Of a stretch of DNA of 64,000 nucleotides, positions 1-64,000 are shown piece after piece. Below the pieces are notes generated by a model. It did no database searches and was not told the origin of the DNA. It was given only the letters and a program-made list of their open reading frames with translations. The position numbers and the translations under genes were made by a program. The number at the start of each line of letters is the position of its first letter. The stretch's first letter is position 1. The stretch is from positions 3,488,001 through 3,552,000 of the forward strand of contig OY769902.1 in NCBI GenBank assembly GCA_963669175.1, written 5' to 3'. Source of the DNA: a bacterium. GTDB taxonomy: Bacteria > Electryoneota > Electryoneia > Electryoneales > Electryoneaceae.

Positions 1-63
1 GTTTAACGTGATCTTTATAGTCTGGCGTTTTGGCATACAGAAGTAACACCCGGGAGATGTGTC

Positions 64-1800
64 ATGACTGTTTCAATCGTCATTTTGACCGCTGTTCTCT
101 ATATCCTTGCTTACAACACGTACGGACGCTACCTGGGACGCAAGATATTTAACCTCAGCATGAGCAGTGAAACCCCTGCGCATACGTTAAACGATGACCG
201 TGATTATGTGCCGACCAAACGGTTCATTCTTTTCGGTCATCACTACACATCTATCGCAGGCACCGGCCCAATTGTCGGTCCGGCCATCGCTGTGATCTGG
301 GGTTGGCTGCCTGCTTTACTCTGGATTCTGATAGGCTCGATATTCATGGGCGCAGTGCATGATTTCGGGACATTGATCCTGTCCGCACGAAACGAAGGCA
401 AAAGCGTCGGTGAAATTTCCGGGATGTTTCTTGGCACCAAAACAAGAATCCTCTTCCTGCTGGTGATCTTCATTACACTCCTGATAATCGTAGCGATTTT
501 CGGTTTGGTGATCGTTTCCATTTTCGAGATCTACCCTCAATCGGTGATTCCAGTCTGGCTGCAGATTCCAATTGCGGTGGCGCTTGGCTACTATTTTCGC
601 AGAGCGGGATCGAACAGGACAGTTGCTTCGATTATTGCCGTTGTGCTTATGTACCTTGCGATTATTCTCGGGGCTTATGTTCCTGTAACTATGCCGCCTT
701 TAGGCCCAATCCCGTCACTCATTCCATGGCTGGTCATACTTTACATTTACGCCTACACAGCTTCCATTCTTCCTGTCTGGAAACTCCTGCAACCTCGTGA
801 CTACCTGAACAGCATACAGTTGATCGTGGCCATGGGGCTCATGTTCCTGGCAATCCTGTTTGTACATCCGGAAATGAGCGCTCCGGCGGTTGTGGCTTCG
901 CCTTCCGGCGCACCACCTATTTTTCCATTCCTCTTCATCACTATAGCCTGCGGGGCCATCAGCGGCTTTCACAGTCTTGTCGGTTCGGGTACCTCTTCCA
1001 AGCAACTGGACACGGAACCGGATTCAAAAGCGATCGGGTATGGCGGCATGCTGCTCGAAGGTGTTCTGGCTATGCTGGTTGTTGTATCCGCTACGGCTGG
1101 TCTGGGCATGCACTACGAGACAGGATGGTTTTTCCCGAATGCGCCTGCGGAAGTGCTGACAGGTCATGAAGCGTTTGCCCGTCATTACGCTTCCTGGGGC
1201 GCTGCTCAGGGACTAGGTGTCAAAATCGGCGCCTTTGTGCATGGAGCGGCCAATATCCTTGAAGGCATGGGAATTCCGGTGAATATCTCCATGGCGTTGA
1301 TGGGAATGTTTGTCGCCTCATTCGCCGGGACAACGCTCGACACAGCCTCTCGTATCCAGCGTTACATCGTATCCGAGCTGGCTACGACAGCCCATTTCAA
1401 ACCATTGCAGGGGCCAAAAGCAGCGACCGGGTTTGCTGTCATTTCTGCAGCAGTCCTCGCTTTCGCCCCGATAAAAGATGCCGCCGGGAATTGGGTTTTC
1501 GGTAAAGGTGGCCTGATTCTATGGCCGTTATTCGGAACATCCAACCAGCTCCTTGCTGCGTTATCATTGGCTGTAATCACTGTCTACCTGGTACGCAGGA
1601 AGATCAACCGCTGGGTCACCCTTATCCCCATGCTGATCATGTTTGTCGTTTCAACCTATGCAATTGTATTGAACCTTCATACATACTTCACGACACACCA
1701 GTATCATCTTCTTATCATTGGGTTGGTATTGCTTGTTGTGGATTTTCTTGTTGTGGGAGTCGCGTTTCGGACATTCCTGCCGCAAAAATCAAACGATTAA
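64..1800 (+). CDS. cstA: Carbon starvation protein A (peptide/pyruvate transporter)
   Basis: Multi-TM protein with CstA motifs TPAH..DYVPT, HHYTSIAGTGPIVGP, LPVWKLLQPRDY, ITIACGAISGFH, LWPLFGTSNQLLA. Confidence 0.95.
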   Translation: MTVSIVILTAVLYILAYNTYGRYLGRKIFNLSMSSETPAHTLNDDRDYVPTKRFILFGHHYTSIAGTGPIVGPAIAVIWGWLPALLWILIGSIFMGAVHDFGTLILSARNEGKSVGEISGMFLGTKTRILFLLVIFITLLIIVAIFGLVIVSIFEIYPQSVIPVWLQIPIAVALGYYFRRAGSNRTVASIIAVVLMYLAIILGAYVPVTMPPLGPIPSLIPWLVILYIYAYTASILPVWKLLQPRDYLNSIQLIVAMGLMFLAILFVHPEMSAPAVVASPSGAPPIFPFLFITIACGAISGFHSLVGSGTSSKQLDTEPDSKAIGYGGMLLEGVLAMLVVVSATAGLGMHYETGWFFPNAPAEVLTGHEAFARHYASWGAAQGLGVKIGAFVHGAANILEGMGIPVNISMALMGMFVASFAGTTLDTASRIQRYIVSELATTAHFKPLQGPKAATGFAVISAAVLAFAPIKDAAGNWVFGKGGLILWPLFGTSNQLLAALSLAVITVYLVRRKINRWVTLIPMLIMFVVSTYAIVLNLHTYFTTHQYHLLIIGLVLLVVDFLVVGVAFRTFLPQKSND

Positions 1801-1891
1801 ACCTATGCTCACAGCTTGACCGGGTACAGGATTAGATTCTACCTTCAGGTGCAGAATCGCCGCTTCCCCGCGCGCGAAAACAGGACAGTCC

Positions 1892-3922
1892 ATGACTACA
1901 GCCGAAGAATCAAGACGATCTGAGAAACGCCGTGATGCACGACAGAAGTTCCGCCTGCGGGACCATCCTGCAATCATCCTGTTCCTGGTAGCTCTTGCCG
2001 TGCGTCTGGTTTACCTGGGCACATTGGCGGCGCGTCCCGGGTTTAACATTCCTATTGTTGATGAAATCGCCTATGACCGCATGGCGCGTTTCTTCATGAC
2101 TGTACTGGACCTTGAGCCCGGCCCGTTGTTCCGTCCCCCCTTCTGGCCTGCCATCCTTGGCCTCAGTTACATGATGTTCGGCTCGGCATTTGGCATCGCG
2201 CGTATTGTAAATGTCGTGCTTGGCGCTTTATCTGTTGCAGCGGCCTATCGTGTCGGTACAAAAATCGTTGATAAAAAGGTCGCTTTCATCGGTGGACTTA
2301 TCCTGTGTGTATACGGTTTCTTCGTTCACATTAACGCGACCGGGCTTGCAACATCATTGCTGATTTACCTGGTCATGGAAGCGATGAACCTGACCTTACG
2401 CACTCGCAGGAGTGGTTACTGGGGAAGCGCGTTGTTTGCGGGTTTCCTGTGGGGATTGGCAGCGATCACACGCCCCATCGCATTGATTCCTGTTGTCATT
2501 CTGCTGATTGACCTGGCGCTCAGAAAAGTCTTCCCGGTAAAGAAAAAGTATATCCACATTGTAATCCTGGTTTTGGGACTCTTCATAGCAATTACGCCTG
2601 TTACAGTTCGTAACATGCTTCACGGTGATACTGCCCTGATCTGCACCAATGGTGGCATCAACTTTTACCTTGGCAATAACCCGGTCGCAACCGGTTTCAC
2701 AGCTTTCCATCCCGCGCTTGGCGTGTTCTGGACACCAGAAACAGCTCATGTCTGGGCGGAAAACATGGCCGGGAAACGTATGAACCCGACCGATGTATCG
2801 AGCTTCTATGCACGTGAAGGTTTGTTGTACCTGATCAATAATCCCATGGATGCACTTGGTCTGTGGGGACGGAAAACTGTCCTGCTCTTGTCCGGACAGG
2901 AGATATCCAATAATGGCGACCTGGATTTCATGGCCAATGATAATCCATTGTTGAAAATACTCCTGATGCTCGGGTATGGTGTTCTGCTCCCCTTCGCACT
3001 GGCCGGAATGGTTCTGTTGTGGATGCGAGGTCCGGAACAACGCCTGACCATCCTGATCGCTTTGTCGCTGTTGTTTATCAATATCCTGTTCTTCGTTAGC
3101 GCACGCTACCGTTTACCCGCTATTCCCTTCTTTGCCCTGTTCGCCGCTGCGGCTGGATCGTACCTGCTTCGCGCTGACTGGAAAACGCAGGGACGTGAAG
3201 TTCTCCTGGTTGGAGCATGTATTGTAGTTCTGGGATTACCGGTAAACCTGAATCTTGGCGGCCTGCCAACCGGTGGCAACCCCGCTTACGGATGGTTTAT
3301 TCGTGGGCAGGTGCTGGCGCGTGAAGATAATCCCCTGGAAGCGGAAAAGGCATTCCTGAACGCACTGGAATACAATCCCAGAACGCCACTGGCCAACTAT
3401 TATGTTGGTGAAATACGTCTGAAACATGGCGATGCGGAGAAAGCCGTTACGTACTTCCAGCAGGAATTGGCGAACGGTCCAAGCAAAATGGCTTCCAAGA
3501 GGCTGGGTCTGGCCTATCGTCAGCTCGGAAAACGAAAACAGGCAGAAGAGGCTTTCCGGGACGCCCTGTCAATCGATCCGGAAGACGCTGAAATCCGAAC
3601 GATGTTGGCCCAGGAAATCGGTGAACAGGGTATTTCAGCGGCGGACAGCCAGGAATGGGAAAAAGCGCTGAAGTTGTTTGAACAGGCGATGCAGATTGAC
3701 CCGAATAATCCCTTCTTCGCCTTCGGTATTGCCAGCTCGCAATACATGATGGGCGATACCACGCTTGCCGGAAATATGATGAAAGCCCTGTACTCGGCCT
3801 CGCCAGGTTTTCCGCCTGCACAGGAATGGGCTAACGGATGGCGTCCGGACCAGGAAGAATCCGGTCCGAAATTGTTTGTTCCCGAAGCCAGACAACCGGC
3901 AGGCGCTGCTTCGCTGGAATAG
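1892..3922 (+). CDS. GT-C fold membrane glycosyltransferase (ArnT/PMT-like, GT39/83) with C-terminal TPR repeats
   Basis: DE motif in first loop (IVDEIAYD), RPP motif, NGGINFYLGNNP, ARYRLP, about 11 TM segments, then TPR repeats (AEKAFLNALEYNP, AEEAFRDALSIDP). Confidence 0.8.
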   Translation: MTTAEESRRSEKRRDARQKFRLRDHPAIILFLVALAVRLVYLGTLAARPGFNIPIVDEIAYDRMARFFMTVLDLEPGPLFRPPFWPAILGLSYMMFGSAFGIARIVNVVLGALSVAAAYRVGTKIVDKKVAFIGGLILCVYGFFVHINATGLATSLLIYLVMEAMNLTLRTRRSGYWGSALFAGFLWGLAAITRPIALIPVVILLIDLALRKVFPVKKKYIHIVILVLGLFIAITPVTVRNMLHGDTALICTNGGINFYLGNNPVATGFTAFHPALGVFWTPETAHVWAENMAGKRMNPTDVSSFYAREGLLYLINNPMDALGLWGRKTVLLLSGQEISNNGDLDFMANDNPLLKILLMLGYGVLLPFALAGMVLLWMRGPEQRLTILIALSLLFINILFFVSARYRLPAIPFFALFAAAAGSYLLRADWKTQGREVLLVGACIVVLGLPVNLNLGGLPTGGNPAYGWFIRGQVLAREDNPLEAEKAFLNALEYNPRTPLANYYVGEIRLKHGDAEKAVTYFQQELANGPSKMASKRLGLAYRQLGKRKQAEEAFRDALSIDPEDAEIRTMLAQEIGEQGISAADSQEWEKALKLFEQAMQIDPNNPFFAFGIASSQYMMGDTTLAGNMMKALYSASPGFPPAQEWANGWRPDQEESGPKLFVPEARQPAGAASLE

Positions 3923-3942
3923 TAATGGTTTCGTTACGAATG

Positions 3943-4335
3943 TTATGGTAGTGATCGGTTATAGACTGCTTTAATCAGCAACCACCCAATAAGACAACCG
4001 ATGACATAATGCGGGAAATCCAACCAGACGAACGTGGTACCTATCAGTGTAGCCCCGATAAACGTGGCCCTGAACGCTTCCAGAAATGGTGGATGCCAGA
4101 GTTGAAGTATCTCCAGCAGACATGTCCCAGCCAGAACAAACAGCGGAATCAGCAGCAGGTTTCTTCGTGAAGGAAAAAGAAGAAAGAACAGGACTATAAA
4201 AAACACCTCATAAAGCACTCCAGCGCCATAATCGGCGAACCAGGAATGCACACTCCCCAGGACCAGCTTGGAAGTAAAACCGGCGAAAGTGGTCACAAGC
4301 AGTAAACCGGCCAATATCAATCTCAGCCTTGCCAT
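3943..4335 (-). CDS. DUF2809-like membrane protein
   Basis: Small 4-TM protein with DYGAGVLY and LEILQLWHPPFL..R.T.IG..LIGTTF.W.D pattern. Confidence 0.75.
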   Translation of the reverse strand: MARLRLILAGLLLVTTFAGFTSKLVLGSVHSWFADYGAGVLYEVFFIVLFFLLFPSRRNLLLIPLFVLAGTCLLEILQLWHPPFLEAFRATFIGATLIGTTFVWLDFPHYVIGCLIGWLLIKAVYNRSLP

Positions 4336-4348
4336 GCAAGCACTCCCG

Positions 4349-5008
4349 CTATCGGCATAAGCATATGGCCTCTATTCGTTTCCAACCACTCTTCCTTGCT
4401 TCGGACGCAAGTCGCTTGATTGTTGTTCCTGTATGAACAACATCATCCACGATATAGACTGTCCGGTGAGGATGTTCACAGACCGCAAAAGCAAATGTAT
4501 CCTTCAATGCTTTTCGACGTTCTTCATCACTGAGAACAGATTGATGCACACCCTTTTTCAGACGTTTTGCCAGTTCAGGCATACAAGGCAATCCGGTTGC
4601 ACGGGACAGCGATGTTGCCAGTTCGGCCGCAGGATTAAATCCACGATCGCGCCTTCGTGTCGGATGATCAGGAACCGGTACAAGGATGCCCGGCCGTGAT
4701 TCGAAGTGCATCTTTTGTAATCGTTTAACCAGAAAGAAACCAAGAGATTCAGCCAGAATCGGCGTTTCGGCAAACTTGAAGGCATGGATAATCTGACGTA
4801 AACGGTCATCGTAGCGAAAACCAACCCAGATGTGATCAACATTGCTGATTTCCGGTACTTCGCCTGCTGTTGTAAGGCTGTTCCAGCATTGATTACAGAC
4901 ATTCCCCTCATCAACTTCCATATCGCTTTCACATACCAGGCAGGTTCGTGGCCAGATCGTATCTGCCACCATATCCCAGGCAATGTGAAGCGGATGAGTC
5001 ATTATCAC
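4349..5008 (-). CDS. comF: ComF family amidophosphoribosyltransferase-like protein
   Basis: N-terminal CxxC..CxxC ribbon, LVPVP, RGFN, PRPP-binding IVDDVVHTGTT. Confidence 0.9.
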   Translation of the reverse strand: MIMTHPLHIAWDMVADTIWPRTCLVCESDMEVDEGNVCNQCWNSLTTAGEVPEISNVDHIWVGFRYDDRLRQIIHAFKFAETPILAESLGFFLVKRLQKMHFESRPGILVPVPDHPTRRRDRGFNPAAELATSLSRATGLPCMPELAKRLKKGVHQSVLSDEERRKALKDTFAFAVCEHPHRTVYIVDDVVHTGTTIKRLASEARKSGWKRIEAICLCR

Positions 5009-6906
5009 CCCTCTGTTATACAGCGCTGATCGTCAACACGTTCGGTCAGTCCTTGTGCGTCAAAGTATTCCAACAATGGAATCATATACTTGCGTGTACT
5101 TTCAAGCTTTTCTGCCGCCTGTCCAACCGTGAATAATTCGCCTGGTTTGAAATTCTCGAGCAGTTTCTCTTTTGCCAGCGCAACCGCTTCAATCGAAACA
5201 ACCACTCGTTCATCCAGGATAATCACTTTTCCCATCAGTTTCAGGGCCCGCAGCAATCGCCGGACTTCTTCCGTTTTCATCCCCAACGATTCCGCGATGG
5301 TTGCCTGCAATGGCGCATTTATCCCAGCATCCCGTACAACGACAAGAATTTTCTCGGCCGGTTCTTCGTCTGCTTTACGCAAGTGAACCACATGACTGCT
5401 CATGCCAAGCGCCCCATCAGCGAACCTGTAGTCGCCGGAAGACTCCAGTTCACGAAGCAATCCGGATGTAATTTCATCCGGCAGCGTCATTCCCGTAACT
5501 TCCTCCAGCCATGCAGCCTTGGTCATTCCCGATTCTTCCGGGAAACGATTGTGATAAGCTTCAAGTATTTCTTTAGTATTGCCAACCCAATTCATCCATA
5601 TATTGCTTATTACATACACATTATCGACAGCCTCAATTCGTAGTATCTGACCTGCATTGATGTTATTCTGTAATGCTGATTGTATGCGTTCCATGCGCCA
5701 GGGCAATAGTCTTACAATCGTCTTTTCAGTCATCCAGATGCGTGATTGAATCAACCCACACACCACATCGGCATCAGTTCCGGCCAGTAGCGATATTCTA
5801 TTTTCAAGATGTGCCTGGTTACGTTTTTTGTCCGGTGGTTGGGGATCAAGTACACGCACCCCCCCCAGTGTCTCAACCGGTGAATAGAGACGCAGCACCC
5901 CACGGTCGCCAAGCATGCACGGGATAGACGATTCAAGATCAATACGCGCGAAGCCTTTCTCGCCTGATTCGATCTGATCCGTACCAACCAGTAGTACTCT
6001 ACCGATTGATTCAGCCGTTCCCAGGTGCAGACGTACACGCATGCGATGTTTTACCGGGCGCGCATTGGGCAATAACGATATCTGGATATCCAGGAACGAT
6101 TCCGCGGTTCCACGTCCTTCAACCGTAAGCTGATCGCCACGTTCCGGCTCACCGTCACCGGAAAGGTTCAGCGCGGCACGATCACCGGTACGAACCTGAT
6201 CCACTGCTGTTTCATGCGCCTGCATCCCTCGCACACGGAAATCTTTTCCATCAGGGAGCAATACCAGCTTCTTCCCTGCCTCAATAGCGCCACTCCAGAC
6301 AGTGCCGGTAACGACCCGCCCATGCCCTTTTATCAGGAAACTCCGGTCTACCGGCATCCGGAAAAAGCCGGGATCTTCCCATCCAGTCGTAGAATCAATC
6401 AGTGCGTCCAGCGAGCCCTTCAGCTCATCGATTCCACGTCCGCTGATACTGTCAACAACATGCACCGGTGAGCCATGCAAACTGGTCGGCTCAAGCAGTT
6501 CCTTCACTTCTTCTTCAACCAACGCGGCCCATTCTTCATCGACAAGATCAGCTTTGGTAACAGCCACAATCCCTTTTTCCACGCCCATGGCATCCAGAAC
6601 AGCAAGATGCTCACGAGTTTGCGGCATTACCCCATCATCCGCGGCAACAACCAGCAACGCTGCACGCATGGCCGAAGCGCCGGCAATCATGGTTTTTACC
6701 AGCCGCTCGTGACCCGGCACATCGACAAATGCAGCACGGTCGCTGTAAAACGCGAAGCCAAGTTCAATCGTTATACCACGCTGTTTTTCTTCCTTCAACT
6801 TGTCTGTATCAGTTCCGGTGAGCGCTTTTACCAGGGTGGTCTTGCCATGATCGATATGGCCCGCAGTGCCAATGACTACATGAGGCGGTCGCTGCTGTTC
6901 AAACAT
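5005..6906 (-). CDS. selB: Selenocysteine-specific translation elongation factor
   Basis: [27 protein letters not shown]-terminal winged-helix [14 protein letters not shown]. Confidence 0.97.
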
Positions 6907-6994
6907 GATCTACCTTGTCGTAGCTGTAAAGAGGTTCGTGTGGATAAACGATACGAGCTGATCCTGAATGGATGCAACTACTGAACGGGCAAGA

Positions 6995-8095
6995 TTATCC
7001 GATTCTCAAGAGGTCATATCGTTTGAAGATCAGGAGTAATCTGTAGGTTATCCACGAACTTGGCTTGCCTTTTTGCTCAATACGGCCCCACATCTTGCCA
7101 TTCAGGCTGTTCTGCATCGTCCACATGCCATCGCTGCCGCGTTGTCTCAGCAGAAGATCCAGCCCTTCATCGATGACGCTATCCCTTTCTGATGAAGCTT
7201 CTGACAACATCAGCATCACTTCCAGCGCATCAGAATTATATCCCAACGGGAAACCGAATTTCAGCCAACCGATCTTGGCTTCCCGTTCTGCATGTCTACC
7301 CTCACTCACCCACTGCATTTTGAGGTCACGCCTTTGCGCAGGCGTCGCTCCTTCTATGGCTTCCTTCCAGGCTTTTCGCTCAATTGGAACGTACTTGCAA
7401 AGCTGATATCGTTTCAGATGGTCGCACAACAGCTTGATCATTGCGCTATCGGCATCCGTTCTTTCTTCTACCGGAATAGCCAGCCACGCTTTTACCACTT
7501 TCGGCGTCGCCATGAAACAGCCCGGCAGCAACGAATGTGACATATACTCACAAGAAAAACCATGTTCGGAATCAAAGAGATGCCGAATCGCGTTAAATCC
7601 GGCACGTGTAATCGGTTGGGAAGCATGCCCGTAACGGCAAAGAGATACCAGGTTTGACGCAATCATGCAAGCAACCGGGCAAGTTCCCCAATAGACACCG
7701 TTACGACACCCTTCAAACCGTTTACCTCGCTGGCCTTTCAGTGTGTTTACCGGTTTTGCGGTTGCAAGCAGATGTTGAATTGCCAGTTTGATGACTGGAT
7801 TATCCTTGGGCAGTCCAAGATCGCCAAGGAATTCCAGCGTCCAATGGGTTCCGGTGTAATGCTTGTCATGCTCGCCCGGCCAGCTTGCCTTCTCGTGGTC
7901 AAATGCCGCCAGCGCATCCAATACAAATGGATGGTAAGAAATGTTTTGACGTGCCGATAAAACATCGGGATCATCTTCGGGATAGTCGAGCAGATCAACC
8001 AGCACCTTTGCCCGCAAGGCAGGATCTGCGGAATCAGCCAGTTTGAAAACCAGCTCTGGTGGCACAGAAAGCAAATAATCCGTAGAGTTTTTCAT
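6995..8095 (-). CDS. Conserved hypothetical protein, probable alpha/alpha-toroid (prenyltransferase/terpene-cyclase-like fold)
   Basis: YTGTHWTL..L.DLG, FGFP..Y.SD.LE, QRGSDGMW (QW-like repeat), E..GKPS.WIT motifs. Confidence 0.55.
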   Translation of the reverse strand: MKNSTDYLLSVPPELVFKLADSADPALRAKVLVDLLDYPEDDPDVLSARQNISYHPFVLDALAAFDHEKASWPGEHDKHYTGTHWTLEFLGDLGLPKDNPVIKLAIQHLLATAKPVNTLKGQRGKRFEGCRNGVYWGTCPVACMIASNLVSLCRYGHASQPITRAGFNAIRHLFDSEHGFSCEYMSHSLLPGCFMATPKVVKAWLAIPVEERTDADSAMIKLLCDHLKRYQLCKYVPIERKAWKEAIEGATPAQRRDLKMQWVSEGRHAEREAKIGWLKFGFPLGYNSDALEVMLMLSEASSERDSVIDEGLDLLLRQRGSDGMWTMQNSLNGKMWGRIEQKGKPSSWITYRLLLIFKRYDLLRIG

Positions 8096-8107
8096 AGGGA
8101 TTCAATC

Positions 8108-8725
8108 TCAGCGCGAGTAGGTTCCCATCAGCTCCGCTTTGCCCAGCACTTTTCCTTCCATCGCACTGACCACATCATCCTTCACCAGTCCTGGTTCGAG
8201 GTTGATCGGTTCACTCAATGCGTAGAGATAGAAGAAATAGCGATGTGGTTTCCCCGGCGGTGGACATGGCCCATCATACCCCAATCGCCCTTCAGGCCAT
8301 GAATTTTTACCGTTTTTTGCCGATCCAAGAACGAGACTGTCTTTCGGCATCCCTTCAGCCAATCCAGCCAGATCAGGCGAGAGATCGTACAGCACCCAGT
8401 GTATCCACAAACCGGCAGGCGCATCCGGATCTTCGCAGATCAACACATAACTCTTCGTTCCTTCAGGCGGGTTCTGCCAGCTCAAAGCAGGTGACACATC
8501 TTCCCCATCACAAAAGGTGTACTTGTCGGGAATACGTTCACCGTACTCGAAAGCGTTGGAAAGCAATGTGAAGCTTGTATCCGCCGCATGGACAGGATAG
8601 GGTTTGTAACCATCAAACACTTTCCAGACCACAAGGAAAAGAACAATTGCCAGCACCATGGAGATAAACCCCGGCCCAAGTCCACGCTTGTAGCCACGAG
8701 GCATCTGTTTGAAAAGTGCCGGCAT
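8108..8725 (-). CDS. YbhB/YbcL family (PEBP/RKIP-like) protein with N-terminal membrane anchor
   Basis: SPALSW, DPDAP, HWVLY, GYDGPCPPPG..HRY motifs. Confidence 0.93.
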   Translation of the reverse strand: MPALFKQMPRGYKRGLGPGFISMVLAIVLFLVVWKVFDGYKPYPVHAADTSFTLLSNAFEYGERIPDKYTFCDGEDVSPALSWQNPPEGTKSYVLICEDPDAPAGLWIHWVLYDLSPDLAGLAEGMPKDSLVLGSAKNGKNSWPEGRLGYDGPCPPPGKPHRYFFYLYALSEPINLEPGLVKDDVVSAMEGKVLGKAELMGTYSR

Positions 8726-8734
8726 GCTTGTCCC

Positions 8735-9760
8735 CTACTCGAAGTCTTTGATCAGGTATTGACGGATACGTTTTTTGTCAATCTGTTCCAGCATCCGCTG
8801 GTTCAGTTCCTGGGCAGCGTTGAAGCCATATACGTTCAAATGAACATTCAGCGCAATAACTTCTGCAACCATGGAGATGTTTTTCCCCGGGAAGATCGGC
8901 AGACGGATCAGCGGAATATCCACACCAAGTACAGTCGTGGTCTCATGATCCAGCCCGATTCTTTCCCAGTCCATGGAATCGTCCCAATCCTGCAAACGGA
9001 TTTCCACTTCCACACGTTTCTGCATACGTATCGCACGAATCCCGAACATGCGGCGCACATCCACCAGCCCGACCCCGCGGATTTCAATCAAGTGACGGAT
9101 CATCTCCGGGCTGCTGCCGATCAGAATGCCTTCCGCCTTCTTGACCACATGCACGACATCATCCGCGACCAGGCGATGCCCACGTTCCACCAGGTCCAGT
9201 GCAATTTCCGATTTCCCGATACCACTGCGACCGGTAAAAAGAATCCCGGTGCCGTACACGTCAACCAGCGAACCATGCGCTGATATGTATGGCGCAAAAC
9301 GGTCATCCAGGTAGGATGAGAGTAGATGCGTCAGGTCCGTTGTGGAAAGGTCGGTTCCAAGAATGGGAATCCGGCTCAGATTTGCCTCGTCAATCATTTC
9401 CGGGACAGCGCTGTTCCCGGTTGTCAGAATGATGCAGGGAATCTCTTTTGCCATCAGGCGCGAAAGAGTACTTGAACGGTCTTCACTGGAAAGATGCTCA
9501 AGGTACGCACATTCCGTATTCCCCAGTATCTGGATTCGAGAACTGTCAAAATGTTCGAAATAATTAACCAGGGCGAGCCCTGGTCGGTGAATCTGGCGTC
9601 CCTTGATCTTGCGATCCAGCCATCCCTCACCGGCCAGGACCTTCAATCCCAGTTTTTCCTCTGTTTCCTCAAGCAACTCACGGACCTCGAGAAACTCGAG
9701 AACCATACCGTGCTTTTTCTGTTCTTCCGTTAGTGGAGTACCCATTGGTTCTGTTTGCAA
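8735..9760 (-). CDS. hprK: HPr(Ser) kinase/phosphorylase
   Basis: RPGLAL, HG.LVDVYG.G, GRSGIGKSE, LVADD, IEIRGVG; exact start (TTG 9760 or ATG 9745) uncertain. Confidence 0.96.
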   Translation of the reverse strand: MQTEPMGTPLTEEQKKHGMVLEFLEVRELLEETEEKLGLKVLAGEGWLDRKIKGRQIHRPGLALVNYFEHFDSSRIQILGNTECAYLEHLSSEDRSSTLSRLMAKEIPCIILTTGNSAVPEMIDEANLSRIPILGTDLSTTDLTHLLSSYLDDRFAPYISAHGSLVDVYGTGILFTGRSGIGKSEIALDLVERGHRLVADDVVHVVKKAEGILIGSSPEMIRHLIEIRGVGLVDVRRMFGIRAIRMQKRVEVEIRLQDWDDSMDWERIGLDHETTTVLGVDIPLIRLPIFPGKNISMVAEVIALNVHLNVYGFNAAQELNQRMLEQIDKKRIRQYLIKDFE

Positions 9761-9762
9761 GC

Positions 9763-10053
9763 CTACCTTTTGGCCTGCAATTTCTCCTTGTATTTCTTCA
9801 ATTGCAGCTCGAGTTTATCCAGGGCTGCATCCAATGAAATCTCAAACTTGTCAGCGATCTCACTTGCCACCAGGGTCTGCCCATAAACACCCACCTTAAC
9901 CGTCGCTTCCTTTCTGTTCAACTTGCCTTCATAGGTTACCTCAACATCAACGATGCGGTCATAGAATTTTTCCAGCCTCGGTACTGCCTTTTCCGTGTAT
10001 TCCCTGAGTTCGTCGCGAAGGTTAAAATGGCGAGCTTCGATTATAACCTGCAT
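9763..10053 (-). CDS. hpf: Ribosome hibernation promoting factor (short HPF/RaiA)
   Basis: MQVIIEARHF..LREY..K, SLDAALDKLELQLKKYKEK; strong GGAGG RBS. Confidence 0.92.
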   Translation of the reverse strand: MQVIIEARHFNLRDELREYTEKAVPRLEKFYDRIVDVEVTYEGKLNRKEATVKVGVYGQTLVASEIADKFEISLDAALDKLELQLKKYKEKLQAKR

Positions 10054-10159
10054 GGTGGCCTCCTGCTTGGTGAAACCTGTAAGGCCCTGTTCATGGCCTT
10101 TTCGTGTGTCACGATGCTTTTTGGTAATGGGTTCCTTGGTTCCTCCTTCCTCGGAAGCG

Positions 10160-11074
10160 TCATCTTCCGGAGGTTTTATCAGCGCGTGGATGTCTGAGTT
10201 GATAGACCTGCTTCAACCGTTCCGCGCTAACGTGAGTGTATATCTGTGTTGTGGACAGCGATGCATGGCCAAGCAGCTCACCAACCGCTGCCAGTTCTGC
10301 ACCGTGATCCAGGAGATGTGTTGCAAACGCATGCCGGAGCGCATGCGGATTCCTGCCCTGTTTTACCCCGACCGTATCAAACATGCGGTAAATGCTATCC
10401 CGTGCAGTCCGTGGATTCAATCGTCCCCCACGTTTACCCAGAAATACCGCATTCCCGCTCTTTCGATCTACCCAGTCATTGCGAACATGCAGCCATTTAT
10501 CCATTGCTCGAATCGCATGACTGCCCAGTGGAATGGTACGCTCCTTCCGTCGCTTACCCATGACACGCACCCAACCACGTTTCAGATCCATCTGGTCAAG
10601 ATCCAGAGTCACGGCCTCGTTTAGGCGCAAGCCGCAACTGTACAGCAACTCGAACAATGCTGCATCCCTGATGTCTTCTGGTTTGTCGGATGAGCGGATG
10701 AGTTCTACAGCACGTGCGATCTTATCTTCGGAAGGCACCTCAGGCAGGTGTTTCTCCAGCTTCGGTCCTTCGAGATTGTCTGCCGGGGATATTTCAAGAA
10801 CATCGTTATCAACGAGGTAGCGAAAGTACCCTTTTATTGCGGAGAGCTGACGTTTGACAGTAGCTCGGCTTGATCCACGTTCGACACGTTCTCCCAGGTA
10901 ACGACGTATCCAGCGCGCCCTGATCTGATCCGGTTCCGGAAGATCACCTCGGACACTTTCCAGGTAGGAAAAAAAGGCGTAAATATCCCGTGAATAGGCT
11001 TTTACGGTATGTTCGGAAAAATTCTGTACTGAGTGGAGATGTTGGAGATAACTCTCAAGCTGCGCACGTAACAC
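10160..11074 (-). CDS. xerC: Tyrosine recombinase XerC
   Basis: RD.ALFELLYSCGLR, GKRRKER, HALRHAFATH, LLGH.SLSTTQIY; topA-xerC synteny. Confidence 0.9.
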   Translation of the reverse strand: MLRAQLESYLQHLHSVQNFSEHTVKAYSRDIYAFFSYLESVRGDLPEPDQIRARWIRRYLGERVERGSSRATVKRQLSAIKGYFRYLVDNDVLEISPADNLEGPKLEKHLPEVPSEDKIARAVELIRSSDKPEDIRDAALFELLYSCGLRLNEAVTLDLDQMDLKRGWVRVMGKRRKERTIPLGSHAIRAMDKWLHVRNDWVDRKSGNAVFLGKRGGRLNPRTARDSIYRMFDTVGVKQGRNPHALRHAFATHLLDHGAELAAVGELLGHASLSTTQIYTHVSAERLKQVYQLRHPRADKTSGR

Positions 11075-11203
11075 ATGGTCACGTCCATCCGGATTCTGCC
11101 CCCTGGATGATCGATCGATAGTCCGACCCTCCGCTTAATCAGGCTTTGTTATCTACATGACTCTTCATAGGTAAGGTACGAAAAAACGTGAAGCTTTTCC
11201 GTA

Positions 11204-13627
11204 CTATTCCGATTTTTTTGTCTCCACCTTCTCAGAATACTTACACTTGGGATAGTTGCTGCAAGCGATGAAATCGCCAAATCTTCCCTTGCGCAGCAGG
11301 AGATCGCCATTCTCACAATCCGGGCATTTACGCCCAACCGGTTTGGGCTCCTCTTTCGGCTTTCCCGGTTTCTTGCCAGCGCTTTTCTCAATGTACTTGC
11401 ATTTCGGATAACGATTGCAGGCAACAAAAGTACCATACCGACCCGTGCGTTCTACCAGTTCGCCCTTCTTGCACTGGGGACATTCGCGCCCGGTGGATTT
11501 GGGTTCCGGACGGTTCCCGGCTCCATCCTTCTGCTTTTCGATATACTTGCATTTCGGATAACGGTTACAGGCGACAAAACTGCCGTATCGTCCCTGACGT
11601 TCGACCAGCTCGCCAGTCTTGCATTCAGGACACGGCTTTCCGGTTGACTGCGGTTCTGGCTTCTCCTTGCCGTTCTCCCCGTCAACTTTTTCAATATACT
11701 TGCATTTAGGGAATTGATCGCAGGAGATAAATTTCCCGTATCGTCCCCAACGCTCGATCAGCTCACCGTTGCCGCATTCCGGGCATTTCCGTCCGACTTT
11801 CTCCTGCGTCTTCTTTTTAATCTCAGCACGATTATTCTTGAAACGCTCGATATGTTCCTTGAAGGGATCCCAGAATTTCTTGACAGTGTCAGTCCAGTTC
11901 TGCCCTTCTTCCACCTTATCCAGCGCCTCTTCCATCGTAGCTGTGTATTTGACATTGAATACTTCGTCAAATTCACTGACCAGGATTTTATTGACCGTAC
12001 GGCCAAGTTCAGTCGGTTTCAGCTTCTTCTTTTCACGCTCAACGTATTTACGGTCAAGCAGTGTGCTGATGATCTGGGCATAAGTAGACGGACGTCCGAT
12101 ACTCAATTCATCCAGCGTTTTAACCAGGCTGGATTCGCTGTAGCGCGGCGGTGGCTGGGTGAACTTCTGCTCGCCGTCCACATCCGAAATATCCGCAGCC
12201 ATTCCGGTTTCGGCTTCCTTCCCATTTTCTTTCCCGTTTTTACCACCGAGAGTGAAGAAAATGTCCGGCAGATCGACATCGTTTTCCTCATCCGTACTGT
12301 CTTCCGCTGCAATCTCGCCCCATAGCTGCCTGAACCCCGGGAACAGCAAGCGTTTGCCAGAAGCACGAAGTATATAAGGATGTGACTTCCCGTCAGCAGG
12401 AATTTCACCGAAGGGTTTCGCGCCAAGCTCACCAACGCCGATATCAACGGTTACACTCTCATAGATCGCTTCGGCCATCTGGGTGGCCAGGAAACGATTC
12501 CAGATCAGTTCATACAGTCTGAACTGTTCAGGTTTCAGGAACTTCTTAACCTTGACAGGCTCCCATTCGAGACTGGTCGGACGAATCGCTTCGTGTGCGT
12601 CCTGAACACGGCCTTTCTTGCCAAACTGACGAGCACGCGGACTCAGGAATTTCTTTCCATACTTTTCCTGGATAAACGTGCGCGCCGCCGCAACAGCGGA
12701 ATCCGCCATACGGGTTGAGTCGGTACGCATGTAGGTAATCAGACCAACAGCGCCCGCATCCCCTAACTCAATACCTTCATACAATTGCTGAGCGACACTC
12801 ATGGTGCGTTTGACAGGGAAGTTCAAACGGTGAGAAGCTTCCTGCTGAAGTGTGGATGTAATAAACGGCGGTTTCGGCTTCTGACGGTTTTCACGATCCC
12901 TGATGTCGGCAACAGATGCTGCCAGTTGCTTCAGGTCTTCAAGAACTCCCGCAGCCATTTCGCCATTGTCGATATGAGCGTCCTGACCTGCAATTCGCGC
13001 CAGACGAACCTTAAAAGGCGTCGTTTGCGCCACTTTGGCAAGCGCTGAGATATTCCAGTACTCTTCCGGCGTGAAGGCTTCGATTTCAAGTTCACGCTCT
13101 ACAATGATACGTAAAGCAACGGATTGAACACGTCCCGCCGACAACCCCTTTGCAATCACACGCCAGAGCTGCTCGCTCACCAGGTAGCCGACCAGGCGAT
13201 CCAGCACACGTCTCGCCTGCTGTGCGTCTACACGATTATTATCAATATCACCCGGATTCTGAATTGCCTTGACCACGGCATCCTTGGTGATCTCATTAAA
13301 CATCACACGATGAATCTTGGCATCAGCAGTTTTCAGAATGTGCGCAATGTGCCAGGCAATTGCCTCTCCCTCACGGTCAGGGTCAGTGGCGATGTAGATC
13401 TCTGAGACACCATTGGCAGCCTTTTTCAGATCATCCACAGTCTTCTTTTTCTGCGGAATGATCACATAGTGCGGCTTGAAATTTTTCTCAACATCAACCG
13501 AAAGCTCCTTGCTTGGGAGATCTCGGATGTGCCCCATGGAGGCTTTTATTGCGTAATCATTTCCCAGATACCGGTTCAGCGTTTTCGCTTTAGCCGGCGA
13601 CTCAACTATCACTAGTTTTGAAGCCAT
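11204..13627 (-). CDS. topA: DNA topoisomerase I with four C-terminal Zn ribbons
   Basis: IVESPAKAK, ATDPDREGE, SAGRVQS, ITYMRTDS, four CPxC..GRYG.F..C..YPKC repeats. Confidence 0.98.
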   Translation of the reverse strand: MASKLVIVESPAKAKTLNRYLGNDYAIKASMGHIRDLPSKELSVDVEKNFKPHYVIIPQKKKTVDDLKKAANGVSEIYIATDPDREGEAIAWHIAHILKTADAKIHRVMFNEITKDAVVKAIQNPGDIDNNRVDAQQARRVLDRLVGYLVSEQLWRVIAKGLSAGRVQSVALRIIVERELEIEAFTPEEYWNISALAKVAQTTPFKVRLARIAGQDAHIDNGEMAAGVLEDLKQLAASVADIRDRENRQKPKPPFITSTLQQEASHRLNFPVKRTMSVAQQLYEGIELGDAGAVGLITYMRTDSTRMADSAVAAARTFIQEKYGKKFLSPRARQFGKKGRVQDAHEAIRPTSLEWEPVKVKKFLKPEQFRLYELIWNRFLATQMAEAIYESVTVDIGVGELGAKPFGEIPADGKSHPYILRASGKRLLFPGFRQLWGEIAAEDSTDEENDVDLPDIFFTLGGKNGKENGKEAETGMAADISDVDGEQKFTQPPPRYSESSLVKTLDELSIGRPSTYAQIISTLLDRKYVEREKKKLKPTELGRTVNKILVSEFDEVFNVKYTATMEEALDKVEEGQNWTDTVKKFWDPFKEHIERFKNNRAEIKKKTQEKVGRKCPECGNGELIERWGRYGKFISCDQFPKCKYIEKVDGENGKEKPEPQSTGKPCPECKTGELVERQGRYGSFVACNRYPKCKYIEKQKDGAGNRPEPKSTGRECPQCKKGELVERTGRYGTFVACNRYPKCKYIEKSAGKKPGKPKEEPKPVGRKCPDCENGDLLLRKGRFGDFIACSNYPKCKYSEKVETKKSE

Positions 13628-13767
13628 GTTTCACCGTAGTCTATCGAAATCACGTTGCAAACGAAAACGCTTCCACCTTTCCGAGGTGTCAGCGTGTCAA
13701 ACAAGCTATCAAAAGAATTTGTCGTGCGAAAGTGGTAAAGGGGTTCATGGGAGTACCCTGCCCCAAT

Positions 13768-13797
13768 AAAACAAAAACCCCGGTAAAACCGGGGTAG
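13768..13797 (-). terminator. Intrinsic terminator after smg
   Basis: Minus strand reads ACCCCGG-TTTTA-CCGGGGT followed by TTTTGTTTT. Confidence 0.75.
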
Positions 13798-13814
13798 ACA
13801 GCGTCTGTTTTGTC

Positions 13815-14309
13815 TCAATGAACGGTTGAGGATGGTTGGCTGAACTGCATATCGCCATTAACCGGACCACGTGGCCCCTCTTCGAAAAGATAGGTATGCA
13901 CCAACATACGGATCTCCTCTTCACCCAACTGACTGCCAAACGTCATCGCACGTTCAATAATCCGTTCTGTGTCTTCCAACCCCAGCATGCCGATTGTTTG
14001 CATCTCAAGCAATTGGCCATATGCCGCTGGCTTCAAAATGGCATGTTCTGCCGGATGAAGAACCCTGAAAGACTTGGAACTGGTTGACGCTTCGTAAAGA
14101 CTATCTGCCTGTGAAGCATCATCAAGACGATTGAAAACCCATGTAAAAGCTGCGTTGATTTCTGATTCAGTGTACCCTTGCCCTAAAAGATCCTTACTGA
14201 TCAACTCAACATCATCCAACTCCATTCGGTTTTCACGTATTTCACGGAGCAGGTGCATGACCAACCCCATAACTCGTTGAGGTACAACCCCCTCTTCACC
14301 GAACATCAT
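13815..14309 (-). CDS. smg: DUF494/Smg family protein
   Basis: L..QGY..SEI..AF.W and FRVLHPAE motifs; lies upstream of topA. Confidence 0.85.
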   Translation of the reverse strand: MMFGEEGVVPQRVMGLVMHLLREIRENRMELDDVELISKDLLGQGYTESEINAAFTWVFNRLDDASQADSLYEASTSSKSFRVLHPAEHAILKPAAYGQLLEMQTIGMLGLEDTERIIERAMTFGSQLGEEEIRMLVHTYLFEEGPRGPVNGDMQFSQPSSTVH

Positions 14310-14312
14310 AAC

Positions 14313-17300
14313 TCACCTGCCGTGACAATGTTTGTACTTCTTCCCGCTCCCGCAGGGACAATTATCGTTGCGTCCGACTTTGGGAACGTCCCGCTTCACC
14401 GGTTGGGCTTTCGCCTGCCCGGCCCCAGGGCCACCCTGCCCCGGTTGCATCCCGGCTTCGGCGCCAGATGTCTGCGGAACTCGAGAACGACTCGCCTGTT
14501 GCGCATCATCCTTGATCTCGCGCGCTGCAATCGGTCTGCTCAAAACCGATTGCGCCGGTGTCATCTGGAGCTGTGCTGTAAAGATACCTCGCAGGCTTAT
14601 CTGCGCCACTCTTCCAAGCATCTGCTCAAAAGCGGCCAGACCATCCCTCTTGTATTCTACAAGTGGATCTCGCTGCGCGTATGACCGAAGCCCAATACCC
14701 TCTTTTAACCGGTCCATCTCATAAAGGTGATCCATCCACTCACGGTCAACCACCTTTAATACGCTGAACCGAAGGAGCTTTTCGTACAACTCGTCACCAA
14801 AGGCTTCGCGCCGCTTCTGCAAGCCACGTTCGGCCTTCTCACGAATTGTATCTTCAAGCTGTTCAACGGTGAGAGTCTCTATCTCACTATCGGTAAAATG
14901 TACATCAATCATAAGCGTGCGCAAGAGCGCATCGCGTAAACTTTCCAAATCCCAGCCATGAGGCGTCTCTTTCGCATCAATGAAGTCGTCCAAAGTCACT
15001 GAGATGTACTCATCCAGCAGATTTTCGACTTCCTCGTGGATGTCTCCAGCGAGAGCCGCACGCCTGCGAGCGTAAACGACCTCACGCTGAACATTCATAA
15101 CATCGTCATATTTCAACAGATGCTCGCGAATGGAGAAGTTATGCTGCTCTACTCGTTTCTGAGCTTTCTCGATCGCATTCGTGACCATCGAGTGTGTAAT
15201 AATCTCGCCATCCTCAAGCCCCAGCTTGTCCATGATGCGGCCAATACGTTCGCCACCGAACAACCGCATCAAGTCATCTTCAAGACTCAAATAGAACTGT
15301 GAGAAGCCGGGATCACCCTGACGACCGCTTCGACCACGCAACTGCCTGTCGATACGACGCGCTTCATGGCGCTCCGTGCCAACAATCTGCAAGCCGCCGG
15401 GTTGCTTGTTCGGATCAATGCCATGTTCTTCTTTATGGCGCTCCACAATACTTGGATCAGCTTTCAGACGTTGCGTAATAACACCATCAGGACCATGCGC
15501 ATCCGCCACTTCGCGAGAAATCTTGATATCGGTACCACGACCGGCCATGTTCGTTGCAATCGTAATCGCACCCGGACGACCGGCATTGGTTACAATTTCA
15601 GCTTCACGTTGATGCTGCTTCGCATTCAGTACCTGAACTTTCTCTTTAAGTTTTCTGCCACTTACGGTTCTATTTCCGAGAATACGTGAGATCAACTCAC
15701 TGACTTCAACCGAGGTTGTACCCACCAGAACCGGCAAGCCAAGTTCATGGAGACGAACTATTTCATCGACAATTGCGTTGTATTTTTCCCGCTGCGTCTT
15801 GTAAATCAAATCCTGCGCATCAATACGTGCAATGGGCTTATTGGTCGGAATAACAGCTACTTCAAGTTCATAAATCTGGAAAAATTCATCCTCTTCCGTT
15901 TCTGCGGTACCGGTCATTCCCGAAAGTTTACCATATAACCGGAAATAGTTCTGTAATGTAATGGTGGCAATAGTCTGGGTTTCAGCCTCGACCTTCACCC
16001 CTTCCTTGGCTTCAATCGCCTGGTGCAGGCCATCGGAATATCGACGACCGTACATGATACGGCCGGTAAACTCATCGACAATCTGGACCTTGCCATTCTC
16101 CAGGACGTATTCATCATCCTTCTCGTATAAGGAGTGAGCCCGCAATAGCTGGTTAATCGTGTGGATAATGCTGCTTTTCTGCGCAAGTTCCTGTTCCGCT
16201 TCGACTTTCTTTGCCGACTTATCCGAATCAGAAAGCGAATCATCGTCATCTATATCCACAAACAATTCTGCAAGATCAGGCAACATGAAGAAATTATTAT
16301 CCTTATGGCTGATCTTCGCCAGCTCTTCACGTCCCTTGTCAGTTAAATCGATCGTATGGCCTTTTTCATCAATCACGAAATAAAGGTCATCATCCAGCTC
16401 ATGCAGGCGTTTGTCACGGATATAGGTATTCTCTACCTCTTCAATAAGCTTCTTTCGTCCCGGCTCGTTGATAATCTTCATCAGGCGTTTGTTTTTTGGT
16501 GCAGCTCGCTGCGCCTGGTACAGAAGGATACCGGCATCAAACTCTGTAGCATTGTTCGATTTGCCTGCGTTAATATCATTCAGGATTCCTTCTGCATCGG
16601 CGACCAATGTGCTGACAAAATCACGTTGTCTGCGAACCAGTCTGTCAATATCAGGATTCCACTCGGTAAAATCCCCTTCAGAAGAACGTGGAACCGGTCC
16701 TGCAATAATCAAAGGAGTACGCGCTTCATCAATCAGTACGCTGTCCACTTCGTCTACAATGGCGTAATGATGTCCACGCTGTACCATACTGTCGTCTGTA
16801 ACAGCCATGTTATCGCGCAGATAGTCGAATCCGAACTCGTTGTTTGTACCATAGGTAATGTCCGCCGCATAAGCTACTCGGCGCTCCTCAGGCGTCTGCT
16901 GACCGAGTACAATGCCAACAGACAGACCGAGATACTCATAGATTTGTCCCATCCATTCCGCGTCACGTTGGGCGAGATAATCATTGACTGTAACCAGGTG
17001 GGCGCCTCGTCCCGCAAGCGCGTTGAGGTACATGGGCATGGTGGCAACGAGGGTTTTACCTTCACCTGTTGCCATTTCAGCTATTTTGCCCTCATGCAGC
17101 ATCATGCCGCCGATCAACTGAACATCATAGGGAACCATGTCCCAGGTTTTCTCTTGCCCAACAACATTAAAGGTATGATTACTATCCTTCAGCCTTCGGC
17201 AGGTTTCTTTTACAACAGCAAAAGCTTCGGGCATGACCTCATCGAGAATATTCTGCAGGTGCGCAACTTCGTTCTTGCGCGCCTTCTTTTCACGTTCGGG

Positions 17301-17519
17301 ATCATTATCCTCAACAGTGGCGTACCTGTCAAATCCCGACATATGTTGCGCGATTCGTTGTTTGAATTCATCTGTCTTTCCACGAAGCTCATCATCAGAC
17401 AGATTCTTCAACCCTTCAAAGGCCTGGTTGATTTCATCGACCCTGGGTTGGAGCTTCTTCACCAAACGATCATGTTTGGTACCAAATACCTTCTTCAACC
17501 AATTCACTGTAAAATCCAA
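14313..17519 (-). CDS. secA: Preprotein translocase ATPase SecA (long FCB-type insert, SEC-C tail)
   Basis: [69 protein letters not shown]. Confidence 0.98.
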
Positions 17520-17935
17520 AGTTAGTTAAAAACAGACTCGACAGGAAGCGAGCAATTTTAAAGGTACTCAGGCGTATTACTCACGTCAAGCTTTTCAGTT
17601 CCTGTTTCCGTATCCTTCTTTTAATTTTCTATACCTCTTTTTGCACCAGAAACAATGCGAGCTAGATCGATATTGCCATAATCTCACAACGTGTTGTCCG
17701 GGAAATTCAGTTGAGAAGGGGTATTGCTGAAGTCGATATCATTACATCACTGAATATTGGCACAAAATAACACCAGCCAGTCAGCGACAATGATGCGTGC
17801 AGTGGTATCACAGGCCGAAGTGTTAGGTTCGTTTTTGCGAAAACCCACTCAATGAAAGCAGAAAAATTGCAGAATCCATTGAATAGTGGACTGCGGGATC
17901 AAGATGCAAGTTATTGAAATGGTTAGAACATTGTT

Positions 17936-17966
17936 AGAAGAAAAGGAACTCGTCCCTATTTCTTCT
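17936..17966. repeat. Copy of dispersed AAAAGG-N-GTCCC-TTTT palindromic repeat
   Basis: AGAAGAAAAGGAACTCGTCCCTATTTCTTCT; resembles copies at 36949-37240 and 54373-54503. Confidence 0.5.
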
Positions 17967-18040
17967 CGGTGAGTAGATTACTATATTTCGAACTTACGAT
18001 GCAGGCAGCTTTCATACTCTAGCACAGGCGCGCTTGATCT

Positions 18041-19210
18041 ATGTTCGTTATTGTTCTGCTCACGGCGGTGCTGATTGGTTTTGGCGCTTGGGAATTTACA
18101 GTGCACCGCAGGCGCGTGATGTCGATCCCGATTCGCATCCACGTCAACGGCACCCGTGGGAAAAGCTCAGTTACCCGCCTGATTGCCTCTGGTCTTAGAG
18201 CCGGTGGGTTCCGCACTCTGGCCAAAGTAACCGGTACTCTCCCTCGTATCATTGATGAGCGAGGAATGGAGATACCGATCATCCGGTTACATATGGTCAA
18301 CATCATCGAACAGACCAAAGTCTTCCGATTCTTCGCCAACAGGCGACCACAAGCTATTGTGATCGAGTGTATGGCTGTTCAACCGGAATACCAGTGGATC
18401 TGTGAACACCAGTTCGTCACTGCAACGCTTGGCGTGATTACCAACGCCCGCATGGACCATGTTCGTGAAATGGGACCTTCCCTTGAGAACATCGCGAACT
18501 CGCTTTCCAATACGGTCCCTGCTGGCGCCACGGCAATCACCGCAGAAAACAAACCTGATCTGTTAAAGATCATGGAAAAGCGTGCAAAGGAGAACAAGAG
18601 CGATTTTGTCGCAGTCAATAGTGATGATGTAACGGATGACGACCTTCGTCGTTTCCGGTACATTGAACATCCGGACAATGTTGCCCTTGCACTTAGGGTT
18701 TGTGACGAGCTGGGAATTGATCGTGAAACGGCCTTGAAAGGCATGGTTGAGATGCATCCTGACCCGGGTGCACTGCATGTCCATCGGGTTGAGCATGATG
18801 GGAAGAAAATGATCTTCCTGAATGCGCTAGCCGCCAACGATCCGGAATCCACTCTGATGGCGTGGAAACGAGCCCTCGAGCTATATCCCAATAGCGGGAA
18901 ACAGATATTGTTGTTGAACTCACGTGGTGACCGTTTTGACCGAAGCGTACAACTGGTTGAGATGGTTGGCAAATACATGACGTTTGACCGCATGATTTCC
19001 ATGGGCGAGAGCACAGAGATGCTTGCACCGCATTTCAAACGGTTCGGTGTTCCATCCGAGAAGATTAATCGCGTGGGACAGTTGAAACCGGACAAAGCCT
19101 GGGATGCCATCTGGAGCGAAGTCGAAGATCGCGCCTTTGTTTTCGCATTAGGTAATGCCGGTCACGGCGGCCTGGCAGTGGCAGACTTGTTTAAAGCGCG
19201 CAGGAGCTGA
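18041..19210 (+). CDS. pgsB: Poly-gamma-glutamate synthase PgsB/CapB
   Basis: IRIHVNGTRGKSSVTRLIA, VIECMAVQP, ITN.R.DH, HPDN, ANDPEST. Confidence 0.96.
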   Translation: MFVIVLLTAVLIGFGAWEFTVHRRRVMSIPIRIHVNGTRGKSSVTRLIASGLRAGGFRTLAKVTGTLPRIIDERGMEIPIIRLHMVNIIEQTKVFRFFANRRPQAIVIECMAVQPEYQWICEHQFVTATLGVITNARMDHVREMGPSLENIANSLSNTVPAGATAITAENKPDLLKIMEKRAKENKSDFVAVNSDDVTDDDLRRFRYIEHPDNVALALRVCDELGIDRETALKGMVEMHPDPGALHVHRVEHDGKKMIFLNALAANDPESTLMAWKRALELYPNSGKQILLLNSRGDRFDRSVQLVEMVGKYMTFDRMISMGESTEMLAPHFKRFGVPSEKINRVGQLKPDKAWDAIWSEVEDRAFVFALGNAGHGGLAVADLFKARRS

Positions 19211-19212
19211 GC

Positions 19213-19665
19213 ATGGTTGATGTAGCAGTCGGTCTCGGGGTAGCGTTCAGCCTGTTGTTTAACGAAATCTTCGGTGTTTCCGCCGGCGGTATCGTTGTTC
19301 CGGGTTATGTTGCGCTTCACCTGAACAACATCTGGATGCTGGTCGGCACTTTGGTCGTCAGCTTTCTTACCTTTTTCTCCGTTCGCATTATATCGCAGTT
19401 TGTGTTCATATATGGACGGCGGAGACTGGTATTGTCGATTCTCCTCGGATTCATTTTTGGTTTCCTGCTGCGTAATTACATAGCCGGTCCCATTTACGAA
19501 TCCACGGCTGTACATCTTGAGGGGATCGGGTATATTATTCCCGGTCTGATTGCTAACTGGATGGAACGCCAGGGAGTGTTGCGAACGATTTCAGCAGTAA
19601 CAACAGCTTCTGTTGTTGTTCGCCTGGCCGTTATGATTATCGGAGGAGGAAAGATCATTGCCTAG
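19213..19665 (+). CDS. pgsC: Poly-gamma-glutamate biosynthesis protein PgsC/CapC
   Basis: G.SAGGIVVPGY, YGRRR, IGYIIPGLIANW..RQG. Confidence 0.96.
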   Translation: MVDVAVGLGVAFSLLFNEIFGVSAGGIVVPGYVALHLNNIWMLVGTLVVSFLTFFSVRIISQFVFIYGRRRLVLSILLGFIFGFLLRNYIAGPIYESTAVHLEGIGYIIPGLIANWMERQGVLRTISAVTTASVVVRLAVMIIGGGKIIA

Positions 19666-20785
19666 ACGATTCCGTCCTTCGATGCGTTCACAGAGAACGC
19701 TGATCATTCTCGGGGTAGTTTCCATACTCTGTTACCTGTGGGCTGAAAACTCGCTGGTTACCCTGGAAGCCCCCCATTTCGCAGAAAAAGTCAGCGCGGC
19801 ACAGCGCATGAGCGCCATGATGGACACGTTGCGCCAGGTTCAATACGCTCGTGGTATTTTCCCGGACGAGATAAACGACCCCAACCTGACAGCGCTGATT
19901 GGTCAGCAATACACAAAGATCACAACCGACATCGGTGACCTTGAAGCCAAATGGACAGCCTTGAATCCGAACATGGCTGCTGTGATGGTTGAGTATTTCA
20001 AGGAAGCCGGCCTGGTTTCTGGTGACGTGGTTGCAGCAGGTATTACCGGATCTCTTCCGGGGATGAACCTTGCATTCTATGCAGCATGCGAGGAGCTTGG
20101 TCTGCATCCGATTGTAATCACCTCGATTGGCGCTTCGTCCTGGGGCGCTAATGACCCCAGCTTCACTTGGCTGGACATGGAACAGAGCCTGATCGAACGT
20201 GGCATGGTCAAGTTCGTTTCAGTTGCTTCTTCCACTGGTGGTGGTGAAGACCTTGGTCGGCGTCTATCCCCTGAAGGTCGTGAACTGATCCGTCAAGCTG
20301 CCGAACGCAATGAAGTTCCTTTCATTGAAGAGGCGACAGTCGAGCAGTCTGTTGAAAAACGTATACAATTATACACAGAACACTCGCAGGGCGCCCCGAT
20401 AAAATTGTATGTTAATATTGGTGGCGGACTGGCATCATTGGGAAGCGCTGTGAACGGCGACTTGATTCCGCCAGGCCTGTCACAAAGACTGCCTGTATAT
20501 AATTATCCTCGTCGTGGCGCTATTAACATGTATGCAGACAGTGGTGTCCCGGTATTGCAGATCCTGAATATTGCAGACATCGCAAAGCAGTTCGATCTCC
20601 CCCGCACACCGGAACCGTTACCGGAAGCAGGTGAAGGTCGTCTGTTCAGTGAAGAACGATACAACTTGTGGGTAACTGTTGCAGCATTCATTATTGTAAT
20701 GATTACCCTGACAGTTGTTTTATACTTTGACCGGCGGACCCAGCGGCTGAATCGGCCGGGGGTAGATCCTGATACATTGATGTGA
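19658..20785 (+). CDS. pgsW: Poly-gamma-glutamate system protein PgsW
   Basis: DPN.T.LIG..ITT..GDLEAK.T..NPN, GS.PG.N, SIGASSWGAN, YVNIGG; N- and C-terminal TM segments; follows pgsBC. Confidence 0.88.
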   Translation: MPRRFRPSMRSQRTLIILGVVSILCYLWAENSLVTLEAPHFAEKVSAAQRMSAMMDTLRQVQYARGIFPDEINDPNLTALIGQQYTKITTDIGDLEAKWTALNPNMAAVMVEYFKEAGLVSGDVVAAGITGSLPGMNLAFYAACEELGLHPIVITSIGASSWGANDPSFTWLDMEQSLIERGMVKFVSVASSTGGGEDLGRRLSPEGRELIRQAAERNEVPFIEEATVEQSVEKRIQLYTEHSQGAPIKLYVNIGGGLASLGSAVNGDLIPPGLSQRLPVYNYPRRGAINMYADSGVPVLQILNIADIAKQFDLPRTPEPLPEAGEGRLFSEERYNLWVTVAAFIIVMITLTVVLYFDRRTQRLNRPGVDPDTLM

Positions 20786-20789
20786 TGAG

Positions 20790-21743
20790 ATGACTACGCT
20801 TCCCCGCAAAAAGATGTTTGTGGTTCGTCGGCTGCATGTAATTGCGGCCGGCTTGAGCCTGTTACTGCTATCGCTGTCAATGGCGGTCGCCGCACAGTGG
20901 GATGTTATTCGCCCTGCTAAAGGCGGTAGAAGAACCGTTCTGGTGATTGAAGACAAGGAATGGGCCTACTGGCGACTGAAACCCGGTCAGAGCATGTCAT
21001 TTGATCTGCAACCAGGTGAGTACAGGGTTATTACCCGCGCTGATTTGAGTGACACGAAACGGAAAGAAAGCACCTATACTTTCCGTATTGGCATTGATGA
21101 TCCCAAAGGCCGGTTATACAGCCGTGCCACCAGCAGGGATAAACAATCCCATGCGCGTGGCAAGGATCAATCTCGCATCGGAAAAAGCCGTACTGTCTAT
21201 CTGACATCGGAAAACGGCAACCAGACCATGACGATCAGCCTTGGCAAGGAAGCGCCACGCCCTGTCTATTTCAGGGTACAGGTGGAAGCCAAAGCTTATC
21301 GTTCAGGCACTGAGTACGTCGCTGTTACACCCAGCAGCTATCGTGACGCCCATAGCATCGCTACGAACGAAGACATCAACACGTATTACGCTGTTGATGA
21401 GGAACAACGTCTGACACTGGATGTTAACGGTCCGACGACGATAAGAGTGCTGGCGCGTTTAATGCTGGATGAAAGCATGCGCGGAGAAATCAAGTTCCCG
21501 TTGCAGGTTTTCGAAGACGGCGCCTTGAAAAACACGTATTCGCTGACGACCAGTGCATCACAGGTGTCCACTCTTATGGACAGGAACGATGTGCTTCCAT
21601 CACGCGGCGAATCTTTCTTTATCGAGGTACCTCGCGGACGTCATAAATACAACTTCGTTCCACCTGAGCGCCAGTTTGAGATCATGCTTCGGTTCTTCTT
21701 GCCGGAAGATGATCTCACCAACGAGCCTACCGCAGGCAAATAA
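20790..21743 (+). CDS. Exported hypothetical protein with two repeated beta-rich domains
   Basis: Signal peptide ending AVAA; internal repeat (YWRLKPGQSMSFDLQPGEYRVITR vs YYAVDEEQRLTLDVNGPTTIRVLAR); starts 4 nt after the pgsW stop. Confidence 0.75.
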   Translation: MTTLPRKKMFVVRRLHVIAAGLSLLLLSLSMAVAAQWDVIRPAKGGRRTVLVIEDKEWAYWRLKPGQSMSFDLQPGEYRVITRADLSDTKRKESTYTFRIGIDDPKGRLYSRATSRDKQSHARGKDQSRIGKSRTVYLTSENGNQTMTISLGKEAPRPVYFRVQVEAKAYRSGTEYVAVTPSSYRDAHSIATNEDINTYYAVDEEQRLTLDVNGPTTIRVLARLMLDESMRGEIKFPLQVFEDGALKNTYSLTTSASQVSTLMDRNDVLPSRGESFFIEVPRGRHKYNFVPPERQFEIMLRFFLPEDDLTNEPTAGK

Positions 21744-21773
21744 GCGGTATTCGTTTGTCAAGTTTGAATTTTC

Positions 21774-21810
21774 AAGGCCTGCATGAAGACAAAGCGGGCC
21801 TTTATTGTTT
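21774..21810 (+). terminator. Possible hairpin/terminator between exported protein and beta-barrel gene
   Basis: AAGGCCTGC...GCGGGCCTT followed by TATTGTTT. Confidence 0.4.
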
Positions 21811-21891
21811 ATATTAGCATTAGTGGATTGAGTCACATGGATCGATCCACTTGATACGGCACACTTTGATTGTCAGCATGGGGAGTGAACC

Positions 21892-23001
21892 ATGAAAAAG
21901 ACACGCATCCGGCACGGTTTCGCAACACTGTTGATTGGCGCATTAACCGTTTCCATGATCCTGCCAGTACAATCCATGGCGCGTGCCTGGAACTGGAAAA
22001 AGGACACTGGTTTCAGCATCACCTACACCAGCGGTTACGACAGTAACATCCTTGAGTTAAGCGATGACGATATTGACCGGTTCGAGAACAATGAACTCCC
22101 CGGCTCAACTTCGCCCTCTACCTACGATGACCTGGTTCAGAATTTCGGCGCCAAGTTTAAGATCTACTCGCCCAAATACCTGGATTTCCGGCGCACACGG
22201 CTGTTTTACACGTTCGGTTACCAGTCATTTGCCGGGAACAAATACAACGATCGCGTCAGCCACTCCCTGTTCCTGATGCAGGACATTACCCGGAAAGTGG
22301 ACCTGGTGGCGAGTTATTTCTGGATTCCACAACGGTATCTGCGTGACTATTATGATCGCGACATGGGGCATATCTATCCCTGTGAATTCACCTATCACCT
22401 GTACTCGGCAGGATTACGTTTCCAGGTTACCAAACAGATTCGCCTGGACGGCCGCTACGAAGGCTACCAGGTGTATTACAACAGGTACTTCACGGAATAC
22501 GATTCCGAATCCAATGGTTTTCGCGTTGGACTCCAGGTGAAGGTTCTGCCCAAGTTGGTCTTTGATGGTGATGTCCGGTATCGTTGGGCGGATAATGTGG
22601 GCTTCGATCAAAATGAGATCGTGGCAAACAATGCTTCTCTTCTTGACGCGGAATATGGCGATGGCAGCTACGGAGAAGAATGGTTCGAGTACGGCTTGTC
22701 CTGGGAAACCCCTGAACTCCTTAATCGCACATGGGATGTGCAGGTGACTCACAGGTTACGGCATCGTTACTACACCAGCGACATGTCACTGGAAGATGAT
22801 CCGTTCCATGCTGGACGTGAACACTTGCAGCAGCGACTGTTTCTTGATGTGAACACCAGCATCGTTTCGGGACTGAGCGGCGGCATCGCACTCGAGTATG
22901 AGTGGCGTCGTACTGACTCACCAAACGATAAGGTTCCCGTAGTGAAGGACTTTGACGCCTACAGGGCCATGTTAAACTTCACAATCGAGATTTGGGATTG
23001 A
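21892..23001 (+). CDS. Outer-membrane beta-barrel protein (polymer-export barrel-like)
   Basis: Signal peptide, N-terminal GYDSNI motif, alternating Tyr/aromatic strands, C-terminal strand RAMLNFTIEIWD. Confidence 0.75.
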   Translation: MKKTRIRHGFATLLIGALTVSMILPVQSMARAWNWKKDTGFSITYTSGYDSNILELSDDDIDRFENNELPGSTSPSTYDDLVQNFGAKFKIYSPKYLDFRRTRLFYTFGYQSFAGNKYNDRVSHSLFLMQDITRKVDLVASYFWIPQRYLRDYYDRDMGHIYPCEFTYHLYSAGLRFQVTKQIRLDGRYEGYQVYYNRYFTEYDSESNGFRVGLQVKVLPKLVFDGDVRYRWADNVGFDQNEIVANNASLLDAEYGDGSYGEEWFEYGLSWETPELLNRTWDVQVTHRLRHRYYTSDMSLEDDPFHAGREHLQQRLFLDVNTSIVSGLSGGIALEYEWRRTDSPNDKVPVVKDFDAYRAMLNFTIEIWD

Positions 23002-23850
23002 TTCGATCCGATAGACAGTTTTCCGGGGGACGTGCCATCTTTGGTACGTCCTCTTTTTCTTCAAAGGACTGGGTTGGTACTTTCTATCCACCAGGGATAA
23101 AAATCGACCAACTTCATCGCCCATTATGCTACTATTTTCCCTTCTATTGAGATTGACGCGACCTATTACGGTGTCCCACGTGAAAGTATGATACAGGAAT
23201 TCATCGATAAAACACCGGAAAGCTTCATCATCTCAGCCAAGTTCCCAGGTGAAATCGTCCATGCCGGCAAATCATACACTCCCGATATTGCAAAGCTGCT
23301 GATCCCTGAATACACATATGAGACGCGTGATACCTTCCTCGAACGCATGGCAAAAATTGGCCCACGACTTGGTCCTCTCCTGCTGCAGTTCCCCTACTTC
23401 TCCAAGCGGCTATATAGTAATGCTGGGCCGTTTGTGGAAAGACTGGAACAATTTCTTTCAGATCTTCCGCAGATGCCTTTCAGGTATGCAGTTGAAATCA
23501 GGAATAGAACATGGTTGACAACACGTTTTATGGATATGCTTCGTAGGTACAATGTCGCGCTGGCATTGACTGATCATCCCTGGATGCCCCATGGTGATGA
23601 AATGCGATTCGATCCTGTGACAACTGACTTTGTTTACATCCGTCTTCTTGGCGATAGAAAAGCCATTGAGGAGATTACAACTTCTTGGGATAAAGTCGTT
23701 GTGGACAATTCTGACAGGATCGAACGATGGGCAAGCCTGATCAGAAAACTGGTTGAACGGGATCTTGTGGTGTACACCTATTCCAATAACCATTATTCCG
23801 GTCATGCGCCTGCCACGACGCGACAGTTAATGGAATTGGTGGAAAGGTAA
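22998..23850 (+). pseudogene. DUF72 family protein, frameshifted in an A5 run at 23099-23103 (or a sequencing error)
   Basis: The frame from TTG 22998 gives GTSSFSSKDWVGTFYP. The +1 frame continues STNFIAHYATIFPSIEIDATYY and runs into ORF 23188..23850 (LLLQFP, YAVEIRN, YIRLLG, NNHYSGHAP). Confidence 0.8.
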
Positions 23851-23859
23851 GCAGTTCTG

Positions 23860-24681
23860 CTAGAAGAGCTTGAGGAATCCTGTTACCACGAAATACAGGT
23901 AGACTCCAGGCAAGGCGAATATTGTAGAATCGAAACGGTCCAATGCACCTCCATGCCCCGGTAAGAGTTTACCTGAGTCTTTTACATTGGCAGTCCGTTT
24001 CGCCAGTGACGCCGCCAGATCGCCGACCTGTGACAGGACACCTACAATCAGTCCAAGCGCAATACGATCATGCAAGGCAAATGGAAGGTCGAAAGGCATG
24101 GCAGCGAAGATGTACCAGATCAGCACAACAACCACACCGCCAATACTGCCTTCAATGGTTTTCTTGGGTGAGATTTTCGGCGCAAGTGGATGTTTGCCAA
24201 ACAAGCGTCCTGCAAAGTAAGCGCCGCTATCCGTGAACCATACACCTGCCCAGATATACACGAAGACATACATGGCAAGCAGGTTATTCTCAGCCCAGAT
24301 ATACCCTTCACGAATCAGAACCAGGGTAATAAGCGGCAATGCAGCAAACGTGACTGAGAATATAGTTGTTGTAAAACTCCTGAAGCTGTCAGTAGTACTG
24401 TTTGTTACTGCAAGGATACCTGAGATCAAACTGAGTAGAAGCAAAATCGGAAGGAAAGCGCCTTCTCCCCAGATGTAAATCACTATCGGGGAAACCGCGC
24501 CGAAGAGCACGGCAAAAATCACAAATTCGAAACCGCAACGGAACATCCGTAATAATTCACGCTGAATAGCACCTGCCATGATAGCGACAAAGACTACCAT
24601 CACCCATCCCCCGAAGTATGCCATACCAAAGGCAATAGGGATTAGCAAGAAAGCTACACCAACACGTTTTACAAGCTCCAT
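23860..24681 (-). CDS. cdsA: Phosphatidate cytidylyltransferase
   Basis: DSGAYFAG, ISPKKTIEG, GDL..S..KR...VKDSG.LLPGHGG.LDRFDS. Confidence 0.96.
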   Translation of the reverse strand: MELVKRVGVAFLLIPIAFGMAYFGGWVMVVFVAIMAGAIQRELLRMFRCGFEFVIFAVLFGAVSPIVIYIWGEGAFLPILLLLSLISGILAVTNSTTDSFRSFTTTIFSVTFAALPLITLVLIREGYIWAENNLLAMYVFVYIWAGVWFTDSGAYFAGRLFGKHPLAPKISPKKTIEGSIGGVVVVLIWYIFAAMPFDLPFALHDRIALGLIVGVLSQVGDLAASLAKRTANVKDSGKLLPGHGGALDRFDSTIFALPGVYLYFVVTGFLKLF

Positions 24682-24683
24682 GC

Positions 24684-25298
24684 TCAGCGTTCACCCATCT
24701 TGATGATCTTTGCGGTTACTTCACCGGTTCCGTCGTTGTACAAACCAATTCGTCGTGCTGCTGCTACACTCAAATCGATGATGCGTCCGTGTTTATATGG
24801 ACCGCGATCATTAACCCTGACACGTACCTTCTGTCCGGTCTTTTTATAGGTTACCTCAAGCACAGTCCCGAAAGGCAATTCACGATGCGCACAAGTTAGC
24901 GCATTCTGGTTGTAAATTTCACCGTTCGCAGTCTTTTTTCCATGAAATCCCGGACCGTAAAAACTAGCCCGCCCAGTCAATACCTGCCCTTGTCTGTATT
25001 TTCCCTGCTGTTCTGCCGTTGGCGCTACAACCGGTAAATCAATAATGCTTTTCACCTGTTCCAAAGGCTCAGGTGTATCCACAAGCGTATCTGTCGTCGC
25101 AGGTTCCGGCAGTTGTTCTATCGTCTTTTCCTGTACCACAGGTGGATCAGCTACAACCGGCTTTTGTGGTGGGGGTGTATAATTTTTAGAGGTATAGATC
25201 GGCATTGGAGTACACCCCCAAAGCCATAATCCAACCAGTATCCCCCCCAGCCCCAGGTACATCACAGGGCCATGCTTGCCACGGCCCCGGAAACTCAT
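24684..25298 (-). CDS. rlpA: Septal ring lytic transglycosylase RlpA family lipoprotein
   Basis: Lipobox LWGC; GRASFYG, TANGE, AHRELPFGT, VNDRGP, IIDLS. Confidence 0.93.
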   Translation of the reverse strand: MSFRGRGKHGPVMYLGLGGILVGLWLWGCTPMPIYTSKNYTPPPQKPVVADPPVVQEKTIEQLPEPATTDTLVDTPEPLEQVKSIIDLPVVAPTAEQQGKYRQGQVLTGRASFYGPGFHGKKTANGEIYNQNALTCAHRELPFGTVLEVTYKKTGQKVRVRVNDRGPYKHGRIIDLSVAAARRIGLYNDGTGEVTAKIIKMGER

Positions 25299-26245
25299 CC
25301 AGGTACACCATGCATGTAAGGCGAATCGGTTTTCAATGTTCCAGTCAGCTCTGAAATGGATTGAATACCTGCCTCCTCAAGGTAACACCCCAGACCGGCA
25401 TTCAGCTTCTCTGGAGTATTCGGATCTGCATAAAGCATCGTCCCGACCTGAACAGCCGATGCTCCAACGATGAAGAACTCAATAATGTCCTGCCAGGTTA
25501 CAATCCCCCCCAGCCCCACAATGGGAATGGAAATGGACTTATATGCCTCCCAGACTTTCGCTAACGCAATCGGTTTGATGGGCGGTCCGGAATAGCCACC
25601 GGTAATAGTCGCCAGTTTTGGGCGCCTGCTGCGGTAATCTACGGCCATCCCGACAACAGTATTGATCAGGCTGATGGCATCCGCACCGCCGGCTTCAGCC
25701 GCCTTTGCCCCATCTGTAACCGTTGCCACGTTAGGCGTCAACTTGGCCATGAACCAGCGATTGGTGATTGAACGAATCTTGCTGACCAATTCTTCGGTAA
25801 CCGCAGGATTCCTACTGAATGCCATTCCCCCCTCTTTTACGTTGGGACAGGAGATATTCAATTCATAGCCGTCAATACTATCAACTTCTTCCAATTTCCG
25901 TACTACAGTAAGATAATCCTCGACAACACGTCCCGCGACAGACACGATCACTTTTGTGCCAAGACCTGCTAATTTTGGGGCAACCGTAGCACAGAATTCA
26001 TCTACTCCCATATTGGCAAGACCGATACTGTTCAACAGGCCCGGACCAACCTCGGCAAGACGTGGTGGCGGATTTCCTTCCCAACGCACCGGAGCAATAC
26101 TTTTCGTAACAAATGCGCCCAAGTGTGATGGTGCGGCCAACTCCGCGTATTCGATGCCGTAACCGTAGCACCCTGAAGCGGCAATCACCGGGCTTTGAAG
26201 CTCAAGTGAGCCTAATTTCACCTTGATCGGGTTTTTATTTTCCAT
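25295..26245 (-). CDS. pyrD: Dihydroorotate dehydrogenase B, catalytic subunit
   Basis: AASGC, GNPPPR, NSIGLAN, ELNISCPN, KLTPN, GGYSGP; start moved to ATG 26245 (GGAG RBS). Confidence 0.95.
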   Translation of the reverse strand: MENKNPIKVKLGSLELQSPVIAASGCYGYGIEYAELAAPSHLGAFVTKSIAPVRWEGNPPPRLAEVGPGLLNSIGLANMGVDEFCATVAPKLAGLGTKVIVSVAGRVVEDYLTVVRKLEEVDSIDGYELNISCPNVKEGGMAFSRNPAVTEELVSKIRSITNRWFMAKLTPNVATVTDGAKAAEAGGADAISLINTVVGMAVDYRSRRPKLATITGGYSGPPIKPIALAKVWEAYKSISIPIVGLGGIVTWQDIIEFFIVGASAVQVGTMLYADPNTPEKLNAGLGCYLEEAGIQSISELTGTLKTDSPYMHGVPG

Positions 26246-27041
26246 GGGGTGACTCCACATCAAAGAGTGGAAATACCGGGCCATCGTGACAGACCAACTG
26301 GTATGATGTCGGTCCCCCCTTCACCCGTACCGCACATCCCTGGCAAACTCCTATGCCACACCCCATTTGTTGTTCAAGGGATACTTCCGCCAACATCAGT
26401 TTTTCACCTGGAGTGATTTTCTGCATGGCCAGCACTAGCCCCCACGGTCCACAAATATATACAGCGGTCTTTCCAAGTTTGCCTGATTCTTTCAGTGCTG
26501 TGAACCATTTCATTGCCAGCTCAGTAGCCAGGCCGGATGGTCCATCACCCGGCTTTTCGAGAATAATCTCAGCATCTTGTCTGGCAGTGTCATCCGGTCC
26601 AAGCGGAATATCTTCAGCGGTGCGTGCGCCAATGAGAAGATGTGTCTGTACGCCCTTTGCTTTCAGATGATCGTGAAGGTATACCATGGGCGGCACCCCA
26701 AGCCCACCACCCACCATGATTGCATGTTCCAGTGAGTCGGGCGCTGAGAAGCCTCTACCCAGCGGACCAAGCAGGCTTACGGTCTCTCCTGCGCTACGTT
26801 TAGTAAACTCTTCTGTCCCTGTCCCAACGACTCGCCACACCAGCTCAAGCTTATCCTCTTCCACTCTACCGATGCTGAGCGGCCTGCGCAGCAGGGGTAA
26901 AGTCGATTCCTTTATGCGTACATGAAGGAATTGTCCCGGGACGGCAGCGGCGCATATCTCCGGTGATTGCAGCCACATAGACCAGATGTGAGGAGCGATC
27001 CGGGTATTGGAGAGGACAACAGCATTCTCAAGTATTTTCAC
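26235..27041 (-). CDS. pyrK: Dihydroorotate dehydrogenase electron transfer subunit
   Basis: PGQF, RRPLSI, GPLGRGF, CGP, MGCGIGVCQGC..C.DGPVF [2Fe-2S]. Confidence 0.94.
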   Translation of the reverse strand: MKILENAVVLSNTRIAPHIWSMWLQSPEICAAAVPGQFLHVRIKESTLPLLRRPLSIGRVEEDKLELVWRVVGTGTEEFTKRSAGETVSLLGPLGRGFSAPDSLEHAIMVGGGLGVPPMVYLHDHLKAKGVQTHLLIGARTAEDIPLGPDDTARQDAEIILEKPGDGPSGLATELAMKWFTALKESGKLGKTAVYICGPWGLVLAMQKITPGEKLMLAEVSLEQQMGCGIGVCQGCAVRVKGGPTSYQLVCHDGPVFPLFDVESPHGK

Positions 27042-29923
27042 TAGCGACGACTCCTGGGCAAGGGACGAATGTTTGGTGGTGCGTCCAGAGGCAAAGTATA
27101 ACGGCGCTGAACCCTTACGTCAACTGGTTCGTTATCAATACGTCCAGGTGCAAACTCCGACTGCTCCAACCCGGCAATCAACGCTCTCGCCAGACCTCGT
27201 CCCGGCGGATCCTCCAGGACAACCCTGAAATCACCTGCGTGGCCATCTGCACTGATAACATACCAGAGCAATACTTCGCCGCCCGTTCCGCTGATCACTT
27301 CGGGCGGTAACAGGTTTCTTGCTTCCAATAAATTGGCAAGCGCTTCAGTGCCACCGAAGAGATCCGGTGGTGGATCAACGGCTTCTTCTTCATAGGCTTC
27401 CAGTTCAGCATCGCTCGGTTGTAGAGCCAGCGAATCAACACCACCGCTGTTGTACAGATCAAGCGCATTCAGTTGCTGACCGGCCATCATCGCCTGCTCA
27501 GAACTCGGATAGCGTTGTTGAATATCATCCAGGATTTCACCTGCCGTCTCCGGATCATCCATCTCCCACCCGGCTAGATATGCTGCCGCATAAAGCGAAC
27601 GTGGCGCAAAGGGTGATTCGGGGTAGGTTTCCGCTACCCAGCGATATTTTGAATAGACGTCACTGACATTCATACTGTCATCGAGGAACATGGCCTCCGC
27701 TTCAAGGAAAGCTTCTTCATCAGATGACAATGGACGCGGTGGAATCTCACGTCCCAGTGATTGGGCTGCTTCAAGTCCAATCCTGGTGTCTGCGAAATCA
27801 TTTGCAAGAAGTGTCTGAATTGAATCGCGTTTATCGTATGAAGAATCATATTCTGCAATATACGCCAGAGCTGCATAGGCGCGAGCGCGAACTGTATCCG
27901 CGTTTTGACCAACCAGTAATTCCTGGAATACAACTTCGGCTGAATCTGGCTGACGTAAATTGAACAGGAGAATCTCGCCCAGTTGGAAACGTAAATCCTG
28001 CAATTCGAAACGCATTTGGGCGAGTGAATCCTGTACAGGGGTTGGATCAAACAGGCGAATTGGTTCCGGAACAGGTTCAGGCTCAACCTCTTCAGGCGCT
28101 TCAATGACCAATTCACTACGTTCCTGTTGTATTGTCGAATCCGTTTTCAGGGAGGCAGAATCCAGTTCAACTTCTTCGGCCTGTTCGGCAACAACGACAA
28201 TTGAATCAGCCGGTTGCTCTTCGCCAGGCAAAATCAGCAGTGAATCCTGTTCCTGATCATTTAAGACATGAAGGCTGTCTGTGGCTGATGTGACAGCAGT
28301 ATCAGGCAGAGAAATATCGCCTGGAAGTTCTACACTAACTGAGTCTTCTGCCTGATGCTCAATGGCTAATGAGAAATCTGTTTCATGGATCGGCGGGGCA
28401 ACAGAATCAGCGAGGAGCGGTTCTACACCTCTTTCCCGCCACATTGATGTTGAATCGGACATCCCCGGCAAACCAGGTTCAAATCCCTCACCCGGTCCAT
28501 GATGCTCGCCTCTATGACGACCTCCGCCTTCCCCGGGTTCGGGTAGACGGAAAAGATCCCTTTCCAGTCGCGGCGGCTCCTCACCCGCCCCTGGTTCCAA
28601 TTGTTGCTTCGGCGCTTGTTCGGGTTCCGTTTCTGGGGCAGGTTCCGGTACTGATGAAACAGGAATACTGTCACGGTAGGCCCTTGCCCATAAGATGTTC
28701 AGTTTTAACGAATCTATCGCCAGAGAATCGTAATAGTCAGCTTGAGTGAAGTTGAGGGTATCCTGAGGATCGATGGGATTCCCAAGCCACATTGAAGTAA
28801 AATCCAGTCGTTTCTTTACAATGATACGTTTATGCGCCAAATCATCAACATCATTGAGAGAGGTCAGCAGCGAATCCGCTGTTTTTGCATAAAAACTGCC
28901 AGCCTTCTCTGTCGTTGCCTTGTCCAGTTTTTCTTTGGCAAGATCGCGTTCGCCGGGCGTCATCAGGTGTATCATGCCCATCTCAAAGTATGCACGGGAA
29001 GCTTCATCCGACCTGGAGTGATTGTCAATAACCCGTTGCAGTTCATCCAGCGCTTCTTCTGGATCCCCTAAACGGTATTGAATTATAGCCAGATAAACTC
29101 GAATCTCACCATGTTGTTCGAAATAGCGTTTGTCACGAAGCAAGTCCTGAAATACTTCCCTGGATTCTTCGTAATTCCTGTTTTCAAAAAGAGCACGCCC
29201 GTAGAAGATGTTCACCCGGTAACGAAGCGCTCGCGGCAACTCATACTTCAACGCCATTCCGAAATACTCTTCAGCCTCAGCGTAGCGTTGTTCCCTGAAA
29301 GCTGATTCACCGGCACGCCAATATGCTTCACCTTTTACTTTTGGATCTTTGGTCGTTTCCGTAATGGCGACAAACTCTTCTTCAGCACGCACAAACAGGG
29401 AGTCGATTACATACAGTTCGGCAAGCGCAAAAAGAGCTTCGCTGGTGATTTCCGGGTCATCCGTATCCACCATGAGACCACGCAATGAAGCCGTAGCTTC
29501 CTGCCGGTTCTTCAGTTTTACCAGGGTCTTCCCCAACCAGAGACGACCTTCCTGGTAAAAAGGACTATCCGGATAGTTGGCAATCAGTTCTTCAAACTTG
29601 CGTTTCGCTTTGTGGTATTCTTCCATCCAGTAATAACACTGCCCCATCAGGAACAGAGCGTCGTCGATATACTTCGAATTCGGATAGTACTCGAGTAATA
29701 CTGCACCGGACTCTACGGCCTTATTGTAGCCGGACGCCTTGGAATTCATGTCCGTCGAACGCTCGCGTTCCTTTTCCGCCTCGGAGTAATAATGCTTTAC
29801 GTTGTAAAACGCATTAAAGTAGGCACAACCGGAAAATGCGATAAGAATAGCCAGCAGAATGGATATTCTGATAATGCTTCTTGTGGTCGGGTTTAGTAAC
29901 CTGTTCGACGGCAGTTTCGGCAC
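27041..29923 (-). CDS. Large TPR lipoprotein (SprE/PorW/BamD-like N-terminus) with acidic linker and C-terminal TonB_C-like domain
   Basis: Lipobox FSGC, YFNAFYN, YPNSKYIDDALFLMG, many TPRs; C-terminal PPPDLFGG..GEV...VISADG..F.PGR..PV.V pattern. Confidence 0.7.
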   Translation of the reverse strand: MPKLPSNRLLNPTTRSIIRISILLAILIAFSGCAYFNAFYNVKHYYSEAEKERERSTDMNSKASGYNKAVESGAVLLEYYPNSKYIDDALFLMGQCYYWMEEYHKAKRKFEELIANYPDSPFYQEGRLWLGKTLVKLKNRQEATASLRGLMVDTDDPEITSEALFALAELYVIDSLFVRAEEEFVAITETTKDPKVKGEAYWRAGESAFREQRYAEAEEYFGMALKYELPRALRYRVNIFYGRALFENRNYEESREVFQDLLRDKRYFEQHGEIRVYLAIIQYRLGDPEEALDELQRVIDNHSRSDEASRAYFEMGMIHLMTPGERDLAKEKLDKATTEKAGSFYAKTADSLLTSLNDVDDLAHKRIIVKKRLDFTSMWLGNPIDPQDTLNFTQADYYDSLAIDSLKLNILWARAYRDSIPVSSVPEPAPETEPEQAPKQQLEPGAGEEPPRLERDLFRLPEPGEGGGRHRGEHHGPGEGFEPGLPGMSDSTSMWRERGVEPLLADSVAPPIHETDFSLAIEHQAEDSVSVELPGDISLPDTAVTSATDSLHVLNDQEQDSLLILPGEEQPADSIVVVAEQAEEVELDSASLKTDSTIQQERSELVIEAPEEVEPEPVPEPIRLFDPTPVQDSLAQMRFELQDLRFQLGEILLFNLRQPDSAEVVFQELLVGQNADTVRARAYAALAYIAEYDSSYDKRDSIQTLLANDFADTRIGLEAAQSLGREIPPRPLSSDEEAFLEAEAMFLDDSMNVSDVYSKYRWVAETYPESPFAPRSLYAAAYLAGWEMDDPETAGEILDDIQQRYPSSEQAMMAGQQLNALDLYNSGGVDSLALQPSDAELEAYEEEAVDPPPDLFGGTEALANLLEARNLLPPEVISGTGGEVLLWYVISADGHAGDFRVVLEDPPGRGLARALIAGLEQSEFAPGRIDNEPVDVRVQRRYTLPLDAPPNIRPLPRSRR

Positions 29924-29927
29924 CCTG

Positions 29928-30680
29928 CTATCCTTTCAAACATCTAACGGCTTCAACAATTTGTGGCAAAATAACACCGGAAGGCCCCTGGAAAGCAATA
30001 TCGGCGACCGGAGTTAACAATGTCTGCTCAGGGTTGATTTCCACGACATAAGCTCCAACCTGCACTGCCTCAAAGGGCAAAGCAGCTGCCGGATAGACAA
30101 CAGTCGAAGTGCCAATGGACAGGAAAACCTCTGCCTTCTGTGCGACATCCCAGGCGTATTCAATCTCCTTTTGCGGTAACATCTCGCCAAACCACACAAT
30201 ATCCGGTCGAATCATGCCACCGCAATCACACATGGGCAACTCGTCCTGCTCAAAACTCACTTCTTTGACCTGTTTTCCACAGGAGTGGCATTTGTTCCTT
30301 TGGATATTCCCGTGAAGTTCTACCACATTCGTATTTCCTGCGTCGATATGCAGGTTGTCAATGTTTTGCGTAATAATAACAATCTCAGTTAGTAGCGATT
30401 CCAATTCTGCCAGCGCATAATGGCCCGGATTCGGATTAACTTTCGACATGAGATCGCGTCGCCAGTTGTACCATTCCCATACTCGCTTTGGATTCGAGAT
30501 GAAGGCATCTACATTAGCCAACTCTTCAGGGCGGAATTTGTTCCAGAGTCCATCTTCCTCGCGAAACGTCGGAACTCCGCTTTCCTTGCTGACTCCAGCC
30601 CCGGTCAGGACACCAACCAGTTTTGCCTCGAGAAGCTTTTTTGCAAGAGTCTCAATTGCAGCTATTGACTGTTCACTCAT
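29928..30680 (-). CDS. cobB: NAD-dependent protein deacylase (class III sirtuin)
   Basis: GAGVSKESGVPTFR, YxxR (YNWR), TQNID.LH, HG, RPDIVWFGE, GTS..VYPAA. Confidence 0.95.
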   Translation of the reverse strand: MSEQSIAAIETLAKKLLEAKLVGVLTGAGVSKESGVPTFREEDGLWNKFRPEELANVDAFISNPKRVWEWYNWRRDLMSKVNPNPGHYALAELESLLTEIVIITQNIDNLHIDAGNTNVVELHGNIQRNKCHSCGKQVKEVSFEQDELPMCDCGGMIRPDIVWFGEMLPQKEIEYAWDVAQKAEVFLSIGTSTVVYPAAALPFEAVQVGAYVVEINPEQTLLTPVADIAFQGPSGVILPQIVEAVRCLKG

Positions 30681-30740
30681 CGGACACTAAATTCCTTTCT
30701 CTAAAAAACACAACGCAAAACCAGACGAAAAGGTAGTACC

Positions 30741-30998
30741 ATGCCGCAACATAAGTCATGCGAAAAACGTATGCGGACTTCTGCGAAGGCACGTTCCCGT
30801 AATAGGGCGTATCGCGCGAAGATGAAATGGGCCGTGCGTCACGTGCGTGAAGCCAAGACTCGCGAACAGGGTGAAACAGCCCTGCAAGATGCCGTTAAGG
30901 TGCTTGACCGCCTCGCGGGTAAAGGCATTATTCACAGGAATCGCGCTGCTGATCGCAAGTCCCGGCTGCATGCTTACGTCAAGACGCTGTCCGCGTAA
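30741..30998 (+). CDS. rpsT: 30S ribosomal protein S20
   Basis: HKS.EKR.R...AR.RN, LDR...KGIIH.N.AA..KSRL. Confidence 0.96.
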   Translation: MPQHKSCEKRMRTSAKARSRNRAYRAKMKWAVRHVREAKTREQGETALQDAVKVLDRLAGKGIIHRNRAADRKSRLHAYVKTLSA

Positions 30999-31025
30999 TA
31001 CGTTTGCCATATCGATTGTACGTAT

Positions 31026-31054
31026 CGGGGAACCATTCTGGTTCCCCGTTTTTT
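31026..31054 (+). terminator. Intrinsic terminator of rpsT
   Basis: CGGGGAACCA-TTC-TGGTTCCCCG followed by TTTTTT. Confidence 0.85.
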
Positions 31055-31088
31055 ACTCTTCATTGTGAACACTTACAACAGCAATGCC

Positions 31089-32549
31089 CTACCTGAGGCG
31101 ATAGTTTGGCGCTTCTTTGGTAATCATAATGCCATGCGGATGCGATTCCTTCAAACCGGCATTGCTGATTGTCACCAGTTGAGCCGATTCACGGAAAGTC
31201 GCGATATCCTTACAACCGCAATAGCCCATCGCAGCCTTCAAACCACCAACCATCTGGAAGATTGAATCGGCCAAAGGTCCGGTATAGGGAACCCTGCCTT
31301 CAATACCTTCGGGAACCAGTTTGCCGGGATCATGTTCATCTTCCTGGAAATAGCGATCCTTTGATCCCTTCTTCATCGCTGCCAAACTACCCATGCCATA
31401 GAAAGTCTTGAAGGTTCTTCCTTCATAGAGAACCTTCTCCCCCGGGCTTTCTTCCATGCCTGCGAACAGGGAACCAATCATAACCGTACTGGCGCCGGCA
31501 ACCAGCGCCTTGGCAATATCACCAGAATACTTGATTCCACCATCAGCAATGACCGGCACACCATGTTTGTCCGCTTCCTCGGCGCAGTTTAAAATGGCCG
31601 TAACCTGCGGGACACCAACGCCAGCCACGATGCGTGTCGTACAAATACTTCCCGGCCCCACACCGACTTTTACAGCATCGGCGCCGGCCGCGATCAGGTC
31701 ATGTGCTGCCGACGCGGTAACAATGTTTCCGGCAATGATTTGCAATTCCGGGAAAGCGTTGCGAAGTGATTCAACAGTACGCAGGATTCCAATACTGTGA
31801 CCATGCGCGGAATCAACCACAATCACATCTACATTGGCATCAACCAGGGCGGTAACACGTGCAATGGCATCCTTCGTTGCCCCAACCGCAGCCCCGACCC
31901 GCAACCGCCCACGGTCATCCTTGCAGGCATGCGGGAACTGCATACGTTTCTGGATATCTTTTACGGTAATCAGCCCTTTAACTACCCCATGTTCATCGGT
32001 GATGGGCAGTTTTTCGATACGATGCTTCTGCAATATATCCCGCGCGTTTTCCAGGGTTGTGCCTTCCGGCGCGGTGACAACCTTCTTCGTCATTACCTTG
32101 GAAATCTTCTGATCGAGATTGTCTTCGAACCGAACATCACGATGTGTCAGAATGCCTACCAGCACCCCGTCATCAACAATCGGAAAACCGGATACGCCGG
32201 ATTCACGCATCATGCGGAGTGCATCACGCAAGCGTTGCGTCGATTCAAGCGTGACAGGGTTCTCAATGATTGCACTTTCCGAACGCTTTACCCGGTCAAC
32301 CTCACGGGCCTGCGCATCGATAGTCAGGTTCTTGTGGATAATGCCAATAGCGCCTTCACGTGCTATGGCAATGGCCATCCTGGATTCGGTAACCGTATCC
32401 ATCGCGGCACTGACCAATGGAATGTTCAGATTGATGTTTCGGGTCAGGCGTGCATGTGTGTCAACTTCACGTGGCAGCACTTCACTCCGCGCCGGCACGA
32501 TCAGAACATCATCAAAGGTCAAAGCTTGCGGTTGAATCAACTTGTCCAT
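31089..32549 (-). CDS. guaB: IMP dehydrogenase
   Basis: [19 protein letters not shown] pair, [22 protein letters not shown]. Confidence 0.98.
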
Positions 32550-32552
32550 CTT

Positions 32553-35120
32553 TTATGCCCAAGGTAAAATGACTGACATGAAATGATCGACGTTCTCCAT
32601 CAGGGCGAACGCGCTTTCGTAAATCGAAACAAATGCGCCTACCAGCACCAGGCTGACAACAATAATCAACAACCAGGCGCTGATAACACGTATCCGGTAT
32701 GCGATTCGGAACATGCTGGAAATGCGCAAAAGGTACCAGAATGAAAACAGGCCGAGCAGAATAGCGGAAACAACAGTGTACCATTCATATTCGAGCAGAC
32801 GGTAGTGAACCAGCCCGAGCGGCAGCAACAACAGGAAATTTGTCGCGCCCCATACAACCAGGTTGATCGTCTGCTTCAGGCTGATGTACTGTCTGAATGG
32901 AATTGCCAGAATCCGGATAACAATGGCCAGTAGCAGAATAAGCAGCAGATGAAGCAGAGCAATGCTACCTGTTGCCAGAACAGGATTCCAGGCCGCTTTC
33001 ACAAGCCAGTATTTGGCCTGCCAGAAAGGAAGCAGCAGGGTTGCGATATAGTCAAAGAGATAGTTATCACGCACATGATATAACCACGACGATAACAACA
33101 CCGCCTGGCTGACACTTACAACCACAGCCAATGTCATGGTTTGAGAAATCTGGAAATAGCGACGGTCGCGAATGTCAACAAAGAAACCGTAAGTGTGTGC
33201 AAATACACGGTCCAGGTGTTGACGGAACACATTATTCTGACGACGCAGCAGAAGCAGAATTGCTGTGACAGCCAGGGTTGTGATCGGGAAAATCAGGGGG
33301 AAAGGCCGAGCCTTCTCATCAATTGCCGGGACTTCAAGATGCTTCAGGTTGAGCTGGAAGGCTTTCTTGACACGATTTTTGGTTGCAATCCGTACATTGC
33401 GATCCAGCGCGACCAATCCGCGTTCAATAACTGAAGGATCGTCGGAAGCGCCACCGATCATCAGCGGCCAGGCGCCTTTCCGGTCCGCATAAGCATCAAT
33501 ACAGAAGCCGGAGACATCGAGAGTCGCCACTTCGTTGAACTGATGCATCAACGCATCACCAAGCCTGTCCTGCCCTTTGGTCTTGTTCTCGTTGGCGGTC
33601 TCTGGTGAGACGAAACCACCCAACCCACCGATTAACCAGGGATCCTTTCCATCTGGAATCGGCTGAATCTTTTCAAAGAGAGAATATGGGGGGCGATGCG
33701 TCATCCCGATCAAGCCATTGGGAATATCCGGCACTTCTGAGCACAACAGCCCCATCAACAGGGGCCTGTTATCATATTCAGAGACTTTTGTTATCAATCC
33801 GGATACATCTGATAAAACCTGCTGGTCGGCAGCTATACCATCCGCTACTCCCCAGGCTATAACACTGGGATGCAACCGTAGCAAACGGACCTGTTCAATA
33901 ATGGTATTGGTCAACCTGGTCTGAAGCTGCTCATCCACATACAGGGGAGTCGGTACATTCTTCAGTCCTGTATTGGTTATCAGCCAGATTCCTTTACGGT
34001 CGCAAAGTTCAGCGGTCGCAGGGTGTGCCGGTCCCAACATGCGAACCATGTTGAACCCGATTTCCTGGATTTCATTCAGATCCGCTTCAACTTCATCTAC
34101 AGTCAACGCCAGTCCACGCTCAGCGCTTTCCTGCAGCAAATCTACGCCCCAGATTTCCGTCAACTTCCCGTTGAACACCAATCCTTCCGGAGTCCATTGC
34201 ATCGTGCGAAAACCAAGGGGTTGCAGAACAGTCCAGGTATCAACGCCATCTGATATCGTCAACGTGAATTTGTAACGCATCGGACTGGAAGGCGCCCACA
34301 GTAATGGATTTTGTATCTTTCCTGTAATACTGGTTTCAGCGGCTTCCACCTGCCCAAGAGCGACCTGAACGGGATTTCCCGTCCAGTCCTTCGATTCATC
34401 CGGCGCTACCCAGGATGGTGTAATTGTCAGCGTTTTAACACTGGTAGAATCATCAATCATTGATCCCATGTTGCGGAAAAGAAGATGAAGCTCCCAATCC
34501 GCCTGGGAAAGATCCTCGTTCAAGTCGACTTTCCAGTCGATATTTTCCAATACTGCAGTCGGTCCCGCAACGAGAGCTACATCACCGAACAGACCTACAT
34601 AGGGCAAATCATCATAAAGTTTTGGTTTTAAGGGGATAGAAGCACGTGAGGATAAACGATCATCGACTTCAACTTCCAGACTGTTCTTGTCGCCAATCGC
34701 GAGCAAGCGCTGGGGCAGGTCCACAACCAATTGCGTCCAGTCCCCCTCCCAGACCTCAACCAGCCGTCCGTTGACCCGGATATTCAGCTTCTGCCTGACA
34801 CCCCAGAATACAAGGCGGAAGTGCTTTCCAGCCAGGCTATCCGGAATCTCAAAGCTGGTGCGAAGGGTAGCAGTTCCCTGGCCCGATGCCCAGCACCCCG
34901 GAACCGTTACCTTCTGTTCATCCCCCCACTCCGGCTCCATGGTCCATACACCGGAAAGAGGGATGTAGACGCGTTGTTCGTTGGGCGCATAGATCCCGCT
35001 CGATGGCACATACGGATGTTCCGCCATCCCGCCAAGGTATACCGCTTCTGTACCAGCACGGGTATGTCCCATACTCCAGGACAGGAGTAAGCCTAGTAAA
35101 ATCAGGATATAACTTCGCAT
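32553..35120 (-). CDS. GH2-fold periplasmic domain fused to a C-terminal multi-TM domain, probably catalytically inactive
   Basis: Signal peptide, LSGVW..VPGCW, LGFR, GFNMVR, LCDRKGI, HPSVIAW; about 6 C-terminal TM segments; start moved to ATG 35120 (GGGGA RBS). Confidence 0.75.
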   Translation of the reverse strand: MRSYILILLGLLLSWSMGHTRAGTEAVYLGGMAEHPYVPSSGIYAPNEQRVYIPLSGVWTMEPEWGDEQKVTVPGCWASGQGTATLRTSFEIPDSLAGKHFRLVFWGVRQKLNIRVNGRLVEVWEGDWTQLVVDLPQRLLAIGDKNSLEVEVDDRLSSRASIPLKPKLYDDLPYVGLFGDVALVAGPTAVLENIDWKVDLNEDLSQADWELHLLFRNMGSMIDDSTSVKTLTITPSWVAPDESKDWTGNPVQVALGQVEAAETSITGKIQNPLLWAPSSPMRYKFTLTISDGVDTWTVLQPLGFRTMQWTPEGLVFNGKLTEIWGVDLLQESAERGLALTVDEVEADLNEIQEIGFNMVRMLGPAHPATAELCDRKGIWLITNTGLKNVPTPLYVDEQLQTRLTNTIIEQVRLLRLHPSVIAWGVADGIAADQQVLSDVSGLITKVSEYDNRPLLMGLLCSEVPDIPNGLIGMTHRPPYSLFEKIQPIPDGKDPWLIGGLGGFVSPETANENKTKGQDRLGDALMHQFNEVATLDVSGFCIDAYADRKGAWPLMIGGASDDPSVIERGLVALDRNVRIATKNRVKKAFQLNLKHLEVPAIDEKARPFPLIFPITTLAVTAILLLLRRQNNVFRQHLDRVFAHTYGFFVDIRDRRYFQISQTMTLAVVVSVSQAVLLSSWLYHVRDNYLFDYIATLLLPFWQAKYWLVKAAWNPVLATGSIALLHLLLILLLAIVIRILAIPFRQYISLKQTINLVVWGATNFLLLLPLGLVHYRLLEYEWYTVVSAILLGLFSFWYLLRISSMFRIAYRIRVISAWLLIIVVSLVLVGAFVSIYESAFALMENVDHFMSVILPWA

Positions 35121-35270
35121 AGTCCCCATGAGGTTTAAGGTAAGCTTGAATATACTTTTTTTCGACAAGTGCCGCAACGCAAAGGCCGTCTCACTCTTGC
35201 CTCCTTTGCCTGAAAATCGTAGTTTTCTCACTGATTTGACTACAGTTTTTCCCGCATCGGAAGGGACGTT

Positions 35271-36929
35271 ATGGTCAAGCACATCACGCTGGTTCTCATC
35301 ACTGCATTTGTTGTCCTGTTCTTCGTGTCATTTGCTGTTGCGTCACCTGATTCTCCTGAAGCTATCCAACTCGGTTTGTGGACGCTTCTTCCTCCCTTGG
35401 TTGCCATATGCACCGCCTTGATTTTCCGTGAAGTGATTTCCGCACTGTTGCTGGGATTGCTTGTCGGCAGCATTCTGATGACACCAGTGCACCCTGTCGA
35501 TGCGATTGTCCGTATTCCGGCCGATTTCCTGATCAACAACCTCGCTGACAGTGACCACGCTTCCATCATCCTGTTCAGCCTTATGCTCGGTGGAATGGTC
35601 GGCATCCTGTCACGAAGCGGTGGCACGGCAGGGATTGTTGCAATCATGGAACGCTTTGCCAAAGGCAGGAAAGGCGCATCTTTCATGGCCTGGCTTCTTG
35701 GTGTGGCCATTTTTTTTGATGACTATGCCAATACCCTGATCGTTGGCCAGACTATGCGCCCTTATACGGACAAGATGAAAATATCACGAGCCAAGCTGGC
35801 CTATATCGTGGATTCTACAGCCGCGCCGGTCGCTTCGATAGCGCTGGTCAGCACATGGATCGGGTTCGAGCTGGGGTTATTGAAAGACGCTTCCGAAATG
35901 CTTGGTATGCAGACCGACGCGTTCATGCTGTTTTTACACGCCCTCCCTTATCACTTCTACAGTTTCTTTACCATCGTTTTTGTATTGGCGATTGCCCTGC
36001 GCGATCGTGATTTTGGTCCGATGCGCGCTTATGAGCAACAGGCGCTGAAAGACATTGATTCATCCAGGGTTGAAGGTATTGAGCCTGAACAACTGTCAGA
36101 ATCTCAGTTTGTAACCGATTCAGCCAGAGCCCGGGATGCCTGGATCGCAGTCGTGCCGATTGTGCTGGTCATACTGGCCACACTGGTTGGCCTCTATTAT
36201 TCCGGCCTTCAAACAGCTCCGGAAGGTTCTCCCCTGTTTGTTATTATCGGAGAAGCCAATTCATTCCAGGTTTTACTTGCCTCATCATTTGTGGGTGTGC
36301 TTGCCGGTGCGTTGATGGCGCTGATCATGGCGAAAAAATCGCTGACCGATGTCACTGAAGGCTTGTTCGAGGGCATGCGGTCCATGTTGCCAACCATGAT
36401 TATTCTCACGCTGGCCTGGTGCCTGGGGGATGTCTGCAACCGTATCGGAACAGCTGATGTCATCATCGGACTGGCATCGGAAAATATGCCGGTGCTCTTA
36501 TTACCAGCCACTGTCTTTCTCCTTGCAGCAATAATCGCTTTCGCCACTGGCACGTCGTGGGGAACAATGGCCATTCTGATTCCGATAGCCATTCCCCTGG
36601 CACACCATTTTGCTGTTGCTGAAGCGACTGACGGCATCCATGCGATGCACCTTGTCTACGGCACTATTGGCGCGGTTCTGGCCGGGGCGACATTTGGCGA
36701 CCATTGCAGCCCGATTTCTGACACTACGGTGATGTCTTCGCTGGCGTCGCAATGCAATCATATCGCCCATGTTCGTTCGCAAATCCCTTATGCGGCGATG
36801 AGTGGAGGTGTGGCGATCCTGGTGGGGTATCTCCCGGCCGGATTTGATATGCCGCCCTGGGTCGGGCTTATTCTGGGAATGGGAATCCTGTTCTTTCTGC
36901 CACGGTTCTTTAAACCGAATATTGAATAG
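35271..36929 (+). CDS. Na+/H+ antiporter NhaC family transporter
   Basis: IFFDDYAN, KLAYIVDSTAAP, FATGTSWGT, GDHCSPISDTT. Confidence 0.92.
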   Translation: MVKHITLVLITAFVVLFFVSFAVASPDSPEAIQLGLWTLLPPLVAICTALIFREVISALLLGLLVGSILMTPVHPVDAIVRIPADFLINNLADSDHASIILFSLMLGGMVGILSRSGGTAGIVAIMERFAKGRKGASFMAWLLGVAIFFDDYANTLIVGQTMRPYTDKMKISRAKLAYIVDSTAAPVASIALVSTWIGFELGLLKDASEMLGMQTDAFMLFLHALPYHFYSFFTIVFVLAIALRDRDFGPMRAYEQQALKDIDSSRVEGIEPEQLSESQFVTDSARARDAWIAVVPIVLVILATLVGLYYSGLQTAPEGSPLFVIIGEANSFQVLLASSFVGVLAGALMALIMAKKSLTDVTEGLFEGMRSMLPTMIILTLAWCLGDVCNRIGTADVIIGLASENMPVLLLPATVFLLAAIIAFATGTSWGTMAILIPIAIPLAHHFAVAEATDGIHAMHLVYGTIGAVLAGATFGDHCSPISDTTVMSSLASQCNHIAHVRSQIPYAAMSGGVAILVGYLPAGFDMPPWVGLILGMGILFFLPRFFKPNIE

Positions 36930-36948
36930 AAACAGATAAAATATTGCA

Positions 36949-37240
36949 GGAAAATGGGGACTGTTACTCTTTTTCACTTTCATGAATGTCAACTTTTGAC
37001 GATTATGCTTGATTTATACTCGCGATCATTTATTTCTAACAAATCTACTTCGAAAAAGGTAACTGTACCAACATTTTCCGTCCAGAATCATCCCCGACAG
37101 CCGGCAAAACATCCGATACAATTCCGATTAGGGCTATTCGAAGATATTCGGCAAAAAATCCGGTACAGTTACCTTTTCGGATAGTTTTGACAATGTATTT
37201 TATTACGGATAAGTTTGAAAAGGTAACAGTCCCATTTTTC
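36949..37240. repeat. Nested inverted repeats (four copies of an approximately 20-nt repeat)
   Basis: AAAATGGGGACTGTTAC (36951) pairs with GTAACAGTCCCATTTT (37223); AAAAGGTAACTGTACC (37054) pairs with GGTACAGTTACCTTTT (37162). Confidence 0.8.
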
Positions 37241-37407
37241 GCCTTTCTTACCGCACCAGATTGATTTAGAGAGCATGTCGAATTGTGTATAGTCGTTCCC
37301 GAAAGTCTTTACTGTTTCAGGTTGGCAGCAGTAGCTTTCTGGCACTGAACATCCTTCTTGGGTAGGGTCGATTCTCCCCAATTGCACTCTTTCGAAAATT
37401 ATTATTA

Positions 37408-37614
37408 TTAGCAGGCTTTAGCCTGCTCCTCTTAGCCCCCGGCTTTAGCCGGGGGCTAAGAGGCCAACAAGGGTTTGAGCGCCCTTCAGGGTGCTTTCCT
37501 GATCCGTATTGATTCGATGAAAAAAAAGCACGCTAAAGCGCGCTCATAGCTTTTGTTATTTCCATCCACCCGGCTAAAGCCGGGTGCTAAGAGAAGCCTG
37601 CTGAAGCAGGCTAA
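37408..37614. repeat. REPIN/BIME-like symmetric cluster of six palindromes
   Basis: Perfect 17-bp-arm palindrome at 37428-37463; hairpins with TTTA/TTCA loops on the left are mirrored by TAAA/TGAA loops on the right; TTAG/CTAA ends. Confidence 0.85.
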
Positions 37615-37730
37615 TCGCTTTCGAATCAGCAATAACTTTCGAGTTCCTATGTTAAACGACAGGCGCATCAAGTCGTGTTGGAACTGCTATCTTAGCAGTA
37701 TTCCATTTTTCCAACACAAGGAGAAGCGCC

Positions 37731-38792
37731 ATGTCGAAGAACCAAGTTATTGCAGCGGACCGTTCATTGTCTATAGGTCTGGATGTTGATTCGCAGACTT
37801 CTTTCGCCGTTGTGCTCGACACCCAGACTGGTGAAGTGCTCTTTGAGAATCGGATCAAGCATGACTCAGCCGCCTGGGAACGCTTCTTTGCCCGTTTTCC
37901 CAACTGCCGCATGTGGGCGTGTTATGAAGCGGGCCTCACCGGCTTTGGCCTCTGTCGTTACCTGATCGGCCAAGGTGTTGACTGCCAGATCGCGCCGCCC
38001 AGCCAAGTTCCCAAAGGGGCGCAAGCGAAGCAGCAGAAGACCGATCATCTGGATGCCCTTACCTTGGCCCACATGTTCTGGACACCACCTCGTACCTGGG
38101 TACATGTCCCCACAGAACAGGAAGAGGCGGATCGTCAGTTGTCTCGCACCCGTGACCAGGTGATGAATGATCGCGTTCGGGTCAAAAACCGAATCAAGAG
38201 TCTGCTATTGTTTCACGGTTTACAGTCACCGTTTCCGCCGCAACGCTATTGGACAAAGGAATACCGGCGCTGGTTGCGAACGTGTGATTGTCTGGCCGCG
38301 ACACGGATAGCCATTGATGTTGCTCTCGATGAGCTGGAGGCCATTGAACAGCAACTCAAGGTGATCACCAAAGCGATCAAGGCGATGAATGCGTCCGCAA
38401 CGTATCGGGACCGTACCCAGCGCCTGCGCCAGGTGAAGGGAGTGGGCGAGTTGACCGTGAACGCCTTCGTGACCGAGATGTATCGTCCCGAACGCTTCGC
38501 ATCCGGTAAGCAAGTCGGCGCACATCTTGGCTTGACGCCGTGTGAATGGTCAAGCGCCAACACACGCCATATGGGACACATTACCCACTGGGGACCGTCC
38601 CATCTACGAAAACTATTGGTCGAAGCTGCGTGGCGTTGGGTGCAAAAAGATCCGTATGCAAAGAAGAAATACGATGCGATCCATGCCGGGAAAACACGGA
38701 AAGTGGCGATCGTCGCCATGGCACGAAAACTAGCCGTGATACTGTGGGCCATGCTGGTCAAAGAACAAGACTACAATCCTGCCTGCGTATAA
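37731..38792 (+). CDS. IS110 family transposase/recombinase
   Basis: DEDD RuvC-like motifs IGLDV, CYEAG, KTD.LDA; C-terminal GLTP.EWSS (catalytic Ser), LVEAAW, AIVAMARKL. Confidence 0.96.
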   Translation: MSKNQVIAADRSLSIGLDVDSQTSFAVVLDTQTGEVLFENRIKHDSAAWERFFARFPNCRMWACYEAGLTGFGLCRYLIGQGVDCQIAPPSQVPKGAQAKQQKTDHLDALTLAHMFWTPPRTWVHVPTEQEEADRQLSRTRDQVMNDRVRVKNRIKSLLLFHGLQSPFPPQRYWTKEYRRWLRTCDCLAATRIAIDVALDELEAIEQQLKVITKAIKAMNASATYRDRTQRLRQVKGVGELTVNAFVTEMYRPERFASGKQVGAHLGLTPCEWSSANTRHMGHITHWGPSHLRKLLVEAAWRWVQKDPYAKKKYDAIHAGKTRKVAIVAMARKLAVILWAMLVKEQDYNPACV

Positions 38793-38996
38793 CCCCAGCA
38801 CTGCTGGCAGGTAGGTAAAGCATAGATTGTGATTGAATCGTCCGATGCCATTGGGAACACGCGACCCTGGTAGTTATTCTGTTGCTTGACAACGATTCGA
38901 GTTTAGGGCGCCGCTGTTCCGTGCGAACAAAAAACCTGTGCCACGAGCACGAATAGCAGAACGGCACATGGGACGATACAAAGGCTCTTTACACCC
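38793..38996 (+). ncRNA. Putative bridge RNA/seekRNA of the IS110 element
   Basis: Two stem-loops (GAATCGT/ACGATTC; GCTGTTCCGTGC/GCACGAATAGC); TAGTTATTC at 38871-79 is the exact reverse complement of the right flank 39015-23. Confidence 0.6.
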
Positions 38997-39026
38997 TTGA
39001 CTGTTTACATAGCGGAATAACTATAT

Positions 39027-40490
39027 CTACAGGATATACCGCGACAGATCGTCATCCTCGACCAGGTCGGATAGTGTCTCCTGTACCATCGCCTTCGTGA
39101 CTTCAATCTTCTTGATCCGCTTATTTGGAATCTTGAACAGCCATTCATCCAGCAGTCTTGTCATTACGGTATGCAACCTGCGGGCGCCGATGTTCTCGGT
39201 ACGATCATTAACCGTGGCAGCGAAACGTGCGATTTCACGAATTGCGGCCTTATCGAAAGTCAGCTCAACATTTTCCGCAGAGATCAGCGCTGTATACTGC
39301 TTCACCAGTGAATTGCGAGGTTGAGTCAGGATCTTTACAAAATCCTTTTCGTCCAATGGGTCCAGTTCAACCCGAATGGGGAAACGTCCCTGCAATTCCG
39401 GGATCAGATCAGAAGGCCGCGCCACATGAAATGCTCCTGCCGCAACGAACAGGACATGATCAGAATTCACCGGACCGTATTTTGTGGTTACCCGTGTGCC
39501 TTCAACGACAGGAAGAATATCACGCTGAACCCCTTCCCGGCTCACATCAGGCCCGTTACCCGGCTCAACCGCTGCGATCTTATCTATTTCATCCAGAAAG
39601 ACGATACCGACCTGTTCTGCCCTGTCAATCGCTTCTGCAATAATGGCGTCCATATCCAGCAAGCGGTCAATCTCTTCACCGAGGAGCAGGCTACGGGCTT
39701 CGTCAATCGTGACTTTACGCTTCTTCCGTTTTTGCGGCATCATTCCGCCGAACAGCTCCTGCAGGTTGATTCCCATCTCTTCAATCCCGATAGGACCAAT
39801 CACCTGCATCATACCACCGGTTTTCTCCGGAACACGCAATTCGACAGTAAATTTTTCCAGCTTGCCGCTACGCAGACGTTCACGCATTTTTTCACGTGAA
39901 CGTGCATATCGTTCAGACGCTATCGCAGCCTTTTCTGCTTCTATGCCCTCATCAATCTCATCATCTTCTTCGTCATCATCATCATCACCGTTCTCTTCAA
40001 CCTGCTGCGCGATTCCACTGAGCAGGTCATTCAGGTTTTTCGGGCTGGAAGATTTTGATGATGAAGGTGGCGGCAGCAAGAGATCAAGCAGACGCTCCTC
40101 AACCTTCAATTCAGCAATTTCGCTGACTTCTTCGGTTCGTTCCGAACGCACCATCGCAACCGCAGCGTCAACCAGATCACGAATAATGCCTTCAACATCC
40201 TTTCCGACATAGCCGACTTCGGTAAACTTGCTGGCTTCAACCTTGACAAAAGGCGCTCCGGCCAGTTTCGCCAGGCGACGGGCAATTTCAGTCTTGCCAA
40301 CGCCAGTCGGCCCCATCATGAGGATGTTGTTGGGCAGGATTTCATCGCGAATCGGATCTTCTACCTGTTGACGGCGCCAACGATTCCGTAGAGCAATCGC
40401 AACCGCACGTTTCGCTTCATCCTGACCAATGATGTATTCATCCAGTTCTTTTACGATCTGGCGAGGTGTGTACTCAAAAAGGGATTTCAC
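39027..40490 (-). CDS. hslU: ATP-dependent protease ATPase subunit HslU
   Basis: GPTGVGKTE, KFTEVGYVG, FLDEIDK, GVQRD, ENIGARRL, DLSRYIL. Confidence 0.98.
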   Translation of the reverse strand: MKSLFEYTPRQIVKELDEYIIGQDEAKRAVAIALRNRWRRQQVEDPIRDEILPNNILMMGPTGVGKTEIARRLAKLAGAPFVKVEASKFTEVGYVGKDVEGIIRDLVDAAVAMVRSERTEEVSEIAELKVEERLLDLLLPPPSSSKSSSPKNLNDLLSGIAQQVEENGDDDDDEEDDEIDEGIEAEKAAIASERYARSREKMRERLRSGKLEKFTVELRVPEKTGGMMQVIGPIGIEEMGINLQELFGGMMPQKRKKRKVTIDEARSLLLGEEIDRLLDMDAIIAEAIDRAEQVGIVFLDEIDKIAAVEPGNGPDVSREGVQRDILPVVEGTRVTTKYGPVNSDHVLFVAAGAFHVARPSDLIPELQGRFPIRVELDPLDEKDFVKILTQPRNSLVKQYTALISAENVELTFDKAAIREIARFAATVNDRTENIGARRLHTVMTRLLDEWLFKIPNKRIKKIEVTKAMVQETLSDLVEDDDLSRYIL

Positions 40491-41035
40491 AGCTCAATGA
40501 CCTTCAGGTTGGAATTTGTGTAAATGCAAATATCTGAGGTAATCCGTAGCGACTCGGTGACGATATCGACAGCGGTCAGATCTTTGGCGTGGTCTACCAG
40601 CGCACGAGCAGCCGCTGTAGCATAAGGCGCTCCGCTTCCGATTGCCAGCAAGCCATCATCCGGTTCAATAACGTCGCCATTACCGCTGATTAGGAACAAT
40701 TCCTTTTTGGTGACAGCGATCAGCAACGCTTCAAGCCTGCGCAGGGCACGATCGAGACGCCAGTCTTTCGCCAACTCCACAGCCGCCCTGCGTACATCTT
40801 TCGGATAAGCACGCAGTTTCTCTTCAAAGCGGTCAAATAAGGTTAAAGCATCTGCCACACCGCCCGCGAACCCTACCACAACATTGCCACCATTGAGTTC
40901 GCGCAGTTTATCCGCGCCACCCTTGATAATGGTATCATCAAATGTCACCTGGCCGTCCGCTCCAATGGCGCATTTGCCCTTGTAGCGCACTGCCAGAACA
41001 GTTGTACTACGAACTTTTCCTGGATATAGACTCAC
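40487..41035 (-). CDS. hslV: ATP-dependent protease peptidase subunit HslV
   Basis: STTVLAV, DGQVT, GFAG, IGSG, DICIYTN. Confidence 0.97.
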   Translation of the reverse strand: MSLYPGKVRSTTVLAVRYKGKCAIGADGQVTFDDTIIKGGADKLRELNGGNVVVGFAGGVADALTLFDRFEEKLRAYPKDVRRAAVELAKDWRLDRALRRLEALLIAVTKKELFLISGNGDVIEPDDGLLAIGSGAPYATAAARALVDHAKDLTAVDIVTESLRITSDICIYTNSNLKVIEL

Positions 41036-41250
41036 GTTACCACCTGTCCCAGTTTACCCTTAAAGAAAACCAGGGAATGGCAAGCGCCTGTATCCCTGGT
41101 TCTTCGCTGCATGAAAAAACACACGCCCGGCAAAGCCGCAACTTCTACGGTCTTGCACCGGGCGCCCCTGGAAGCACTTACAATATATCCGAACTCAAAA
41201 AGCATAGTCAAGAACTCATGTTAAAAACTTCTCGCAGCAAGTCTCTGATT

Positions 41251-42456
41251 CTACCCTGTTCTTCGCCAGCGGCTCGCCATCCCGGTAACGAGTCCGATCA
41301 ACATGAACATGGTTAAAAGACTTGATCCACCATAACTTAGCAACGGCAAGGGCAGTCCGGTTACAGGCATTACTCCGGTTGTCATGCCTACATTGACAAT
41401 CACCTGGAAAGCCAGCACAGCCGCGACTCCGGCGATGACCAGTTTCGAGTGTGGCGAGGCAACCTTCTTCGTAAGGTATAATAGCCGGACAATCAAGAAC
41501 CAGAACAGGACCAATACGATAATCGCTCCTATAAAGCCAAACTCTTCTCCAAGAACTGAGAATATGAAGTCTGTGTGCTGTTCCGGTAAAAAGCCACGAT
41601 GTGTCTGGCTGCCTTCCATCAACCCCTTTCCCCAGAACTTGCCGGATCCGATGGCAACCTTGGATTGAATGATCTGGTATCCTGCTCCAAGGGGATCAGC
41701 TTCAGGATTGATAAACGTAACCAGCCGGTTTCTCTGATATGGTTTCAGTTGCAACCAGAGTTTTGGCGTCATCCAGCCAATCGCCCCCATCATGGCGCCC
41801 CATAATACAGCCACATTGATGCGGATACCGGCGAAATACCCCAGGGCCAACAGGATAGCGATCACGATTACGATGGCGTAAGGATTGATGGATGCGATCA
41901 TAACCGCAACCGGGGATACTACAAACAATACGGCCAGATGCGGAATCCCGGCGATATAGGCCATCACTCCGGTAATCACCGGTATTACCAGGGATGTTCC
42001 AAGGTCCGGCTCGATCAGGATCAAGCCAAAAGGCACTACTGCTATCAGCGCCATCCCGAAGAAATATCGAATCTTGCTCAGGTCAGTACGACGATCTGAA
42101 AGAAAACGGGCCAGCGCCAGGATTACGCCTATCTTCGCCAATTCCGAAGGCTGAATATGGAATGTCCCCATCCCCAGCCATCGTCCCGTCGGCCCGGTAC
42201 CGATCATAAGCACCAGACCCAGGAGCAGAAGCATGCCAATATATACGAGATAAGAAGTTGCCAGAATAAAACGGTCAGGTATTAACGCAAGGGAAATACC
42301 CAGAATCAACCCAACAACAATAAACACCATTTGCCGAACAAAAAATCCTCCACCGGCAGCGACAGACGCACTATACAGGACAACCATGCCGAACCCGACA
42401 ATCAGCAGGGTAAGCAGCGGCACAATCCACTCTATCTCATGACGTTCAACTTTCAT
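41251..42456 (-). CDS. rodA: Rod shape-determining protein RodA
   Basis: QPSE.AK, EPDLGT, GYQ..QS..AIGSG, LPEQHTDFIFSV.GEE, SYGGSS. Confidence 0.96.
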   Translation of the reverse strand: MKVERHEIEWIVPLLTLLIVGFGMVVLYSASVAAGGGFFVRQMVFIVVGLILGISLALIPDRFILATSYLVYIGMLLLLGLVLMIGTGPTGRWLGMGTFHIQPSELAKIGVILALARFLSDRRTDLSKIRYFFGMALIAVVPFGLILIEPDLGTSLVIPVITGVMAYIAGIPHLAVLFVVSPVAVMIASINPYAIVIVIAILLALGYFAGIRINVAVLWGAMMGAIGWMTPKLWLQLKPYQRNRLVTFINPEADPLGAGYQIIQSKVAIGSGKFWGKGLMEGSQTHRGFLPEQHTDFIFSVLGEEFGFIGAIIVLVLFWFLIVRLLYLTKKVASPHSKLVIAGVAAVLAFQVIVNVGMTTGVMPVTGLPLPLLSYGGSSLLTMFMLIGLVTGMASRWRRTG

Positions 42457-44327
42457 TCTTCCGGCTCCTCCTCGGCTGTTGCACCGGAAGCCGCATTCTG
42501 TGCTGCTTCTATCTCTGCGCGTCGCGCTGCTATTTCGGCCAGTACCTTCGCCCTGTATTTATGCCAGCCGGCTTCGTCATACCCAAGGTAAGCGCGAATA
42601 ATTTTATAGGCGATTGGCGCTGCCGCGGTCGATCCATGCTCGCCATGTTCAACAACAACGCTGACTGCAATTTGCGGGTCATCAAACGGGGCAAAAGCCA
42701 CAAATAAAGCGTGGTCCTTGCCATGCGGATTTTGCGCGGTTCCCGTCTTCCCGGCAACAGTCAAACGTGGATCATACAACCAATGCGCCGTTCCGCGTGC
42801 GCCTTCTGTTACCTGCAACATATCCTGTCGGACAATACTGATCACATTCGGATCAATATCAACTGTATGTTTTTCCCATTGATCCAGGAATTCTCGTGTC
42901 GAATCCGGGTTCTGCAGACCGCGTACCAGATGTGGTGTCACCCACCAGCCGCCATTTGCCAGTGAACTTGCATAAACGGCCGCCTGAAGAGGGGTTACCA
43001 GCACATCACCCTGCCCGATAGCAATGTTGAATAATTGGCCGTCGCTCCATTTGTTTTCCCCATAGCGACGATCAAAAAAGGCCCTGCTGGGAAGAAGTCC
43101 GGCGGATTCATGTTCCAGGTCAATGCCTGTCTTGATACCAAACGGGAATTTCCCTACCCACTCCGAGAACCTGTCGATACCAAGTTTCAGGCCGACGGTA
43201 TAGAAAAAGACGTCGCATGATTGTTCGATGGATTCCTTGTGTCCCACATGACCATGACCTGTCTTTTTCCAGCAACTGAACCAGCGCCCCAGGTACAGAC
43301 CGCCGTTGCAGGTCACATCGAAATCAGTATCAATGATACCGCTTCCCAACCCGGCGCTGAGTACCGCCATTTTAAAAATTGATCCCGGCGGATATGCCCC
43401 CTGTATGGCACGATGCAACAGTGGTTTTGCCGGATCTTCCTGCAGGGCGCGCCATTGTTCTGTCGTCAGAACATTGGCAAAGGTTTCCGGTGGGTAATCC
43501 GGCTTGGAAGCCATGACCAGCACTTCACCCGTCTTAGGCTCAATCGCAACAACACTTCCGGAACCATCGCCAAGTAATTCTTCAGCATATTCCTGCAGAA
43601 AAACATCAATGGTCAAGATAAGGTCTTTTCCTGGATTCGGTGGTTTCTGATCAATTCCGGAAAGGGGACCAATTACACGACCCATCACATCAACTTCGAG
43701 ATAGTTGAATCCTTTTTCGCCACAGAGCGCCTTATTCCAGGTACGCTCCAATCCTGCCAGGCCAACAATATCCCCAATTTCCTGGTCAGGAAATTTTGGC
43801 GCGTCGCGTTCTTTCAACTCACCGATATGACCAAGCGTATGCGAGGCAATACGGTGATGGTAGGCGCGTTTTGGTTCAATCTGGAAACTGATGCCGGGCA
43901 GATAGACCTTCCGTTCTTCCAAAGCGGCGTACAAGTTGAACGGCACATCTCGAATGATACGAACCGGTGTATACCGGTTATTGGGAATCTTCCGCAACCG
44001 TTCTTCAAACTGTTCATTGGTTAGTCCGCTCAAAGTCAAAAGCGTGTCACGGACCTCTGGATTCTGGTCAATTGCATAGGGAACCGCATACAAGGTATAA
44101 GAGGGGTAATTATCAACAATCAGCTCACCATTCCGGTCATACATCAAACCTCGAAGCGGTGTTAATTCAACAGCTTTAATCCGGTTTGTATCTGATTTTT
44201 TCAGGTAGGTTTCAGCCTGTACCACCTGCATTCTGAACAGGCGCACCCCTATCAGCCCGAACACAATGGTGACCAGGATATACAATGGAAGCAATCGTTC
44301 TGCAGAAAACCGGGGTTTTTCGTTCAC
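42453..44327 (-). CDS. mrdA: Penicillin-binding protein 2
   Basis: RG..YDRNG, YPPGSIFK, SCDVFFY, AGKTGTAQ. Confidence 0.96.
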   Translation of the reverse strand: MNEKPRFSAERLLPLYILVTIVFGLIGVRLFRMQVVQAETYLKKSDTNRIKAVELTPLRGLMYDRNGELIVDNYPSYTLYAVPYAIDQNPEVRDTLLTLSGLTNEQFEERLRKIPNNRYTPVRIIRDVPFNLYAALEERKVYLPGISFQIEPKRAYHHRIASHTLGHIGELKERDAPKFPDQEIGDIVGLAGLERTWNKALCGEKGFNYLEVDVMGRVIGPLSGIDQKPPNPGKDLILTIDVFLQEYAEELLGDGSGSVVAIEPKTGEVLVMASKPDYPPETFANVLTTEQWRALQEDPAKPLLHRAIQGAYPPGSIFKMAVLSAGLGSGIIDTDFDVTCNGGLYLGRWFSCWKKTGHGHVGHKESIEQSCDVFFYTVGLKLGIDRFSEWVGKFPFGIKTGIDLEHESAGLLPSRAFFDRRYGENKWSDGQLFNIAIGQGDVLVTPLQAAVYASSLANGGWWVTPHLVRGLQNPDSTREFLDQWEKHTVDIDPNVISIVRQDMLQVTEGARGTAHWLYDPRLTVAGKTGTAQNPHGKDHALFVAFAPFDDPQIAVSVVVEHGEHGSTAAAPIAYKIIRAYLGYDEAGWHKYRAKVLAEIAARRAEIEAAQNAASGATAEEEPEE

Positions 44328-44361
44328 TACCTGCTCCAGTACACCTTAACTGCCTGCTCGT

Positions 44362-44847
44362 TCATATGGTCACTCGGACCCTTCGTTCAAATAAGGGGGT
44401 CATGGCCCAGACCATGGCTATTCCCCACGTGTATAACGTAATAAGCAAAGCATGCTGAACCAGCATCACACCAATGGAAGCCATCGAATGAAGCGAATAG
44501 AAGTAGGCGAAGACAAAGGAATAGACAAGAATGCCTGCCAAACTGGTTATTGCCCAGCGATTAAATGGGATCGGGATATCGGAATAGAACATCTTACCAA
44601 CAACAAAGGCCGCTAAAACATAAGCCAGACTGGATAACCCGACAAACCCGGAACCTACCGCATCGATAATGAATCCGGCGAGAAAACCTGCTGTGACACC
44701 TTCCATCGGTCCCCGTCTTGCCGACCAATGAAGCAGAAATACCAGCGGTATATCAGGCCTGAACCAATAGATAGCCATATATGGAACAAGTGTCGCCTGA
44801 ACTATCAGCGATATTACCACGACTATTATATATGTTAAGGCCTTCAT
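44362..44847 (-). CDS. mreD: Rod shape-determining protein MreD
   Basis: PD..L, GF..G...D membrane protein lying between mreC and mrdA. Confidence 0.9.
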   Translation of the reverse strand: MKALTYIIVVVISLIVQATLVPYMAIYWFRPDIPLVFLLHWSARRGPMEGVTAGFLAGFIIDAVGSGFVGLSSLAYVLAAFVVGKMFYSDIPIPFNRWAITSLAGILVYSFVFAYFYSLHSMASIGVMLVQHALLITLYTWGIAMVWAMTPLFERRVRVTI

Positions 44848-45662
44848 TCCGACACCTCAACAGTTGAATCTATATAGGTTGAATCAGGTGTCAGGACAAA
44901 AACCTCCTCCAACCTGGAAAACTGAACAAACGGTCTCACAGATACAGTAAGGAATATATCGCTGTGCTCACTGCCAACTTCTTCAACCACCCCAACGGGA
45001 ATACCTTCTGGGATCATACCGCCAAGGCCACTGGTTACAATCCTGTCCCCTACAACCACATCAAGGTTCTTCGGGACATCATCAAGCAGAAGATGGTCGG
45101 TGCCACGCCAGCGAATAATGCCGTCCACCCTGCTGCGTTCAACCCGTACACTCGTAGCGAATTGACGGTCCAGCGCAAGCTGCACGATGCTGTTATAGGG
45201 ATCTACTTCATGAATCACACCGGCCAATCCATTGACCGTTACAACCGCACGTCCCAGCTCAACACCATATTTGCTGCCTTTATTTAACAGTACACTGGAC
45301 AGGTTGAAACTCGGATCGCGTGCAACCACTTCACAAGCAAGGTAGTCAAAGCGCGGGTTCTCGCTGAAGTCAAGCATTTTCCGAAGTCGGATGTTTTCCA
45401 GCATGGCATCACGCCATTCAAATTCCTGCATCCGCAGTCCGATGACTTCCTGACGCAGGGTGGCGTTTTCTGACCACAGGGAAAGCGTACGTGGAACAAG
45501 CATCAATGGCGCGGCAGCAAACCTGAGGACGAACCTGATACCAACTCGAAAAGGTTCCGCAGCGGGATAACTGGACGAGTACATCATGGTCAACGACAGA
45601 AGCACTGCCGCGACCATAACTATCCACTCTCTCCGGGATGAAATCTTGACGAGGAGGTTCAT
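44844..45662 (-). CDS. mreC: Rod shape-determining protein MreC
   Basis: EN.RLRKML, NKGS..GV, GD.IVTSGLGG..P.GIPVG. Confidence 0.95.
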   Translation of the reverse strand: MNLLVKISSRREWIVMVAAVLLSLTMMYSSSYPAAEPFRVGIRFVLRFAAAPLMLVPRTLSLWSENATLRQEVIGLRMQEFEWRDAMLENIRLRKMLDFSENPRFDYLACEVVARDPSFNLSSVLLNKGSKYGVELGRAVVTVNGLAGVIHEVDPYNSIVQLALDRQFATSVRVERSRVDGIIRWRGTDHLLLDDVPKNLDVVVGDRIVTSGLGGMIPEGIPVGVVEEVGSEHSDIFLTVSVRPFVQFSRLEEVFVLTPDSTYIDSTVEVSE

Positions 45663-45774
45663 AGGCGGCTTTGGGTTGAACTCGTGACGGTTTCGACCGC
45701 CCTGACTGAACGAAACGACAGGCCAACAGCCCCAGAATAAGGGGTGAGTGAAACGATTCCCTTGGATCGGTCCA

Positions 45775-46800
45775 CTAGTTCTTCAATAACACGGCCTCAT
45801 ATCGTTCGAAATGATCAAGCACCACACCCGTACCACGCACCACACAGGTCAGCGGATCTTCAGCCTGGCTGATGGGCAGGCTGGTCTCTTCACGCAAGCG
45901 TTGATCCAATCCCTTAATCAATGCGCCGCCACCAGTCAGGATAATCCCACGGTCGCGAATATCTGCTGCGAGCATTGGCGGGGTCTTCTCAAGGGACAAC
46001 TTCACCGCTTCAACAATCTGTGCAACCGGTTCCGCGATGGCTTCACGGATTTCCATGGAGTTGATCTCAATCGCTTTCGGGATACCGGCGACAAGGTCGC
46101 GTCCCTTGGCGATCATACTGACTTCCTGCTCGAGTGGAACTGCCGAACCGACCTTCTGCTTGATCTCTTCCGCCATGCGGTCACCGATCAACAGGTTATA
46201 GGTACGGCGCATGAACTGCATGATATTGTCGTCCATTTCATCGCCACCGACACGGATACTGGTGTCAGTTACGATACCGGACAGGGAAATAACCGCGATT
46301 TCTGTTGTTCCACCGCCAATATCGATCACCATGCTGCCGACAGCTTCATCTACAGGCAATCCCACCCCCATAGCAGCGGCCATCGGTTCAGCGATCAGGT
46401 ATACTTCACGGCAGCCGGCGTGTTCTGCAGCGTCACGAATAATACGCTTTTCCGATTTCGTAACACCGGAAGGAACGCAGACAATCGCACGTGGGCGGAC
46501 AAGACGATGTTTGGTGACACGCTTCAGAAGACTGCGGATCATGATTTCCGCGACTTCGTCATCGTCAATAACACCGTGCCGCATCGGACGGATTACTTCG
46601 ATGTTCTGGTGAGTTTTCCCCATCATATGCCGCGCATCACGTCCAATGGCCATAACCCTGCCGTCGTCCTTGCGAATCGCAACGACAGAAGGTTCACGCA
46701 CCACAATTCCACGGCCTTTCACATACACAAGGGTATTCGCAGTACCCAAGTCCATGGCGATATCACTCGCCAGGTATTTCCCGAAGGAGAAAAACGGCAT
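45775..46800 (-). CDS. mreB: Rod shape-determining protein MreB
   Basis: DLGTANT, EPMAAA, DIGGGTTE, LTGGGAL. Confidence 0.98.
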   Translation of the reverse strand: MPFFSFGKYLASDIAMDLGTANTLVYVKGRGIVVREPSVVAIRKDDGRVMAIGRDARHMMGKTHQNIEVIRPMRHGVIDDDEVAEIMIRSLLKRVTKHRLVRPRAIVCVPSGVTKSEKRIIRDAAEHAGCREVYLIAEPMAAAMGVGLPVDEAVGSMVIDIGGGTTEIAVISLSGIVTDTSIRVGGDEMDDNIMQFMRRTYNLLIGDRMAEEIKQKVGSAVPLEQEVSMIAKGRDLVAGIPKAIEINSMEIREAIAEPVAQIVEAVKLSLEKTPPMLAADIRDRGIILTGGGALIKGLDQRLREETSLPISQAEDPLTCVVRGTGVVLDHFERYEAVLLKN

Positions 46801-46932
46801 CCCTTATTCTCCAAATCCTCAAGCAGATCAAGCCCTTACGGGCACGCAAACAGAGACAAACCAAGAAGCTATATGATAGCCTTCTTGGGGTGCGGGAGTC
46901 AATGTAGAGTCTCGCAAAACCCTTGTTTTTGC

Positions 46933-48492
46933 TCAGGCATGACGGAAGTGACGACGTCCGGTAAACACCATCGCCACATTGTTCTCATCCGCCGCGTCAA
47001 TGACTTCCTGGTCACGGATACTGCCACCCGGCTGAATCACAGCCGTAGCGCCCGCTTCCACCGCCTGCATCATGCCATCGGCGAACGGGAAGTATGCATC
47101 GGAAGCCAGCACGGTATTCGCCAGGCTCAAGCAAGCGTCTTCCGCTTTCAAACGTGCCAGCCGCACGGCATCCACACGACTCATTTGCCCTGCCCCAATA
47201 CCCATCGTCTTTCCAGCAGTAGCAAACAACACCGCATTGGACTTCACATACTTGCAAACCTTCCAGGCAAATCGTAACGAAATAAATTCTTCCTCTGTGG
47301 GCTGACGTTTGGTGACAACCGTCAACTCATCTATCTCCGGGAAACCGTAATCGCGTTCCTGAACCAGCAACCCACCTGCAACCCTGCGAACATCATAACC
47401 AGCCATCTTTGTCGCTTCCGGGCTGGCTTCCAGGATGCGGAGGTTCTTTTTCTTCATCAACAACGCCAATGCCTCTTCCGTGAACCCGGGCGCAACGACT
47501 ACTTCTGTAAATGCTTTGTTTATCTGTTTCGCGGTCTGAGCATCGCAAATACGATTCATGCCGACAATACCGCCGTAAGCGCTCATCGGATCACAGGCAC
47601 GCGCCCCCGCTTCCGCTTCCGCGATAGTCGCACCAATCGCTACACCGGAAGGAGTGGTGTGCTTCAGAATCGCCACACAAGGTTCTTCAAACTCGGACGG
47701 CAGCGCCAGCGCGATGTCCGCATCGATCATATTGTTGAATGACAGTTCCTTACCATGAAACTGCTTGCAGGCGCGAAGACCGTTACCCTCTTCCCCTTTC
47801 AAGCCGTAATAAGCTGCGGCCTGATGCGGGTTTTCACCGTAACGCATGTCCTGCTGACGGCTTAACACAAAATTCAGCCGCGCAGGCATGACCACTTCTT
47901 CCTTCTCCGCAGTCTTTGCGAACCAGTCCGAAATAGCACGGTCATAGCTGGCGGTCATTTCGAAAGCTGCGCCTGCCAGCTTGCGGCGAAGCCCGTCAGA
48001 CAATTCGCCATCAGCCTTCAATGCCGCCAATACTTCGTTATATTGTTCATGCGCGGTAACCACGCCGACATACGCCCAGTTCTTGGCAGCGGCACGAATC
48101 ATCCCTGGACCGCCGATATCAATCGCCTCAATCGCTTCCGCGTCAGAAACATTACCTGAAGTGCGTTTTTCAAACTGGTACAGGTTCACCACTACGAGGT
48201 CAATCGGCACCAAACCATGCGCCTCAACCGCTTTTTCATCTTCTTCCAGACCGCGACGGAACAGAATGCCACCATGAATAGCAGGATGCAGTGTCTTTAC
48301 CCGTCCACCCATGATTTCCGGGAAACCGGTTGCATCGGATACTTCACGGAAAGCGACACCGGCCTCGGCCAACGCTTTACCTGTCCCACCGGTTGAAAGA
48401 ATCTCAATTCCAAGTTCCTGCAAACCCTTTGCAAACTCAGCGACTCCGGTCTTATCCGTGACGCTTATCAATGCCCTTCTGACCTTGCTCAC
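46933..48492 (-). CDS. purH: Bifunctional AICAR formyltransferase/IMP cyclohydrolase
   Basis: RALISV.DK, GRVKTLHP, IDIGGP, RYGENPHQ, FTGRRHFRH; start moved to GTG 48492. Confidence 0.97.
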   Translation of the reverse strand: MSKVRRALISVTDKTGVAEFAKGLQELGIEILSTGGTGKALAEAGVAFREVSDATGFPEIMGGRVKTLHPAIHGGILFRRGLEEDEKAVEAHGLVPIDLVVVNLYQFEKRTSGNVSDAEAIEAIDIGGPGMIRAAAKNWAYVGVVTAHEQYNEVLAALKADGELSDGLRRKLAGAAFEMTASYDRAISDWFAKTAEKEEVVMPARLNFVLSRQQDMRYGENPHQAAAYYGLKGEEGNGLRACKQFHGKELSFNNMIDADIALALPSEFEEPCVAILKHTTPSGVAIGATIAEAEAGARACDPMSAYGGIVGMNRICDAQTAKQINKAFTEVVVAPGFTEEALALLMKKKNLRILEASPEATKMAGYDVRRVAGGLLVQERDYGFPEIDELTVVTKRQPTEEEFISLRFAWKVCKYVKSNAVLFATAGKTMGIGAGQMSRVDAVRLARLKAEDACLSLANTVLASDAYFPFADGMMQAVEAGATAVIQPGGSIRDQEVIDAADENNVAMVFTGRRHFRHA

Positions 48493-49106
48493 GATGCATC
48501 CTTCCCTGTGTAAACGGTTTCTATCCAACGCTGAACTGCCTTGGGGTAACTCTCGTGTTCAACCTTTAAAACACGCTTCGCCAGCGACTCCGGAGTATCC
48601 TCCGGCTTCACTTTCACCCCGCTCGCCTGCAATAGAACATCACCTTCATCATATTCTTCATTCACGAAGTGAATGGTCACTCCGGTATACTCGTCTTCAG
48701 CATCAATCACGCTCTCATGAACATGGATGCCGTACATCCCTTTTCCGCCGTGTTTCGGTAACAGGGCCGGATGAATGTTCAACATGGCTTTCGGATACGC
48801 CCTGATCAGCGCCGGGGGTACTTTCTTCATATACCCGGCCAGAAGAATCAGATCAACTTGATGCTCACGAAATACACTGATCAGTTTCTCTGCGAATTCA
48901 CTTCCCTTGTCAAACTCATCACGCGTTATGGTAAAGCTTGGAATATTATATTCTTTGGCAACTTCATGAACACGAGCAAATGGATTGTTAGAGATGATCA
49001 CAGCGCCGGTTGCATTTAGCTGCTTATCACGACAGGCACGCAACACTGATTCCGCATTGCTGCCCCTGCCTGAGGCCATGATCCCCAACCGAACCTTCCC
49101 GCTCAT
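48489..49106 (-). CDS. purN: Phosphoribosylglycinamide formyltransferase
   Basis: ASGRGSN, LAGYM, NIHPALLP, GVTIHFV...YD.G; start moved to ATG 49106. Confidence 0.96.
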   Translation of the reverse strand: MSGKVRLGIMASGRGSNAESVLRACRDKQLNATGAVIISNNPFARVHEVAKEYNIPSFTITRDEFDKGSEFAEKLISVFREHQVDLILLAGYMKKVPPALIRAYPKAMLNIHPALLPKHGGKGMYGIHVHESVIDAEDEYTGVTIHFVNEEYDEGDVLLQASGVKVKPEDTPESLAKRVLKVEHESYPKAVQRWIETVYTGKDAS

Positions 49107-50026
49107 ACCCTGTTCTCCACAACAACTTCCCGTTTTTGAACGTCCATCCGCACCCAACTCCCCAATGGTAGCGTCCACATCGGCCCCACATGTCCGTAAG
49201 GCGCCCCGGCAAGCATGGGTATATCACCTGCAAATTCGGCAATCAGCTTTACTACCGCTTCATGCTGGTCTTGAGGTTGCCCTTTTACATGCTGCACAAA
49301 CCTTCCCAGCAGAATACCACGAACCCCATCAAAAGCGCCTGACAAACGAAGTTGGGTCAACATGCGATCAATGCGATACAGGGGCTCGTCTATCTCTTCC
49401 AGAACGACTACAGCGTCCCTGAACAGGGGCGTATCCGTCGTTCCGCAGAGGGAAGCCATCATCGCCAGATTCCCTCCGACCAGTCTTCCTTCGGCAACAC
49501 CATGTTGAACCGGTATCAGCTCTTCACCCTCCGGAACAGGCAATGGCTTTGACCATGCTTGCCCGGTCAGCATCTCCAGCCAGCATTTTTTTGAGAATTC
49601 CGGAAGCTCTCCCCCCCATCCGCGAGCGACTTGTGGTCCTGAAAATGTTACCAGGCCAACTCGTTGCCACAACGCCCACTGCAATGCGCTAATATCGGAA
49701 AAACCGAGCAGGATTTTAGGGCTCGCGGAGATGCGTTCAAAGTCAAGATATTTCAGGATGCGCATGGTGCCGTAACCACCTCGAGAACAAGCAATTGCGT
49801 CAAATCGATCATCGGTAAACGCATTCATTAAATCACGCGCTCGATCCTCATCTGAACCGGCCAGGTAAGCGCTGCCTTCCAGTACATGCGGCATTGGTTC
49901 CAGCACAAATCCATGTGCCGCCAATGCGGCCATGCCACGTCCGAGTTCTGCCTTCTTGATAGGTCCGGCGGGTGAGATTACTGCGATACGGTCACCCGAT
50001 TTTAAAGCTGGTGGGATCAGGGCCAT
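49103..50026 (-). CDS. ldcA: LD-carboxypeptidase (S66)
   Basis: RGGYG, GFSDIS, GGNL, LEEIDE, YGH catalytic triad motifs. Confidence 0.92.
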   Translation of the reverse strand: MALIPPALKSGDRIAVISPAGPIKKAELGRGMAALAAHGFVLEPMPHVLEGSAYLAGSDEDRARDLMNAFTDDRFDAIACSRGGYGTMRILKYLDFERISASPKILLGFSDISALQWALWQRVGLVTFSGPQVARGWGGELPEFSKKCWLEMLTGQAWSKPLPVPEGEELIPVQHGVAEGRLVGGNLAMMASLCGTTDTPLFRDAVVVLEEIDEPLYRIDRMLTQLRLSGAFDGVRGILLGRFVQHVKGQPQDQHEAVVKLIAEFAGDIPMLAGAPYGHVGPMWTLPLGSWVRMDVQKREVVVENRV

Positions 50027-51315
50027 AATTCTGACACCCGGCGGTATTCTCCATAGCCCATCTCATCAACGAAAATGAAACGTCTGCGTAAATCGTAATA
50101 ATACCAGATCTCGTACGGTTTGTAATTAATCTCGAAGGGATGGCGTTCAATTTCCGAGGGGGGACCGAACCGGATGTATACTTCCCCCATATCCGTTTCC
50201 CAACCGGCACGGAAGGAACCGAACATCTCGTTGCAGTATTGAATCCGTCCGTAATACTCTTCCATCAATTCATTGGTCTTGGTATTCTCGGAAGGATCGC
50301 GCCTGTCCCAGAAATCACGGAACATGCGTTCCATCTGATCCGGGGTGCCATTCAGCATCTTCTTGATTTCTTTGTTACTGGCAATATATCGAAGCTGACG
50401 CACCGCATCTTTCATATCATTGATGCTGGCAGGCAGACTGATGCTTCTGAGTCTGAAGTGAGTACCCTTCAGCGCTCTTTGCCCATCCGCTTCTATCTGC
50501 AATTCTACAACGTAATATCCATATGGCAAATCCAAGACAGAAAAAGTGATATGGTCGCGGGTAATCGGAAGAACAGCCGGAATCACCTTACTGTCTTCCC
50601 TGACAACTTCGCCCCTGTCATCCATCACACGGTAGTAGACTTTAAGCTCTTCTGCTTCTTCGGGGTATACTTCGTAGAAAACCGGAACAGGATAATTGGG
50701 ATTCTGTACAACATGATTCACGTTGGGTGTGATCTCAAAAACATTGTCAGGCGCCAGTTTGACATGCTTGCACAAAACCAGGTCAGACAAGTGCATGCCG
50801 GCTACTTCATAAGATGGAACCTGGATAGTTATGGAAGCTTCGCTCTTCCGTTTGCTCTCCAGGTCCAGGAGTGTGGCAACAATGGTATAGGTGCCGGGGC
50901 TGACATTGATTTCGGTTTCACTTATGTCATAGAGGTCACGTGCGTTAGTTTCATCGTAAGAAGTTGTGACCACCTGCGAACGCCAGATCTTGTTAGTTAC
51001 CCTGGGACCGGATTCGGCTTCACCAAGGATAAGCGAAAAATCCACCTCATAGTTTGCTTCAAAGCCACGCGCTGAGCGAACAAACATCAGGTTATCATGC
51101 ACGATCTCCACATAGGCGATCATCTTGGTTTTACCGGGCTCTTCGGAGAGGAGAGTGATCGCTGAAAGGTGAAAATTGGGCGCTCCCGCCTGGGCAAGGT
51201 AATAGGCCTGCTGATCCTGTGCCTGCAACTTTCCAACAGCAGTCATCAGCAGGAATAGACACGCAATCACGAATCGCTTTTTCACCATCAAGCACCACCT
51301 TTCAAGGGAGTTCAA
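50017..51315 (-). CDS. GWxTD domain-containing exported protein
   Basis: FW..RDP, EEYYGR, GWETDMGEVYIRFGPP, EIWYY; signal peptide. Confidence 0.9.
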   Translation of the reverse strand: MNSLERWCLMVKKRFVIACLFLLMTAVGKLQAQDQQAYYLAQAGAPNFHLSAITLLSEEPGKTKMIAYVEIVHDNLMFVRSARGFEANYEVDFSLILGEAESGPRVTNKIWRSQVVTTSYDETNARDLYDISETEINVSPGTYTIVATLLDLESKRKSEASITIQVPSYEVAGMHLSDLVLCKHVKLAPDNVFEITPNVNHVVQNPNYPVPVFYEVYPEEAEELKVYYRVMDDRGEVVREDSKVIPAVLPITRDHITFSVLDLPYGYYVVELQIEADGQRALKGTHFRLRSISLPASINDMKDAVRQLRYIASNKEIKKMLNGTPDQMERMFRDFWDRRDPSENTKTNELMEEYYGRIQYCNEMFGSFRAGWETDMGEVYIRFGPPSEIERHPFEINYKPYEIWYYYDLRRRFIFVDEMGYGEYRRVSELWP

Positions 51316-52661
51316 TCACCCTGAAGCGTAAATCGATAGGGTTCCGCCTCGGTTATAATACCCGTTACCATATCACCGGGTTTCCCCCTGGATAAGATAA
51401 TAGCGTCTCCATCGATATCCGGCGCATCCCAGACTGTTCGACCAGATAATTCTGTGCCTTCCACGCTCTCGATCAAAACTTCCGTCCTCTTTCCAATACG
51501 TGATTGATACCATTGTTCCGCAAGCTCTTCGGTCAGGGCAAGCACTTCCGCTTCACGCTCGAAAGCCTCATCTTCATCCGGCGCTTCCTGTGTGGTGGCA
51601 AATGTGTTTTCTTCCGGGCTATACCGGAAAACACCCAAACGCTCGAACCGGGCTTCCTCGAGCCGATTCAACAATGTATCAAACTCCTGCGGCCCTTCGC
51701 CCGGATGCCCGACGATGATACTGGTTCGTAGAGCGATATCCGGAATTGAGTCACGGAGTAGATCGATCCATCCACGCATCTTCGCCCAGGTCGTCCCGCG
51801 TCGCATCGCTTTCAGGACTGTATCATCCGCATGTTCAATCGGAAAATCGAGATAAGGGACCAATCCGGGTGTTCCTGCAAGCGCCTTGATAAATGGTTCG
51901 GTCATCAAGGGCGGATGAGTATAGAGAATCCTCAGCCAACGCTTTCCCTGAACCTTTTCCAGTTCATTGCCCAGTTCTCCCAGCAACCGCTCTATTGAAC
52001 TGGCCTGTTCAAGGTCTTTACCGTAACTATTGACCTCCTGCGCCACCAGGATCAGCTCTTTGACGCCGCTCGCTAATAGTTGTTTAGCCTCAGTTAATAC
52101 AAGCTGTTCAGGTTTACTCCGATAAGGTCCACGCATGGACGGGATTGCACAATAGGAACAACGACGGTTGCATCCTTCAGAAATTCGCAGGTAGGCATGA
52201 AAAGGTCCAAGTCCATGCCGATGTTTTGCGATCCCTGTTTCTACAAGTGGCGTAACCTGTCCACAATGAATCCCGGCAACCGTATTATCCTGATCGCTGG
52301 CAGCGGCGATACGGTTCAATAACATCTGCCACTCGTTGAACTGGTACCAGCCGTCCACTTCCGGGATTTCTGCTGCTAATTCATCACGATAATGAATGGG
52401 CAGACATCCGGTGACAAATATCTGGCGATCAGGCCTCTCCGCTTTCCAGCTAACAGCTTCCAGGATAGCGTCAATGGCCTCTGAACGGCTGTCCAGGATA
52501 AAAGCACAGGATGAGATAATCGCGATATCTGCCGACTCTGCCTCGTCTTGAACCTCGATCCTATTTGACGCTAACAGGCTGTGCAGGCCATCCAGATCCG
52601 CTTCAACCTTGGGACAACCAAGACGATGGATATAGACGGATTTGGATGATGAAGACTTCAC
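51312..52661 (-). CDS. rimO: Ribosomal protein S12 methylthiotransferase
   Basis: LGCPK, radical SAM EGCNRRCSYC.IP, RTS.IVGHPGE, APDIDG TRAM domain. Confidence 0.93.
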   Translation of the reverse strand: MKSSSSKSVYIHRLGCPKVEADLDGLHSLLASNRIEVQDEAESADIAIISSCAFILDSRSEAIDAILEAVSWKAERPDRQIFVTGCLPIHYRDELAAEIPEVDGWYQFNEWQMLLNRIAAASDQDNTVAGIHCGQVTPLVETGIAKHRHGLGPFHAYLRISEGCNRRCSYCAIPSMRGPYRSKPEQLVLTEAKQLLASGVKELILVAQEVNSYGKDLEQASSIERLLGELGNELEKVQGKRWLRILYTHPPLMTEPFIKALAGTPGLVPYLDFPIEHADDTVLKAMRRGTTWAKMRGWIDLLRDSIPDIALRTSIIVGHPGEGPQEFDTLLNRLEEARFERLGVFRYSPEENTFATTQEAPDEDEAFEREAEVLALTEELAEQWYQSRIGKRTEVLIESVEGTELSGRTVWDAPDIDGDAIILSRGKPGDMVTGIITEAEPYRFTLQGD

Positions 52662-52666
52662 TTCCT

Positions 52667-53626
52667 TTACTCCGTTTCTTCAACCTGTTCGCTATCGCCA
52701 TTCGGGCTGATTATGGCCTTGATGACAAGCTTGGGATCGTACGGCAGGAGATCATTCATACCTTCGCCGAGACCGATCCAGTGAACCGGAAGATTCAGTT
52801 CCCTGCTGATCGGAACGATGACACCGCCCTTGGCCGTTCCATCCAATTTGGTTACGACGAGCCCACTGACACCGCTGGTTTCCGAGAAACTGCGCGCCTG
52901 GCTGAGGCCGTTCTGCCCTGTTGTACCATCGATGACCAACAGAACTTCGTGCGGCGCATCGGGGATCAGCTTTTTCGCTACACGGTCAAGCTTCTCCAAC
53001 TCTTTCATCAGGTTGACCTTGGTGTGCAGACGGCCGGCGGTATCAACTAGTACACGATCAACCTTTTTCGCCAAAGCGGATTGAAGACCATCATACAGTA
53101 CCGCGCCCGGATCGGCGCCGGTTGCGCCCTTTACGATGCCCACATTGGCTCGTTCCGCCCAGATACTGACCTGTTCCACCGCAGCGCTACGAAATGTGTC
53201 TGCAGCAATAATCAGTACCTTCTCGCCGTTCTGCGCGAAATAGTTGGATAGTTTCCCGATGGTAGTCGTTTTACCGGAGCCGTTTACCCCAACGATAAAA
53301 CTGACGAAAGGTTTTGTATGTGTTACCGATGAAGTTTCTTCGTTTTCTTTGGCAGTGGTGACTTCTTCCATCACCGCTTCCAGTTCCTCGGACAGGATTG
53401 GCAAGACCTGGGTATCATCGATTTTCTCTTTTTTAGCGCGCTGACGGATGCGCTCTACAAGTTCCATCGAAAGGTCAACGCCCAGATCAGCCGTAATCAG
53501 GATTTCTTCCAGCTCTTCCAGCTTGTCTTCGTCAATCTGGCCACCGCTGAACACTTCTTTGATCTTTTCAACCATCGAAGTGCGTGTTTTCGAAAAACCC
53601 TCTTTAATCTTCTTGAAGAAGTTCAT
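52667..53626 (-). CDS. ftsY: Signal recognition particle receptor
   Basis: GVNGSGKTTT, DTFR, DTAGR, TKLDGTAKGG. Confidence 0.97.
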   Translation of the reverse strand: MNFFKKIKEGFSKTRTSMVEKIKEVFSGGQIDEDKLEELEEILITADLGVDLSMELVERIRQRAKKEKIDDTQVLPILSEELEAVMEEVTTAKENEETSSVTHTKPFVSFIVGVNGSGKTTTIGKLSNYFAQNGEKVLIIAADTFRSAAVEQVSIWAERANVGIVKGATGADPGAVLYDGLQSALAKKVDRVLVDTAGRLHTKVNLMKELEKLDRVAKKLIPDAPHEVLLVIDGTTGQNGLSQARSFSETSGVSGLVVTKLDGTAKGGVIVPISRELNLPVHWIGLGEGMNDLLPYDPKLVIKAIISPNGDSEQVEETE

Positions 53627-53748
53627 GTGTTGCTCGTCTGTGGTTTGGTCAACTCAACAGTTTGTTGAAAAGGAATATGCTCTTGAATCTTTCAAATATT
53701 GTAAAAGAAGAAGCAGGTTCCTCCCATTGGATTTAATTACACATTGTG

Positions 53749-54244
53749 CGATCCCTTCGGGATCGAGATGCAGAGAGGGCAACTTTCTCCCCGGGGCTAA
53801 CGCCCTGTCTCTTGCTCACATCTTCGTGTTTCTGCCACCCCAGAGGGGGTGGTATATTTTAGCGTAGGGTTGACGCTGTCTGTTTAGCGTCTACCCTACG
53901 AAAAAGATCAAACCTTATCTCACCCCTGGAAGGGTTGCATAACGTATAATTTACACCCAATTGGTTTGTATAGAATATAAAATGCGTTATTTCCTGTATT
54001 TATTGAACGTACTAACATGAATCGCGTATTATGCAACCCTTCCAGGGTTGATTATTCGTTAGAATACCTGACATAGTGTACAGGCCAAACAGACGGCCTG
54101 TACACTATGCTAAAATAGGGAATCCCGCCGGGATTCTAAAAATGCTATGTCCACAACTCTTTTACTGATACAGCTTTCAGAAGATGTGGGTAAGAGACAG
54201 GGCTAACGCCACCGCGCTATTCAAATGGTCCACCTTCGGTGGAC
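53749..54244. repeat. Nested mirror-symmetric cluster of palindromes (REPIN/MITE-like)
   Basis: Inverted pairs 53802-25/54180-203 (22 of 24) and 53924-42/54029-47 (19 of 19); hairpins 53863-900 and 54072-109 have reverse-complement loops. Confidence 0.85.
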
Positions 54245-54260
54245 TTCTATTTGCAGATCA

Positions 54261-54320
54261 ATAAGATTGTTTCCTACACATAGCATTTTTATATAAGATT
54301 GTTTCCTACACATAGCATTT
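54261..54320. repeat. 28-bp direct tandem duplication
   Basis: ATAAGATTGTTTCCTACACATAGCATTT at 54261 and 54293. Confidence 0.9.
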
Positions 54321-54372
54321 CGAAAAAATTATAGCTGTGTTCCTGTTTATTCTATCATCGTAATATTGCGGA

Positions 54373-54503
54373 GAAAAGGGGACGGGATCCTTTTCCGCGC
54401 GTTGACACGGAACACTTTTGCTGATCCTTTGGAAAAGGAAACTGTCCCCTTTTCCGTGTAATACCTGCCACCTCTCTAGAAAAAGAGTACAACTGCCTTT
54501 TCC
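54373..54503. repeat. Copies of the AAAAGG-N-GTCCCCTTTT repeat family
   Basis: GAAAAGGGGACGGGATCCTTTTCC, GGAAAAGGAAACTGTCCCCTTTTCC, GAAAAAGAGTACAACTGCCTTTTCC. Confidence 0.7.
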
Positions 54504-54554
54504 GATCCAAGTTTACAGTGGAAGGCTATCTCCCAAGGAAAGGCGGCAGTCCTC

Positions 54555-55424
54555 TTACTCCATCTCCTCCGCCGCGCTGCCCCATCCGAGCTTACGACGC
54601 AGAACCTGGAAGAAATTATGATTATCAAAGTTCACCAGGCAGGCCGCGAAATCAGCCCGCTTCACTTCCAGGGTTTCACCGCTGAACATGGTTCCGGCCA
54701 AACGACCATCCACATTGATAATCAATTCCGGTGACCCGGTGATGGCATGAATCCCGATTTTTTTCTTATCACTGATAAGAAGCGGCCGATTGGTAAAACT
54801 GTGCGGATTCAGCGGAACATACAGGATTCCGGCAAGCATCGGCTCGATAATCGGACCGCCTGCTGACAGGTTGTACGCGGTTGAACCGGTTGGTGTGGAA
54901 ATGATCAGGCCATCTGCGCGAAGACGATTCAGGAAGTCCCCATCTACACTCGCTTCCAGTTCGATCATCCGCGAGTAGCCGCCCTTGTTCACCACAACAT
55001 CGTTCAACGCATACCAGGTTCCCAGGTCCGGCCTGTCTGACACCTTAGCCTCAAGAACCATACGTTGCTCAATGGTAAATTCACCTTTCAGCAGGTCTTC
55101 AGTACGCTGTGTCAGATCATCCGCGCCAACAAGGGTTAGATATCCCAATCCGCCGACATTCACTCCGACAACAGGAATTTCACGTCCCTGCAGGATCCGT
55201 ACAGAGTTGAGCAGTGTTCCATCGCCGCCGAAACTGAGCAGAATTTCAGCTTTCTTCCCCACTTCTGATGGCGGGAAAAGCTTATATTCTCCGGAATCGA
55301 GGACTTCACGAAATTCACTGGACAGCAAAAACTCGATCTCTTTGTCGCGAAGCCAGCTTATATACTCCGGCAGCACAGACCGCAGTATTTCCTTGGTCGG
55401 ATTACCAACAAGTCCAAGAATCAT
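54555..55424 (-). CDS. nadK: NAD+ kinase
   Basis: GGDGT, ALND, DGLIISTPTGSTAY.LSAGGP. Confidence 0.96.
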   Translation of the reverse strand: MILGLVGNPTKEILRSVLPEYISWLRDKEIEFLLSSEFREVLDSGEYKLFPPSEVGKKAEILLSFGGDGTLLNSVRILQGREIPVVGVNVGGLGYLTLVGADDLTQRTEDLLKGEFTIEQRMVLEAKVSDRPDLGTWYALNDVVVNKGGYSRMIELEASVDGDFLNRLRADGLIISTPTGSTAYNLSAGGPIIEPMLAGILYVPLNPHSFTNRPLLISDKKKIGIHAITGSPELIINVDGRLAGTMFSGETLEVKRADFAACLVNFDNHNFFQVLRRKLGWGSAAEEME

Positions 55425-55439
55425 GATCCTGCTCCCGTG

Positions 55440-55673
55440 CTATCGGCCCAGCGATTCCGGGTCCAGATCCTGCGTATCCCCGGACTCTAGCAGACGTTGT
55501 ACTTTCACCTGGGCTTTATCGAGCTTGTCACGGCATCGCTTCAGCAACTTCTGCCCTTCTTCGAACAACTTGATACTGTCATCAAGATCCAGATCACCTT
55601 CATCAAGTTGCCCGGCAATCCATTCCAGCCGTGCCAGATCCTGCTCAAAACTGGATGTTTTCTCTTCACTCAT
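55440..55673 (-). CDS. xseB: Exodeoxyribonuclease VII small subunit
   Basis: SFE..L..LE.I...L..G...L..S...FEEG. Confidence 0.93.
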   Translation of the reverse strand: MSEEKTSSFEQDLARLEWIAGQLDEGDLDLDDSIKLFEEGQKLLKRCRDKLDKAQVKVQRLLESGDTQDLDPESLGR

Positions 55674-56877
55674 GAGGACTCCTGACGTCCTTTATTTCAG
55701 CGTCCGCGCTTCCCTTTGCCAACTGCAATGATACCATGTCACCAGGTGAGAGGCCGGTTACATCACGAAGGATATTCCCTTCTTTCCTCACGACTGCATA
55801 GCCACGCTTAACCACATTGAACGGCGATAAAGCTCGAAGCTGTTGATCAAGCGCTACCAGCTTATCCGTTCTGCGTTCCAACCGACCACGTAACGCTTTC
55901 CGGTTACGATTATCCAGATCATCCAGGCGTTGATCCCATTGCATCAACCGATCGGGCAGGCTGCGAATACCATAACCTCCGGCAGCGGCTTCGATACGGA
56001 GGCGTACTCCTTCCAGCCGCCCCGCCATGGATCGTCCCAGGCGACGTCCCTGGTATTCGATACGATCAAGTATTTCTCCCCGGTCGGGAGTGGCAAGTTC
56101 AGCAGCGCCGGTTGGGGTTGGCGCGCGAAGATCGGCAACAAGGTCGGATAACGTGGTATCCGTCTCGTGACCAATACCGGCAATGATGGGAATCGGGCAG
56201 GCAGCGATAGCTCGAACGGTACGCTCTTCGTTGAACGCCCACAGGTCTTCAATGGACCCTCCGCCTCTACCTACAATCAGCAGATCAGGCGGAGTATCCA
56301 TCTCGGACAGGACTTCCAACGCATTGGCGATCTCAGCCGAGGAAGTCTCGCCCTGTACACGCACCGGCACCAGTAACACATCGAGGTCAAAACCGCGACG
56401 TGAAAGCGTGACAAGAATATCACGCACCGCTGCGCCGGTGGGCGAGGTCACAACTCCGATACGTTTGGGAAAACGTGGGATAGGGCGTTTGCGCTCCGGA
56501 TCAAAAAGCCCTTCCGCAGCCAGACGCGCCTTCAGCTTTTCGAATTCCAGCGCGAGCGCACCTTGCCCGGCAGGTTGAATCACATCGATATCAACCTGGT
56601 AGCGTCCGCCCCGCTCATAGACCACCAGTCGCCCGAAGACAAGAACCTCCTGGCCGTCTTCGGGACGGAAATCAAGCCTGGTCACCTTTGAGCGCCACAT
56701 GACACCGGCGATCTGGGCGCCTGCATCTTTGAGTGTCAGATACAGGTGTCCGCTTCGATGAAACAGCACACCACTGAGTTCCCCGCGCAACCAGAACGGT
56801 TGAATCGAGGTCTCCAGGGTTTGCTTGATCTGCCTGGTCAGCAGGCTGACGGTAAAGATGTCTTTTGAGACAGTCAT
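55666..56877 (-). CDS. xseA: Exodeoxyribonuclease VII large subunit
   Basis: SGH.Y.TLKD, TSPTGAA.RD, RGGGS.EDLW.FN, GHETD, TPT.AAE. Confidence 0.97.
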   Translation of the reverse strand: MTVSKDIFTVSLLTRQIKQTLETSIQPFWLRGELSGVLFHRSGHLYLTLKDAGAQIAGVMWRSKVTRLDFRPEDGQEVLVFGRLVVYERGGRYQVDIDVIQPAGQGALALEFEKLKARLAAEGLFDPERKRPIPRFPKRIGVVTSPTGAAVRDILVTLSRRGFDLDVLLVPVRVQGETSSAEIANALEVLSEMDTPPDLLIVGRGGGSIEDLWAFNEERTVRAIAACPIPIIAGIGHETDTTLSDLVADLRAPTPTGAAELATPDRGEILDRIEYQGRRLGRSMAGRLEGVRLRIEAAAGGYGIRSLPDRLMQWDQRLDDLDNRNRKALRGRLERRTDKLVALDQQLRALSPFNVVKRGYAVVRKEGNILRDVTGLSPGDMVSLQLAKGSADAEIKDVRSPHE

Positions 56878-57083
56878 TTACGGAACAACCAGAACAGAAG
56901 ACTCAAGACGAGACTGATGAGAAGCGAAGAGACCAGCGGGATGTATATCCTCACCGGTCCCTTGCTGATTATCAAATCTCCAGGCAATCGCCCCAGGCCG
57001 AACCTGGAAGCGACAAGCAGGACAATGCCCAGGACTGCCAGGAACACCCCGATCACCAGCAGTAATCGGCCAAGGTCCTGCAT
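56874..57083 (-). CDS. DUF2905 family small membrane protein
   Basis: GLGRLPGD...YIP..S.LLIS motif. Confidence 0.9.
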   Translation of the reverse strand: MQDLGRLLLVIGVFLAVLGIVLLVASRFGLGRLPGDLIISKGPVRIYIPLVSSLLISLVLSLLFWLFRK

Positions 57084-57097
57084 CCCGCGCCTCTCGC

Positions 57098-57190
57098 CTA
57101 CTTCTTCTTCTTATGACGGTCCCTCTTCCGACGCTTTTTCCTCTTATGCGTCGCAATCTTGGCCCGTTTGCGCTTTCTTCCGCAAGGCAC
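57098..57190 (-). CDS. 30S ribosomal protein bS22 (AURKAIP1/COX24/mS38-like), 30 aa
   Basis: GGAGG RBS, GTG start, translation MPCGRKRKRAKIATHKRKKRRKRDRHKKKK*; below the ORF-track cutoff. Confidence 0.88.
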   Translation of the reverse strand: MPCGRKRKRAKIATHKRKKRRKRDRHKKKK

Positions 57191-57268
57191 GGTTACCTCC
57201 TACTGTTGACACCAATCGACTGTATAAGATAATGTCGTTTCAGGGTTCAATCCAGACGTACGAACGTC

Positions 57269-57547
57269 TTAGGCATTGTTTACACGAGATTTCAATTTAT
57301 CAGAAGCGCGGAAAACCGGCACCTTCTTCTGGGGTACCTGGATTCTGTCACCGGTATGGGGATTGAGCGCTTCACGAGCTGCACGATCGACTACCTTAAA
57401 TGTGCCGAATCCGCGAATTTCAATGTGTCCCCCACTGACCAACTCGTCCGACATTGCTTCCAATAATCCGTCGAGTACTGCCGCTACTTCGATTCGCGTC
57501 AAGCCTGTACCTTCTGCCACACGATTGGCCAAGTCCGCCTTGGTCAT
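57269..57547 (-). CDS. HU/IHF family DNA-binding protein
   Basis: MTKADL, IEIRGFGTF, NPHTG, PVFRAS. Confidence 0.95.
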   Translation of the reverse strand: MTKADLANRVAEGTGLTRIEVAAVLDGLLEAMSDELVSGGHIEIRGFGTFKVVDRAAREALNPHTGDRIQVPQKKVPVFRASDKLKSRVNNA

Positions 57548-58452
57548 GGTTTAACCTCCGGTCTAAAGCGGTATTCCAACAAAGCGCTCCGATCAAAACG
57601 ACTCATCAGAGAACCGCCCAACTCATCGATCACTCGATCTATCCAATCTAACTCATCGTAGGGTTCTTCGATCTCCGGCTCATCACCCAGTCCAGTCAGC
57701 TCGCCGGCAATCCGGATCGCTTCCCAGCGGTCACCCAGCACATCGACCAACCCTAACTCTTTTGCCTGACGTCCGGTAAAAACACGTCCATCGGCAACTT
57801 TTTTCACATCGTCCAGCTCCAGCCCGCGTTGATCGGCCACGGCCTGGATGAACTGTTCGTATGCGTCGTCTACGTATGACTGAAAATATGCACGATCCGC
57901 CGCGGTAAGATTCTCAAACGGCGATCCCGCATCTTTAAACTCACCACTGGTTACTGCTTCTGCATCAACACCCAGCTTGTCCATCAGTTCCTTGAACATG
58001 GTGATTTCAAGAATGACACCAATGGAACCGGTTGTAGTTCCCGGGTTCGCTACAATAGTATCCCCGGCAATAGCCGCATAATATCCACCACTTGCAGCAA
58101 CAGATCCCATGCTGATAATAACCGGTTTCTCCTGGCGCGCTCGCAGGATTGATTCATACAATTCCTGCGAGGCTGCAACACCACCACCCGGGCTGTCAAT
58201 ACGAATCACCAACGCCTTGATGTCAGATTTGCGTCGAAAATCATCAATATCTTCAACCCAGCTCCTGGCATCATAAATCGGTCCGATCACTTCAATCATC
58301 CCGATCCGGTCGCCGTGCATTGTCTCAAAGCGTCCGCCACTCTGGGCCATGCCAATCAGACCAAATGATCCTACCAGAAGCAGGATCAGGAGGACACCGA
58401 TCAACGCTGTGAGACCTAACAGATCTCTGTGATTTCCTTTTTGGGCCATCAC
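57544..58452 (-). CDS. sppA: Signal peptide peptidase SppA (36K type)
   Basis: RIDSPGG, AASGGYY, GSIGV, DGRVFTG.QA..GLVD. Confidence 0.95.
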   Translation of the reverse strand: MMAQKGNHRDLLGLTALIGVLLILLLVGSFGLIGMAQSGGRFETMHGDRIGMIEVIGPIYDARSWVEDIDDFRRKSDIKALVIRIDSPGGGVAASQELYESILRARQEKPVIISMGSVAASGGYYAAIAGDTIVANPGTTTGSIGVILEITMFKELMDKLGVDAEAVTSGEFKDAGSPFENLTAADRAYFQSYVDDAYEQFIQAVADQRGLELDDVKKVADGRVFTGRQAKELGLVDVLGDRWEAIRIAGELTGLGDEPEIEEPYDELDWIDRVIDELGGSLMSRFDRSALLEYRFRPEVKP

Positions 58453-60749
58453 GCTCCTCCCGATGGATACACCACCAGGCGATCTCCAACCTTCAATTGA
58501 CGGACATCGCGAATGTTATTCCAACGCTTCAAATCGCTGACAGTCACCTGATACCTGGATGCAATATCCCAAAGCGTATCGCCACGCCTGACAGTGTGTA
58601 CAACCTTGTTCGATTGAGTCTCTGGCACTGCTACAAGATTTTTTCCTGGAATTACAAGAACATCGCCAGGATGAATCTTGGCATACTTGCTCAGATTGTT
58701 TGCCATTAGCAATTCTTCAGTCGTAATTCCATGCGCGTTGGCAATGCTCCAGGGCGAATCACCTGAACGTACGGTGTAATTACCGGGGCTCACAGCTTGC
58801 GAGGACACCTGCGTACTCGAACCGGAAGTCTCGAATCCGGGAATAGTAAGCTTATCTCCGGGGTAAATGCTTGCTCCACGAGGCAAATTGTTCGCTCTCA
58901 GGAGCTCATCCGTACTTATGCCATGCGCAGAAGCAATACTCCAGGGTGAATCACCACGTCGAACCGTATATGTTCCCGTGGTCGAACGCCGTGGATTACT
59001 ACTTCCAGCGGGCTGATATACTACGAGCTTTTGCCCGACACGGATTATACTATGTTTATTAAGCCCATTCCAACTCAATAACTTCGAGAGACCGACATGA
59101 TAACTCTCTGCGATTTCCGACAATGTCTCCCCACTACGGACCGTATGATAGCTCTTTTCACCCTCTTTCCGAGCAGGCTTTTCATCGTACTCCGCGTAGT
59201 CCCCAGCAGTATATGCTCCATCCGGTGAAACCGGCACCAGCAGCCATTGTCCGGCACGTATGCGGTTCGGATTCGACAGGCGATTTGCCGGCACATCCAT
59301 GATCGCTCGCATGGATGTACCATAACGATCCGCGATCACGGAAAGCGCTTCACCATTCCGAACCTGGTGACGAACCCACGAAACTTTTTTTGCCGGCGGC
59401 AATGCTGCGAGCTTCTCTTCGAAGCCTTCGAGGTTCGTTCCTTTGCGAACATAAACGACTGCCGAATCCAGCGTCGGAGGTGTACACCATCGGAACATGG
59501 ATGGATTCAGAGATTTCAGCTCTTCTTCTTCGTGAGCCAGAATCTCTGCCAACGCGGCAAGATCAACTGTTTCACGAACGATCACACTGTCACGCTCTAT
59601 CGGCTCAACCCACACGATTGGCTCAAACCCGTATTCCTGTGGATTTTTAGCGATTCTGCGAGCAGCAAGAAATGTCGGCACATACCCGCGAGTCTGACGT
59701 GGCAAGCGACGCATCTTCCAGAAATCACGCGTGCTGGAACGCCTGATTTCACGTTGTACACGGTTCTCGCCGCAGTTGTACCCGGCAAATGCAAGGTACC
59801 AGTCGCCAAAGTCAGTGTATAGTTTTCTCAGGTATCGGCAAGCCGCAGCCGTAGAACGTTCAATATCGCGGCGTTCGTCATACCACCAGTTTGATTCGAG
59901 CCCCATGATCTTTCCGGTGGAATAGATAAACTGCCAGGGACCAACCGCCTTGGCGTAACTGCGAGCGTTCAGGTTGAAACCTGATTCGATCATGGCCAGG
60001 TACACCAGGTCTTCCGGCATACGATTGGCCCTGAGAACTGGAAGCATCCTTGGGATCACGGTGCCAGCACGTTCAAGCCAGACCGTCATAGCCTTACGAC
60101 CACGTTCATTGGTTGTGAAATAATCGACCAGGTTCTGCACTTTCTCGTTCATCGTATCCGGAATTTCCGGCAACAACAACAACTCCACTTCATAACCAAT
60201 TGCAGTCGTATCCAGGTCAACCAGGGTACTGTCATCTGTCAGCACGACATCCATACTGTCCTGTGACAGGGTTTCCAGCACAGCCAGGGTATCAACGGCG
60301 AGATCGGTCGAGCCGGCCATTTCCAGCACATCCATGGCGCTCATGCCTGTCCCCGGCGGGCCACAGACATCGGAAATAATGGCAAACGAAGCAGTATAGC
60401 GTTCCGACCAGTTTGACAACGAATCAATCCAGGCCTTGCGATCCAGCGTCTCGAGACGGGCCAATACCGATGCGACAGCCTGTATCCCCATCAAGACACT
60501 GCGTTCAGCTTCAAGTAGCCTGCCCTCAACGAGAAGTGTGTCAGCACGTGACACCCAATAAGGCGCCAGGACCAGGATGGTCTCAGTATCAAGCTGTTGG
60601 AAAGCAGGTGCTTGAATGGAATCAGGAGGTGGTGTATAGGTTATGTCCGGTTTCGAGTAGGAATCGATATCATCTGCAAAAACCAACCCGGACAACAATC
60701 CTGCCAGCAGGATCATGGTCAATAATGCACCAAGCTTTCGAACATTCAT
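58449..60749 (-). CDS. mltD: MltD-like lytic transglycosylase with five LysM domains
   Basis: LAMIESG, A.GPWQF, DERRD, AGYNCGE, TRGYVP; five LysM repeats; probable start ATG 60749. Confidence 0.88.
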   Translation of the reverse strand: MNVRKLGALLTMILLAGLLSGLVFADDIDSYSKPDITYTPPPDSIQAPAFQQLDTETILVLAPYWVSRADTLLVEGRLLEAERSVLMGIQAVASVLARLETLDRKAWIDSLSNWSERYTASFAIISDVCGPPGTGMSAMDVLEMAGSTDLAVDTLAVLETLSQDSMDVVLTDDSTLVDLDTTAIGYEVELLLLPEIPDTMNEKVQNLVDYFTTNERGRKAMTVWLERAGTVIPRMLPVLRANRMPEDLVYLAMIESGFNLNARSYAKAVGPWQFIYSTGKIMGLESNWWYDERRDIERSTAAACRYLRKLYTDFGDWYLAFAGYNCGENRVQREIRRSSTRDFWKMRRLPRQTRGYVPTFLAARRIAKNPQEYGFEPIVWVEPIERDSVIVRETVDLAALAEILAHEEEELKSLNPSMFRWCTPPTLDSAVVYVRKGTNLEGFEEKLAALPPAKKVSWVRHQVRNGEALSVIADRYGTSMRAIMDVPANRLSNPNRIRAGQWLLVPVSPDGAYTAGDYAEYDEKPARKEGEKSYHTVRSGETLSEIAESYHVGLSKLLSWNGLNKHSIIRVGQKLVVYQPAGSSNPRRSTTGTYTVRRGDSPWSIASAHGISTDELLRANNLPRGASIYPGDKLTIPGFETSGSSTQVSSQAVSPGNYTVRSGDSPWSIANAHGITTEELLMANNLSKYAKIHPGDVLVIPGKNLVAVPETQSNKVVHTVRRGDTLWDIASRYQVTVSDLKRWNNIRDVRQLKVGDRLVVYPSGGA

Positions 60750-60947
60750 CGTATGGAATTTCCTCGCGCTAAACGCTATTGTAAAGAATGTGTACAACTT
60801 ACACTACCAACTTGTTCCAAACAAGCCCTTCCTTCGCATTGGGCCTTACTCCGCCCCGGAGTCCTTTTATACACAAGTGTTGCATATTTTAAACAAGAAG
60901 TCTATCCTCAAAACAGGATATGAGGTTCCAACCAAAGAGGCAACAAG

Positions 60948-61775
60948 ATGGACCTGAAAGTGCTTACATCGCAAGTGGCAGAGGTCGCTCGCGGTGCTGG
61001 AGATTACCTGTGCAATGAACGCGACGCTATCGCCTACGATGATATCGACATCAAGGGGCGAGGCGATTTTGTCAGCCACGCGGACCACAATTCTGAAGCC
61101 ATGATTCGTGAAGCGCTGGAAAACCTCCTCCCCGGGAGTGTAGTCATGGGTGAAGAAGACAGCCCCCACGCCACCAGCCAGAGCTGGCGCTGGATTGTTG
61201 ATCCTCTTGATGGGACTACCAATTACCTGCAAGGTTTACCGGTTTACGCTGTCTCCATCGCCCTGGAAGACCGTCATGATCTGTCGCCGGACCAGTCTTA
61301 TGGCCCCCTTCTCCTTGGCGTGACCTACCTGCCCAAGCTGGATGTCATGTACACCGCGTTCAAGGATGGCGGTGCGTTTAAGGACGGCAACCCCATCCGA
61401 ATCAGCCAGAAAACGGACATGAAACGTTTCTGCCTGGCAACCGGGTTCCCCTTCCATTCTCATCAATACCTTGACGATTACCTGAAGATTTTCCACGACA
61501 TCTTTCTCAAAATCGGTAACGTCCGTCGCGCCGGAGCCGCTTGTGCCGACCTCGCCTGGGTAGCGGAAGGGGTGTTTGACGGTTTCTGGGAAATGGGCCT
61601 GAAACCCTGGGACATGGCCGCAGGAATAGTGCTGATCCGTGAAGCGGGCGGAGTCGTTTCAGACTTCTGGGGAAGCAATCCCCTGCCCAACGGCTGGCTG
61701 ATCGGCGGGAATCGGGTAGCATATGATGAATTGAGAAGGGTTGTGAATATGGTCTATCCCAATTCTGTTTTCTAA
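60948..61775 (+). CDS. suhB: Inositol monophosphatase family protein
   Basis: GEE, WIVDPLDGTTN, ATGFP, RR.G...DL, WD.AAG. Confidence 0.88.
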   Translation: MDLKVLTSQVAEVARGAGDYLCNERDAIAYDDIDIKGRGDFVSHADHNSEAMIREALENLLPGSVVMGEEDSPHATSQSWRWIVDPLDGTTNYLQGLPVYAVSIALEDRHDLSPDQSYGPLLLGVTYLPKLDVMYTAFKDGGAFKDGNPIRISQKTDMKRFCLATGFPFHSHQYLDDYLKIFHDIFLKIGNVRRAGAACADLAWVAEGVFDGFWEMGLKPWDMAAGIVLIREAGGVVSDFWGSNPLPNGWLIGGNRVAYDELRRVVNMVYPNSVF

Positions 61776-61784
61776 CTTACTATC

Positions 61785-63263
61785 ATGCTGATTCAGAATT
61801 CAAACACCAAGCTACGCCGTGTGGTTGTCCTTGGCCTGGATGGTTACCCGCATTCGTTGCTACTGGAACGGATGCAGCGCAGGTCGGGCTCGATCTGGCA
61901 CAAGCTGCTCGCGGAAGGTTCCCTCTACCGGACACGTTCCTCACGGCCCGAGGTCTCGTCGGTGGCGTGGGCGTCGTATCTGACCGGAGCGCAACCGGGC
62001 GAACATGGCCTGTTCGGGTTCGTGGATCGCACGCTGTCCCCTTTCCGGCTCTACTTTCCCAACGGCGCGCATCTCAAGCTGCCCACGTTACCGGAACGGG
62101 TGCATGAGGCAGGTGGCGTGGTCGTGTCGATTAACGTGCCTACAACCTTTCCCCCGAAATCGTTGAACGGGCTGATTGTGGGCGGATTCCTCGGGCTGAC
62201 ACTGGCGAAAAACGTGCAACCTGTTAGCTGGCTGGAACGTCTACAGAAACACGGCTACATCATCGATACCGACCCGGCCCTGGCGCACAGTGACCTGGAA
62301 GCGTTTTACCGTGCGCTGGAGCAGGCGCTGGAGGCACGGATCAACGCGGCCTGGGACGCAGCGAACGCGTTTGACTGGAACCTGCTGCAACTGCATATCA
62401 TGGAGACCGACCGCCTGTTCCATTTCTTCTGGGGACGTGATGACTGGAGCGACCGTTTTCATGTCCTGCTGGATAAGGTGGATAACGCGGTGGAACGCTT
62501 TGCGACCCTCGCAGAACAACAAGGCGCGGAGCTGGTGATCCTGTCCGATCACGGTTTCACCCGGAACAAACGCATCTTCTTCATCAACGCCTTCCTTCGC
62601 GCACAGGGCTATCTCGGCTTCGAGGGCGCTCGTCCGGGAATGGAAACCCTGTCCCCCGCCACACGGGCTTATGCGCTGGTGCCGGGACGAGTGTTCATCA
62701 ACCTGCGCGGACGTGAGCCCAACGGTACCGTATCACCGGGCGCAGACTACGAACAGGAACGGGACCGTCTGATCGGGCTGTTACGCGGGGTGCGTGATCC
62801 GCTGGACCAGGCCCCGGTGTTCAGCAAGGTGGTGAGGCGTGAGGATATCTATTCCGGGCCGTATGTCGACCAGGCCGCCGATGTGCTGGCTTTCCCCAAC
62901 GACGGCTACGATATTAAAGCTGATTTCGGCGCTACGGAGCTATTCCAGACACCTGGAGTACTGGTTGGTACTCATACGTATGGGAATGCGTTTTGTTATG
63001 TAAGAAACGAGCACTTCCCGACAGCAAGCAGTCGGGCCACGCTGCCCGATCACACGTCTCAAATGATCCCCGACAGCAAACAGTCGGACCAAACTTCCAT
63101 ACAACCTGATCACACACCCGACAGCAAACAGTCAGGCCAAGCCGCATTGCTTTCAGAAGGATTCCCGACAGCAAGCAGTCGGGCCAAGCTGCATATATGG
63201 AAAAATGATGAAGCGAACATAGCAGATGTGGGTGTCCTTGTTCGAAGGTTTCTAAGGCTATAA
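61785..63263 (+). CDS. Alkaline phosphatase superfamily phosphodiesterase/nucleotide pyrophosphatase with repeat-derived C-terminal insert
   Basis: VLGLDG, SSVAWAS..TG..PG.HG, TDRLFH, LSDHGF, GTH. Confidence 0.88.
   Translation: MLIQNSNTKLRRVVVLGLDGYPHSLLLERMQRRSGSIWHKLLAEGSLYRTRSSRPEVSSVAWASYLTGAQPGEHGLFGFVDRTLSPFRLYFPNGAHLKLPTLPERVHEAGGVVVSINVPTTFPPKSLNGLIVGGFLGLTLAKNVQPVSWLERLQKHGYIIDTDPALAHSDLEAFYRALEQALEARINAAWDAANAFDWNLLQLHIMETDRLFHFFWGRDDWSDRFHVLLDKVDNAVERFATLAEQQGAELVILSDHGFTRNKRIFFINAFLRAQGYLGFEGARPGMETLSPATRAYALVPGRVFINLRGREPNGTVSPGADYEQERDRLIGLLRGVRDPLDQAPVFSKVVRREDIYSGPYVDQAADVLAFPNDGYDIKADFGATELFQTPGVLVGTHTYGNAFCYVRNEHFPTASSRATLPDHTSQMIPDSKQSDQTSIQPDHTPDSKQSGQAALLSEGFPTASSRAKLHIWKNDEANIADVGVLVRRFLRL
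63017..63186. repeat. Four 23-nt palindromic direct repeats inside a CDS
   Basis: CCCGACAGCAA(G/A)CAGTC(G/A)G(G/A)CCA at 63017, 63069, 63117 and 63164. Confidence 0.9.
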
Positions 63264-63337
63264 TTCAAACATTCTTGAAAAGTTGAAACACAATCGTCCT
63301 GATACCACACTAACAGGTTTTTGCATATTATTCTTTC

Positions 63338-63478
63338 ATCCTTATCATCCTTTCCATCCTGTATGTCCTGTAAATACAACATATTCCTCATCCTTGGCAT
63401 CCTCCCATCCAATCATCCTGTAAGCTGTTTTCAATACCGACAACTTTGGAACTTTTCAACTTTCAAACCTTGAAACCT
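63338..63478. repeat. Short low-complexity repeats (CATCCT units; AACTTT/AACCTT octamer-like units)
   Basis: Multiple CATCC(T) units at 63337-63420 and ACTTTGGA-ACTTTTCA-ACTTTCAA-ACCTTGAA at 63443-63474. Confidence 0.6.
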
Positions 63479-63515
63479 CATGCTATCTTCCTGCAACAAC
63501 CAATCGGGACAGCAC

Positions 63516-64000
63516 ATGGACAGCATGTTAGCCACCTTGCAGAGCAAAGAATTCCTGGGAATCACGCTGGATCAATACAGCATTGCCTTCCTGGCGATCC
63601 TGGGCGGATTCCTGCTGCGCTGGATACTGGTCAGCCTGATCACCCATGCAGAGCGACGGGCGGAATCGACCACGACCACCTTTGACGAACTGATCCTGAA
63701 TGCGCTGGGGAAACCGGTCGGCTGGATATGTGTCCTCGCCGGGCTATGGGCAGCCTTTGTCTACCTGCCATTACCCAAGGAACCGGTGGATGTGGATAAA
63801 TTTGTTCGCGCCCTGTTACAGGCGGTGAGTGTAATTTTCGCCGTCTGGTTCCTGCTGCGGTTAACGGATGGCGTTACGACCTACCTGCGAGGCAAAGCGG
63901 CCGAATCCGAGAGCAAGCTGGATGATCAGTTGGTGCCGATTGCCCGGAATACGGCCAAGACGTTCTTCGTGGTCATCGGCGTGGTCGTTATCGCACAGGA
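63516..64000 (+). CDS. Mechanosensitive channel MscS family (YnaI-like), truncated by the window end
   Basis: Open frame MDSMLATLQ..TTTTFDELILNAL.KP..ESKLDDQLVPI.R..K with TM helices typical of the long MscS N-terminus. Confidence 0.75.
   Translation, partial: MDSMLATLQSKEFLGITLDQYSIAFLAILGGFLLRWILVSLITHAERRAESTTTTFDELILNALGKPVGWICVLAGLWAAFVYLPLPKEPVDVDKFVRALLQAVSVIFAVWFLLRLTDGVTTYLRGKAAESESKLDDQLVPIARNTAKTFFVVIGVVVIAQ

Follow-up and report, generated by a model that had tools for sequence, protein, structure and literature searches.

Results

The locus and its synthase genes

The window, by which we mean the whole 64,000-nt stretch of DNA that was analysed (C1:3488001-3552000), carries on its forward strand five co-oriented open reading frames in the order pgsB-pgsC-pgsW-ORF4-barrel. 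They occupy positions 18041-23001 in the ORF list of the window, or about C1:3506041-3511001 of the genome. The first, pgsB (18041-19210), encodes a poly-gamma-glutamate (PGA) synthase of 389 aa, an ATP-dependent amide ligase with a Pfam Mur_ligase_M domain and an N-terminal membrane anchor (hydrophobic segment at residues 1-22), which belongs to NCBIfam family TIGR04012 at 434.1 bits against a cut-off of 222.7. A small polytopic membrane subunit of 150 aa is specified by pgsC (19213-19665); it has several hydrophobic segments, and matches TIGR04011 at 123 bits (NCBIfam cut-off 96.45) and PF14102 with an E-value of 5e-35. Adjoining these two genes, pgsW (19658-20785) begins at a TTG codon, overlaps pgsC by 8 nt and encodes a 375-aa member of TIGR04332, 'poly-gamma-glutamate system protein' (328 bits against an NCBIfam cut-off of 100). 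Hydrophobic segments at residues 15-34 and 335-359, together with a cross-phylum alignment, give PgsW a topology of N- and C-terminal membrane segments around a periplasmic domain of approximately 300 aa.

ORF4 (20790-21743) starts 4 nt past the pgsW stop codon and encodes a protein of 317 aa, and the gene for the 369-aa barrel (21892-23001) follows after a spacer of 148 nt (21744-21891). This spacing is atypical, being 60 nt or less in 129 of 140 other loci. No terminator-like site was seen on the forward strand of the spacer, in which a single weak promoter-like match lies at 21786-21815. A strong hairpin resembling an intrinsic terminator (23025-23054; 13-bp stem with seven G-C pairs, and a T-run) stands directly 3' of the barrel gene and marks the end of the operon.

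An earlier, sequence-only reading of this DNA had described five co-oriented genes with tightly coupled pgsB, pgsC and pgsW, a signal-peptide protein of 317 aa beginning 4 nt beyond them, and a window devoid of capA/pgsA and capD. The coordinates, the pgsC/pgsW overlap and the single N-terminal hydrophobic segment of ORF4, which is consistent with a signal peptide, bear out the first two points, and the positions of Pfam matches across the whole genome the third. PF09587 (CapA/PgsA) has three matches, all outside the window (C1:913191, 2758801 and 3178181), while the single match to PF01019 (CapD/GGT), at C1:3623139, is some 112 kb away.

A secreted tandem jelly-roll protein

ORF4 matches no Pfam or NCBIfam family above cut-off, its sole profile match being to DUF4340 at 17.5 bits, under the cut-off of 25. 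The structure model (pLDDT 88.6) is all-beta, and predicts two beta-jelly-roll domains at about residues 34-172 and 173-310. Both resemble carbohydrate-binding modules (CBMs) of the CBM6/35/36/51/22 type at Z 8-10, and BcsB was matched at Z 7.7; by sequence, ORF4 gave no Pfam match to a CBM family and no PDB profile match. Net charge is positive in 60 of 64 relatives, and in 63 of 64 for domain 1. ORF4 had previously been likened to AlgK, a comparison that we reject: a Pfam search found no TPR family in either ORF4 or the barrel, and ORF4 has instead a tandem CBM-type jelly-roll. The binding modules of BcsB or AlgX are the better analogues. From fold and charge, we propose that ORF4 is a periplasmic, polyanion-binding adaptor of the barrel.

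A 14-stranded outer-membrane barrel

That the last protein should be a barrel had been set beforehand as a test of the sequence-only reading, and both the AlphaFold2 model (14 strands, pLDDT 88.2, pTM 0.80) and the fold matches show it to be one. The closest are CymA (Z 23.2 over 279 aligned residues) and OmpG (Z 20.0), at 8-12% identity; BcsC, PgaA and PelB follow at Z 13.0-13.4 and OMPLA at Z 10.3. The general features of outer-membrane barrels are all present. A lone hydrophobic segment at the N-terminus fits a signal peptide, the strands are amphipathic, the periplasmic turns are short and the C-terminal signal is aromatic. In 52 of 64 family members one of the three final residues is aromatic; the protein in the window ends in IWD. 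The side of the strands that faces the lumen is polar, with a high density of charge.

The periplasmic turns are basic. The outer loops carry a net acidic charge and surpass the rest of the protein in conservation (0.79 for L4, 0.67 for L1 and 0.60 for L6, against 0.43 for the strands). All of the invariant residues (N52, S57, E202, D204, H306, R309 and R339) lie on these loops, an arrangement that would be unexpected in a simple polyanion pore; they could form a catalytic or metal site, or act as a gate.

The barrel matches nothing in Pfam or NCBIfam above cut-off, and founds a family for which neither database has a model. The GYDSNI motif noted near its N-terminus is present (residues 48-53), but the EpsX/VpsM-like identity proposed with it found no support. 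As the nearest family open to test we used PF10082 (BBP2_2); its gathering score was reached by none of 64 members, only three of which had sub-threshold matches (best E 0.065), and the protein in the window had no match. An Atlas cluster in which 43% of members carry PF10082 scored 0.97, and is a lead only. Another, with 32% PF04575 (SlipAM, of the 14-stranded Slam translocon) members, also scored 0.97; a listing of 25 families matched by the 64 members with E-values up to 1 does not include PF04575. Three distant paralogues of the barrel were found without pgsW, and the distant paralogue L200 sits after a TPR protein with a TPR_Slam match.

The five genes occur together across phyla

The sequence-only reading had also made co-occurrence of the two downstream genes with pgsBCW in other genomes a test of itself, and they do co-occur well outside this genome. 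Within the phylum to which the window belongs, the barrel, TIGR04332 and ORF4 are each present in 39 of 41 genomes, the remaining two (G002 and G012, of one genus) lacking all three; gene order is identical to that of the window in all 18 loci fetched, which represent seven families. In other phyla, we considered the best 80 of 114 confirmed barrel-centred loci, which their records label as Acidobacteriota, Ignavibacteria, Bacteroidales and kin, Fibrobacteraceae, Eisenbacteria and Krumholzibacteriia. All five families are present in 68 of these 80, and in 62 of the 63 that have at least 5 kb of upstream flank; in the sole exception, L106, pgsW sits on another contig of the same genome. Gene order is permuted in Eisenbacteria, where the five genes are clustered nonetheless. 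Of 492 pgsW-centred metagenome loci we took the best 80. Downstream sequence reaches 2.3 kb or more in 52 of these, and both ORF4 and the barrel are encoded in 51 of the 52. The cassette in other phyla also carries a C25 peptidase with a T9SS tail and an acyltransferase.

One phylum with a patchy distribution (201 genomes around G045) has pgsW in five genomes, the barrel in four and ORF4 in the same four; all four are among the five with pgsW, which the two genes adjoin. In the other 196 genomes, which lack pgsW, neither ORF4 nor the barrel was found.

ORF4 and the barrel are also naturally fused. ORF4-type domains lie N-terminal to the barrel in 15 of 20 long barrel-family representatives, the two are joined in nine of the 80 genome loci (best 80 of 114), and in Acidobacteriota-type loci ORF4 is attached to the N-terminus of the barrel. 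One fusion, P0136, encoded on a 12.18-Mb contig, has a single signal peptide, a linker of approximately 30 aa and no internal hydrophobic segment. Such fusions support an association of ORF4 with the periplasmic face of the barrel. We consider it very probable that the five genes constitute one functional unit.

Loci without the outer-membrane module

pgsW is not always accompanied by ORF4 and the barrel. Some pgsBCW loci of two-membrane phyla form a second class (Class II), which has no outer-membrane component and carries instead DUF6305, a DctM/CitMHS-like inner-membrane permease, an AstE/AspA-like enzyme and a C69 peptidase; in the Acidobacteriota sample the barrel is present in only two of nine genomes with pgsW. 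Hence, the synthase does not in general require an outer-membrane module. The locus in the window is best read as Class I, a PGA cassette of two-membrane bacteria whose five genes span the envelope, here in its minimal form.

Discussion

Relation to known systems

The locus resembles the PgsBCA(E)/CapBCADE systems of Bacillus in having PgsB and PgsC at equivalog level, followed by a third protein that is membrane-bound and has an external domain. It departs from them in that this third protein, which occupies the place of PgsA/CapA (PF09587), is PgsW (TIGR04332), in the absence of CapD/GGT from the locus, and in two additional genes for an outer membrane, which Bacillus does not have. The annotated pgsB-pgsC-pgsW cassette ends at pgsW, whereas the Class I loci examined add two conserved genes and Class II loci have a different accessory set.

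With the exopolysaccharide systems AlgK/AlgE, PgaA/PgaB, BcsB/BcsC and PelB/PelC the locus shares an inner-membrane synthase, a periplasmic polymer handler and a dedicated barrel, separate or fused, that is encoded with the synthase, and the ORF4 domains resemble the carbohydrate-binding modules of BcsB. However, the product here would be a polyamide made by a Mur-ligase-type amide ligase and not by a glycosyltransferase synthase, neither ORF4 nor the barrel supplies a TPR scaffold, and the barrel has 14 strands where AlgE, PgaA and BcsC have 16-18. A sequence relation between the barrel and exopolysaccharide secretins was looked for and none was found, the fold similarity being about Z 13. 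The monomeric channels CymA and OmpG are likewise 14-stranded and match the barrel best in structure, along almost its full length, but they serve uptake or diffusion, have no partner protein, and differ from a barrel whose outer loops are its most conserved part. The earlier suggestion of secretion of the synthase-dependent type thus stands in its architecture of synthase, periplasmic protein and barrel, which is well supported by co-occurrence, barrel fold and fusions, and is not borne out in the AlgK detail and the strand count.

Proposed export and its alternatives

We favour, by a narrow measure, the view that the role of the five-gene unit is polymer export through the barrel. By homology, PgsB and PgsC would polymerise glutamate at the inner membrane. 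PgsW, with its two membrane anchors and periplasmic domain, would replace the PgsA of Bacillus and take up the chain on the periplasmic side, and ORF4 would lie as a basic jelly-roll pair beneath the periplasmic face of the barrel and bind the polyanion there. The unbranched chain may then pass the outer membrane through the barrel, driven by polymerisation, by analogy with synthase-dependent exopolysaccharide systems.

The strongest competing explanation, though an unlikely one, is that the barrel acts as an enzyme or anchor in the outer membrane, and cleaves, transfers or tethers PGA at the cell surface, with ORF4 presenting the chain. OMPLA, PagL and OmpT are barrels with an outward-facing active site, and CapD is the Bacillus counterpart for surface processing and anchoring of PGA. 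The absence of CapD/GGT from the locus, the superior conservation of the outer loops over the strands, the invariant polar residues upon them, including serine, histidine and acidic residues (N52, S57, E202, D204 and H306), and the extra surface enzymes that accompany the cassette in other phyla are all consistent with such a function. Yet the fold is nearest to open 14-stranded channels and far less similar to OMPLA, the lumen-facing positions are those of a water-filled channel, and the polymer would still have to cross the outer membrane, for which the locus offers no other candidate.

It is rather improbable that the PgsBCW-type ligase produces something other than free PGA, such as another gamma-linked or modified polymer or oligomer, which the module then handles. 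We found no chemical evidence in the literature for PGA in these phyla, PgsW stands in place of PgsA, an acyltransferase occurs alongside the cassette in other phyla and Class II loci suggest that products meet different fates; against this, PgsB and PgsC are equivalog-level matches well above their cut-offs, and the basic charge of ORF4 suits a polyanion. Slightly less probable again is uptake or recycling, in which the barrel would import, and ORF4 bind, glutamate, gamma-glutamyl peptides or fragments of PGA, so that the polymer is supplied or recycled. The closest fold matches are indeed uptake or diffusion channels, ORF4 has a binding-module fold, and permeases, gamma-glutamyltranspeptidase and peptidases neighbour PgsW-family paralogues and Class II loci. 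But these catabolic-looking genes belong to the class without a barrel, Class I barrels have no adjoining inner-membrane permease or peptidase, and ORF4 is in some lineages covalently joined to the barrel and so ill-suited to act as a shuttling binding protein. Finally, that chance alone placed two unrelated envelope genes, ORF4 and the barrel, downstream, as the 148-nt gap and weak promoter-like match in the window might suggest, is scarcely credible, being contradicted by linkage in several phyla that survives permutation of gene order, by matching presence and absence, and by the fusions.

Implications

Work on PGA, a slime polymer, has dealt almost wholly with Bacillus, which has a single membrane. 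We found in the literature neither a description of PGA passage across the outer membrane of two-membrane cells nor a report of PGA production by any carrier of the cassette, and in a 2024 review the words 'outer membrane' and 'export' are both absent. ORF4 and the barrel are the best candidates for the exit of PGA from two-membrane cells. Taken as a whole, the following proposal seems to us evenly balanced. ORF4 and the barrel would be a translocon of the outer membrane given over to a polyamide, which is neither a sugar nor a ribosomal protein, and the first of its kind. Its parts would be unrelated to the known exopolysaccharide secretins, the barrel of 14 strands having a basic protein of tandem binding modules tethered beneath it and using its invariant outer-loop residues as a gate or processing site, and the cassette would have been disseminated intact among five or six phylum-level lineages of two-membrane bacteria, or more.

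The cassette offers two concrete, clonable candidate genes that are conserved, sometimes fused and set apart from Class II, and the question of outer-membrane passage thereby becomes directly testable. The same genes could aid engineered PGA secretion in Gram-negative production hosts. Their distribution suggests that PGA, or a related polymer, is produced by many uncultured lineages of sediment, sludge and gut.

Organization of the cassette

Five genes of the cassette lie in a row on the plus strand, the first three of which exceed their NCBIfam cut-offs: pgsB (18041–19210, +; 389 aa; TIGR04012, 434.1 bits against a cut-off of 222.7), pgsC (19213–19665, +; 150 aa; TIGR04011, 123 bits against 96.45) and pgsW (19658–20785, +; 375 aa; TIGR04332, 328 bits against 100), which overlaps pgsC by 8 nt. 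ORF4 (20790–21743, +), encoding a secreted protein of 317 aa, begins 4 nt past pgsW, and the gene for the outer-membrane barrel (21892–23001, +; 369 aa) follows after a gap of 148 nt; no Pfam or NCBIfam model scores above cut-off for either product. PgsB has a single, N-terminal hydrophobic segment, PgsC has several and PgsW has one at either end (residues 15–34 and 335–359), and the single N-terminal hydrophobic segments of ORF4 and the barrel protein fit cleaved signal peptides. Only one TIGR04332 match occurs in the window's genome. The 5′ neighbour of the cassette is secA, on the opposite strand.

The gap between ORF4 and the barrel is unusual, since the spacing is 60 nt or less in 129 of 140 loci. 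It contains no terminator-like hairpin on the plus strand, and a hairpin of this kind with a 13-bp stem (23025–23054) stands directly 3′ of the barrel stop codon, with a DUF72 gene beyond it. Within the spacer there is a weak promoter-like match (21786–21815, +; 9/12); the count of such matches in the region does not exceed that in shuffled sequence.

Conservation of the five-gene linkage

The names of homologues place the lineage tentatively in the FCB group, close to Calditrichota/Electryoneota. Of 41 genomes from the same phylum (the window's own plus those of 40 relatives), 39 match the barrel, TIGR04332 and ORF4 alike, and the other two, which belong to one genus and are 94% and 92% complete, lack all three. 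The order pgsB-pgsC-pgsW-ORF4-barrel is preserved on a single strand in 18/18 loci fetched from this phylum, representing all seven of its families. Among close relatives, one genome (G009) has the barrel on contig C22 and pgsW with ORF4 on contig C33, and at another locus (L116, 7001–15125) the barrel is absent within 7 kb downstream.

Samples from outside the phylum consisted of two lists of the best 80 loci and two sets of 201 genomes. The barrel profile matched 757 cluster representatives among 1.84 billion at E ≤1e-3, and 162 at E ≤1e-30. When species-representative genomes were scanned with eight distant members as queries, the record titles of the best 80 of 114 confirmed barrel-centred loci named Acidobacteriota, Ignavibacteria, Bacteroidales and their kin, Fibrobacteraceae, Eisenbacteria and Krumholzibacteriia. 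Profiles were made for pgsB, pgsC and pgsW from loci within the phylum, for ORF4 from alignment A2 and for the barrel from alignment A1. With these, we found all five families in 68 of the best 80 loci, with the canonical gene order in 64 of the 68. Where at least 5 kb of sequence was available upstream of the barrel, 62 of 63 loci from the same best 80 of 114 were complete; in the one that was not (L106), pgsW lies on a different contig of the same genome. The remaining 11 incomplete loci are truncated where the contig stops, and follow the expected order up to that point. The Eisenbacteria loci keep the genes in one cluster, with the barrel placed upstream of pgsBCW-ORF4. One record titled 'Clostridia bacterium' (L061) contains a full cassette including the outer-membrane barrel; a wrong label or mis-binning of the contig may account for this.

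The converse search, in which metagenome contigs were scanned with an eight-row PgsW alignment, confirmed 492 loci, the best 80 of which share at least 42% identity with PgsW of the window. Among these best 80, ORF4 and the barrel accompany pgsW in 51 of the 52 loci that extend far enough downstream, and pgsB and pgsC in 52 of the 52 that extend far enough upstream. The system is rare among 201 genomes from the phylum of a Bacteroidales-labelled genome (G045), where TIGR04332 occurs in five; the barrel occurs in four of those five, adjoining pgsW, and ORF4 in the same four, and neither was found in any of the 196 genomes without pgsW.

Loci with Bacteroidota, Ignavibacteria, Fibrobacteraceae and Eisenbacteria labels (L154, 1424–5203 and 10258–13712; L152; L145; L103, 4273–13669) have extended cassettes. 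The upstream addition encodes a peptidase of the C25 (gingipain) family, about 1260 aa long and ending in a T9SS sorting tail; those downstream encode a propeller with LVIVD repeats, a membrane acyltransferase resembling HGSNAT/DUF1624 and an uncharacterised protein. All 18 in-phylum loci and all eight Acidobacteriota-type loci lack these four accessory genes; tblastn found no match to them in the window, and the acyltransferase seed had no match anywhere in the window's genome.

Predicted structures of ORF4 and the barrel

ORF4 is modelled as two beta-jelly-rolls (about 34–172 and 173–310; pLDDT 88.6), both of which match binding modules of the CBM6/35/36/51 type (Z 8–10); ORF4 also matches the first BcsB binding module, at Z 7.7. 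The protein carries a net positive charge in 60 of 64 relatives (median +13.5; +4 in the window's protein), and the first domain by itself does so in 63 of 64 (+12 in the window); 13 positions are at least 75% lysine or arginine. A profile search of the PDB with ORF4 returned three chance-level matches, all at E >0.3, and searches with PgsW and the barrel returned none; nor did the Atlas provide a fold lead for PgsW.

The barrel model has 14 strands (pLDDT 88.2, pTM 0.80). Its top structural matches, on which Foldseek and VIA-align agree, are CymA (Z 23.2 over 279 aligned residues, rmsd 3.5) and OmpG (Z 20.0), followed by FadL-type and BAM-associated 14-stranded barrels (Z 16–17); BcsC, PgaA and PelB, which are exopolysaccharide secretins, score lower, at Z 13.0–13.4. 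Atlas leads to SlipAM and BBP2_2 were not borne out by Pfam scans of 64 family members, and these scans likewise offer no support for the resemblance to EpsX and VpsM that the sequence-only reading had proposed. Conservation and charge were mapped with an alignment of 64 sequences from several phyla (A7). Along the strands a hydrophobic face (0.40–0.71) alternates with a polar one (0.11–0.28), lumen-facing strand positions contain about 16.5 lysines or arginines and 15.5 aspartates or glutamates per sequence, the periplasmic turns are net basic and the outer loops net acidic. Conservation is higher in loops L4 (0.79), L1 (0.67) and L6 (0.60) than in the strands (0.43), and on the model the invariant residues N52, S57, E202, D204, H306, R309 and R339 fall at outer strand ends or in outer loops. 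The main rival to a plain pore starts from these conserved outer-loop residues, which would then be a candidate site for processing or anchoring.

Gene fusions

Of the 146 new barrel representatives listed, 20 have a length of 440 aa or more and a C-terminal barrel, and in 15 of these ORF4-type domains precede the barrel. ORF4-barrel fusions were also found in nine of the best 80 (of 114) genome loci (all Acidobacteriota-type, plus L106), and the Acidobacteriota-type fusion loci also encode a free ORF4. One fusion of 644 aa (P0136), encoded on a 12.18-Mb contig, carries a single signal peptide at its N-terminus and no hydrophobic stretch further in, and about 30 linker residues precede the first strand. 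The N-terminus of outer-membrane barrels faces the periplasm, and since the ORF4 domains are N-terminal in the fusions, the ORF4 module is placed beneath the barrel.

In one Eisenbacteria genome (L107, 16114–18234, +) PgsW and ORF4 share an open frame of 706 aa. It is a weak candidate for a true fusion: because the C-terminal membrane segment of PgsW and the signal peptide of ORF4 are both retained, loss of a stop codon is equally likely, and the genes are separate in both related genomes (L103, L110). A Fibrobacteraceae locus (L102, 3784–6195, +) has a pgsB frame of 803 aa with the PgsB match at 416–801, which represents either a true N-terminal extension or a longest-ORF artefact.

Loci without the module and distant paralogues

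Among 201 genomes of the Acidobacteriota sample, pgsW occurs in nine and the barrel family in five, with both in only two. The seven barrel-free pgsW genomes, and the fifth pgsW genome of the G045 phylum sample (G198), have a locus of a second type (Class II), in which pgsB-pgsC-pgsW is followed by accessory genes. Its content was annotated in three loci (L191, 3569–9530; L195, 4720–12566; L197, 4736–10716), none of which contains ORF4 or the barrel; they encode DUF6305, a polytopic DctM/CitMHS-like permease and an AstE/AspA-like enzyme, with a C69 peptidase in L195. Of the other five, L192 has ORFs of similar size and L193 a propeller protein.

The three barrel matches in pgsW-free Acidobacteriota-sample genomes are distant paralogues with different neighbours. 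At L200 (4749–8340) the paralogue adjoins an S9 peptidase and is preceded by a 797-aa TPR protein with a TPR_Slam match; at L199 (3974–8163) and L201 (524–6786) it is preceded by large CarboxypepD_reg/TIG proteins, and at L201 it also adjoins an ABC exporter and a PGA_cap (CapA-family) gene. As none of these loci contains pgs genes, the wider barrel superfamily is not confined to pgs loci.

Three families of the window's phylum (f2, f3, f6) have a second, shorter PgsW-family gene whose product is missing the C-terminal membrane segment (L029, 4134–5120, −, neighbours 1587–6901; L030, 4006–4983, −). At L029 it is flanked by a gamma-glutamyltranspeptidase (PF01019, E 4e-131), a DctM-like permease and an AstE/AspA-like enzyme, a cluster that looks like one for gamma-glutamyl breakdown or uptake.

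Discussion

By homology, PgsB and PgsC would synthesize poly-gamma-glutamate (PGA) at the inner membrane, with PgsW probably taking the place of PgsA. The basic modules of ORF4, docked on the barrel or fused to it, may bind the polyanion, and the barrel may provide its exit route, the push coming from polymerisation. The Bacillus system has PgsA where the cassette has PgsW, and its CapD has no counterpart in the locus. The cassette would work in the manner of synthase-dependent exopolysaccharide secretion without belonging to that class, which has a TPR scaffold and a glycosyltransferase, both lacking from the cassette, and barrels of 16–18 strands as against 14 in our model. No sequence relation to exopolysaccharide secretion proteins was found by PDB profile search or Pfam scans.

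Neither an outer-membrane route for PGA nor the ORF4 and barrel families were described in the literature searched, as far as its text was accessible. Among the matches listed, pgsB was absent from work on the phyla concerned and those for 'pgsw' were all unrelated; TIGR04332 appeared once in the accessible text, as the table annotation of a capA gene. Fusobacterium nucleatum is cited as the first Gram-negative PGA producer in the reference list of a review.

In the PgsW tree, six of the eight barrel-free sequences make up a separate clade (SH-aLRT 99), within which the G198 sequence falls among those of the Acidobacteriota sample; L196 and L198 are on long branches without firm placement, and sequences from loci with the module (Class I) group apart (support 89). 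Because the Class II clade is separate from Class I, these sequences indicate that the outer-membrane module follows one cassette lineage, and not every PgsBCW system of two-membrane bacteria.

Follow-up and report, generated by a model that had tools for sequence, protein, structure and literature searches.

The recombinase gene at 37731–38792 (+ strand) is followed by an unusually long non-coding segment, and the question that this locus raises is whether that segment encodes an RNA that selects the insertion site and, if so, which of its nucleotides read the target. The gene lies in the window, a stretch of 64,000 nucleotides from a bacterium of the Electryoneaceae (positions 3,488,001 to 3,552,000 of contig OY769902.1, assembly GCA_963669175.1); all coordinates below are positions of the window. 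Reprogramming through the RNA has been shown experimentally for other IS1111 members, and IS1111 seekRNAs carry the match to the top strand 5′ of the match to the bottom strand, the two overlapping in the target, as described in the portions of PMC11187229 used here. According to parts of Durrant et al. (PMC11208160), 93% of IS1111 elements are predicted to have, in their right end, a bridge RNA with target, donor and core loops, and in IS621 the programmable right donor extends just 2 bp beyond the core. A preliminary description of the window had proposed an IS1111-type RNA-guided recombinase with a 3′ non-coding guide complementary to the right target flank. That main inference was right, and the anatomy that went with it is revised here. 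We are highly confident that the locus is an IS1111-type RNA-guided recombinase element, which combines a DEDD/Ser recombinase with a predicted bridge RNA (long seekRNA) of about 155 nt holding two target guides and a donor copy, and which would pass through a circle and insert at targets with an RG core.

An intact IS1111-group element in 12 copies

The segment 37642–39013 (+ strand) is an intact member of the IS1111 group of the IS110 family. The genome, a single contig of 5.45 Mb, holds 12 full copies, all 1372 bp long and 99–100% identical, each of which diverges from their consensus at 1–9 positions. Sequence common to the copies runs from ..GAGTTCCTATG to ..TTTACATAGC. Since AG alone is common to both junctions and to the uninterrupted site, the element is delimited as A37642–C39013 with the core counted once, at the left (37642–37643, + strand; AG in 12 of 12 copies). 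The start is thus at 37642 and not at 37640, where the preliminary description had put it. C39013, previously assigned to the core and target, is constant in all 12 copies and is the final base of the element; uninterrupted sites carry G there. An independent check on the extent is provided by run X1, a public run seemingly from the same organism, in which a collapsed repeat contig covers 37641–39013 at a depth of 287 versus about 25 in the unique flank. Four sequencing runs were found, as contigs; the DNA runs among them bear out the right boundary as well as the number of copies. The contigs of the sequencing runs showed no circle junction, and those of the DNA runs no uninterrupted form of the window site.

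The recombinase gene encodes 353 amino acids in an intact open reading frame, matching Pfam PF01548 (DEDD_Tnp_IS110, E 5e-18) and PF02371 (Transposase_20, E 8e-20), as expected of the intact DEDD and Ser recombinase first described, and NCBIfam NF033542 (‘IS110 family RNA-guided transposase’, 247.8 bits versus a cut-off of 140). Across 40 aligned relatives D18, E66, D105, D108, S274 and S275 do not vary; from knowledge of the family we take D18, E66, D105, D108 and S275 to be the catalytic residues. In the IS110 family this Ser is usually followed by Gly, the consensus residue of the 40-relative alignment; here S275 is followed by Ala.

In the protein collection the nearest protein, from a metagenome, is 85% identical and the next two are 64% and 60% identical, and the best plasmid-borne IS110-family match has 34% identity. 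A locus scan with a single protein gave only three relatives. Of 60 other genomes searched as relatives, two had a match that reached E 1e-40, in each case with 48% identity. Non-coding regions align well among relatives at 44–56% protein identity. By sequence, solved structures were matched for IS621 (8wt6) and ISCro4 (9t56) alone, each match having E 3e-9 and being confined to the C-terminal domain; the N-terminal domain gave no phmmer match to either at E 0.001.

On its 3′ side the gene is followed by 221 nt of non-coding sequence (38793–39013), in agreement with the roughly 220 nt reported before, versus 89 nt (37642–37730) on its 5′ side. The sole position of the 3′ region that varies among the 12 copies is 38936, with T in nine and C in three, the window copy being one of the three. 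The left sub-terminal inverted repeat CTATGTTAAAC (37647–37657, + strand) is the inverted match of 39003–39012 plus one extra base; its right partner GTTTACATAG (39003–39012, + strand) pairs with CTATGT(T)AAAC at 37647–37657. IS1111-group elements have sub-terminal inverted repeats of 7–17 bp and short extensions beyond them. In the window element the terminal extensions outside the repeats are 5 nt at the left (AGTTC) and 1 nt at the right (C); the right-end extension of ISEc11 is reportedly 3 nt. A −35-like TTGACT (38997–39002, + strand) stands upstream of the right inverted repeat and a −10-like TATGTT (37648–37653, + strand) inside the left one. All 26 relative rows have TTGAC[AT] and then ..ATAG[CT], and those relatives that reach the left end conserve AGTT[C/T]CTAT[G/A]TT there. 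The integrated copy gave no match to a sigma-70-like promoter. If C39013 were joined to A37642, TTGACT would stand 17 nt before TATGTT, and a circle with a junction promoter of this kind would be in keeping with the family as described in parts of PMC11187229.

Target sites and host repeats

All 12 copies sit in one orientation between (T/C)(C/A)G and RGAAY..CTAT, with no target duplication beyond the shared AG core. The preferred target is TTCG-RG-AATAACTA. In the window the right target DNA (39014–39023, + strand) is made up of a core copy GG (39014–39015) and AATAACTA (39016–39023), sequence that varies between copies and is present in uninterrupted repeats. The right flanks are related in 12 of 12 copies, as had been anticipated, with CRGAAYARCTAT in 11 and CGGAATTTCTAT in the twelfth. 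Uninterrupted copies of the target repeats identify GAAY..CTATA as target DNA, not element.

The first of two repeat families hosts seven of the 12 copies and has 81 genome copies that match its anchor with at most one substitution; its uninterrupted consensus end is ...GGAATAAAATCGAGAACAGctaTA. Uninterrupted repeats of this family read TCG-AG-AACAGCTATA and occupied sites ...AAAATCG-AG-TTCCTATG...CATAGC-AG-AACAGCTATA, with the element body TTCC...CATAGC between the AG cores. The second family is REP-like and has three copies, that of the window included, at its tail. Its array in the window (37389–37641, + strand) ends in the tail ...AATAACTTTCG, which forms the left target flank; 16 further genome copies of the final 43 bases and 78 copies of the array unit GCTGAAGCAGGCT were found. 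Among 16 loci of this family that were fetched, seven have uninterrupted tails TCGGGAA[C/T] and six more are one base off. These uninterrupted tails read TTTCG-GG-AAC..CTATA, and the empty site is thus ...TTTCG GG AATAACTA... and not the ..TTTCGGAATAACTA.. predicted in the preliminary description, which is one base short. Two copies (L007 and L012) lie outside both families and have the same flank motif. The genome has no unoccupied site matching TCG[AG]GAATAACTA, which would match the guide fully, so that the best sites may be saturated; seven genome sites match TCGAGAA[CT]A[AG]CTA. In a same-genus genome (G001) hslU is 73% identical, and the sequence downstream of it is unrelated and without the repeat.

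Two target guides change with the flanks

The top-strand target guide TAGTTATTCT (38871–38880, + strand) is complementary to the core AG followed by AATAACTA, and the reverse complement of 38871–38880, AGAATAACTA, is exactly the core and right flank of two copies. The preliminary description had paired TAGTTATTCTG (38871–38881) with CGGAATAACTA (39013–39023) at 10 of 11 positions, the odd pair being U:G. This complementarity exists and is beyond chance. Its eleventh pair, G38881:C39013, involves the last base of the element, at which the uninterrupted target has G. With all six distinct right flanks considered, the longest run complementary to the non-coding region is 10 nt, a length reached by 3 of 2000 shuffles (mononucleotide, not dinucleotide) and by none of 47 other 221 nt element windows (maximum 7).

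Watson–Crick matches between the guide and the right flank number 7–10 of 10 in all 12 copies (10 in two copies, nine in three, eight in six and seven in one). Nine of the 12 occupy imperfect sites with one to three non-Watson–Crick positions, the target being less strict than the guide, and in seven of the 12 an A:C mismatch falls at right-target position 3. The bottom-strand target guide ATTCGAG (38895–38901, + strand) is identical to the left flank TTCG plus the core AG. TCGAG precedes the element body (TTCC) in 10 of the 12 copies and TTCGAG in four; this guide is short, 5–6 nt, and alone would not reach significance.

Guide–target covariation across homologues, which the preliminary description had proposed as a check, was measured as the longest exact match between guide and flank, the sum over own flanks being set against 20,000 permutations of the flank labels. 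For 18 distinct elements the top-strand guide gave 121 against 70.7 ± 5.7 and the bottom-strand guide 87 against 69.0 ± 3.4; for 13 more distant elements, found by a covariance model, the equivalent of the top-strand guide gave 92 against 48.5 ± 5.6 with the right flanks. In each of the three comparisons 0 of 20,000 permutations reached the observed value, with rows that are not fully independent, because related elements share guides. Runs of at least 7 were found in eight of 13 own pairs of the distant elements versus four of 156 cross pairs.

The non-coding regions of relatives share a layout. Where the window has 38871–38881 they have a variable segment with CT(G) as its end; then come a hairpin, a second variable segment, corresponding to 38895–38904, that ends in AG before T-N-T, and the near-invariant CGAATAGCAG. 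Two further segments were considered as extra guides, GCTGTTCC (38913–38920, complementary to GGAACAGC) and GGGAAC (38853–38858); they were rejected because they pair together as the stem of the target arm.

A predicted bridge RNA and its donor side

The predicted bridge RNA or long seekRNA has 157 nt (38829–38985, + strand) in a constrained fold bounded by a closing stem (38829–38849/38963–38985). The target-binding arm (38854–38920), with the stem 38854–38868/38905–38920 and A38864 bulged, encloses both target guides and an inner hairpin (38880–38884/38890–38894) that belongs to the conserved fold. A second hairpin (38938–38941/38947–38950) is consistent with the relatives. All of these elements are on the + strand. 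Both target guides are placed in an internal loop by this predicted fold, which is supported by covariation.

Two cross-pairing tests bear on the stems. For the target arm, own 5′ and 3′ arms have −18.7 kcal/mol versus −12.2 for cross-pairs, with two mis-anchored rows (L052 and L054) kept in; for the closing stem, own arms have −18.0 versus −10.8 kcal/mol in the 15 of 18 elements with enough sequence. The observed value was reached by 0 of 20,000 permutations in either test. A covariance model (R1) built from the window sequence and fold matched 53 other loci among 100 sources, and 33 rows, the window included, are at E 0.01 or better. The matches are all downstream of a transposase gene and in its orientation; in the window genome all 12 fall inside the 12 element copies. 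In the alignment from the R1 search 90.5% of the cells in pairs are paired, versus 59.0 ± 0.9% in shuffles (0 of 500) and 30–44% with slid partners, and two-sided changes are seen in 39 of 40 pairs, counts that lean towards structure because the alignment was fitted to the model.

By minimum free energy the non-coding region as a whole does not surpass shuffles (fold z-score −0.45). It is covariation among relatives only that argues for the putative structure; energy by itself does not bear out the term ‘structured’ of the preliminary description. RNAalifold, given 19 RNAs in a plain MAFFT alignment, predicted no pairs, since that alignment misplaces stems whose length varies, and the cross-pairing tests and covariance model were used in its place. 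Rfam 15, searched with 37000–39600, gave no match in the non-coding region and weak sub-threshold ones in the REP-like array only; it has no family for the predicted RNA. The one RNA library covers only 37911–38281, part of the open reading frame, and its differences from the window sequence show that it derives from a relative.

On the donor side, the putative guide ATAGCAG (38953–38959, + strand) is identical to the right end ATAGC plus the core and lies within the near-invariant segment of the layout above. Where the segment varies, the right end of that element agrees with it (ATAGCTG in L051 and L057, ATAGTAG in L055, ATAACAG in L079 and L097), and in 35 of 45 distinct rows the element's own 7-mer is repeated exactly at a right end preceded by TTGAC. 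Judged from these sequences, predicted donor guide and right end change together in three separate variants. ATAGCAG would be a guide of the left-donor type. A candidate second donor guide, which would be of the right-donor type, AAC(T/C) (38933–38936, + strand), is complementary to the core AG plus TT of the left end; it has 3–4 nt only and is mutated in the window copy (C at 38936). In some relatives, but not in all, GAACT or GAAACT faces AGTTC or AGTTTC, and a consistent second donor guide across relatives was not established.

Alternative readings of the locus

The same complementarity can be accommodated in another anatomy, that of the preliminary description, in which GAATCGT (38835–38841) and ACGATTC (38892–38898) close the guide loop, TCCG (38841–38844) is the left-flank guide, the target is TYCGGAATAACTA and C39013 belongs to the core. 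The two 7-mers are indeed complementary and TCCG resembles TTCG, but the 7-mers are not a conserved pairing: relatives pair 38837–38843 with 38971–38977 at the far 3′ end, 38890–38894 belongs to the conserved inner hairpin with 38880–38884, and 38895–38898 is part of the left guide, whose full extent (38895–38901) covaries with the left flank. The proposed stem therefore conflicts with three helices and a guide. TCCG itself is taken up by the closing stem, the left guide being ATTCGAG, and C39013 is constant in the element where uninterrupted sites have G. We regard this anatomy as very unlikely. A further reading would extend the element to include the conserved right flank CRGAAYARCTAT as its real end, which would make the complementarity to 38871–38880 internal; it draws on BLAST matches between copies that extend to query 1425–1430 (window 39024–39029). 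These 12 bases, however, vary at four positions among the copies, compared with 1–9 differences per whole 1372 bp copy, the same bases follow TCG in uninterrupted repeats, and the collapsed assembly contig stops at 39013. This end was rejected and is the least probable of the readings weighed here; 39016–39023 is target, in line with the preliminary description, which had kept the right flank outside the element.

The protein could also recognise the repeat tails itself, as DNA sequence or as a hairpin, with the RNA complementarity incidental. Insertion is confined to repeat tails, 10 of the 12 copies lie in two repeat families, and targets tolerate one to three guide mismatches, all of which would fit such recognition. 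Against it, the guide positions change with the flank in 31 relatives that have different targets, L007 and L012 keep the flank motif outside both families, and other IS1111 members have been reprogrammed through their RNA (PMC11187229, in the parts used here). We judge protein recognition to be slightly less probable than the alternative loop anatomy and slightly more so than the extended right end, and return to the RNA-guided element delimited above.

Proposed mechanism and inheritance of the core

Copy number, element ends, target, guide–flank covariation and covariation of the RNA fold are observed. Transcription, circle formation, RNA binding and chemistry would follow the family, and by analogy with it we propose the following course. 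A bridge RNA of about 155 nt would be encoded downstream of the recombinase gene, with one arm whose internal loop presents the two target guides and a second loop carrying ATAGCAG, the copy of right end and core. The second loop probably also carries AACU, which would be opposed to the left end. Excision would yield a circle, with the promoter TTGACT, 17 nt, TATGTT assembled at its junction. Recombination of this circle by the RNA–protein complex would follow, at TTCG-RG-AAYARCTA sites, which are found at the tails of the two repeat families.

The right-hand core is GG in four of the 12 copies, and the left-hand core is AG in all 12. The uninterrupted repeat tails TTTCG-GG-AAC have GG as their core, and the donor has AG; the pattern is what would be expected if the element entered GG-core tails and kept the donor core at the left. 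We suggest tentatively, and with more doubt than conviction, that the 12 copies are a natural record of how an IS1111-type system handles core mismatches. If so, insertion into GG-core sites would be tolerated, plausibly through a U38880:G wobble, and the inherited product would always keep the donor core at the left and the target core at the right. This would constrain the side of the core on which the surviving strand is exchanged and would bear on the choice between single-strand transfer and full Holliday-junction resolution.

The understanding of the system as such is unchanged, since seekRNAs and bridge RNAs were published in 2024 and the NCBI family model already reads ‘RNA-guided transposase’. 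What the locus adds is an apparently active RNA-guided recombinase of the IS1111 type with clear limits, from a lineage far removed from those studied. Its ends and core are defined, as are the two target guides, one donor guide and, through 12 insertions, the mismatches that occur at natural sites. It is a candidate when orthologues for programmable recombination are sought, and IS1111 bridge RNAs can be compared with it.

Comparison with known systems

The closest parallels are ISEc11, ISPa11 and ISKpn4, as described in parts of Siddiquee et al. 2024 (PMC11187229). In common with the window element they have a DEDD transposase of 330–350 amino acids with a C-terminal Ser motif, sub-terminal inverted repeats, a long non-coding region 3′ of the gene, the same order of guides with overlap in the target, insertion without duplication at a specific site (a REP in the case of ISPa11) and a circle-junction promoter, which is predicted here. 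Their long RNA of about 150–170 nt compares with the predicted stem-bounded 157 nt of the window. The left extension of ISEc11 is 7 nt (PMC11187229), whereas the window element has 5 nt at the left and 1 nt at the right. The target also differs from theirs, and in the window Ser is followed by Ala rather than Gly.

ISPpu9 of Pseudomonas putida is likewise an IS110-family element with several copies in REP sequences, and its transposase gene is followed by a gene for a small RNA. That RNA gene is reported to have additional free-standing copies in the genome, in the part of PMC12288879 used here, whereas the 12 matches to the RNA model in the window genome are all inside elements.

With IS621 and ISCro4 (Durrant et al. 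2024, PMC11208160, in part; PDB 8wt6 and 9t56) the window element shares, in its predicted fold, the two-loop logic, and a detectably homologous C-terminal domain (E 3e-9); its candidate donor right guide would be short, as in IS621 (core + 2 bp). It differs from them in that the predicted RNA lies 3′ of the gene and not 5′, the order of guides within the loop is reversed, the core is AG and not CT, and the sub-terminal repeats are long.

Variation within a candidate second donor guide

Across the 12 genome copies of the IS1111-group element, the non-coding region downstream of the transposase ORF varies at a single base, 38936, which is C in the window copy and two others and T in the remaining nine. 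It belongs to a putative second donor guide [AAC(T/C), 38933–38936], where it would sit opposite the first base of the AG core, and the same T/C alternation recurs among related elements, as GAACTTG or GAACCTG. At the other end of the element, the 5′ untranslated part contains a hairpin (37683–37699), ACTGCTATCTTAGCAGT followed by ATTCCATTTT, and relatives keep a related sequence (..CTGCTATATTA..).

Repeats associated with the element

The chief landing site of the insertion sequence, used by 7 of the 12 copies, is a dispersed repeat of ~245 nt that occurs at ~81 places across the genome, including one copy in the window at 54330–54575 (− strand). It consists of four GGAAAAGG...CCTTTTCC-type hairpins and has a tail ending ...AATAAAATCGAGAACAGCTATA. 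An Rfam search with this repeat gave no match; it may be a MITE-like or a small-RNA family. Directly after the window copy lies a tandem direct repeat with a unit of ~33 nt (AAATGCTATGTGTAGGAAACAATCTTAT.., 54255–54325, − strand).

To the left of the element is a REP-like array of short palindromes (37389–37641) with GCTNNAGC-type loops, among them AGCAGGCTTTAGCCTGCT and CCCGGCTTTAGCCGGG; the palindromes come first and are followed by CGAATCAGCAATAAC-type units. The GCTGAAGCAGGCT unit of this array is present in 78 copies in the genome. Against Rfam psRNA14 the array scores weakly, at 36.3 bits, below the gathering score of 60. A tail, TCGRGAAC..CTATA, is common to two unrelated repeat families.

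Transposase and an environmental relative

Two 151-nt contigs from a wetland metatranscriptome run (X4) are 95–99% alike to the transposase ORF at 37911–38281; judged by this similarity, a close relative of the element is present in that environmental sample, where it may be transcribed. In the C-terminal motif of the window protein, Ala follows the conserved Ser (S275–A276; codons 38553–38558), unlike the consensus of a 40-sequence transposase alignment, in which the residue after this Ser is Gly.
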